From positions 1 through 36,654 of the IMG/VR virus record IMGVR_UViG_3300042342_000200: a stretch of 36,654 bases of DNA; one strand, 5' to 3'. A program made the translations under genes and the position numbers. The first letter of the stretch is position 1, and the number at the start of each line of letters is the position of its first letter. This document shows positions 1 through 36,654 of this stretch, piece after piece. Below the pieces are notes generated by a model, which made no database searches, was not told where the DNA came from, and saw only the letters and a program-made list of their open reading frames with translations. Source of the stretch: a virus (lineage: Duplodnaviria > Caudoviricetes).

Positions 1-320
1 ACTAAGTGCCGGTAGGCACGGAGGGCTGTCTTCAAGTCCTCTTGCAGACTCTCGATCAGCTCGTCTTGCTCAGACAACCGCTCGGCGGCGTCTTGGGCAA
101 ACTTGGCCAAGTTGTGCGCTTCCCACGCCTCAAACCTGTTCATGATTTGGTGGCCAGCGTCAGCAGCTCGGCTCTCTCTCTGGCCACGCGCAGCGTGTTG
201 TAACGCTGGTGCAGGCGCTCAATGATCTTGACGCGGCGAGCGCCCTTCATCTCGGCGTCCAGCAGCGCTTTCACGTCGGGCTCTGGCAGCGAGGCCAGCA
301 CATCATTAAGTTTTCGCCAG
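1..320. repeat. Imperfect terminal direct repeat, left copy (matches 36335-36654)
   Basis: Direct comparison: first 109 nt identical, 14 substitutions over 320 nt, no indels. Confidence 0.95.
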
Positions 321-331
321 GTGTAGCTCAA
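140..331 (-). CDS. Small hypothetical phage protein (63 aa, probable TTG start)
   Basis: GGAG upstream of TTG at 331; ATGA overlap with next gene; differences to the right-end copy are mostly silent or conservative. Confidence 0.7.
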   Translation of the reverse strand: MSYTWRKLNDVLASLPEPDVKALLDAEMKGARRVKIIERLHQRYNTLRVARERAELLTLATKS

Positions 332-467
332 TTTTCTTCTCCAGTTGTTCAATCAGTTTGGTCGTGCGGTCGTGTGTGCGCTGGGCAGCGTTGAGCTGGC
401 GCGTCTTGTGCCGCAGCTCAGACTTGGCCGCTCGCAGCTTGGCTTTCCATTGGTCGATTCGTTTCAT
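306..467 (-). CDS. Small basic coiled-coil protein (53 aa, MKRIDQWKAKLRAAKSEL...)
   Basis: Read manually; ATG overlaps the helicase stop (ATGA) and fills the gap in the operon. Confidence 0.65.
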   Translation of the reverse strand: MKRIDQWKAKLRAAKSELRHKTRQLNAAQRTHDRTTKLIEQLEKKIELHLAKT

Positions 468-1741
468 TTAAGTGCCTCCAAGGCGATAGTTGATAGGCTT
501 TGCTTGTCATGCAGCGCGCCCCAGATCTTCTCATCGACAGTAGCGTCGGTCAGAAATACGTAGCACCACACGTCATGCCGCTGGCCGCTACGATGCAAGC
601 GCCCAATGGTCTGTTCGTACAGTTCGAGCGACCAGGGCAAGGACAAGAAGACGATGTGGTGGCCGCCGTGCTGGAGGTTGAGCCCGTGGCCGGCCGACTT
701 GGGGTGGACGGCCAACAGCCTGACCTCGCCTCGGTTCCATCGTTCGATGGCGCCTTCGTCGTCGAGCGTTGTAAGGTGCTTGAAGCGCCGCTTAAGTTCG
801 GCAAGCTCTTCTTGGTACTGGTAAACAAGTAGGGTATTGGCATGTTGGTTCTCATCAAGCAGTTCTTCAAGTCGATCAAACTTGTGTGACGACAGCCAGA
901 TCGGGCCGTTGTCGGAATACAGGAAACCAGACGACATCTGCTGGAGCTTTTGCGTGACGACAGCAGCGTTGACCGCCACCACGTCGTCCAGCACAAACTC
1001 TTTCTTCATCTTGTTGTAGCCGGTCATGTCCATCTTGCAGGCTACCTCCACGGTGTGCAGGGGCGGCAGCTTGTCCTTGTACTCGCCAGGCTCCAGCACG
1101 AACGTCGCAGGCTTGATGCGCTGCATGACCAGCTCCAGCGAGCCTTTGCGTGGCTCCCACTCGCCGAAGTCTTTGTTGATCAGCACGAAGTACTGTTGCA
1201 TGAACGCACCCTTGGCGCGGCCGAGCAGCGACTGGTCCACGATCTTGCACTGGCCGAACACGTCCTCAAGACCGTTGCTGGTGAACGAGCCGGTCAAGCC
1301 CCAGCGCACGGTGATCGGGTCCATGACCTTGAACAGCGCCTTGAACCGGGTGCCGGACGGGTTCTTGAGCTTGGTCAGCTCATCAAACACGATCGCGTCA
1401 AAGTTCAGCTTCTGCTCGGCCAGCCACTGGATGTTGTCGTAGTTGGTCACCACGATGCGGGCGTTGCTCTTGAGCGCCGTCATTCGTTCTTTGGGTGTGC
1501 CCACGGCCACAGCCAGCGAGGCCATCGGTGCCCACTTGGGCTGCTCGACCGGCCACACGTCGGTGCACACACGCTTGGGGGCCAGCACGAGGAAGCGCTT
1601 AACGTGGTCGTCGCGCAGCATCTCCCACATGGCCGTCAGCGTGATGGCTGTCTTGCCAGCACCAACCGGCGCCAGGATCATGGCGCGGTCGTGCTCGTAC
1701 AAGAAGTCAGCAGCCGCCCCTTGGTATGGTCTTAACTCCAT
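464..1741 (-). CDS. SNF2-family (SF2) DNA helicase
   Basis: Q motif LRPYQ, Walker A GAGKT, DE Walker B (VFDELT), LTGS, SAGHGLNLQ, QTIGRLHRSGQ motif VI. Confidence 0.92.
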   Translation of the reverse strand: MELRPYQGAAADFLYEHDRAMILAPVGAGKTAITLTAMWEMLRDDHVKRFLVLAPKRVCTDVWPVEQPKWAPMASLAVAVGTPKERMTALKSNARIVVTNYDNIQWLAEQKLNFDAIVFDELTKLKNPSGTRFKALFKVMDPITVRWGLTGSFTSNGLEDVFGQCKIVDQSLLGRAKGAFMQQYFVLINKDFGEWEPRKGSLELVMQRIKPATFVLEPGEYKDKLPPLHTVEVACKMDMTGYNKMKKEFVLDDVVAVNAAVVTQKLQQMSSGFLYSDNGPIWLSSHKFDRLEELLDENQHANTLLVYQYQEELAELKRRFKHLTTLDDEGAIERWNRGEVRLLAVHPKSAGHGLNLQHGGHHIVFLSLPWSLELYEQTIGRLHRSGQRHDVWCYVFLTDATVDEKIWGALHDKQSLSTIALEALK

Positions 1742-2322
1742 TGCGCTGCCATCGCGTCAGCGATGCCCTCGTATGTCTTGCTGCGCAACTTCCAACGGTC
1801 TTTGCTAGGCGGCAGTTTGTTCTGGCCGCTGTCGGTCTGGTTGCCCCATCGCGCTTTGCCGCCAACGATGCGCGGCTCGACCATCTGCGTCGGCTTGAGC
1901 AACGGCAAGCCCTTGAGCCACAGGCAGGTCTTCTTGCTGGCGTCATGTCCAAACTGGTGCGGCTGGATAATCTGGTCAGGCTTGCGGATGCGCGAGCTGA
2001 TGATGCTAACCGGATTCTCGATGGCGATGCGCTCGATAGGCGCGTCCATGAACAGGCGCACGAAGTCCAGCGCGTCTTCGGTCAGCTTGGGGTCGCGCAG
2101 GCCACGGGTGGTCCAGTGCATACCGCTGACAGACAGATAAGTGCAAGGCGGGTGTGCGATCAGCAAGTCCCACTCTTGGCCCAACAGCTCACGCACGTCG
2201 CCTTGATGGTGCGGCCCCGGCTGTTCGCTGGGCAGCAGATCGCACGACATAGCGAAGTGGCCACGCGCACGAAAGGCGTCGCGTACAGCGCCGCTAGATT
2301 CACAAGCTATTAAGACTCTCAT
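1732..2322 (-). CDS. Short phage DNA cytosine-C5 methyltransferase-like protein
   Basis: Rossmann start VLIACESSG, CD acidic motif, catalytic HPPC (motif IV), IENP (motif VI); 196 aa. Confidence 0.75.
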   Translation of the reverse strand: MRVLIACESSGAVRDAFRARGHFAMSCDLLPSEQPGPHHQGDVRELLGQEWDLLIAHPPCTYLSVSGMHWTTRGLRDPKLTEDALDFVRLFMDAPIERIAIENPVSIISSRIRKPDQIIQPHQFGHDASKKTCLWLKGLPLLKPTQMVEPRIVGGKARWGNQTDSGQNKLPPSKDRWKLRSKTYEGIADAMAAQWS

Positions 2323-2584
2323 TTAACCATCCATCTATTTGTTCTTTGTTCCACAGACACACATACCTTTGGTTCATCAGCGCCATGTCAGCGGCGAAGA
2401 CCTTCTGCAACTCGGACAGCCTGCCGCCCTCGGTCTTGACCTCAACGAACCATGTCTGGCCGTTGGGCAGGCACACGATCCGGTCGGCCACGCCGCGATG
2501 CGCAGGGCTGGTGAACTTGTACGCCCGACCGCCCAGCTCTTTGACGCGCTTGACGAGGTAGGCTTCGATTTGTTTTTCTAACAT
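2300..2584 (-). CDS. VRR-NUC domain nuclease
   Basis: EKQIE...GVADRIV...FVEVK...GRLSELQ PD-(D/E)xK pattern; typical neighbour of SNF2 helicase; ATG at 2584 preferred over 2617. Confidence 0.88.
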   Translation of the reverse strand: MLEKQIEAYLVKRVKELGGRAYKFTSPAHRGVADRIVCLPNGQTWFVEVKTEGGRLSELQKVFAADMALMNQRYVCLWNKEQIDGWLNESLNSL

Positions 2585-2641
2585 AGCCGCAATAATACAT
2601 GAAAAAAAGTTTTGCACAAACTATTTTTTGTGTGATAAGAT
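2585..2641. promoter_or_regulatory. Divergent sigma70-like promoters with central inverted repeat
   Basis: Plus strand: TTGCAC(2612)-18 nt-TAAGAT(2636). Minus strand: TATTAT (2597-2592) 7 nt before the VRR-NUC ATG. CACAAA-N6-TTTGTG at 2615-2632. Confidence 0.6.
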
Positions 2642-2671
2642 CAAGGCCTCATCAACTAAACTGGAGTACAC

Positions 2672-2818
2672 ATGAAAATAGAGTTCACTCGGGCCGAGAT
2701 TGAGGCGATCATCTTGGCGCACATCAAAGACGAGATTGCGCCTTACGTTAAATTTTTGCGTAATGAGGACAACGAATGGGGCTTGCCTGACACCATCACT
2801 GTGGAGGCAGAAGAATGA
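2672..2818 (+). CDS. Small acidic hypothetical protein (48 aa, MKIEFTRAEIEAIIL...)
   Basis: GGAG RBS 6 nt upstream; stop overlaps next ATG. Confidence 0.7.
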   Translation: MKIEFTRAEIEAIILAHIKDEIAPYVKFLRNEDNEWGLPDTITVEAEE

Positions 2819-3945
2819 TGCACAGTAATATCGTCGGCGGCTCGACCGCCAAGCGCGTCATCAACTGCCCTGGCTCTGTGGCGCTGGTGCAGAAGATGCC
2901 ACCCAAGCCCTCCAGCGAGCACGCTGACCGTGGCACCATGCTGCACGACGTGATCTCCGAGATTCTTGGCAAAGACCTGCCGTGGGATCAGTTCATCGGT
3001 ACGGTCTACGAAGGCCAAGTGTTGACGCAAGAGCTGTTCGACGAAAAGATTGGCGTAGCGCTTGAGCTGCTGGACCAAGTCGATCCAGACAAAAACATGG
3101 AGTACGAAGTTGAGACACGCGTTGGCTTTGGCGATCTCTTACCTGGGGTCTTCGGTAGCACGGATTTGGTTGGTCGTATCGGTAGCCGCGCTGTTGTGCT
3201 CGATTGGAAGTTTGGTGACGGCGTTGTTGTGGACGCTGACGAGAACGATCAACTGATGTTCTACGCAGCCGCCTGCATGCGCACTGAAAGCGCACAGTGG
3301 GCGTTCGCTGGCGCAACAGAGGTTGAGTGCATCATCATCCAGCCGCCCATGATCAAGCGCTGGGTGACCACGAAAGAGCGCATCAAGCAGTTTGAGCAGA
3401 CGCTGGTGCAGGCCGTCAAGGCCGCGCAGCAGCCTGACGCCAAGCTGGCCGTGGGCGACCACTGCCGCTGGTGCGCAGGCAAGCCCATCTGCCCTAAGAT
3501 GACCGGCGCTGTGGACCGCGCCCTGCAAGTGCAACTGAAAGAAATAGATGTTGACACGCTGGGCCGATACCTGAAGAATGCAGACCTCTTGGAAGACTGG
3601 ATCAAAGACCTGCGTGGTCTGGCGCTCCAGTTGCTCGAGAAGGATCTGCCGGTGCCTGGTTACAAGCTCGTCGCCAAGCGCGGCACACGTCAGTGGGCCA
3701 ACGAAACAAAAGCGCTTGAGGCGTTGCACGATCTGGGTGTGCCCCGTGCAGAGCTACTCAAGCCAGAAGAATTACTCAGCCCTGCTCAAGCAGAGAAGGT
3801 GCTGAAAAAGCGCAAGATGGCACTGCCCGACGATCTCGTCGTGTCGGTGTCGTCAGGCACAACACTGGCAAGCGAGGATGATCCCCGCCCAGCAGTGTTG
3901 CAAATCGGGTCGCAGTTGTCTGCGGCTCTCTCTAAACTTCAGTAA
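2815..3945 (+). CDS. DUF2800-family Cas4-like PD-(D/E)xK exonuclease
   Basis: N-terminal CPGS, GTMLH, E-x-R...FGSTD...VLDWKFG, QLMFYA, C-terminal HCRWC...CP cluster. Confidence 0.85.
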   Translation: MMHSNIVGGSTAKRVINCPGSVALVQKMPPKPSSEHADRGTMLHDVISEILGKDLPWDQFIGTVYEGQVLTQELFDEKIGVALELLDQVDPDKNMEYEVETRVGFGDLLPGVFGSTDLVGRIGSRAVVLDWKFGDGVVVDADENDQLMFYAAACMRTESAQWAFAGATEVECIIIQPPMIKRWVTTKERIKQFEQTLVQAVKAAQQPDAKLAVGDHCRWCAGKPICPKMTGAVDRALQVQLKEIDVDTLGRYLKNADLLEDWIKDLRGLALQLLEKDLPVPGYKLVAKRGTRQWANETKALEALHDLGVPRAELLKPEELLSPAQAEKVLKKRKMALPDDLVVSVSSGTTLASEDDPRPAVLQIGSQLSAALSKLQ

Positions 3946-3954
3946 AGGACAATC

Positions 3955-4596
3955 ATGTCAAATCTCGCAACTTTCTCTTCGGCAAATCTGCCAGCAGTCT
4001 CCACCCTCTCCACCGCATTGCGTTCGCTTGAACAAGGCGCAGGCACATCGGGCGTCGTCATCCTGAAAATGGACAAGACCGGCCACTGGGTGTTTGGTGC
4101 TGACCAGACTGAAGTCGAAGACGACTCTACTTGGGCCGTCAATCCTTTTTCTTTTGTTCACGGCTTTATCGCCTGGGGCGACGGTGAAGTGCTTGGCGAG
4201 AAGATGACCGGTGTGCAGCATCCCCTGCCAGAGCTTGACCAAGCGCCTCCCGGCGCCAAGCGCGGCTGGGAGACACAGATCGGCATGTCGTTGAAGTGCC
4301 TCGTCGGTGAGGACAAGGACATGGAAGCACGCTTTACCACGACCTCGGTCGGCGGCAAGAAGGCCGTGCAGGCATTGGGCGTTGCCATCGCCACGCAAGT
4401 GGAGAAGGACCAGACCAAGCCTGTGGCCATCGTGCGCCTGAAGAAGGACCACTACGTCCACAAGTCCTACGGCCGCATCTACACCCCGGTGTTTGAGATC
4501 GTGGAGTGGGCCAGCATGGACGGTGCAGCTGAAGCGCCAGTGGCTGAAGAAGCTGAGGCTGCACCAGCTGCTGGCCGTCGTCGTCGCGCGGCCTAA
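3955..4596 (+). CDS. Putative single-stranded DNA-binding/annealing protein
   Basis: Position between DUF2800 nuclease and PolA; aromatic beta-rich core, flexible Ala/Glu tail; AAGGA RBS. Confidence 0.55.
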   Translation: MSNLATFSSANLPAVSTLSTALRSLEQGAGTSGVVILKMDKTGHWVFGADQTEVEDDSTWAVNPFSFVHGFIAWGDGEVLGEKMTGVQHPLPELDQAPPGAKRGWETQIGMSLKCLVGEDKDMEARFTTTSVGGKKAVQALGVAIATQVEKDQTKPVAIVRLKKDHYVHKSYGRIYTPVFEIVEWASMDGAAEAPVAEEAEAAPAAGRRRRAA

Positions 4597-4604
4597 GTGA
4601 AATC

Positions 4605-4686
4605 GGGGCCGAAAGCGGATGCTGTCAGCGTGGTGTATTGCAATGTACGGACGCCGTGCCACCGACAGACGCAGCGAGTAGGCCCC
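4605..4686 (+). ncRNA. Putative structured cis-RNA (long hairpin with GAA/AGUA loop-E-like motif)
   Basis: GGGGCC/GGCCCC closing stem, GAA opposite AGTA, then GC/GC, TGC/GCA, TGTC/GACA and GTGGT/GCCAC helices; no U-tract. Confidence 0.55.
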
Positions 4687-4707
4687 ACCTATAAAGTAAA
4701 GTACAGT

Positions 4708-5409
4708 ATGAAACACGTTATTGGATTGAGCGGCGGTAAAGACTCCACAGCGCTTGCGCTGCGTTTGATGGAAGTCGAGCCGCGTGAATACGAACTGATC
4801 TGCAACGCCACCGGCAACGAGTTGCCCGAGATGGTTGAGCACTGGGCCAAGCTGGAGCGTATGCTCGGCCTGCCCATCAAGAAAGTCGGCCACACAACTG
4901 ATCTGTATGGCCTGATCGACCAAATGCAAATGCTGCCCAACTTCCGCGCCCGTTGGTGCACGCGCATCCTGAAGATCGAACCCACTATCGAATACTTTGA
5001 AACGCTGCCCGAAGGGTCAGTGCTTTACGTTGGCCTGCGCGCTGATGAAGAAGCCCGGCGCGGCATCTACGGCGAAGACATGAAGATCCGCTTCCCGATG
5101 CGTGAGTGGGGATGGAACGAAGCCGACGTGTGGAAGTACCTCGGCGAGCGTGGCGTGACGATCCCCCGCCGCACAGACTGCGCCGTGTGCCCTTACCAGC
5201 GTCTGGGTGAGTGGCGCGACCTCTGGCGTGACTACCCCGAAGAGTACGCCAAGGGCGTGGCTGTCGAAGAGAAGCTGGGCCACACGTTTCGGTCACCGCA
5301 GCGCGACAACTGGCCTGCCTCGCTCAAAGACTTGGCCGTCGAGTTTGAGAAAGGCCGCAAGATTCGCGGTGACGGTAACGCCCCGACTTGCCGGGTGTGC
5401 TCACTATGA
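4708..5409 (+). CDS. PP-loop (PAPS reductase/DndC-like) family protein, probable Fe-S cluster
   Basis: SGGKDS PP-loop, RWCTRILKIEP, GLRADE, DCAVCP, C-terminal CRVC; ATG at 4708. Confidence 0.85.
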   Translation: MKHVIGLSGGKDSTALALRLMEVEPREYELICNATGNELPEMVEHWAKLERMLGLPIKKVGHTTDLYGLIDQMQMLPNFRARWCTRILKIEPTIEYFETLPEGSVLYVGLRADEEARRGIYGEDMKIRFPMREWGWNEADVWKYLGERGVTIPRRTDCAVCPYQRLGEWRDLWRDYPEEYAKGVAVEEKLGHTFRSPQRDNWPASLKDLAVEFEKGRKIRGDGNAPTCRVCSL

Positions 5410-7340
5410 CAGTGCTCTGGCTTGACTTTGAGACCCGCAGCCGCTGTGACCTGAAGGCCAAAGGCGTCTACAACTACGCGCAAGACGCTAGCACTGACGT
5501 GCTGTGCATGTCCTACGCCTTTGACGATGGTGAGGTCGTCACTTGGTTGCCGGGCCAGCCGCTGCCCCGTGAGGTGACCGAGCACAAGGGCCTGATTTAC
5601 GCCCACAACGCCGCCTTTGAGCGGCTCATTTTTTGGTATGTCTTGCAGGTCGACTTCAAACTAGAGCAGTTCGTCTGCACCGCAGCACAAGCCCGCGCCA
5701 ACTGTGCGCCTGGCTCGTTGGAAGACGTCGGCCGCTTCGCTGGCGCTGACATGCGCAAGGACCACCGCGGCAGTCAACTGATCCGGCTGCTGTCGCTGCC
5801 GCAGGCCAATGGCCAGTTCCGTGAAGACGCCGCCTTGATGCAAGAGATGGTCGAGTACTGCGAGCAGGACGTGCGGTCCATGCGCACCATCAGCAAGGCC
5901 CTGCGGCCGCTGTCGGCTGATGAACTAGCCGACTATCACACCAACGAGCGCATCAACGACCGTGGCGTGCTGGTGGACGTGCCGCTGTGCCAAGCCGCTG
6001 TTAAGTACTCGGCCGACGAGACCGTCGAGATTCAGCAGATCGTGTCCGAGGTGACCGAGGGCGTCATCACCAGCGTGCGCTCGCCCAAGATGCGCGAGTG
6101 GGTGCTGGAGCGCGTCGGGCCAGAGGCCAAGAAGCTGATGTGGACCGGCGAGAAGTATTCGATTGACAAGACTGTGCGGGCCAACCTGCTCGCGATGGAA
6201 GACCCTGATGAGATACCGCCCCATGTTGCAGACGTCATCCAGTGCGCGGACGACCTCTGGGCGTCTTCGGTTGCGAAGTTCAACCGCCTCTCAAACCTCG
6301 CCGATGACGAGGATCACCGAGTCCGAGGCGCTTTCGTTTTTGCTGGAGGGGCTGCCACCGGCCGTGCGTCGAGCTACGGCGCGCAAGTTCACAACTTTAC
6401 CCGCAAGTGCGCCAAAGAGCCTGATGAAGTACGCCACGCTATGGTGCGTGGCCACGCAATCACGCCAAGATTTGGTAAGCGCATTACAGATGTGCTCAAG
6501 GGGATGCTCCGGCCCGCGCTGATCGCCAAGCCTGGCCACGTCCTGATCGCCTACGACTGGTCAGCCATCGAGGGCCGTGTGCACCCGTGGCTGTCCAACT
6601 GCCCAGCCGGTGAGCAAAAACTGGACGTGTTCCGCTCGGGCCTTGACCCGTACAAGGTCAACGCAGCCGCCACCTTTCGTGTGCCTTATGAGGACGTCGC
6701 TGGTGACCAGCGTCAGGTGGGCAAGGTGCAAGAGCTGGCCCTTGGCTTTCTGGGTGGTGCTGGCGCGTTTGAGGTGTTCGGCCGCGCCTACGGCATCCGG
6801 CTGTCACCGGGCGAAGTCCAGCGCGCTGTGGACGGCTGGCGCAGGGCCAACCCGTGGGCGCAGGCACATGGCCAGCAGCTGGAGAACGCCTACCTGCGCG
6901 CCATGAGAAACAAAGGACATGAATTTAAAGCCGGGCGTGTTGTGTACTTGTTCGACGGCCAGACCCTCTGGTATGCTTTGCCCTCCGGTCGGGTGCTGTG
7001 CTACCCCAACGCCAAATTTGATGATGAAGGCAACGTGACGTACACCAAAGCAGCCTGGAAGCCCGCCGCCGACGCCAAGGAGTGGCCCCGCGCCCGTCTG
7101 TGGCGTGGTCTGGCTTGCGAGAACGTCACGCAAGCAGCAGCGCACGACATCCTGCGCCACTCACTGCGCCAGCTTGATGGCGTGGTTCTACACGTTCACG
7201 ACGAGATCGTTGTCGAGTGCCCGGCTCACGAGGCCGAGGCAGTCGCCGCCCACATGCACCAGATCATGTGCACCCCGCCTGCATGGGCGGCTGGCCTGCC
7301 CTTGGCCGCTGAAGGTGTGACCACCACCCGCTATTCGTAA
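5406..7340 (+). CDS. polA: DNA polymerase family A with 3'-5' exonuclease
   Basis: Exo I DFET, Exo II HNAAFE, Exo III YCEQD; motif A DWSAIEGR, motif B RQVGKVQELALGF, motif C HVHDEI. Confidence 0.95.
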   Translation: MTVLWLDFETRSRCDLKAKGVYNYAQDASTDVLCMSYAFDDGEVVTWLPGQPLPREVTEHKGLIYAHNAAFERLIFWYVLQVDFKLEQFVCTAAQARANCAPGSLEDVGRFAGADMRKDHRGSQLIRLLSLPQANGQFREDAALMQEMVEYCEQDVRSMRTISKALRPLSADELADYHTNERINDRGVLVDVPLCQAAVKYSADETVEIQQIVSEVTEGVITSVRSPKMREWVLERVGPEAKKLMWTGEKYSIDKTVRANLLAMEDPDEIPPHVADVIQCADDLWASSVAKFNRLSNLADDEDHRVRGAFVFAGGAATGRASSYGAQVHNFTRKCAKEPDEVRHAMVRGHAITPRFGKRITDVLKGMLRPALIAKPGHVLIAYDWSAIEGRVHPWLSNCPAGEQKLDVFRSGLDPYKVNAAATFRVPYEDVAGDQRQVGKVQELALGFLGGAGAFEVFGRAYGIRLSPGEVQRAVDGWRRANPWAQAHGQQLENAYLRAMRNKGHEFKAGRVVYLFDGQTLWYALPSGRVLCYPNAKFDDEGNVTYTKAAWKPAADAKEWPRARLWRGLACENVTQAAAHDILRHSLRQLDGVVLHVHDEIVVECPAHEAEAVAAHMHQIMCTPPAWAAGLPLAAEGVTTTRYS

Positions 7341-7341
7341 C

Positions 7342-7374
7342 AAAAAGAAAGCCCCGGCGGGTTAGGCCGGGGCT
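7342..7374 (-). terminator. Hairpin AGCCCCGGC/GCCGGGGCT with U-tract on the minus strand
   Basis: 9-bp stem 7350-7374 preceded by AAAAAGAA on the plus strand. Confidence 0.55.
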
Positions 7375-7399
7375 AAAGTTCCAACTAAAGGAGAAACCC

Positions 7400-9700
7400 G
7401 TGAAAGATTTCGTTGATCATCTTACCAGACTCGCCCCCGAGGGCGAAACTTTTTTGCTGGTACGCCAGAAGCCCCAATTGAGGGAAGGCGAGATGCAGTT
7501 CCACGCCAACGGTGCCATCAAGGCCACTTGGCCAGCCATGCTGCCCACGGCCAAGGTCAAGCCCGAGTGGGCCATCTACGGCAACACTGCGTCGTTCATC
7601 ATCGACCGCTTCAAGGATGGCCACCCCAGCGCCAGCGCTGCCGCGTGCGAGTATGTGCTGGTGATGGTGCTGGACGACGTGGGCGACCCTGAGAAGGCCC
7701 CCAACGTCCCGCCGCTCGAGCCGACGTGGAAGATTGAGACCAGCCCCGGCTCGTTTCAGTGGGGCTACGTGTTCAGCGAGCAGCCCACCAAGGCCGAGTT
7801 CAGCGCAGCGATTGCCGCGATTGCCGAGGCGGGTTACACCGACAAAGGCGCGATTAACGCGGTGCGCAATTTCCGCATTCCCGGCTCGATCAACCTGAAG
7901 CCCGGCCGCAATAACTTCGCCGCCCAGCTGCGTGAGTTCAAGCCCGAGCGTGACTTCACCCTTGAGCAGATCTGCGCCGCCCTGAACGTGGTGCCTGGCG
8001 AAGCCGAGGATGCCCACCGCCCGATTCGTATCTCCGACGACGGCACCGACGACGTGATGGTGTGGCTGTCCGATAACGGCATGCTGCTGTCCAAGCCCAA
8101 CCAAGAAGGCTGGGCCGGTGTCATCTGCCCTAACAGCGCCCAGCACACCGACGGCAACCCCGAGGGCCGCTACCTGCCCTCCAGCCGCGCCTACTGCTGC
8201 CTGCACTCGCACTGCACCGAGCTGGACTCATCTGTGTTCCTGCAATGGGTAGCCGACAACGGTGGCCCCAAGCACACCCCCGGCCTGCGCGAGGAGCTGC
8301 TGGCCGCTGCGATGGAGTCAGCCCTCAGTAAGCTGGCCCCGACGCCCGAGTACCCCGACGCCGCCGCCGCTATCGTGGCCGAGGTGGAGCGTAAAGAGTT
8401 GGGCCGCGTCGAGAAAGAGGGCTGGTACGAGCGCTTCGCCTACCTGCAAGACGACGACGCGTTTTTTGACTTGGCCGAGCGTCATGAAGTGTCGCGTCAG
8501 TCGTTTAACGCTATCTTCCGGCACATCAGCTGCAACTCTATCCACGGCAAGCGCAGCAAGATCGAGGCCGCGACCTGCTTTGATGAAAACCGCCAAGCCA
8601 AAGGCGCGCGCATCTTGAAGGGCGTCACCTACGCGGCAGGCGAGTCGATCCTCTGCGCTCGTGATGGCATCGTGTACGGCAACCGCTGGCGCGATGCGCG
8701 GCCCGTGGCTGTGGTGGGTAACGTCCAGCCGTGGCTGGCCCACCTTGAGCGCATGATCCCCGACAAGCGCGAGCGTGAGCACGTCCTTGACGTGATGGCC
8801 TTCAAGGTCCAATACCCCAACCGCAAGATCAACCACGCTGTCCTGCATGGTGGCAACCCTGGCAGCGGCAAAGACACCCTCTGGTCACCGTTCTTCTGGG
8901 CCATCGGTGGCCCGTCCCTCAAAAACGTCTCCCTTGTCCGTAACGAGGAGATCACCTCCCAGTGGGGCTACGCCCTTGAGACTGAGGTGCTGGTCGTCAA
9001 CGAGTTGCGCCAGTCCGAGGCCAAGGACCGCCGCGCCCTTGAGAACACCCTCAAGCCCCTGATCGCTGCGCCCCCTGAGTACCTGTCAGTGCAGCGCAAG
9101 GGCTTGGCCCCATATGACCTGGTGAACCGTCTGCAAGTGATCGCGTTCTCTAACGAGCGGGTGGCCATCAATTTGCCCTCTGACGATCGCCGCTGGTTTG
9201 TCATCTGGTCAGACGCCCCCCGCATGACCGACGACGAAGGCGCGGCCATTTGGGCTTGGCTTGAGTCTGGCGGCAAGTCGGCCGTGGCCGCCTGGTTGCA
9301 CACCCGCAACGTGTCCGCGTTCAATCCTGGCGCCACGCCCTTCATGACCGAGGCCAAGGCCATCATGGTCGAGGCGGGGATGAGCGGCGCTGAAGCGTTC
9401 TTGGTGGACTTGATGCGCAACCGCCTAGGCGAGTTCTCCAAAGGCGTTGTCGGCGCGCCTTGGCACGCGCTGTGCGATCGCCTGCAAGGGTCGGTTCAGG
9501 GCAGCGTCAAGATTGTCCAGCCTGCCCTCCTGCACGCCCTCAAGGAGGCTGGATGGGTAGACATGGGCCGCCTCAAGTCGCGCCGCCATGACAACAAGAA
9601 GCACATCTTCTGCGCGCCTGACATGGCCGAGATAGGCAAATCGGAACTGAGGGACATGGTCGAGGCCGCGCCACCCACCAGCGTGCGGCTGGTCAAATGA
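7400..9700 (+). CDS. Primase-helicase (RepB-like primase, Zn-binding linker, SF3-like helicase)
   Basis: VLDDVG, IETSPGSFQWGY, RNFRIPGSIN primase motifs; CP..H...CCLHSHC; Walker A GNPGSGKDT, VLVVNE, DRRW; AAGGAG RBS before GTG. Confidence 0.88.
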   Translation: MKDFVDHLTRLAPEGETFLLVRQKPQLREGEMQFHANGAIKATWPAMLPTAKVKPEWAIYGNTASFIIDRFKDGHPSASAAACEYVLVMVLDDVGDPEKAPNVPPLEPTWKIETSPGSFQWGYVFSEQPTKAEFSAAIAAIAEAGYTDKGAINAVRNFRIPGSINLKPGRNNFAAQLREFKPERDFTLEQICAALNVVPGEAEDAHRPIRISDDGTDDVMVWLSDNGMLLSKPNQEGWAGVICPNSAQHTDGNPEGRYLPSSRAYCCLHSHCTELDSSVFLQWVADNGGPKHTPGLREELLAAAMESALSKLAPTPEYPDAAAAIVAEVERKELGRVEKEGWYERFAYLQDDDAFFDLAERHEVSRQSFNAIFRHISCNSIHGKRSKIEAATCFDENRQAKGARILKGVTYAAGESILCARDGIVYGNRWRDARPVAVVGNVQPWLAHLERMIPDKREREHVLDVMAFKVQYPNRKINHAVLHGGNPGSGKDTLWSPFFWAIGGPSLKNVSLVRNEEITSQWGYALETEVLVVNELRQSEAKDRRALENTLKPLIAAPPEYLSVQRKGLAPYDLVNRLQVIAFSNERVAINLPSDDRRWFVIWSDAPRMTDDEGAAIWAWLESGGKSAVAAWLHTRNVSAFNPGATPFMTEAKAIMVEAGMSGAEAFLVDLMRNRLGEFSKGVVGAPWHALCDRLQGSVQGSVKIVQPALLHALKEAGWVDMGRLKSRRHDNKKHIFCAPDMAEIGKSELRDMVEAAPPTSVRLVK

Positions 9701-9702
9701 AT

Positions 9703-9727
9703 AAGGGGCCGTGAGGCCCCTTTTTTA
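9703..9727 (+). terminator. Rho-independent terminator between convergent operons
   Basis: AAGGGGCC-GTGA-GGCCCCTT followed by a T-run. Confidence 0.8.
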
Positions 9728-9784
9728 TAGGTTGAACAGTACCGCCAGCAATGCGACGGCAAGGGCCGCTAGCGCGGCCGTCAT
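9725..9784 (-). CDS. Possible 19-aa hydrophobic peptide MTAALAALAVALLAVLFNL
   Basis: ATG overlaps the stop of the upstream ORF (ATGA); ends at the terminator. Confidence 0.4.
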   Translation of the reverse strand: MTAALAALAVALLAVLFNL

Positions 9785-9966
9785 GGGGTCAGCCTTTCCA
9801 TGTCGGCCAACTGATCGCGCAAGATTTCGTTTTCTTGAGTCAATTTCAAGTTGAGGGCCTCAAGGTCAACAATCCGCGCAAACAGTTTGGCGGCGTTTTC
9901 AAAGCCCTCGGCGTGGCAGAGCCGCTCGGCCTCGCTTGAGGGGATGCGCATAAAGTCGATTTGCAT
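9781..9966 (-). CDS. Hypothetical coiled-coil protein (61 aa)
   Basis: AAGGAG RBS; ORF track. Confidence 0.75.
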   Translation of the reverse strand: MQIDFMRIPSSEAERLCHAEGFENAAKLFARIVDLEALNLKLTQENEILRDQLADMERLTP

Positions 9967-9978
9967 GGTGTTCTCCTT

Positions 9979-10293
9979 TTATCGTGCTGATGGGCCGTAG
10001 AACTGGGCACGGTCAGCAGCGCTTAACCCGTGGTCGTCGTCACGGTCGCTGTCTGGGTGGGTCAGGGTCAGGCAATACTCGCAGGGGTCGTCCATGACCT
10101 CGTATACCTCATCGAGGCGGTCGCGCAGGTGCTGGGCTTGTTCCTTGGTGAACAGCCAGCCGCCTGACGCGCCGTTGACCACTTCGGCGGGATTGTCCTC
10201 GGGGTGGAACAGCCGCCCCAGTTGGTGCAACTGAAAGAAGAAACCCTCGGCGTCTGCCTCGGTGCGGATGGGCGTGGTGTAGACGTCAGTCAT
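9979..10293 (-). CDS. Hypothetical acidic early protein
   Basis: ORF track; start at 10293 overlaps the previous stop. Confidence 0.7.
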   Translation of the reverse strand: MTDVYTTPIRTEADAEGFFFQLHQLGRLFHPEDNPAEVVNGASGGWLFTKEQAQHLRDRLDEVYEVMDDPCEYCLTLTHPDSDRDDDHGLSAADRAQFYGPSAR

Positions 10294-10570
10294 GATATTC
10301 AGTCCCATTCAAAAGGTTTACAGCGTGTTGCAGGCTGGCGTGGTTTGCTCTGCGGAATGCTTGGTCTTGCCGCGGGTATGCGCCCCGGTCGTTGCCTTTT
10401 GGTGCGTGTCGGATACTTGGCTTGTCAATCCATGCGCCTTTAACATCACGGTCGCCTAAAAGGATGTATTCAATATATTTATCGTCATCGGTCAAGATGA
10501 CAGCGGGAAACAAGTCCCCACCTTGCCAAATGGTGCTGATTTGCACAGTTGCGATGTGGTAGTCGCTCAT
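10286..10570 (-). CDS. Hypothetical protein (94 aa, lower GC)
   Basis: ATGA coupling to the upstream ORF. Confidence 0.6.
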   Translation of the reverse strand: MSDYHIATVQISTIWQGGDLFPAVILTDDDKYIEYILLGDRDVKGAWIDKPSIRHAPKGNDRGAYPRQDQAFRRANHASLQHAVNLLNGTEYHD

Positions 10571-10857
10571 GTTGCGCCCCTTGTTGCGTCATACAGACCC
10601 GCCATATAGGCGGACATCAGCCCCGCCAACTCACGGGCGGAAACGTGGCCGATGCTGAACACATCAGACACGCCGCCGCCCTCATTGCACATACGGTGCA
10701 GGCAGTACCCGCCATAAGCGCCGCTTATGTGATAGTTGCCCACGTTGGGCACGGCTTTGCCGTCAACGGTGCGATATGGCTCGGACGGTGATTTCGTCAT
10801 GCTGTTGAGGGTGGTGGTTTTGGCGTCAAGAAATGCGCGGGTGATTCGGGTTGTCAT
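10567..10857 (-). CDS. Hypothetical early protein
   Basis: ORF track; ATG at 10857 preferred. Confidence 0.7.
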   Translation of the reverse strand: MTTRITRAFLDAKTTTLNSMTKSPSEPYRTVDGKAVPNVGNYHISGAYGGYCLHRMCNEGGGVSDVFSIGHVSARELAGLMSAYMAGLYDATRGAT

Positions 10858-10870
10858 GGTCGTGAGTCTT

Positions 10871-10969
10871 TCAATAAAAGAGGGCGTCAAGCCCGTGGAG
10901 GACGAGGGCGCACAAGGCGAGGCCGATTAGCACGGCGGTGAGGATGTCGAGGATGGTGTCGCGTGTCAT
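10871..10969 (-). CDS. Small membrane peptide (32 aa, MTRDTILDILTAVLIGLALCALVLHGLDALFY)
   Basis: Read manually; ATGA coupling; single hydrophobic helix. Confidence 0.6.
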   Translation of the reverse strand: MTRDTILDILTAVLIGLALCALVLHGLDALFY

Positions 10970-11286
10970 GGCTTGACCCCATTCAAGACAGCGAACAAGT
11001 CGGCGTCGTTGTCGTCATTCCAGTGCATCGCGTCCTCGTAGATTTCGGCGTAGTTGGCCTCAAGGTAGGCTTGCGCGACTTCCAAGACAGCGGCAATGTC
11101 GGCGCCGGTCGGCCATGTTTGGCACACATCCAACTGATCGAGCAACTCGATGCGGTCGGCGTAGACCACGACTTGCAGGATGCCGTCACCGTCTGCGCAG
11201 TAAATCTCGGCGGGTTCTTCGCGAGTTGTTGAGGGGAAAACAGTCCAAGTGATCTTGGACGAGTCGATGGTTTTGAGCTGTGTCAT
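10966..11286 (-). CDS. Highly acidic hypothetical early protein (106 aa)
   Basis: ORF track; GGA upstream; Asp/Glu rich. Confidence 0.7.
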   Translation of the reverse strand: MTQLKTIDSSKITWTVFPSTTREEPAEIYCADGDGILQVVVYADRIELLDQLDVCQTWPTGADIAAVLEVAQAYLEANYAEIYEDAMHWNDDNDADLFAVLNGVKP

Positions 11287-11289
11287 GGT

Positions 11290-11442
11290 TTATCCAATCG
11301 TTGCGATGATGGTGGTTTTGATCTCGGCCAGTGTGTAGTGCGTCTGCCGTGTGTAGATGTAATTGGCGAGCCAATCGAATGAGGCGTGAGGCGTTGCATC
11401 GTGCAAATCTTCGATGCAGGTCATGAGTTGTTCGAGGTTCAT
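11290..11442 (-). CDS. Hypothetical protein (50 aa, MNLEQLMTCIEDLH...), first gene of the early operon
   Basis: Read manually; GGAG RBS; directly downstream of a promoter. Confidence 0.65.
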   Translation of the reverse strand: MNLEQLMTCIEDLHDATPHASFDWLANYIYTRQTHYTLAEIKTTIIATIG

Positions 11443-11471
11443 ACAGTGCTCCGTTGGTTGTTGATGTGTCT

Positions 11472-11503
11472 ATTGTAAAAGATTCTTTTACGCTTGCAAG
11501 CGT
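11472..11503 (-). promoter_or_regulatory. Leftward sigma70-like promoter overlapped by two palindromes
   Basis: TTGCAA-16 nt-TACAAT on the minus strand; GTAAAAGA-T-TCTTTTAC (11475-11491) and ACGCTTGCAAGCGT (11490-11503). Confidence 0.7.
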
Positions 11504-11574
11504 TATTCGCAATACTTGACTAAATTATGGGGTCTTCACCAGGAGGATCCTATTTTCCAGGCTTTTGACGCCAG

Positions 11575-11950
11575 TGTGGATATTGTGGGTGGGGTGTGGA
11601 TGTGTGAAATGATGGGGCGTGACCCACGCTGGAAGTGGCGTGGCGCATAGGGTTGTGGGGTGTTGTGGATATTGTGGATAGTTGTTTATTTATAGGGTAG
11701 AAAACAACTGCTTAAAAAATAGGCAAATAGGGTACAGCGATTTAAATTCATCGTCCAAATGGTCCACAGTGTCCACAACTCATCGCGCCCACAGCGCAGC
11801 GCATTTTGGCCGCGTGACCGTGTGGACAATGTGGACCATGTGCTAAACGATTGTCCACATTGTCCACAAACCACAGTTCATACAGTGGTGTATAGGCATA
11901 CAGTAGTGTGCCCGGCTGCTGACTGCTGTGGACAGTCCGCATGGTCCACA
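11575..11950. repeat. Array of TGTGGA(C/T)A / TGTCCACA repeats in both orientations around an AT-rich core; putative replication origin
   Basis: Copies near 11575, 11595, 11664, 11673, 11821, 11830, 11927 (forward) and 11761, 11770, 11852, 11861, 11943 (reverse); 9-nt periodicity; AT-rich 11681-11750. Confidence 0.75.
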
Positions 11951-12006
11951 AAGTTGGAAGGGGGAGGGGGCAGGGCCGAGCGGATGGGCCTAACGGTAGC
12001 GTAGCG

Positions 12007-12039
12007 TTCACGAACAATTTTTATTTTTTGGTATAAGAT
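12007..12039 (+). promoter_or_regulatory. Putative promoter of the terminase/late operon
   Basis: T-rich spacer then TGGTATAAGAT about 30 nt before the terS ATG. Confidence 0.5.
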
Positions 12040-12069
12040 GCACGCACGCATCCACGCGGCCATACATCT

Positions 12070-12543
12070 ATGAGTTTTCATTCACTGCCACTTGTCATCA
12101 ATGAAGTGCGCGCCACCGAGGCGGTGCTTAACCGCATCTACGACGCAGCCAAGCTCGGGTTGAAGGGCGACAACCTGGCGTTAGCAGCAGGCATGGTGCC
12201 CACCGCCTACCGGCAGTTGTGCGAGTTGGATAGAGTGGCGCAGCTGGCCGAACAAAAAGGCCGCGCCGATGGGGAGCTGCTTGCGTCCCAACAGCTGCAC
12301 AAAGCAGCTGAAGAGGGCGACGCCAAGGCCAGTCTGGCCATTCTGCAAAACGTCCACGGCTGGGTAGCCAAGCAGGCCATCACAGTGGACGTTAACCAGC
12401 AAATCAGCATCCTGGGCGCACTGGCCGAGGCTGAGCGCAGAGCAGCAGATGTGATCGACAGCAGCGTGACGGACATCATCGCGCGCGAGCCTACTCAGCC
12501 ACTGCAAGCACGACTAGCACCCCACAAGCAGGCAGCCGCATAA
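12070..12543 (+). CDS. terS: Terminase small subunit
   Basis: Helical HTH-like protein directly upstream of and coupled to terL. Confidence 0.7.
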   Translation: MSFHSLPLVINEVRATEAVLNRIYDAAKLGLKGDNLALAAGMVPTAYRQLCELDRVAQLAEQKGRADGELLASQQLHKAAEEGDAKASLAILQNVHGWVAKQAITVDVNQQISILGALAEAERRAADVIDSSVTDIIAREPTQPLQARLAPHKQAAA

Positions 12544-14072
12544 TGCAAACCACCATCTACTCGGCCGAAGACGAACAAGAACTCATGGCGCGCCTCTGGG
12601 CGCCGCAGTACAAGGACAACCCACTGGCGTTCGTGCTGTACACGTTCCCGTGGGGCGTCAAGGGCACGCCACTGGAGCACTTCAACGGCCCACGCAAGTG
12701 GCAGCGCGAGGTGCTCCAGCAGATCGGCGACCACATCAAAGCAAACAAAGGCGAGGTGGACTTCAACACCTTACGGCACGCAGTCTCATCGGGCCGCGGT
12801 ATCGGCAAGTCGGCGTTGGTCAGCTGGATCGTGATCTGGATGCTGTCCACCCGCATCGGCTCGACGACCATTGTGTCGGCTAACTCAGAGTCACAGCTGC
12901 GCTCGATCACATGGGCCGAGATCACCAAGTGGCTGGCGATGTCGCTTAACAGCCACTGGTTTGAGGTAAGCGCCACCAGGCTGATGCCAGCCAAGTGGCT
13001 GACCGAGCTGGTCGAGCGCGACCTGCGCAAAGGCACGCGTTACTGGGGCGTCGAGGGCAGACTGTGGTCGGCCGAAAACCCTGACGCCTACGCGGGCGTG
13101 CACAACTTCGACGGTGTGATGGTGATCTTCGACGAGGCATCAGGTATCGACGACGCCATCTGGGCGGTGACGGCTGGTTTCTTTACGGAGAACACACCCA
13201 ACCGTTTCTGGCTGGCGTTCTCCAACCCACGGCGCAACTCGGGGTACTTCTACGAGACGTTCCACAGCAAGCGGGAGTTTTGGCACACCAAGGTGGTCGA
13301 CGCCCGCACAGTCGAGGGCACGGACAAGCAGGTCTATCAGCAGATCATTGACGAGTACGGGGCCGACTCCGCACAAGCGCACGTTGAGGTGTACGGCGAG
13401 TTTCCGAATGCAGGCGACGACCAGTTCATCTCCAGCCTGGTGGTGGACGACGCCATGAAGAGGCCGCTGTACAAAGACCCAAGCGCGCCCATCGTGATCG
13501 GCGTGGACCCCGCGCGGTTCGGGGCCGACGCCACGGTGCTGGCGATCCGGCAGGGGCGGGACATCACGCGCATCATCCGGCACCGGGGCGACGACACCAT
13601 GACGGTGGTCGGGCACGTCATCGAGGCTATCGAGGAGTTCAAGCCGGTGATGGTGTTCATCGACGAGGGCGGGCTGGGCGCGGGCATCGTGGACCGGCTC
13701 AAAGAGCAGCGGTACAAGATCAAGGGCGTGAACTTTGGCTGGAAGTCGCGCAACCCGGCCATGTACGGCAACATGAGGGCGCAAATCTGGGGCGACATGC
13801 GCGACTGGCTCAAGTCGGCCAGCATTCCAAGCGACAGGTTCTTGAAAACTGACCTGATCTCGCCTATGATGAAGCCCGACTCCAAAGGCTCGATCTTCTT
13901 GGAGTCGAAAAAGGACATGAAAGCGCGGGGCCTGGCATCACCAGACGCGGCCGACGCCATCGCGCTGACGTTCTCGTACCCAGTCGCAAGCCGGGGTGAG
14001 TACACTGGGCACACCGCAACGCGCAGAAACGCGCAGAACGGCGCGCGTTTCAACTCTTGGATGGGGTCGTGA
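12543..14072 (+). CDS. terL: Terminase large subunit
   Basis: Walker A SGRGIGKS, Walker B IFDEAS, SNP coupling motif, nuclease GVDPARFGAD and SPDAADA. Confidence 0.95.
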   Translation: MQTTIYSAEDEQELMARLWAPQYKDNPLAFVLYTFPWGVKGTPLEHFNGPRKWQREVLQQIGDHIKANKGEVDFNTLRHAVSSGRGIGKSALVSWIVIWMLSTRIGSTTIVSANSESQLRSITWAEITKWLAMSLNSHWFEVSATRLMPAKWLTELVERDLRKGTRYWGVEGRLWSAENPDAYAGVHNFDGVMVIFDEASGIDDAIWAVTAGFFTENTPNRFWLAFSNPRRNSGYFYETFHSKREFWHTKVVDARTVEGTDKQVYQQIIDEYGADSAQAHVEVYGEFPNAGDDQFISSLVVDDAMKRPLYKDPSAPIVIGVDPARFGADATVLAIRQGRDITRIIRHRGDDTMTVVGHVIEAIEEFKPVMVFIDEGGLGAGIVDRLKEQRYKIKGVNFGWKSRNPAMYGNMRAQIWGDMRDWLKSASIPSDRFLKTDLISPMMKPDSKGSIFLESKKDMKARGLASPDAADAIALTFSYPVASRGEYTGHTATRRNAQNGARFNSWMGS

Positions 14073-14335
14073 TGGCTACAAAGAAAAGTGTCTCACTCAG
14101 TGTCGGTCGCGGCGAGAAGCTGCCGGTGTCCAAAGGCGCGGGCTTGACAGAAAAGGGTCGTGCGAAGTACAACGCAGCTACTGGCTCGAATCTCAAAGCG
14201 CCAGCGCCCAGCCCCAAGACAAAGGCCGATCAAGGCCGTAAAGATTCGTTCTGTGCCCGCATGGAAGGGGTTGTCAAAAACGCCAAAGGCCCAGCAGAAC
14301 GGGCCAAGGCATCACTCAAACGATGGAAGTGCTGA
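14072..14335 (+). CDS. Small basic conserved phage protein (87 aa)
   Basis: GLTEKGRAKYN...GSNLKAP...SFCARM; TGATG coupling to terL. Confidence 0.75.
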   Translation: MATKKSVSLSVGRGEKLPVSKGAGLTEKGRAKYNAATGSNLKAPAPSPKTKADQGRKDSFCARMEGVVKNAKGPAERAKASLKRWKC

Positions 14336-14337
14336 TC

Positions 14338-14502
14338 ATGGCTACAAAACCCGGACTGTATGCAAACATCAACGCCAAACGCGCACGTATCGCGGCTGGC
14401 TCTGGCGAGAAGATGCGCAAACCCGGCGCTGCTGGCGCACCCTCGGCTAAAGACTTTAAAGAGTCGGCCAAGACTGCCAAACCTGCCAAAAAGGCCAAGT
14501 GA
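14338..14502 (+). CDS. Small Lys/Ala-rich protein (54 aa, MATKPGLYANINAKRARI...)
   Basis: Read manually; tight packing with neighbours. Confidence 0.7.
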   Translation: MATKPGLYANINAKRARIAAGSGEKMRKPGAAGAPSAKDFKESAKTAKPAKKAK

Positions 14503-14654
14503 TGCCACTCGTCAAATCACCCTCAAAAGAGGCATTTCGCAAGAACGTCAAGGCCGAAGTGGCTGCGGGTAAACCCGTAAAGCAAGCCGTTGCGATTGCT
14601 TACTCTGTCAAGCGTGAAGCTGCTAAAAAACCAACAATGAAGACCAAAAAATGA
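14502..14654 (+). CDS. Small basic protein (50 aa, MPLVKSPSKEAFRKNV...KQAVAIAYS)
   Basis: Read manually; TGATG and ATGA overlaps on both sides. Confidence 0.7.
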   Translation: MPLVKSPSKEAFRKNVKAEVAAGKPVKQAVAIAYSVKREAAKKPTMKTKK

Positions 14655-14899
14655 GCCTCCAAGCCCTGCAAGACTGCCTGATCGTGCGCCCAGACATGGA
14701 GAAACACGAGTTGTTTATCCTGTTGAGACAGAAACAAACTGGCACGGGTGTGGTAATCTCCGTTGGACCTGAAGCCAAGGACGTAAAAGTCGGCGACAAG
14801 GTGCTATTTGGTGATTCCATCGGACAAGACCTAAAATATGAGGGTGACAACCTTCTGGTCATGAGGGAATCACACACCCTCGGAGTATTTGACGCATGA
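14651..14899 (+). CDS. groES: GroES/Cpn10-like co-chaperonin
   Basis: LQALQDCLIVRP, GVVISVGP, DVKVGDKVLF, LLVMRE..LG motifs. Confidence 0.85.
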   Translation: MSLQALQDCLIVRPDMEKHELFILLRQKQTGTGVVISVGPEAKDVKVGDKVLFGDSIGQDLKYEGDNLLVMRESHTLGVFDA

Positions 14900-17082
14900 A
14901 AGACACCACCGGAATCGTAGCCGCAGCAAATGTGGCAAAAAACGGACCAAACTCGTCAAAAAGCGGTTCCGAGGAAATTCTGACCGTTGCCCGTTCACGT
15001 TTGAACACAGCGATGACTGCGTTTTCCGAGACACGCGAAGACGAACTTGACGATTTGCGGTTCTACGCAGGCTCTCCAGACAACCAGTGGCAGTGGCCCG
15101 CTGATGTGCTCCAGACCCGTGGCTCTTTGCAGGGCCAAACGATCAATGCCCGCCCCTGCCTGACCATCAACAAGCTGCCGCAGCACGTTCATCAAGTAAC
15201 GAACGAGCAGCGCATGAACCGCCCTGGCATCAAGGTGATCCCGGCTGACGACAAGGCCGATGTGGACATGGCAGACGTGTTCAACGGCGTGATTCGGCAC
15301 ATCGAGTACATCTCGGACGCTGACGTGGCCTACGACACCGCCTGCGAAAACCAAGTGTCCTACGGCGAAGGCTATATCCGGGTGCTGACTGAGTATTGCG
15401 ACGACAAGTCGTTCGATCAGGACATCAAGATCGGGCGCATCCGCAACAGTTTCAGCGTCTACATGGACCCTTTGATCCAAGACCCCGCAGGCGCAGACGC
15501 CCGCTGGTGCTTTATTACGGAAGACATCCCCAAAACTGAGTACGAGCGTTTGTACCCCGATGCAGCGCCTATCAGCACCCTCATGAGCCTTGGCGTGGGC
15601 GATCAGTCCATCGCCCAGTGGATCGGTGAGAACACCATCCGCATTGCTGAGTATTTCTACATTGAGTACGAGAAGCACACGCTCAACCTGTACCCTGGCA
15701 ACCAGACTGCGTTCAGCGGTACGCCCGAGGACAAGATGCTGCGCGAAATGTTTGGCAAGCCGATCCGCACCCGCGAAGCTGACCGCAAAAAGGTCAAGTG
15801 GTGCAAGATCAACGGCTACGACATCCTTGAAGAACGCGATTGGGCTGGCTCCTACATCCCCGTGGTGCGCGTGGTCGGTAACGAGTTTGAGGTGGACGGC
15901 CAGATGTACGTGTCGGGCTTGGTGCGCAACGCCAAGGATGCCCAGCGCATGTACAACTACTGGGTGTCGCAGGAAGCTGAAATGCTGGCGCTGGCCCCCA
16001 AAGCCCCGTTCATCGGGTACGGCGGGCAGTTTGAAGGCTACGAGCAGCAGTGGAAGACTGCCAACACAAACAACTGGCCTTACCTTGAGGTCAATCCAGA
16101 CGTTACAGACGGCCAAGGCGCTGTGTTGCCACTACCCCAGCGGGCACAGCCTCCAATGGCCTCCAGCGGCCTGCTGCAAGCCAAGGCGGGTGCTGCTGAA
16201 GACATCAAGTCGGCCACCGGCCAATACAACGCATCGCTGGGCATGACCAGCAACGAGCGTTCTGGCAAAGCCATCCTTGCGCGTCAGCGTGAGGGCGACA
16301 TCGGCACTTACCACTACGTTGACAACTTGGCCCGTGCGATCCGTCACATTGGCCGTCAACTTGTGGACCTGATCCCCAAGATTTACGACACCGAGCGCAT
16401 CGCCCGCATCATTGGCGAAGATGGTGAGCCATCGACCGTCAAGATGAACCCAGGCCAGCAAGAGCCGGTCAAGCGGATCGTGGACCAAGAAGGCGTGTTG
16501 ATCGAGAAGATCTACAACCCCGGCGTTGGCAAGTACGATGTGCGCGTGATCACCGGCCCAGGCTACGCTACCAAGCGTCAAGAGGCTTTGGAAAGCATGG
16601 CCCAGTTGCTGCAAGGCAACCCACAGTTGTGGCAAGTCGCTGGCGACCTGTTTGTCAAGAACATGGACTGGCCCGGTGCCCAAGACCTTGCCAAGCGGTT
16701 CAAGAAAACCATTGACCCCAAAGTGTTGGCCGATGATGACGATCCAGCCTTGGCCGCTGCCAACCAGCAGATGGAGGCGATGGCCGCTGAGATGGAGAAT
16801 ATGTTCCAGATGTTGCAAAACGTCAACAAGAGCATGGAAGTCCGTGACTTGGAAATCAAGGAACAGGCCAACCAAATCAAGGCATTTGATGCTGAGACTA
16901 AGCGTATCAGCGCCGTGCAGGCTGGTATGACTGAGCAGCAGATTCAAGACATCGCTATGGGTGTTGTGGCGGCTGCGATGGAAAGCAACGACAATATGGT
17001 CATGATGAATGAGCAGCGTCAGATGCCAGAAATGCAGCCTGAGATGATGCCACCCCAAGGAGAGATAAATGAAATGCGCTGA
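14896..17082 (+). CDS. Portal protein, P22-like
   Basis: 728 aa; FY.G.QW, RPCLTINKL, GLVRNAKDAQRMYN, SGKAILARQ, Gln-rich C-terminal barrel. Confidence 0.92.
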   Translation: MKDTTGIVAAANVAKNGPNSSKSGSEEILTVARSRLNTAMTAFSETREDELDDLRFYAGSPDNQWQWPADVLQTRGSLQGQTINARPCLTINKLPQHVHQVTNEQRMNRPGIKVIPADDKADVDMADVFNGVIRHIEYISDADVAYDTACENQVSYGEGYIRVLTEYCDDKSFDQDIKIGRIRNSFSVYMDPLIQDPAGADARWCFITEDIPKTEYERLYPDAAPISTLMSLGVGDQSIAQWIGENTIRIAEYFYIEYEKHTLNLYPGNQTAFSGTPEDKMLREMFGKPIRTREADRKKVKWCKINGYDILEERDWAGSYIPVVRVVGNEFEVDGQMYVSGLVRNAKDAQRMYNYWVSQEAEMLALAPKAPFIGYGGQFEGYEQQWKTANTNNWPYLEVNPDVTDGQGAVLPLPQRAQPPMASSGLLQAKAGAAEDIKSATGQYNASLGMTSNERSGKAILARQREGDIGTYHYVDNLARAIRHIGRQLVDLIPKIYDTERIARIIGEDGEPSTVKMNPGQQEPVKRIVDQEGVLIEKIYNPGVGKYDVRVITGPGYATKRQEALESMAQLLQGNPQLWQVAGDLFVKNMDWPGAQDLAKRFKKTIDPKVLADDDDPALAAANQQMEAMAAEMENMFQMLQNVNKSMEVRDLEIKEQANQIKAFDAETKRISAVQAGMTEQQIQDIAMGVVAAAMESNDNMVMMNEQRQMPEMQPEMMPPQGEINEMR

Positions 17083-17431
17083 TTTTGTAGGCGAACTGTT
17101 CCTGGCCCGTGACGTGGCCCACTCGGTTCACTTGAACACCCGCAGCTTTTCCAAACACATGGCGCTGAACACGTTCTATGACGGGGTGATTGACTTGGCC
17201 GACAAGTTTGCCGAGGCGTATCAAGGCCGTCATGGTCTAATTGGACCCATCAGCTTGATGAGTGCCAAGAAGACCACAAACATCATTGAGTTTCTGGAGC
17301 AGTCCCTTAAAGACATTGAGGATATGCGGTACGAGGTGGTGAGCAAAACCGACACCCCGATCCAGAACATCATTGATGAAATCGTTGGGCTTTATTTGGC
17401 AACGCTCTATAAATTGAAATTCTTGGCATAA
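17069..17431 (+). CDS. Ferritin/Dps-like four-helix protein
   Basis: HSVHLNT..F..HMAL..FYD...D..AE..QG pattern resembling the Dps helix pair; GGAG RBS. Confidence 0.65.
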   Translation: MKCADFVGELFLARDVAHSVHLNTRSFSKHMALNTFYDGVIDLADKFAEAYQGRHGLIGPISLMSAKKTTNIIEFLEQSLKDIEDMRYEVVSKTDTPIQNIIDEIVGLYLATLYKLKFLA

Positions 17432-17453
17432 TTGCCGCCATAAGGAGAGTATC

Positions 17454-17756
17454 TTGGAACTTCTCAATCCCCTCACCAAAGCCAATTTCCCGGCTCAAAC
17501 CGCCTCTTTCACAGGCACAGCGGCCAACACATCTGGCTGGCCCGCTGGTCCTGAAGGCGTCATGGTCTGGTCCACAGAGCCTTGCTACATTGAAGTGGGT
17601 GAAGGTGCCGTGGCAACAACTGCCAGCACACCGATCCCTGCATTCACACCCATCCCGTTCAAAGTGGCGATCAGCACCAGCGGTCTGTGGCGCGTCAGTG
17701 CCATCCAGATCTCGTCTGCTGGCGTGGTGTACTGCAAACCGATGAACACAAAATGA
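17454..17756 (+). CDS. Putative virion structural protein (100 aa, TTG start)
   Basis: AAGGAG RBS; beta-rich, Thr/Ala rich. Confidence 0.7.
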   Translation: MELLNPLTKANFPAQTASFTGTAANTSGWPAGPEGVMVWSTEPCYIEVGEGAVATTASTPIPAFTPIPFKVAISTSGLWRVSAIQISSAGVVYCKPMNTK

Positions 17757-17911
17757 GCTTCCTTGCTGTTCGCAACGCTGTTGGCATTGGACTGGGTGGC
17801 ATCATCACGTTGTTTGGTGGTCGCAACAGCGAACAGGCACAAAGCAACCTTTTAGCAGAAGACGGCGACAACCTCGTACAAGAGGATGGCGGTCTGATCT
17901 TGTTGGAGTAA
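17753..17911 (+). CDS. Small protein with LLAEDGDNLVQEDG motif (52 aa), possible fibre adaptor
   Basis: ATGA coupling; repeated L..EDG motif. Confidence 0.6.
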   Translation: MSFLAVRNAVGIGLGGIITLFGGRNSEQAQSNLLAEDGDNLVQEDGGLILLE

Positions 17912-17914
17912 CCG

Positions 17915-19657
17915 ATGACCGTTCTTCTCTCTCCCGTGGGTGGCGTTGCAGCCCAGTTCTTTGACAACAACGGCAACCCGTTGTCTGGTGGCAAGCTGTA
18001 CAGCTACGCAGCAGGCACCACAACACCCGCAGCCACTTACACCAGTTCCTTGGGCGTCACTGCCCACACCAACCCGATTGTGTTGGATTCTGGTGGCCGA
18101 GTGCCCGGTGGAGAGATTTGGCTGACCGATGGGGTCATTTACAAGTTTGTTTTGCAGACCAGCACCAACGTGCTGATTGCCACCTACGACAACATCGTGG
18201 GCATCAACTCCAACTTTGTCAACTACACGACTGAGCAAGAGATTCAAACGGCCACCGCAGGCCAAACCGTGTTCAACCTGACCACTACTCAGTACCAGCC
18301 GGGCACCAACAGCCTAAGCGTGTACGTGGACGGCGTGAACCAGTACGGTCCTGGTGCTCAATACGCTTACCTTGAGACTGACAGCGACACGGTGACCTTT
18401 GTGTCCGGTTTGCATGTGGGTGCCAGCGTCAAGTTCACCACGGCCACACAGACCACTGGTAACGCAACTGATGCGTCTGTGGTGGCCTATACGCCTCCGT
18501 TTACCGGTGGTGTGGCAACCAACGTCGAAGACAAACTGGCGCAAACAATTAGCGTGCAAGACTTTGGTGCTGTTGGTGACGGCGTAACGGACGACACGGT
18601 GGCGATTCAAGCTGCAATTGACAATTCGGTTTCTGGTGTGCAAATTTACTTTCCACCAGGAACATACAAAACAACTGCGGCGCTAAAAGTAAAAACAGAC
18701 ACAGTGCTTGCTGGGTCTAACCGCGATGTTTGTGTTATTCAAAACTCAGTAAGTACAATACTTACTACAAATGAACCAACGGCAACTCGTTACTATGAAG
18801 TAGTAATTAAAGAATTGACTTTTGATGGTGTTGCAGTTGCAGGGCAGATAGGTATTAATTTGCCGCACGTTTCATTTTCAAAACTTGAACGTGTGGCCGT
18901 TTTTAACTGCGCAACGGGTATTTACTACATTGCTGAAACAAGCGGCGGCACTGTAACAGGCGCGTATTACAACTCAATTTACGATCCGCTTGTATCTGAT
19001 TGCACCAACGGTATCGTATTTGATAAAACCGCAAATGAAAATTCAGTGTATGGCGGAAAAATTACTGATTGCGATGCTGGAGCATATCTTGGAAGCGTCA
19101 ACTCTGTCAAATTTATTGCCACCGCTTTTGAAGGCAACGTAACATATGGTGCAGCTATTACGGGGTATAACTGCTCATTGATTTCATGCAGATTTGAGGG
19201 AAATAACACTTGCACAGGCGTTAACAATAACCCCACCACAGGCGTATATAGCAACTATGTATACGCTCCTCATTTCCAAGGGTTGTTGGCAAGTTACAAC
19301 GATGTAACAGGTACGTTAACAATCATTGATGATTCTGGAATGAACTTGGGTGTTCGTACCCATGTAACTGCTTTTCATACAAAAAGAACAGCATCTGGTT
19401 CATTACCTTTAATGTATCTTGAGGACACTGGCGCTGCATCGGGAAATCCTAGTGTTTATAAATCCTCATTGGCGAGAACCACAGGTAAGCACATAGAAGG
19501 CGTAAATGAATCTGGTACGGCAGTATGGGGCGTGAACTATTATGGTCAGTACGAGTGTTTTACCGCTAACAGGGGCATTTTCTTGCGTTCTCCTAACGGA
19601 TCGCGTTGGGAAATTTATGTAACTAATGCTGGAACTATTGCGGTTGCAGCAGCTTAA
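17915..19657 (+). CDS. Tailspike 1: virion-binding N-terminus plus pectate-lyase-like beta-helix
   Basis: SVQDFGAVGDGVTDDTVAIQAAID, IYFPPGTY; Asn/Thr-rich beta-helix; GC drop after ~18640. Confidence 0.88.
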   Translation: MTVLLSPVGGVAAQFFDNNGNPLSGGKLYSYAAGTTTPAATYTSSLGVTAHTNPIVLDSGGRVPGGEIWLTDGVIYKFVLQTSTNVLIATYDNIVGINSNFVNYTTEQEIQTATAGQTVFNLTTTQYQPGTNSLSVYVDGVNQYGPGAQYAYLETDSDTVTFVSGLHVGASVKFTTATQTTGNATDASVVAYTPPFTGGVATNVEDKLAQTISVQDFGAVGDGVTDDTVAIQAAIDNSVSGVQIYFPPGTYKTTAALKVKTDTVLAGSNRDVCVIQNSVSTILTTNEPTATRYYEVVIKELTFDGVAVAGQIGINLPHVSFSKLERVAVFNCATGIYYIAETSGGTVTGAYYNSIYDPLVSDCTNGIVFDKTANENSVYGGKITDCDAGAYLGSVNSVKFIATAFEGNVTYGAAITGYNCSLISCRFEGNNTCTGVNNNPTTGVYSNYVYAPHFQGLLASYNDVTGTLTIIDDSGMNLGVRTHVTAFHTKRTASGSLPLMYLEDTGAASGNPSVYKSSLARTTGKHIEGVNESGTAVWGVNYYGQYECFTANRGIFLRSPNGSRWEIYVTNAGTIAVAAA

Positions 19658-19676
19658 TTAATCACAGAGGTACAAA

Positions 19677-20501
19677 ATGGCTGACGCAAAAATATCCGCA
19701 CTGCCTGCATCGACTACCCCGCTTGCGGGTACTGAAGTTGTCCCACTTGTTCAAAGTGGTGCAACCAAACAAGTCAGCGTTGCAAACTTAACAGCAGGTC
19801 GAGCGGTCAGCGCCTTAAGTTACAACGCAACATCTTTTTCTCGCGTAACTGCGGAAGGCGCGGCAATTGGGTCGACGGGTCAAGCACTCCAAGCGCAAAG
19901 AACAACCAATGATTCAATTTTGTATGCGGGTTATCGAACCACACCAGATGCTTGGGTAATTGGCGCATCATATACTAGTACGGGTGCGTATAGACCCATT
20001 ATTTTTGCGACAAGCGATCTTGCTAGGGTTACTGTCGCCACTGGCGGCGATGTCACAGTCAACACAGGCAACCTCGTCATCGGCACATCTGGCAAAGGCA
20101 TCGACTTTTCTGCCACACCGGGCACAGGCACAAGCGAGTTGCTGGCTGATTATGAAGAAGGTACTTGGACGCCTACAGTTACTGCTAGAACAGGAACCAT
20201 TACTTCAGTGGGGACCGTATATGGTTCTTACACTCTTGTTGGTAGACAAGTAACATTAAATGCAAAAATACCAATTACTAACAATGGAACAGGCGCTGGT
20301 GCGATAATCATAGCGGGAATGCCGTTTTCACCCAATACAAGTGGTATTATCTATTACAACGCATTGGGAATTAATGATTCCACTGCAAAATCAATAAATG
20401 GTTTTGTTTCGTCAGCTAATATAGAGTGCAGATATTATGATTCAACATACCCAGTTGCAAGCACCCAAACACTTTACATAACTACAACTTATTTTGTTTA
20501 A
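19677..20501 (+). CDS. Tail fibre-like protein
   Basis: MADAKISALP N-terminus, GKGIDFSA, LADYEEGTWTP motif; GAGG RBS. Confidence 0.75.
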   Translation: MADAKISALPASTTPLAGTEVVPLVQSGATKQVSVANLTAGRAVSALSYNATSFSRVTAEGAAIGSTGQALQAQRTTNDSILYAGYRTTPDAWVIGASYTSTGAYRPIIFATSDLARVTVATGGDVTVNTGNLVIGTSGKGIDFSATPGTGTSELLADYEEGTWTPTVTARTGTITSVGTVYGSYTLVGRQVTLNAKIPITNNGTGAGAIIIAGMPFSPNTSGIIYYNALGINDSTAKSINGFVSSANIECRYYDSTYPVASTQTLYITTTYFV

Positions 20502-20535
20502 GTTGCGGAAATTGAAAATTTTTAAAGGTTGAAAT

Positions 20536-22200
20536 ATGTCATTGACAAAAGTAACGTACTCAATGATTCAGGGCGCTCCTGTAAACATTGTCGACTATGG
20601 GGCAAGCCCTTCTGCGACAGCATCTGAAAACGCAACCGCAATTCAAGCTGCTGCCAATGCTGCAAACGCAACAGGTGGCTATCTTGTTGGAGCACCCGGC
20701 GTTTATACAGTAGACGCCACAATTCAACTTGAGTGCAATGGTGATTTGGGTAATCTTGCAATTGAAGCTAACGCAAATAGCGTCAGCCCAATTGTTCGTT
20801 TTGGTACGGCAACCGGCGCCCCGACCAGCTACAAACGAATTGTTTTACCATCAGTCCGCAACAATTCACGCGCTACGGGGACTTGGGGCGTGGGTATTGC
20901 TGTGGAGTTAGCAAACTGCAATACCTGCCAAATTACCGTTGTAAGCGCAACTGAATGTGAAACCGGCGTGTACGCTGGGGGATACACCAGCGGATTTGCG
21001 TACAACACTGTTAGCTTAATGTTTGTTTATTCAAATAAGATTAACATGAATGTTGGCGCAAGATCGGTTGACGGATGGTCAAACCAAAACACGTTTATTG
21101 CTGGACGGCTTGGGACCAATAGCGCAGATTTCACAGTCAGCGGGTACACTGGCACACGCGACATCATTATCGGTAATTCTTACGGACAAGCAAACAACAA
21201 CATATTTCTCAACACAAGTTTGGAATCCGCAGATGTTGAGTATTCTATTGAATTTAAACAACAAACTGCGTTTAATCAATTTCAGTCTTGTCGCTACGAG
21301 GGTGCCGGCGCTAAAAGAGTATTATTTAATACTGACAATTCATCCGGTAATAATTCAAACTTGTTCATAGGCGGCTATCAAGCGTCTGATATTGTTTTTT
21401 CATATTCCGGCAGCGGGTCTAACTCATACAACTCGTTAATTGCAGGAAGATCAAATTTTATTGACGCAACTGGTGTTGGTTTTAGTATAAGTACCGGCTC
21501 TAGCTCGCAACCACATTTGCAAGGATTTGAGGCTGGAACAACCGCGCTTGGAAAAACTAACAGCGCAACGAATTGGGTTTATAGAGTTTCTGAATTAGGA
21601 TATTTTGTAAAGCCATCGGCAAGCACGTATCAAGCAATACGCATTGCGCCAACTGGTTACATATACCTCGGAACTGGAACAACAGCAACTCCTGAAAGTT
21701 ATTTTAGGGAGTATGGTGCGGATCAAATTAGATTTTCGGTAAACAATGGCAGCACTGGATCATTAACGCCAGCTGTTGATAATGTTGTTGCTTTGGGTCA
21801 GGGCAGCAATCGTATGTCGGTAATTTATGCCGCCACTGGTTCAATTAACACTTCCGACGCCCGTGAAAAACAAGATATTGAACCACTTGCCATCGCCGAA
21901 AAGCGTGTTGCAGTTGCACTTAAAGGATTGGTTAAAAAATTCCGATTCAAAGATGCTGTTGATAAAAAAGGTTTAGCCGCGCGAATTCACGTTGGCGTAG
22001 TTGTTCAAGAAATCATTGCTGCATTTCAAGCTGAAGGTCTTGATGCTATGAATTACGCAATGGTTTGCTATGACAAGTGGGAAGCGCAGGCCGAAGAACG
22101 TGACGAGAATGGTCTTGTGACAAATCCTGCCCGTGAAGCTGGAGATCGCTACGGTATTCGTTACGAGGAACTGTTGGCATTTATCATTGGAGCAATGTAA
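20536..22200 (+). CDS. Tailspike 2 with C-terminal intramolecular chaperone (peptidase S74-like)
   Basis: VNIVDYGA...NATAIQAA beta-helix cap; TSDAREKQDI cleavage motif; GIRYEELLAF end. Confidence 0.85.
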   Translation: MSLTKVTYSMIQGAPVNIVDYGASPSATASENATAIQAAANAANATGGYLVGAPGVYTVDATIQLECNGDLGNLAIEANANSVSPIVRFGTATGAPTSYKRIVLPSVRNNSRATGTWGVGIAVELANCNTCQITVVSATECETGVYAGGYTSGFAYNTVSLMFVYSNKINMNVGARSVDGWSNQNTFIAGRLGTNSADFTVSGYTGTRDIIIGNSYGQANNNIFLNTSLESADVEYSIEFKQQTAFNQFQSCRYEGAGAKRVLFNTDNSSGNNSNLFIGGYQASDIVFSYSGSGSNSYNSLIAGRSNFIDATGVGFSISTGSSSQPHLQGFEAGTTALGKTNSATNWVYRVSELGYFVKPSASTYQAIRIAPTGYIYLGTGTTATPESYFREYGADQIRFSVNNGSTGSLTPAVDNVVALGQGSNRMSVIYAATGSINTSDAREKQDIEPLAIAEKRVAVALKGLVKKFRFKDAVDKKGLAARIHVGVVVQEIIAAFQAEGLDAMNYAMVCYDKWEAQAEERDENGLVTNPAREAGDRYGIRYEELLAFIIGAM

Positions 22201-22222
22201 CCGTACTGGCGCGGCCCACCAG
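22199..22222 (+). promoter_or_regulatory. Hairpin element AACCGTACYGGYGNGGYYCACCRG, copy 1
   Basis: 18/24 identical to 22554-22577 with a compensatory stem change. Confidence 0.55.
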
Positions 22223-22268
22223 CCTTAATGCCTGACTGGATGGTCAGGATGGAAACAAGGAAAACATC

Positions 22269-22535
22269 ATGTCTCTTGAAAAAGTAATCTCTGCCGATCT
22301 GATTGAAACACTTGAAAATGGCTGTGTGCAAGTCCGCACCAAGACCGTCATTAAAGAAGATGGCGTTGAAATCAGCAGCAAGTTTTACCGTCACGTTGTC
22401 GCCCCCGGCGATGATTACAGCGCCGAGGATGCCCGTGTACAGGCCATCTGCGCTGCCATGCACACTGTTGACGTTGTGGCCGCATACAAAGCTGCCCAAG
22501 AAGCTGCCCAAACCAATGTTGCACAGCCAGAGTAA
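22269..22535 (+). CDS. Hypothetical protein, possible tail assembly/accessory factor (88 aa)
   Basis: AAGGA RBS; follows the tailspikes. Confidence 0.75.
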   Translation: MSLEKVISADLIETLENGCVQVRTKTVIKEDGVEISSKFYRHVVAPGDDYSAEDARVQAICAAMHTVDVVAAYKAAQEAAQTNVAQPE

Positions 22536-22577
22536 TCTGCTGTAAGATAACCCAACCGTACCGGTGAGGTTCACCGG
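22519..22577 (+). promoter_or_regulatory. Promoter TTGCAC-18-TAAGAT followed by hairpin element copy 2 (scaffold leader)
   Basis: Same hexamers and spacing as 2612-2641; CCGGTG-AGGTT-CACCGG stem-loop at 22561-22577. Confidence 0.6.
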
Positions 22578-22596
22578 GAACTCACACGAGTTAAAA

Positions 22597-23385
22597 ATGA
22601 CTGATGAAGTCCAAGCCTTAGCGGAAGTTGACTCCGCGCAAGCACCCGAGGTGACGGCCACCACGGACAATGCACAAAATGCGCCGGTAGTAGCTGAGAA
22701 TCAAGACGGTAGCACCCAGGAAGAAAAGAAGTATTCCCAGGCTGAAATCGACGCGATGATTGGCAAGCGCCTCGCAAGAGAACAGCGCAAATGGGAACGT
22801 GAGCAGCAGGCAAAGCAGGCACCCGTGCCAGCAATGCCAACGGATATTCCGACATCAGATCAATTTGACAGCCCGCAGGCATACGGTGATTTCATCCGTG
22901 CCGAAGCTGAAAAGCTGGTCCAACATCGGGAGATCCAGAATCAACGCGCTGAGATTGAGGAAACCTTTGCAGAGCGTGAGGAAGAAGCCCGGTCTAAATA
23001 CGATGACTTTGACCAAGTTGCGTATAACCCGAATCTTCGAGTCACCGATGCGATGGCCGAAACCATCAAAGCGTCTGACCTTGGACCTGATCTGGCCTAC
23101 TGGCTGGGCAGCAACCCCAAGGAAGCTGATCGCATATCTCGCTTGTCGCCACTGTTGCAAGCGCGTGAGATTGGAAAAGTTGAGGCTAAATTAACTGCCG
23201 AGCCTTTCCAAAAGAAAACCTCGTCTGCGCCAGACCCGATTCGTCCGGTAACCGCACGAGCAAGCAACCCTGGTGTCACTGACACCACCGATCCTCGGTC
23301 TACCAAGACACTGAATGTATCGGACTGGATTGCTGCCGAGCGCCAAAGACAAATCGACAAAGCACGGGCAACCCGCAACCGCTAA
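22597..23385 (+). CDS. Capsid scaffolding protein
   Basis: Acidic, helical, low-complexity N-terminus, basic C-terminal helix; immediately upstream of coat; ATG at 22597. Confidence 0.8.
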   Translation: MTDEVQALAEVDSAQAPEVTATTDNAQNAPVVAENQDGSTQEEKKYSQAEIDAMIGKRLAREQRKWEREQQAKQAPVPAMPTDIPTSDQFDSPQAYGDFIRAEAEKLVQHREIQNQRAEIEETFAEREEEARSKYDDFDQVAYNPNLRVTDAMAETIKASDLGPDLAYWLGSNPKEADRISRLSPLLQAREIGKVEAKLTAEPFQKKTSSAPDPIRPVTARASNPGVTDTTDPRSTKTLNVSDWIAAERQRQIDKARATRNR

Positions 23386-23401
23386 ATAGGAAATCATCAT
23401 C

Positions 23402-24601
23402 ATGAGCAATTCGATCCTTACCATTGACATGATCACCCGCAAGTCTCTCGAAATCCTTGAGAACAACTTGGTGATCACCCGCAACGTGAACCGTCAGTAC
23501 GACGACAGCTTCGCTGTCTCAGGTGCCAAGATCGGTTCCACACTGCGTATCCGTTTGCCCGACCGCGCTTTGGTCACTGACGGTGCCGCCCTGCAAGTTC
23601 AGGACGACAACGAACAGTTCACCACTTTGACTGTCTCCAGCCAAAAGCACATCGGCATCAACTTCACATCCGCTGAATTGACCATGCAGATGGACGACTT
23701 CGCAGAGCGTGTCTTGAAGCCACGTATCAGCCAGTTGGCCTCCACCGTGGACGCTGACGTTGCCAACGCATACAAGCTGGTCGGTAACTCTGTTGGCTCC
23801 CCCGGCAATGCCCCATCGACCGCCCTGGTGCTGTTGCAAGCCCAGCAGAAGCTGAACGAGAATGCCGCCACCATGTCGCCTCGTTACGCTACCGTGAACC
23901 CTGCCGCTAACGCTGCTCTGGTGAACGGTCTGTCTGGTTTCTTCAACCCCACAGATGTCATCTCGCGCCAGTTCAAGAACGGCATGATGGGTGAGCAAGT
24001 GTTGGGCTACGAAGAAGTCAACATGAGCCAGTCGATCAAGGTCCACACTTGCGGCACCCGTGCTGCTACTGGCAACACCACTGGTGCGAGCGTGACTGCT
24101 GAAGGCGCAACCACTCTAACATTGACTGTCGGTTCTGGTGAAACCATCGCTGTTGGTGACGTGTTCACAATCGCTGACTGCTTTGCAGCCAACCCACAGA
24201 CTCGTGAGTCCACAGGTTCGTTGTTCCAGTTCGTGGCTTTGACCTCCTCCACCAGCACAACCACAGCCACTGTGACTGTTGCCCCAATGTACTCGGCTGG
24301 TAACGCCCTGTGCACGATGGTCAGTTTGCCTTTGACTGGCAAGGCTGTGATCTTCGTTGGTGCCGCTAGTGGTTCGTTCCCCCAGAACTTGGTGTACCAC
24401 AAGGATGCCATCGCATTCGCTACCGCCGACCTGTTGCTGCCACAAGGCGTTGACATGGCAAGCCGTGCCGTTCACAACGGTATCAGCCTGCGTGTTGTTC
24501 GTCAGTACGACATCAACAACGACCGTATGCCTTGCCGTGTTGACGTGTTGTATGGCTTCAACACCATTCGTCCACAAATGGCTTGCCGCATCTTCGGCTA
24601 A
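23402..24601 (+). CDS. Major capsid protein, P22 coat family
   Basis: 399 aa; KIGSTLRIRLP, RVDVLYG C-terminus; strong codon bias; follows scaffold. Confidence 0.92.
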   Translation: MSNSILTIDMITRKSLEILENNLVITRNVNRQYDDSFAVSGAKIGSTLRIRLPDRALVTDGAALQVQDDNEQFTTLTVSSQKHIGINFTSAELTMQMDDFAERVLKPRISQLASTVDADVANAYKLVGNSVGSPGNAPSTALVLLQAQQKLNENAATMSPRYATVNPAANAALVNGLSGFFNPTDVISRQFKNGMMGEQVLGYEEVNMSQSIKVHTCGTRAATGNTTGASVTAEGATTLTLTVGSGETIAVGDVFTIADCFAANPQTRESTGSLFQFVALTSSTSTTTATVTVAPMYSAGNALCTMVSLPLTGKAVIFVGAASGSFPQNLVYHKDAIAFATADLLLPQGVDMASRAVHNGISLRVVRQYDINNDRMPCRVDVLYGFNTIRPQMACRIFG

Positions 24602-24608
24602 ATCGAAC

Positions 24609-24630
24609 CGGGGGCTTCGGCCCCTGCTTT
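24609..24630 (+). terminator. GGGGC-TTCG-GCCCC hairpin with weak U-tract
   Basis: cUUCGg tetraloop right after the coat stop. Confidence 0.65.
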
Positions 24631-24655
24631 CAAACCACTTTAAAAGGAAATTATC

Positions 24656-25084
24656 ATGGCACTCCCAAACGGCGCAGGCGGTTACCAAGTTGGTGACGGC
24701 AATCTTGGCGAAATTAGTTTCTCCAACACCAGCACTCCAGTTGCTTTGACTGGCGCGGCTGTCACCATCACAGCAGACAATTTGGCTGCTGGTGTGTGTA
24801 CCATGGACTCAGGCGGCACAGACGCTGGAGCCTATGTATTCCCCACAGGCGCATTGCTTGACGCTGCGTTCCCTAGCCTTAAAGTTGGCTCAACATTTGA
24901 CTGCTCTTTCATCAACATTGGTGACAATGCAGCAAACGATGTGGTCTTCACCGCTGGCACGGGCAACACCCTTGTTGGTAACGACACGATCCAAGATTCG
25001 CTGACCAAAACCAGCAACACATCTGGCACGTTCCGTTTCCGCAAAACAGGTGACGCAGCGTACTCAATCTATCGCGTTGCTTAA
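24656..25084 (+). CDS. Putative capsid decoration/cement protein
   Basis: AAGGA RBS; beta-rich, Gly/Thr rich; between coat and a strong terminator. Confidence 0.6.
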   Translation: MALPNGAGGYQVGDGNLGEISFSNTSTPVALTGAAVTITADNLAAGVCTMDSGGTDAGAYVFPTGALLDAAFPSLKVGSTFDCSFINIGDNAANDVVFTAGTGNTLVGNDTIQDSLTKTSNTSGTFRFRKTGDAAYSIYRVA

Positions 25085-25100
25085 TTTTTGAGCAACTGGT

Positions 25101-25124
25101 AAAACGGGGCTTCGGCCCCGTTTT
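25101..25124 (+). terminator. Rho-independent terminator AAAACGGGGC-TTCG-GCCCCGTTTT
   Basis: Perfect 10-bp stem, UUCG loop, bidirectional tails. Confidence 0.85.
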
Positions 25125-25139
25125 CACATGGAGATTTGA

Positions 25140-25388
25140 ATGAACATTGTCCTCGTACACCCTGAGTTTGGTGCCAAAGTTGCTACCAACGAAGCTGAAA
25201 TCGTCAATGATGAAAAAAACGGCTGGACACGGTACAATCCTGACACACCTGTCGAGGTGGCATCTGAGCCGGTAGTCGAAGCGCCAAAACGCAAGTACAC
25301 TCGCAAAGTGACCGATCAACCTGTCGAACAGCCCAACGAAGTCCCATCGTTTTTGACTTCGGCAAGCGACGAATCCGAAGGAAGCTGA
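25140..25388 (+). CDS. Hypothetical protein (82 aa)
   Basis: GGAG RBS. Confidence 0.7.
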   Translation: MNIVLVHPEFGAKVATNEAEIVNDEKNGWTRYNPDTPVEVASEPVVEAPKRKYTRKVTDQPVEQPNEVPSFLTSASDESEGS

Positions 25389-25389
25389 A

Positions 25390-26100
25390 ATGGCATATAC
25401 CGCTGGCGATCAAATTACTCGGGCACTGCGCCTATTGGGCGTTCTTGCCGAAGGTGAAACGGCGTCAGCGGCTACCAGTCAGGATGCCTTGACTGCAATG
25501 AACCAGATGATCGACTCGTGGAACACCGAGCGTCTGTCTGTGTTCTGCACCCAAGATCAGGTATTCAATTGGCCCGTGGGTGAGATCAAGCGCACCCTTG
25601 GCCCCACCGGTGACTTTGTGGGCAACCGCCCAATCCAGCTTGATGATGGCACCTACTTCCGCGCCCCCAGTGGCGTGTCGTACGGCATCAAAATCATCAA
25701 CCAAGACCAGTACAACGGCATTGCTGTCAAGACATCGACATCGACTTTCCCGCAGGTGATCTTCATCAACAACACGTTCCCCAACGTGGAGATGTACATC
25801 TACCCCCGGCCAACGCAGTTGCTGGAGTGGCACTTCATCTCGGTGCAAGAGTTGACGCAGCCTGCCGTACTGGCAACCGAGTTGTTCTTTCCGCCAGGTT
25901 ACATGCGGGCGTTTGCCTACAACTTGGCAATGGAGATCGCACCCGAGTTTGGCGTGGAGCCAAGCCCGCAGGTGCAGCGCATCGCCATGACCAGCAAGCG
26001 CAATCTGAAGCGCATCAACAACCCATACGATGTGATGTCCATGCCCTACGCATTGGTATCTAATCGTCAGCGTTTCAACATCTACGCTGGAAATTACTGA
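25390..26100 (+). CDS. Head-to-tail adaptor (P22 gp4-like)
   Basis: ITRALRLLGV...DALTAMNQMIDSW, YNLAMEIAPEFG; position. Confidence 0.75.
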   Translation: MAYTAGDQITRALRLLGVLAEGETASAATSQDALTAMNQMIDSWNTERLSVFCTQDQVFNWPVGEIKRTLGPTGDFVGNRPIQLDDGTYFRAPSGVSYGIKIINQDQYNGIAVKTSTSTFPQVIFINNTFPNVEMYIYPRPTQLLEWHFISVQELTQPAVLATELFFPPGYMRAFAYNLAMEIAPEFGVEPSPQVQRIAMTSKRNLKRINNPYDVMSMPYALVSNRQRFNIYAGNY

Positions 26101-27539
26101 TGAAGACGCCCATCCTCGGTTCATCCTACGTCACCCGCAGCATCAACGCTGCGGATGCCCGCATGGTCAACCTGTTCCCCGAGGTCATCCCCGAGGGTGG
26201 ACTAGAGCCTGCGTTTCTGAACCGTGCGCCAGGGCTGCGCCTGCTGGCGTCAATCGGCAACGGTCCAATCCGTGGCCTGTGGGATTTTGCGCCTGACAGC
26301 AGCACCGCCTTTGTTGTGTCGGGCAACCAGTTCTTCAAAATCACCAACAGTTACGTTCCCACGTTGCTGGGCACCGTGGCGGGCACTGGCCCCGTGAGCA
26401 TCGCTGACAACGGAACCCAAGTGTTCATTGCAGCCAACGGGCCAAGCTACATCTACAACAACACGACCAACGTGTTCCAGCAGATCACCGACCCTGACTT
26501 TCCCGGCGCAGTGAGCGTGGGCTATCTGGACGGCTACTTTGTGTTCAACGAGCCAAACAGCCAGCGCCTTTGGATCACCAGCCTGCTGGACGGCCTGTCC
26601 GTGGACCCGCTGGATTTTGTAAGCGCCGAGGGTGCGCCTGACGACATAACCGCCTTGATCGTTGACCACCGCGAAGTGTGGGTGCTGGGCACCAACTCGG
26701 TCGAGGTTTGGTACAACGCCGGGACAGCAGACTTTCCGTTGCAGCGCATCCAAGGCGCTTTTAACGAGATTGGCTGCATCTCCCCCTACTCGCTTGCCAA
26801 ACTCGACAACGGCGTGTTCTGGCTGGGTTCTGACGCCCGTGGCAAGGGCATCGTCTACCGGGCCAACGGCTACACGGGCACCCGCATCTCGACACACGCT
26901 GTCGAGTGGCAAATCCAACAGTACAACGACATCACTGACGCCTTTGGGTACACGTACCAGCAAGACGGGCACGCCTTTTACGTCCTGATCTTCCCATCGG
27001 CCAACACCACATGGGTGTATGACGTGGCAACGCAGGCATGGCACGAGAGGGCTGGTTTTGAAAATGGGCAGTTCACCCGTCACCGCAGCAACTGCCAGAT
27101 GGCATTTAACAACGAGATCGTTGTCGGTGACTTCCAGACTGGCAACATCTACGCCTTTGATCTTGAGGATTACTCGGACAACGGCCAGATTCAAAAGTGG
27201 TATCGCACATGGCGGGCACTGCCCACGGGCCAGAACAACTTCAAGCGCACTGCGCAGCACAGCCTTCAACTCAACTGTGAGGCCGGTGTTGGCCTGAACA
27301 CTGGGCAGGGCAGCGACCCCCAGGTCATGCTGCGCTGGAGCGATGACGGTGGACACACATGGTCCAACGAGCACTGGACATCTTTGGGGCCAATCGGTGC
27401 CTATGGACGCCGTACATTTTGGAGGCGCTTGGGCATGACGCTCAAACTGCGTGACCGGGTGTACGAGTTGTCAGGCACCGACCCTGTGAAGATTGCCATC
27501 ATGGGCGCTGAACTTATTCTCAGTCCGACTGCATCGTAA
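26100..27539 (+). CDS. Tail hub/packaged-DNA stabilisation protein (P22 gp10-like)
   Basis: 479 aa beta-propeller-like; SVGYLDGYFV, YQQDGHAFY, LRWSDDGGHTWS. Confidence 0.88.
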   Translation: MKTPILGSSYVTRSINAADARMVNLFPEVIPEGGLEPAFLNRAPGLRLLASIGNGPIRGLWDFAPDSSTAFVVSGNQFFKITNSYVPTLLGTVAGTGPVSIADNGTQVFIAANGPSYIYNNTTNVFQQITDPDFPGAVSVGYLDGYFVFNEPNSQRLWITSLLDGLSVDPLDFVSAEGAPDDITALIVDHREVWVLGTNSVEVWYNAGTADFPLQRIQGAFNEIGCISPYSLAKLDNGVFWLGSDARGKGIVYRANGYTGTRISTHAVEWQIQQYNDITDAFGYTYQQDGHAFYVLIFPSANTTWVYDVATQAWHERAGFENGQFTRHRSNCQMAFNNEIVVGDFQTGNIYAFDLEDYSDNGQIQKWYRTWRALPTGQNNFKRTAQHSLQLNCEAGVGLNTGQGSDPQVMLRWSDDGGHTWSNEHWTSLGPIGAYGRRTFWRRLGMTLKLRDRVYELSGTDPVKIAIMGAELILSPTAS

Positions 27540-28450
27540 TGGCAACCGCGCAACTGACCAACATCACGCCTCCTCGGGTTCCTTTGCTGGACCCGAAGAC
27601 TGGCCTTGTTTCGCGTGAGTGGTATCGCTTTTTCTTGAGCCTGTTTGTGCTGACCGGCAGCGGCCAGAACACCGCATCGCTGACCGACTTGCAAGTGGGG
27701 CCACCCATGCCCACCCAAGAAGACTTTGGCGAGATCGTCATCAGTATTGATTCGCTCAAGACACAGCCAAGTCAGGAAAGCGCACTTGACCAAATCGCCG
27801 AGTTGCAGAAACAGATCGACGGGTTGCAAAAGCAGATTGAGTGTCCTTGCACCGAACTGACAGCCGAGTTGCAAAAGCAAATCGAGGGGTTGCAAAAGCA
27901 GATCGAAAGCCCTTGCACTGAACTGACAGCCGAGTTGCAGAAACAGATTGAGGGTCTTCAAATGACCCCAGCCCCTCGTGAGTTTGAGCGTTCGCGGTAC
28001 GGCTCGTTCTACGACACCACGACTCAGACTGCAACAACGATCAACACGGCCCAAGCGATTACGTTCAACACTACGGACTTGAGTCGAGGTGTGTATCTTG
28101 GCACCCCGACATCAAGGGTGTACGTGGACACACCGGGCATTTACAACTTCGACACTTCGTTCCAACTGGACAAGACCACAGGCGGCGTGGCCGAGTTCTA
28201 CTTCTGGTTTCGACTCAACGGCACAGACGTGCCCGACAGCGCCAGCCAGATCAGGATTCAGGGCAATGACGCTGAGATATTTTCGTCACTCAACTACTTT
28301 TTTGACCTCAACGCTGGCGACTACGTTGAGATGATGTTTTCAACGACCAGCCTGAGTGTTGAACTTCTTTCCGTGCCTGCGACTGCACCTGTCCCCGGCA
28401 TACCGTCTATCATTCTCACAGTTTCAAACAATATTGGGGGTATCCAATGA
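27539..28450 (+). CDS. Putative tail needle (gp26 position): coiled coil plus TNF/C1q-like knob
   Basis: Heptad repeats LQKQIEG; C-terminal YGSFY...ITFNT...GIYNF beta-sandwich; follows the gp10-like gene. Confidence 0.6.
   Translation: MATAQLTNITPPRVPLLDPKTGLVSREWYRFFLSLFVLTGSGQNTASLTDLQVGPPMPTQEDFGEIVISIDSLKTQPSQESALDQIAELQKQIDGLQKQIECPCTELTAELQKQIEGLQKQIESPCTELTAELQKQIEGLQMTPAPREFERSRYGSFYDTTTQTATTINTAQAITFNTTDLSRGVYLGTPTSRVYVDTPGIYNFDTSFQLDKTTGGVAEFYFWFRLNGTDVPDSASQIRIQGNDAEIFSSLNYFFDLNAGDYVEMMFSTTSLSVELLSVPATAPVPGIPSIILTVSNNIGGIQ
27797..27961 (+). repeat. 66-bp tandem repeat x2.5 encoding AELQKQI(D/E)GLQKQIE(C/S)PCTELT
   Basis: Units start at 27797, 27863 and 27929. Confidence 0.9.
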
Positions 28451-28782
28451 CAGTCACCGTCAAAAACCTTGTGCCATCAAAAGATGTTGCAAACAGCCAG
28501 ACAACCCAGTACACCGCAACCGGCGTGACCACGATCATCGACAAGTTCACTGCGACCAATTACAGCGCCAGTGCTGCCACGATCTCGGTCAACTTGGTCA
28601 CTGTGTCGTTTTCCGCTGGCAACAGCAACCTGATCACCAAGACCAAGACGCTTCAGCCGTCCGAGGTCTACACGTTCCCCGAGTTGGTCGGACAGGTTTT
28701 GAACCCTGGCGACTTCATCAGTACAATTGCTGGAACCGCCACCGCCATCAACATGCGGGTTTCTGGCCGCGAAGTGACCTAA
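28447..28782 (+). CDS. Putative virion protein (111 aa, beta-rich)
   Basis: ATGA coupling; GGGGG RBS. Confidence 0.7.
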   Translation: MTVTVKNLVPSKDVANSQTTQYTATGVTTIIDKFTATNYSASAATISVNLVTVSFSAGNSNLITKTKTLQPSEVYTFPELVGQVLNPGDFISTIAGTATAINMRVSGREVT

Positions 28783-28792
28783 GGGGAATAGC

Positions 28793-29965
28793 ATGGGCTT
28801 TTTCAGTAAAATTTTTGATGATGTTCTTGGCCTTGACCCAGGCGGTGGCGGCATATACAACGTAGCTCGAGATGTGCTGGGAGACAAGATTGCCGATGAC
28901 GTTTTAGGCATGGACCCTGGCGGTGGCGGGTTTATTAAGGAATACAACGTACTCCTCCCCATGATTGCAGGTTATTACGGCTTAGAAGCTCTTGGTGGGA
29001 CTGAAGGTATTGCCAATATGTTTGGCTCCGGCTCCGGTGCTGCGGGCACAACTTTTACCGAAGCCCAACTTGCAGCAGCAAGCGCCAGTGCCGACCCAAT
29101 TGCGTACCTTGCATCCGCAACGCCCGGTGCGGCAGTTGGTGCTGGTGAAGCCTTGGCCGCTGGCACATTGTCGGGTGGCGGCGGCGCTGCTGGCGGCGCG
29201 GGTGCTGCGGGTGCCGGTACATATTCAGGTTCAATTATGAATACGCTGAGTAAATACGCAACCCCGATTTCGATGGGTGTAAACGCGCTGACAGGTGCGT
29301 ATGCTTCAAACAAGGCTGCTGGCGTGCAGTCTGATGCTGCGAGATACGCTGCGGATTTGCAAAATCAGCAGTTTGAACGCCAACTTCAATTGCAAGCCCC
29401 GTTCCGCGAGGCTGGCGTGCGTGCGTTGCCAGAACTTGAGGCAGCGTCTAGGTATACGCCATTTGGCATGGAGCAGTTTCAAGCTGACCCCGGCTATGCC
29501 TTCCGCATGTCCGAAGGTATGAAGGGTTTGGAGCGATCTGCTGCGGCCCGTGGTGGTCTGCTGTCGGGCGCAACACTCAAAGGCATTCAACGCTTCGGGC
29601 AAGACCTTGGATCGCAAGAATACACGAACGCTTTCAACCGTTACCAAACTGAACGCAACGCGCGTTTAAATCCGTTGCAATCACTGGCTGGTATTGGTCA
29701 AACGTCAACTACTCAGTTGGGCGCAGCCGGTCAAACAATGGCAAGTAATGTGGGGCAAGCAATGGGCGCTTCAGCGCAGGCTCGCGCATCTGGTTACATG
29801 GGCGGGGCCAACGCACTAAGCGGCGCGTTGGGTCAGTACATGAACTACAACCAACAGCAACAGCAGAACGAAATGTTCAATCGTCTCTTATCTCAACGCG
29901 ATGGCGGCATGGGATATACGTCCGAAGAAGGTTTTACCAACACACCTTCCTACATGGTTCGCTAA
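28793..29965 (+). CDS. DNA ejection (pilot) protein, gp7-like
   Basis: Gly/Ala rich; DPGYAFR..EG...SAAARGGLLSGATLK motif; position. Confidence 0.75.
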   Translation: MGFFSKIFDDVLGLDPGGGGIYNVARDVLGDKIADDVLGMDPGGGGFIKEYNVLLPMIAGYYGLEALGGTEGIANMFGSGSGAAGTTFTEAQLAAASASADPIAYLASATPGAAVGAGEALAAGTLSGGGGAAGGAGAAGAGTYSGSIMNTLSKYATPISMGVNALTGAYASNKAAGVQSDAARYAADLQNQQFERQLQLQAPFREAGVRALPELEAASRYTPFGMEQFQADPGYAFRMSEGMKGLERSAAARGGLLSGATLKGIQRFGQDLGSQEYTNAFNRYQTERNARLNPLQSLAGIGQTSTTQLGAAGQTMASNVGQAMGASAQARASGYMGGANALSGALGQYMNYNQQQQQNEMFNRLLSQRDGGMGYTSEEGFTNTPSYMVR

Positions 29966-29974
29966 GGATTAATC

Positions 29975-31582
29975 ATGGCACTTGTTAACCCCGACATCGC
30001 AATGAGTTTTCGCCAGTCCGAGTTCAAGCCTCGGAACGCAATGGCTGAGTATGCGCAAATGCAGCAAATCCAAAGCGGTCAGCAGGCGCAAGAGCTTGCG
30101 CGGTTCCAGCTTGGCGCAGCAAAACGTGCTGAAAGTGTGCAGAACGCACTGACAGACGCCTACGCTTCTTCGCTTAATGAAAAAGGTGAAGTTGATTACA
30201 ACAAACTGATCCCCTCGCTTGCACAACGTGGTGGTGGCTCGCAAATTCCTAGCATCTTAAAAACTAGAGCTGAAACAGAAGCAGCTAAATTGGCGCAAAC
30301 AAAAACCCAAAGCGAGATTGACAAAAATACATTTGACCTGCAAGACAAAAGATTAAAGGCTGCGTGGGATGTTATAGGTTCTTCAACGTCGCCTCAGAAA
30401 GCAATTGCTGAATTTAATAAGGGCGTTAAAAGCGGAGTGTTTAAAGTTGAGGAAGTTGCTGAAGACCTTCAATTGCTGGCGTCTATGACTAAACCTGAAG
30501 AATTTAAAGCATATTTAAACGATGCAATTGCAAAAACTTTAGATGCTAAAGGCAAACTTGAGCAACGTGCGGTCACCACTAAAGACACAGATCGAGGAGG
30601 CTACATTGAGCGCCAAACTTACAATGCGCAAGGCGTCCCCATTGGCAAGCCAACCAGATTAGACAAAACGGCAACCATCGGCGAAACCACTGCGCAAAAA
30701 CAACTGGGCGTGTCCCAGGGACAACTTTCTTTGGCGCAGCAGAAATTTGCGTTTGAAAGGGCCAATCCCGGTTTTGAATTGCAACAAACTGAAGATGGTT
30801 CATTTGTCGGCATCAACAAACGCACATTGCAGGCAATTCCTGTCACGATGGGTGGTGCTACTCCAACAGCACCTGCGGCTGCTCCAACAGCACCGGGTGC
30901 CGGTATGCCCGGTCCACGGATGCCAGCACCATCAACGCAAGTTATTCCCGGTATGACCAGTGTGCTGGATCAACCAGCACCTGTTGCCCCTGTTGCTCCC
31001 GGTTCTCCTGTTGCTCCCGGTTCTCCTGTAAAGGGTGCACCCAAGAACAAAGACATTTCCGTGTCTGAACAACAAGCCTCGTACAACATTGCGCGTGTGC
31101 TCAATGCTGCCGACGAAATCGGTAAGATTACAAAGAAAGACCCGAAGGCATTGGCTCCCGGTGCCATTGAAGCGGCGTTCAAATCAAGTGGACTTGAGGG
31201 TGCGGCCAACGTGGCTCGAAGCACAAATCGTCAAATCGTTAACGGCGCTCAACGTGATGCTTTGGATGCGCTGTTGTACTTAGCAACCGGTGCTGCGTAC
31301 AACAAGGAGCAGTTGCAGGGCGCATTTGAAGCGTACATTCCATCGTACACTGACGACACGGGCACCCGTGAAGCCAAGCAAGCCCGCATGACCAGTTTGA
31401 TTCAAGACGCAAAAATTCGCGCAGGTAAGGCGTGGACGCCTAAAATGGATGCGGCGATGACTTCTCTTACTGGCTCAACTGGGCCTGCTGCTGCGGCTAA
31501 CATTCCGGCACCTAAGGGTGTTGATTCTTCGCTTTGGAACGTGATGACACCCGAGGAGCGGAAACTATGGCAGCCGAAATGA
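29975..31582 (+). CDS. DNA ejection protein 2 (gp20 position)
   Basis: Gln/Ala-rich helical protein with Pro-rich linker; AAGGA RBS. Confidence 0.65.
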   Translation: MALVNPDIAMSFRQSEFKPRNAMAEYAQMQQIQSGQQAQELARFQLGAAKRAESVQNALTDAYASSLNEKGEVDYNKLIPSLAQRGGGSQIPSILKTRAETEAAKLAQTKTQSEIDKNTFDLQDKRLKAAWDVIGSSTSPQKAIAEFNKGVKSGVFKVEEVAEDLQLLASMTKPEEFKAYLNDAIAKTLDAKGKLEQRAVTTKDTDRGGYIERQTYNAQGVPIGKPTRLDKTATIGETTAQKQLGVSQGQLSLAQQKFAFERANPGFELQQTEDGSFVGINKRTLQAIPVTMGGATPTAPAAAPTAPGAGMPGPRMPAPSTQVIPGMTSVLDQPAPVAPVAPGSPVAPGSPVKGAPKNKDISVSEQQASYNIARVLNAADEIGKITKKDPKALAPGAIEAAFKSSGLEGAANVARSTNRQIVNGAQRDALDALLYLATGAAYNKEQLQGAFEAYIPSYTDDTGTREAKQARMTSLIQDAKIRAGKAWTPKMDAAMTSLTGSTGPAAAANIPAPKGVDSSLWNVMTPEERKLWQPK

Positions 31583-33147
31583 CCCTTGAGCAACAGCGAG
31601 CATTGGCGATGGCAAGCGCACGATTGCGCTTGCAGCAATCGAGTGGTGGTGGACTTGCTAGTCAAATCCCCGGCTCTGATGTTCAAGCACCTGCGTCCAC
31701 CGCTGCACCGGAACGCCCCGAGTCGGGTTTCTCTGGTAAATTGATGGCTCCGCTGGAAACGGCTGTCACACTGGGAACCAGCGCAATCACAGCCCCTATC
31801 GTAGAGGGTGCAAAGATATACGGGGCGTTGACCAGCGGCCAATTTGGTACACAGCAAGGCATTAAAGCTGGTGAGCAAACTGGTCGCAGAGTGCAGCAAT
31901 TCTTTCAACCGCAGGTCAGCCCTGAGTCTGAGCGACAGACTGCCGCCATTTCAAACGCGCTTGCTAAAACCGGTCTGCAAGGTGTGCCGCTGAACATGAT
32001 GGGCAACATGGCAACGCTTGCCAAACCTGCTGTGCAGCAAATGGCACCCGTTATCAAAGCGCCACTTGATGCTCGTAGACAACGTGCCCAAGAAGCGCGT
32101 GTTGCTGAAAGCTACAAGGCTGCACCTCAAATTGAAGCTGCGCAAGCTGGGCAGCGACTTGGTGTCGCTTTAAACCCTGCTGAATCCAACCCGACTGTTG
32201 CCAATAAGCTGAAATCTGTAATAGGTGGAACAGCCGACATCGACACTCGATTGTCTAAGTTCAACTTGGAAAAAATTACAGAACAAGTGCGAAATGACTT
32301 GGGTGTTGCAGTCACTGACAGATTGGATGACGCTGCAATCAATCGCGCTCTTGACCAAGCTAGTGCGCCATACGATCCAATCCGTGCAATGCCTGTACTG
32401 CAAGCCAGTGACGATGTTGTATCGTCAATTTTGGCACTTGACAAGCCTGCAACATTGGGTGGAAAAGCACAAGCCTCTGCTGCTCGTGCGTTGATTGATG
32501 ATGTTGTAACAGAACTTCAAACGGGTCGCAGTGGTGCTCAAGTTCTTGACGATATTCGTCAATTGCGCCGAACTGCTCAAAGTGTGTACAAGGCCCGCGA
32601 CAAGGGTAACAACCCGCCGCCAGCGGAAGTGGCGCGGGCAGATGCACAAATGGGTATTGCAAGTGCGCTTGAAAAAATGATTGACGAAAATGCGCCTGAC
32701 CCGCAAACATTGGCAAATTTTCGCCAAGCGCGTCAACGCATGGCTCAAATCTACGATCACGAGCGGGCAATTAACTACGCAACCGAAACCATAGACCCTG
32801 CCGTGTATGCCAAACTACTAAATGAACGCAAAGGTAACATGACTGGGGTTGGCGCTGACATTGGTAAAGTAGCTGCAAACTTCCCCAAAGTCGTAAGCAC
32901 CAGCGCGATTACCGATCTCAACCCTCGACTGACGCGATCCGGTGTTGGCGGTACTCTGGGTTTTATTGTAGGTGGTGTTCCCGGTGCAGCATTGGGTACG
33001 GTAGCTGGTTACACGGCCAGTGCAGCGCAGACCAAGCGAATGATGTCGCCAGCGTATCAGCGTCGAAATGCAATGCCTGCTGACTATCGACCAACTCCTA
33101 ATACATTGGCTAATGAACCAGTCAACCAAAACGCCCTTGCACGTTAA
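31567..33147 (+). CDS. DNA ejection protein 3 (gp16 position)
   Basis: GAGGAG RBS before ATG 31567; Ala-rich with C-terminal Gly-rich hydrophobic hairpin. Confidence 0.65.
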   Translation: MAAEMTLEQQRALAMASARLRLQQSSGGGLASQIPGSDVQAPASTAAPERPESGFSGKLMAPLETAVTLGTSAITAPIVEGAKIYGALTSGQFGTQQGIKAGEQTGRRVQQFFQPQVSPESERQTAAISNALAKTGLQGVPLNMMGNMATLAKPAVQQMAPVIKAPLDARRQRAQEARVAESYKAAPQIEAAQAGQRLGVALNPAESNPTVANKLKSVIGGTADIDTRLSKFNLEKITEQVRNDLGVAVTDRLDDAAINRALDQASAPYDPIRAMPVLQASDDVVSSILALDKPATLGGKAQASAARALIDDVVTELQTGRSGAQVLDDIRQLRRTAQSVYKARDKGNNPPPAEVARADAQMGIASALEKMIDENAPDPQTLANFRQARQRMAQIYDHERAINYATETIDPAVYAKLLNERKGNMTGVGADIGKVAANFPKVVSTSAITDLNPRLTRSGVGGTLGFIVGGVPGAALGTVAGYTASAAQTKRMMSPAYQRRNAMPADYRPTPNTLANEPVNQNALAR

Positions 33148-33179
33148 TACAAATTAGTTAAAATACGGAACCTTTCATC

Positions 33180-33422
33180 ATGGATGCAGTTATGGCCAAT
33201 GAGATCGACCCAGTGAAGTATGGAGTGCTTTGGGAGCGTGTGCAGAACTACGAGCGCCGGTTTGACGAGATGTCCAACAAGATGGACAAAATGGAGTCCA
33301 ACGTTGAGAAGCTGGTGGCCCTTGCAAACCAAGGCCGTGGTGGATTCTGGGCTGGAATGGCTTTTGTTTCGATCATTTCCAGCGGGGTAGGGTTTGCCCT
33401 AAGTTGGATCAAGGGGCACTAA
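33180..33422 (+). CDS. Coiled-coil protein with C-terminal transmembrane helix (holin/antiholin-like)
   Basis: Heptads followed by GGFWAGMAFVSIISSGVGFALSW. Confidence 0.6.
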   Translation: MDAVMANEIDPVKYGVLWERVQNYERRFDEMSNKMDKMESNVEKLVALANQGRGGFWAGMAFVSIISSGVGFALSWIKGH

Positions 33423-33425
33423 GTT

Positions 33426-33881
33426 ATGGTTGACCTTACCAAAGCCATCGGAGCAGTTGCCGCAAGCGTTGCCGCGCTAGGCGGCAGCTACACGCTGGCC
33501 GACAAGTTTGGTTGGCTTGACAGGGCCATTATTGAGTGGTCGCCTGAGAACTTCAAGATCACGGCAGAAGCCGGTAAGCCTATCAACGTCACTGTTGCGC
33601 GGATCAAAAAGCGTGACGACTGCTCTGTCGAGAGTTTTACACCAAGCATTCGTGATGCGGCAGGCATGGTGCATGAAGCAACCACCACCGCAAGCAAGTT
33701 TAGTGGTCCAGCAGGCCCAGAGATTGACACCTTCACGTACCAACTTACGATGGTGCAAAAAGAAAAGATCGCTGATGGCAAAGCCACTTTGCTGGCGACG
33801 ATTAAATACAAATGCCCAGAGGGCGAGCGAGTGGTTCAGTACCCGCGCCACCCTAATTTGAGTTTTGACCTAAAGGGGTAA
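33426..33881 (+). CDS. Membrane-anchored protein in the lysis module
   Basis: N-terminal hydrophobic segment, beta-rich domain with two Cys. Confidence 0.65.
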   Translation: MVDLTKAIGAVAASVAALGGSYTLADKFGWLDRAIIEWSPENFKITAEAGKPINVTVARIKKRDDCSVESFTPSIRDAAGMVHEATTTASKFSGPAGPEIDTFTYQLTMVQKEKIADGKATLLATIKYKCPEGERVVQYPRHPNLSFDLKG

Positions 33882-33883
33882 GC

Positions 33884-34375
33884 ATGGACTGGCTCAAACA
33901 AATCGCACCGACGATTGCCACGGCGCTTGGTGGCCCACTGGCAGGCATGGCTGTCTCGGCCATCTCCAAGGCCATTGGGGTTGACCCTGACAAGGTGGGA
34001 GACATGATCTCCAACAACAAGCTGTCAGCCGAGCAGATCGCGCAAGTCAAGATTGCTGAGATCGAGTTGCAAAAGCAGGCACAGGAACTGGGTCTAAACT
34101 TTGAAAAGCTGGAGGTCGAGGACCGCAAGTCAGCACGGGACATGCAGGCCACCACTCGCAGTTTGATGCCACCCATCTTGGCTGGCGCGGTCACCATCGG
34201 CTTCTTCGGCATTATGGTAATGATGTTCTTCAACCAGATCGACAGTAGCAACCCGGCCATCTTGATGATGTTGGGCAGCTTGGGTACTGCGTGGACGGGC
34301 ATCATTGCCTACTACTTCGGCTCGTCTGCTGGCTCCCAGGCCAAGACTGACATTCTCTCAAGAACAGCAAAATGA
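33884..34375 (+). CDS. Holin-like protein (3TM/GTA-holin-like)
   Basis: IAPTIATALGGPLAG, DRKSARDMQ, two TM helices, YYFGSS. Confidence 0.7.
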   Translation: MDWLKQIAPTIATALGGPLAGMAVSAISKAIGVDPDKVGDMISNNKLSAEQIAQVKIAEIELQKQAQELGLNFEKLEVEDRKSARDMQATTRSLMPPILAGAVTIGFFGIMVMMFFNQIDSSNPAILMMLGSLGTAWTGIIAYYFGSSAGSQAKTDILSRTAK

Positions 34376-34809
34376 ACCTGACACCCAACTTCACCCTTGA
34401 CGAGTTGACAGCATCCGAGTCAGCCGAGCGCAACGGCTGGGACAACAGCCCCAACGATGCAGAACTTGAGAACCTCAAGCGACTGGCTGACTTTCTGGAG
34501 CAGGTCAAAGTGGTGCTGGGCGGCAAGCCGGTCATGATCAATTCAGCCTTCCGGTCCAAAAAGGTCAACGACTCGGTGGGCAGCAAGGACACCAGCCAGC
34601 ACCGCATTGGGTGCGCTGCTGACATCCGTGTGCCCGGTATGACCCCAGACGAGGTGGTGCGCAAGATCATCGCCAGTGGCATCAGCTACGATCAAGTGAT
34701 CCGCGAGTTCGACCGCTGGACACACATCAGCATCCCCAACAGCGTGGACACCGGCCCCCGCAAGCAGGCGCTGATCATCGACAAGGCTGGAGCGCGTCAG
34801 TTTGCGTAA
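34372..34809 (+). CDS. Endolysin, peptidase M15A family
   Basis: NFTLDEL, INSAFRS, SQH..G.AAD, WTHIS zinc ligands. Confidence 0.9.
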   Translation: MNLTPNFTLDELTASESAERNGWDNSPNDAELENLKRLADFLEQVKVVLGGKPVMINSAFRSKKVNDSVGSKDTSQHRIGCAADIRVPGMTPDEVVRKIIASGISYDQVIREFDRWTHISIPNSVDTGPRKQALIIDKAGARQFA

Positions 34810-35015
34810 AAGTACACGCAGGTCGCCAAGAAGGTCAGCCACACCACGCCGACAATGCCCAGCAGCATCCACTCGGCCAAGTACCTGAGTTGCTGACGCC
34901 AGATGCTTGGCGGCAGCGGGTCAGCGGATTTCATACGCTGCCCAACTCTCGCCACCCGGACTGGGCAGTCCCGGCCTTGATTGCAGTTCCCGTAATCGTC
35001 GCAGCAGTTCGTCAT
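34797..35015 (-). CDS. Small Cys-rich membrane protein (72 aa)
   Basis: CC...CNQGRDCP motif plus C-terminal TM helix. Confidence 0.65.
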   Translation of the reverse strand: MTNCCDDYGNCNQGRDCPVRVARVGQRMKSADPLPPSIWRQQLRYLAEWMLLGIVGVVWLTFLATCVYFYAN

Positions 35016-35151
35016 CTTTAATCCTTTCTTCTGTTGAAAATCGGTGCAAGTTTCCGCACTCGTATCTACGTGTCACCAAGTTGTCTATCTTGCGGGTGCG
35101 TGTCTCTTTCACTGTTGTCCACGATCCACAGTGCGGGCAAGTCATGCTCAT
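34921..35151 (-). CDS. Zinc-ribbon protein (Ogr/Delta- or NrdR-N-like)
   Basis: CPHCG...ETR...RRYEC.N.HRFST. Confidence 0.7.
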   Translation of the reverse strand: MSMTCPHCGSWTTVKETRTRKIDNLVTRRYECGNLHRFSTEERIKDDELLRRLRELQSRPGLPSPGGESWAAYEIR

Positions 35152-35780
35152 AGCCGTTCCTGAATGTCGTAGAACCAGTCGTCACCAGCGGACCACTTGC
35201 GTGACCCATCGACAGTGTAAAAGTCCTTGGCCGCTTGGAAGTCGGGGAACTTGACTTCCGCAGGAATTAGGCTCTGGTCGTACCACAAGCACCTGTTGTT
35301 GGGCTGCGTGGCAAACTGGCCGTTCTCAAGTCGAATGAAATTAAACGACTTGTGCTCCTCGGCCTGCTCCGTAAAGCCCGTGTCAGCGTCCATGCCGTCA
35401 GCGCAAAAGTCCACCGTGAACAGGTAGCGCCCGTGGTGCCACTGCTTATCCTTGCCCAAGAACTTGACGCCCAGGTTGCGCAGACCAATCTTCTCGCACA
35501 CCGTGAAGCGGTAGCCCATGCAGTCCCACAGTTGCAGGGTGTCGATGGGCAGGTCACCATCATGGTCCTCACGCCACACATAAGCGTGTAAGGGCAGCTT
35601 GTCGTACAGAGCGCCGTATGCGGGCAGCAGCGACTCGATGCGGAACACTTGGCCGCGCAGCGCCTTGATGCTGACCCAGATGGCAGGCTCCAACTCGCCG
35701 TGGCCTTTGGTGTGGTTGTACAAGAACTCACGGCGCACAAAGCACTTGAGTGGTGGCAGGGATGCGACGATGTAGCTCAT
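35148..35780 (-). CDS. Conserved-looking hypothetical phage protein (210 aa, aromatic rich)
   Basis: ATGA coupling on both sides; genome-typical codon usage. Confidence 0.8.
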   Translation of the reverse strand: MSYIVASLPPLKCFVRREFLYNHTKGHGELEPAIWVSIKALRGQVFRIESLLPAYGALYDKLPLHAYVWREDHDGDLPIDTLQLWDCMGYRFTVCEKIGLRNLGVKFLGKDKQWHHGRYLFTVDFCADGMDADTGFTEQAEEHKSFNFIRLENGQFATQPNNRCLWYDQSLIPAEVKFPDFQAAKDFYTVDGSRKWSAGDDWFYDIQERL

Positions 35781-35896
35781 TCAGTCTTCCCCTTCAGCAT
35801 GGCCCATGCCGTTTCGTTGCACTTGGCGCATTGGTAACGGTAGTGGTTGCGGTCTGGCACTGGGGTCAGTATCCAGCGGTGTTTACATTGGTTCAT
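35777..35896 (-). CDS. Small putative zinc-binding protein (39 aa, MNQCKHRW...CAKC)
   Basis: Read manually; ATGA overlaps at both ends. Confidence 0.6.
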   Translation of the reverse strand: MNQCKHRWILTPVPDRNHYRYQCAKCNETAWAMLKGKTE

Positions 35897-36111
35897 GGTT
35901 TCATTCCTTTCAGCATCTCTGCCCTGCAATCGTTCCAGCCTTGGATGTATTGGGGATGCTCACCCTCTCGCGTGCCAAAAGCATCAGGGACGGCTGGCTG
36001 TGCAGCCTGTGCTTCTCGCAGGGCGTCTTTTGCATTCTCAAATCCCCCAGCGCCGTATCGTGTTGCAGCTTCCAAGGCCTCCAATACGAGGCGTAATGCT
36101 TCGTCTTTCAT
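35893..36111 (-). CDS. Hypothetical protein (72 aa, GWNDCRAEML motif)
   Basis: GAGGAG RBS; ATGA coupling. Confidence 0.7.
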   Translation of the reverse strand: MKDEALRLVLEALEAATRYGAGGFENAKDALREAQAAQPAVPDAFGTREGEHPQYIQGWNDCRAEMLKGMKP

Positions 36112-36317
36112 GCCTGCTCCTCAGTGGCCTTGTGCAAATAGGCCGTCAGGCGCTTGATCTGCGCCTCACGGTACTTGCACATGCTGTCAGCGTATTCACG
36201 CGCTGTCTGGGCCTCCAGCAGCCTGCGCTTGCTGTCCTCCAGTTCACGCAGCGCCAGCGATTCAGCAGTCGGTGTGGCGTAGGCGCTTTTCACCCACTCA
36301 ATGGTTTGACGGATCAT
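36108..36317 (-). CDS. Hypothetical helical protein (69 aa)
   Basis: ORF track; operon packing. Confidence 0.7.
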   Translation of the reverse strand: MIRQTIEWVKSAYATPTAESLALRELEDSKRRLLEAQTAREYADSMCKYREAQIKRLTAYLHKATEEQA

Positions 36318-36477
36318 TATTTGCTCTTTCGATTACTAAGTGCCGGTAGGCACGGAGGGCTGTCTTCAAGTCCTCTTGCAGACTCTCGATCAGCTCGTCT
36401 TGCTCAGACAACCGCTCGGCGGCGTCTTGGGCAAACTTGGCCAGGTTGTGCGCTTCCCACGCCTCAAACCTGTTCAT
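36298..36477 (-). CDS. Hypothetical coiled-coil protein (59 aa, MNRFEAWEAHNLAKFAQDA...); partial copy at 1-143
   Basis: Read manually; ATGA coupling with the upstream gene; links the two ends into one operon. Confidence 0.7.
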   Translation of the reverse strand: MNRFEAWEAHNLAKFAQDAAERLSEQDELIESLQEDLKTALRAYRHLVIERANNDPSNH

Positions 36478-36654
36478 GATTTGGTGGCCAGCGCCATCAG
36501 CTCGGCCCTCTCTCTGGCCACACGCAGCGTGTTGTAACGCTGGTGCAGGCGCTCGATCACCTTGACGCGGCGAGCGCCCTTCATCTCAGCGTCCAGCAGT
36601 GCTTTCACGTCGGTCTCTGGCAGCGAGGCCAGCACATCATTAAGACTTCGCCAT
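36335..36654. repeat. Imperfect terminal direct repeat, right copy
   Basis: Matches 1-320 with 14 substitutions. Confidence 0.95.

Follow-up and report, generated by a model that had tools for sequence, protein, structure and literature searches.

Only a few coliphages are known to encode small RNAs that are matured by host RNase P. Passages of PMC5499578 name 4.5S RNA, phi80 M3, P4 CI and P1/P7 C4 as hairpin substrates of the enzyme, and in bacterial RNase P a 3' RCCA pairs with the GGU of L15 (passages of PMC4919922). Herein, we analysed a hairpin in the IMG/VR record IMGVR_UViG_3300042342_000200, whose 36,654 nucleotides are called the window below. The window copy shows three features of 4.5S/C4/CI-type RNase P substrates, namely a stem that starts with G, an unpaired 5' leader and an unpaired 3' RCC. 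We conclude that the element is real and widespread and is very probably a structured RNA, and that it is probably uncatalogued.

Results

The locus

The record is a 36.7-kb virus with genes for a podovirus-like head, portal and ejection, and lake metagenomes contain DNA near-identical to the window. The replication block runs in the order DUF2800 exonuclease, ORF 3955-4596, PAPS-reductase-like gene, PolA and primase. A preliminary description had pointed to a 111-nt gap before a PP-loop gene, without a U-tract and without a clear Shine-Dalgarno sequence ahead of the start codon. All three points were confirmed in the sequence. The gap (4597-4707) extends from the stop of ORF 3955-4596 to ATG 4708, and the gene that begins there is of the PAPS-reductase/PP-loop type (PF01507). 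Pattern and covariance-model searches found no second copy of the element in the window. The features of the locus are as follows.

3955..4596, plus strand: upstream gene for a 213-aa protein, likely an OB-fold single-stranded-DNA-binding (SSB) protein; the element begins 8 nt after its stop
4597..4604, plus strand: A/U-rich unpaired leader; predicted RNase P cut at C4604/G4605
4605..4610, plus strand: 5' strand of closing stem P1, partner 4681-4686; covarying, and outside the main queries
4611..4614, plus strand: GAAA, 5' strand of a bulged-G (sarcin-ricin/loop-E type) loop, facing GAGUA at 4676-4680; kept in 104/117
4615..4616, plus strand: putative 2-bp GC/GC helix with 4674-4675; C in 103/105, no covariation
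4617..4621, plus strand: GGAUG, 5' strand of the second loop, facing ACGCA at 4669-4673; 5x5, and 5x4 in about a third; predicted binding surface
4622..4626, plus strand: 5' strand of the inner stem, partner 4664-4668; 90% of cells paired and 4/5 pairs with two-sided changes, the purine/pyrimidine class of two pairs having been fixed by the query
4627..4663, plus strand: variable apical hairpin ("cargo tip"), which differs freely between near-identical phages (L517, L520, L522)
4664..4686, plus strand: 3' strands of the inner stem, ACGCA, GC, GAGUA and P1
4687..4690, plus strand: unpaired ACC(U) tail, predicted RNase P/stable-RNA 3'-end determinant; an A/U-rich spacer then runs to 4707
4708..5409, plus strand: PAPS-reductase-like PP-loop gene, which may or may not be present between the element and PolA; not the element's partner

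The frame of the PP-loop ORF (4597-5409) is in frame with the upstream gene, prolongs its frame without a stop and is open through the element, with a single TAA between the two. Elsewhere in the window we noted accessory genes, namely a GroES-like gene (14651-14899), a "starvation-inducible regulator"-like gene (17069-17431) and a gene labelled "ferredoxin" (35148-35780). Upstream of the replication block, the divergent minus-strand ORFs 1732-2322 and 2300-2617 resemble, by inspection, genes for a DNA methylase-like protein and a VRR-NUC-like nuclease.

The AlphaFold model of the upstream protein has a pLDDT of 71. SSBs lead its Foldseek matches in the PDB, but with E values of at least 0.027, and the best named SSB in BFVD has an E of 2.9e-4. 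With VIA-align, the PhiC31 RDF (Z 6.7), the BRCA2 OB fold (Z 4.2) and gp32 (Z 3.9) lead with weak scores. These comparisons are weak but consistent with one another and suggest that the 213-aa protein may be an SSB-type OB fold. PHROG 9528 labels the family as "nucleotidyltransferase", which is doubtful given its position and predicted fold. The protein has an arginine-rich C-terminus in place of an acidic one, and its homologues number more than 6,500.

Conserved fold

The outer stem proposed in the preliminary description (GGGGCC 4605-4610 with GGCCCC 4681-4686) was seen, as was the GAA/AGUA loop, whose bulged-G/loop-E register is correct. First, GAA and GAGUA were both kept in 104 of the 117 distinct matches of a query that left them out. 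Second, the three innermost positions of the outer stem, also absent from the query, pair in 102/104 sequences, as G-C, C-G, U-A and others. Thus, homologues that retain GAA/AGUA exist, and the flanking stem covaries. A bulged-G register consists of a sheared G-A, an A-U, the bulged G and an A-A beside the helix, and the motif tolerates A for G at the sheared position. The main variant in the family is this change of G to A (9/117). From the established motif geometry, the GAAA/GAGUA loop is predicted to form the same non-canonical pairs.

The inner part of the hairpin had been read as a UGC/GCA helix with two staggered 3-nt bulges (GGA and GAC), and covariation speaks against this reading. 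When the inner positions of the query were left free (105 distinct sequences, of which 1 with another fold was removed and 3 gave ties), position 18 (C4622) changed 6 times, each time with compensation at position 64 (G4668), as U-A in 3, G-C in 2 and A-U in 1, whereas position 67 compensated 0/6. The helix with staggered bulges is unsupported because C4622 covaries with G4668 and because the supposed G17-C68 pair is often mismatched (13/104). On this alignment, GGAUG/ACGCA, read earlier as the "staggered bulges", forms a second internal loop that is nearly invariant. It has a five-nt form in 67 sequences and a four-nt form in 34 (3 ties), and G17/A65 is swapped to A/G in 3. The order of the core is therefore the closing stem, the 4x5 bulged-G loop, two G-C pairs, the 5x5/5x4 loop GGAUG/(A)YGCA, the inner stem and a free tip. 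The tip is free in both length and sequence, and the apical GUGGU/GCCAC helix described earlier differs from copy to copy and is unconserved.

The covariation score of the whole revised structure was 0.475, compared with 0.139 for shuffled data and 0.07-0.123 for slid registers, where all scores are inflated by related sequences and the query itself partly determined two inner pairs. The folding energy was not above chance (z -0.75; 42/200 shuffles fold as well). Two further motifs were considered and rejected. The central helix between the bulges of a bulge-helix-bulge splice motif is contradicted by the C4622-G4668 covariation, and a k-turn register is contradicted or does not fit.

The 3' limit of the element is the unpaired ACC at 4687-4689. 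No intrinsic terminator was called at the element, whose trailer consists of ACC and then mixed A/U without a U-run after the GC hairpin. The earlier statement that this is not a terminator is thus supported.

Family size, hosts and catalogues

A metagenome search and a covariance model, both proposed in the preliminary description, revealed a large family with a covarying outer stem. The two-half pattern occurs in an estimated 1,500 IMG/VR stretches (at least 120 among the matches listed) and an estimated 1,200 metagenome stretches, and 381 distinct cores were collected. The covariance model gave the window copy 64 bits and found 63 matches in 60 long loci, with one copy per locus in 57/60.

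In bacterial genomes, the exact pattern gave 66 matches, of which 25 scored at least 32 bits; the other 41 lacked the fold and were treated as chance. Nineteen of the 25 best-scoring cellular copies are from Betaproteobacteria/Burkholderiales, and the remaining 6 lie in MAG or unclassified contigs of other labels that are possibly misbinned. The neighbours of cellular copies belong to PHROG families at 11/12 tested loci (54/96 ORFs scanned). As a core host gene the element was not found; a shallow scan of 151 host-family genomes (31 candidates scored per genome) gave 2 strong matches and 3 further weak ones (about 22 bits), one of them in the unpublished genome G150, which supports none of our claims. 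In the rnpB and 4.5S loci of hosts, the model detected nothing resembling the element.

No Rfam 15 family matched, in agreement with the earlier statement that the element could not be assigned to a family. At the gathering score there were 0 matches in the window, and a search of 4500-4800 at E<=10 likewise gave 0. The element also had no match in 20 homologous short loci, and 20 longer loci gave 0 matches. BLAST against cultured phages returned one uncultured spring phage and chance rows only. There were 0 tRNA genes near copies in 60 loci. In a Noviherbaspirillum MAG, a divergent copy (L305) directly precedes a tRNA-like array.

In the literature, titles and abstract openings held no description of the motif. 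The core strings were not found in the 8 supplementary files of Weinberg 2010 (PMC2864571), in which gapped alignments could hide them, and the text passages of Weinberg 2017 (PMC5737381), taken apart from its motif alignments, do not describe the motif. Because Fremin 2023 mined IMG/VR intergenic regions, as stated in part of PMC10690425, that set may well include an unnamed model of this motif. The motif is thus probably, but not certainly, new. The literature examined, largely titles and parts of texts, contained no match to the organisation described below or to its RNase P reading.

An exchangeable slot after SSB-type genes

Among the 80 relatives closest to the upstream gene, 63 distinct loci could be read after removal of 9 duplicates, 5 loci that were too short and 3 without the stop. 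The element was present in 8/63, 7 by pattern and one (L558) in a form with an extended tip. Other relatives, some with identical flanks, fill this slot differently: L523 and L525 have a 24-nt UUCG hairpin, and at least five unrelated structured inserts were seen (L518, L545/L561/L588, L549, L572 and L579). Elsewhere the slot contains long double-stranded hairpins, terminators or nothing. The long hairpins would be of the RNase III-substrate type. In an RNA-library contig, the tip and loops are replaced by 11 letters.

The preliminary description had proposed a cis-regulatory RNA, processing site or small ncRNA that controls the PP-loop/PolA genes, with SAM or PAPS among the candidate ligands. 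A processing site or small ncRNA fits our results, and control of the PP-loop/PolA genes does not. The downstream genes of the copies are unrelated to each other, and 0/69 downstream ORFs of other copies matched PAPS_reduct. The gene and the element are also separable, as PolA comes directly after the element in L517, L520 and L521, and L536, L563 and L588 have the PP-loop gene behind the same upstream gene but lack the element. Given that the slot contents are swapped and that the PP-loop gene is optional and found without the element, we regard the element as exchangeable cargo and not as a regulator of the next gene. Judged from these arrangements, its link is to the 3' end of the upstream gene and to promoters, and not to the downstream gene.

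Across the family, the element follows the stop of an ORF of at least 45 aa in 100 of 123 distinct long-flank loci, 77 of the 100 at 5-8 nt; the ORF calls came from a simple heuristic and some are expected to be spurious. The upstream proteins belong to many unrelated families. Among family representatives with a database SSB label, there are three upstream families with 25 loci (PHROG 18154/7364; DUF669/PHROG 6015; Enc34 ssDNA-binding). Further SSB-type families are a canonical SSB recognised by inspection (3 loci), the family of the window (5) and four unlabelled families with acidic tails (26). SSB-type upstream genes thus total about 59/123, of which only 25 carry a database SSB label on their family representatives. 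RecT-like genes also occur upstream of copies. Terminator-like hairpins follow some copies (L004-L006, L008 and L027).

Several side observations were made on these neighbourhoods. In 11 loci, including L002, L019, L021, L048, L052 and L072, an ORF of about 49 aa with a signal-peptide-like start and six cysteines lies between the SSB gene and the element. In L246 and L274 (2/56 upstream proteins scanned), the genes directly upstream of the element are of anti-defence types, Acb2/Tad1-hairpin and Tad2-like. A recurring pseudoknot-like module without an Rfam match lies directly 3' of the element in L001, L007, L035 and L040 and is followed by another hairpin; its place near SSB recalls STAXI. 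In L531-L537, L541-L547, L591 and L596, a long double-stranded hairpin with a conserved loop follows the SSB-like stop and reaches with its base into the next ribosome site; it may serve RNase III-type processing or control the translation of PolA.

Related modules were also seen. In L310-L389, and also in L020, L026, L053, L068 and L007, we found 47 distinct sibling modules that keep the closing stem, the GAAAG/GAGUA loop and the ACC tail and differ in their interiors; the ACC tail formed part of one query in this search. They often stand in tandem, 2-4 in a row, behind SSB-type genes. L028, L038, L059, L066, L074, L037 and L271 contain long arrays without genes, built of repeated structured modules that have common opening and closing motifs and variable interiors; these arrays received no Rfam or tRNA call.

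Ends of the RNA

An unpaired RCC directly follows the stem in 118/196 copies strictly, and in 147/196 if one terminal pair opens, against a background of 2.5% per position; U or A comes next. The first nucleotide of the stem is G in 140/196 copies, and the preceding one is C in 109 of those 140. ACC or GCC also follows unrelated cargos in the slot (L518, the minimal UUCG hairpin of L523/L525, L545/L561/L588, L549 and L572). In the five carrier genomes inspected, the host 4.5S RNA ends with stem-ACC-UUU in 3 and stem-CCC in 2, and all five have a class A rnpB. The single alignment of host RNase P RNA that was inspected shows the GGU of L15 intact.

A second group of copies appears to start at promoters. 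A -10-like hexamer lies 6-7 nt before the stem in 20/387 copies, compared with 0-5 at any other spacing, and several of these have a -35-like box. The predicted transcription start of such copies is the nucleotide at which RNase P would cut the others. The 127 tips on the sense strand contain 17 GNRA loops (7.9 in shuffles), 19 T-loop-like loops (8.5) and 4 DNA-type triloops (2.8), a modest enrichment over shuffles that were not hairpin-controlled. Taken together, the RCC tails, promoter starts and tip loops favour an RNA, and one mature product reached by two routes. We consider it very probable that the element is RNA rather than DNA. Four RNA libraries were covered as contigs only, so that depth and gaps carry no weight; one contig, from a relative, spans 4330-4712 and may be DNA.

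Some results count against the RNase P reading. The tail is mostly ACCU (77/118) and not ACCA, and RCC is missing in 49-78 of 196 copies. CC ends may serve exonuclease stopping alone, and RCC may mark such stopping instead of RNase P. The leader of host 4.5S RNA may be very short, since a -10-like hexamer lies close to its 5' end. In addition, a cut at 4605 would leave the 3' end of the SSB message unprotected, which looks costly.

Discussion

Our preferred, still tentative reading is that the element is an accessory phage small RNA that would be cut by host RNase P from the transcript of the SSB region and whose double loop would bind and titrate a conserved host protein. RNase P would cut at the first G of the stem (4605), and the 3' side would be cut in the A/U-rich spacer and then trimmed to CC. 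The promoter-started and the stop-following copies would then give the same RNA of about 85 nt, and this RNA would be made abundantly, since SSB transcripts are abundant. It would act in trans on one host RNA-binding protein, either as a decoy or as a ligand, and would be an optional "RNA moron"; this is the weakest step. The parts of this reading differ in strength. A discrete matured small RNA is probable, and maturation by RNase P specifically is somewhat favoured. A protein binder acting in trans is a tentative proposal that may well prove wrong. We infer the decoy or ligand role from sequence fixed only in the two loops and from the narrow host range (Burkholderiales); a trans-acting protein binder is further favoured by the lack of an antisense match of the tips and by the dispensability of the element in relatives.

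The serious rival is a cis role on the SSB message, which we judge possible but unlikely. Here the hairpin would stay attached, or be cut only to uncouple the genes, and its loops would recruit a host factor or RNA polymerase, so as to stabilise the mRNA, set the ratio of SSB to downstream products or antiterminate like HK022 put RNA. The position of 100/123 copies after a stop, 77 of them at 5-8 nt and many after SSB-type genes of unrelated families, agrees with such a role, and the SSB-type link itself (about 59/123) fits it equally well. The long double-stranded hairpins or terminators that fill the slot of relatives suggest that the slot itself has a processing or termination role, and terminator-like hairpins lie downstream of some copies. 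However, close relatives manage with a plain 24-nt hairpin and the same tail, or with no gap, which argues that the loops are not needed for the job of the slot. Moreover, copies occur at promoters and in RNA arrays far from SSB, and the downstream genes are unrelated.

We consider it improbable that the element is a self-cleaving or metabolite-binding RNA, in which the invariant loops would form a catalytic or ligand pocket (a ribozyme of a new class, or an RNA that sequesters a nucleotide signal). The unpaired core is unusually invariant and comprises two adjacent internal loops, and Tad1/Tad2-like genes lie directly upstream in 2/56 scanned upstream proteins. Nevertheless, Rfam gave no ribozyme or riboswitch match, and neither a pseudoknot nor a junction was seen. 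A stacked rod that contains a bulged-G loop more typically serves as a surface for protein binding.

An antisense RNA of the C4/CI type, with a fixed scaffold and a variable tip that pairs with phage mRNA, is still less probable. A variable tip on a constant scaffold that is likely matured by RNase P is the architecture of C4/CI, and the tips differ between near-identical phages. Yet for 45 tips and loci of 8-37 kb, the longest perfect antisense match averaged 9.02 nt in a tip's own locus and 8.80 nt elsewhere (p 0.10), so no own-genome target rose above the control among perfect matches, mostly within 10 kb. C4 was also not matched in the Rfam searches.

That the element acts as single-stranded DNA, for example as a site of primosome assembly next to the SSB gene, is very improbable. 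The association with SSB and replication genes would suit such a role, and a ColE1 stretch behind rop, in a putative primosome-site region, shows both halves of the inner core. Against this, the models score neither this stretch nor the phiX174 F-G intergenic region, and among the five ColE1-like plasmids inspected, 3 keep the 3' half without the 5' half in place and 2 lack the 3' half pattern. There is thus no similarity to the ColE1/phiX174-type site as a co-conserved unit, and RNA is indicated by the copies that start at promoters, by the RCC tails and by the UUCG/GNRA loops. Equally hard to sustain are a riboswitch or translational leader that serves the PP-loop and PolA genes and a signal for readthrough from the upstream ORF into the PP-loop ORF: the element stands directly upstream of ATG 4708, which lacks a Shine-Dalgarno sequence, the frame 4597-5409 is open and an SD-ATG follows 53/123 copies, but none of the 69 downstream ORFs is PAPS-reductase-like, gene and element occur apart, no expression platform is conserved, and readthrough as a family feature is rejected by frames that stop early in 57/60 loci.

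Returning to the accessory small RNA, a broader proposal can be made, which we offer as speculation and think unlikely as it stands. Burkholderiales phages would carry a modular "RNA moron" system, in which a standard socket of G-stem and RCC behind the most abundant early gene would be cut by host RNase P and so free interchangeable small RNAs. The loop-E family, the commonest cargo seen, would be a decoy against a host protein, e.g., an anti-phage nuclease or sensor. If so, SSB 3' ends would be a map to many undiscovered RNA counter-defence factors. The family itself spans an estimated 1,500 viral stretches without an Rfam model, and the socket is common to several other unannotated, exchanged RNAs. 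If the small-RNA reading is true, a stem with RCC just after SSB stops would provide a simple rule for finding functional RNAs of phages, the family would offer many natural sequences for aligning a new double-loop RNA motif, and the cultured lysogen genera (Cupriavidus, Comamonas) would suit direct tests of cleavage, partner and phenotype.

Comparison with known systems

The 3' strand of the element may resemble the EF-G-binding stretch of 4.5S RNA. Like bacterial 4.5S (SRP) RNA (RF00169), the element is a long irregular hairpin with G at +1 and a stem followed by ACC, with a U-run in the Comamonadaceae hosts. Unlike 4.5S RNA, it does not match SRP domain IV, and the likeness is limited to the ends. 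It has the sarcin-ricin/bulged-G motif, with GAA facing AGUA in register next to a helix and conserved, in a three-dimensional form that is predicted only. In contrast to the ribosomal sarcin-ricin loop, it has no adjacent GAGA tetraloop and is therefore no mimic of that loop; the motif is a building block and not a family.

P1/P7 C4 (RF01695), P4 CI and phi80 M3 are likewise phage-encoded, hairpin-like and located inside a longer transcript, according to passages of PMC5499578; for the element, 5' maturation by host RNase P is predicted. It differs from these RNAs in having no Rfam match and no antisense target found, in being a single rod with two invariant internal loops and in occupying an exchangeable slot after SSB-type genes. 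In phi80, the best score of the element model was 12.6 bits, and not at M3.

Two RNAs in the parts of Weinberg 2010 (PMC2864571) covered here invite comparison. STAXI occurs near SSB genes, as the element does, but is a repeated pseudoknot and is in Rfam without a match to the element. Burkholderiales-1 has the host order in common with the element, but the alignment rows seen differ in sequence and fold. Finally, although the element has no CRISPR-repeat or tRNA likeness, RNA-based phage counter-defence (Racr, pseudo-antitoxin RNAs and phage tRNAs) relies, in the portions of the literature covered, on accessory, exchangeable RNAs that bind or spare a host component, and the element is accessory and exchangeable too.
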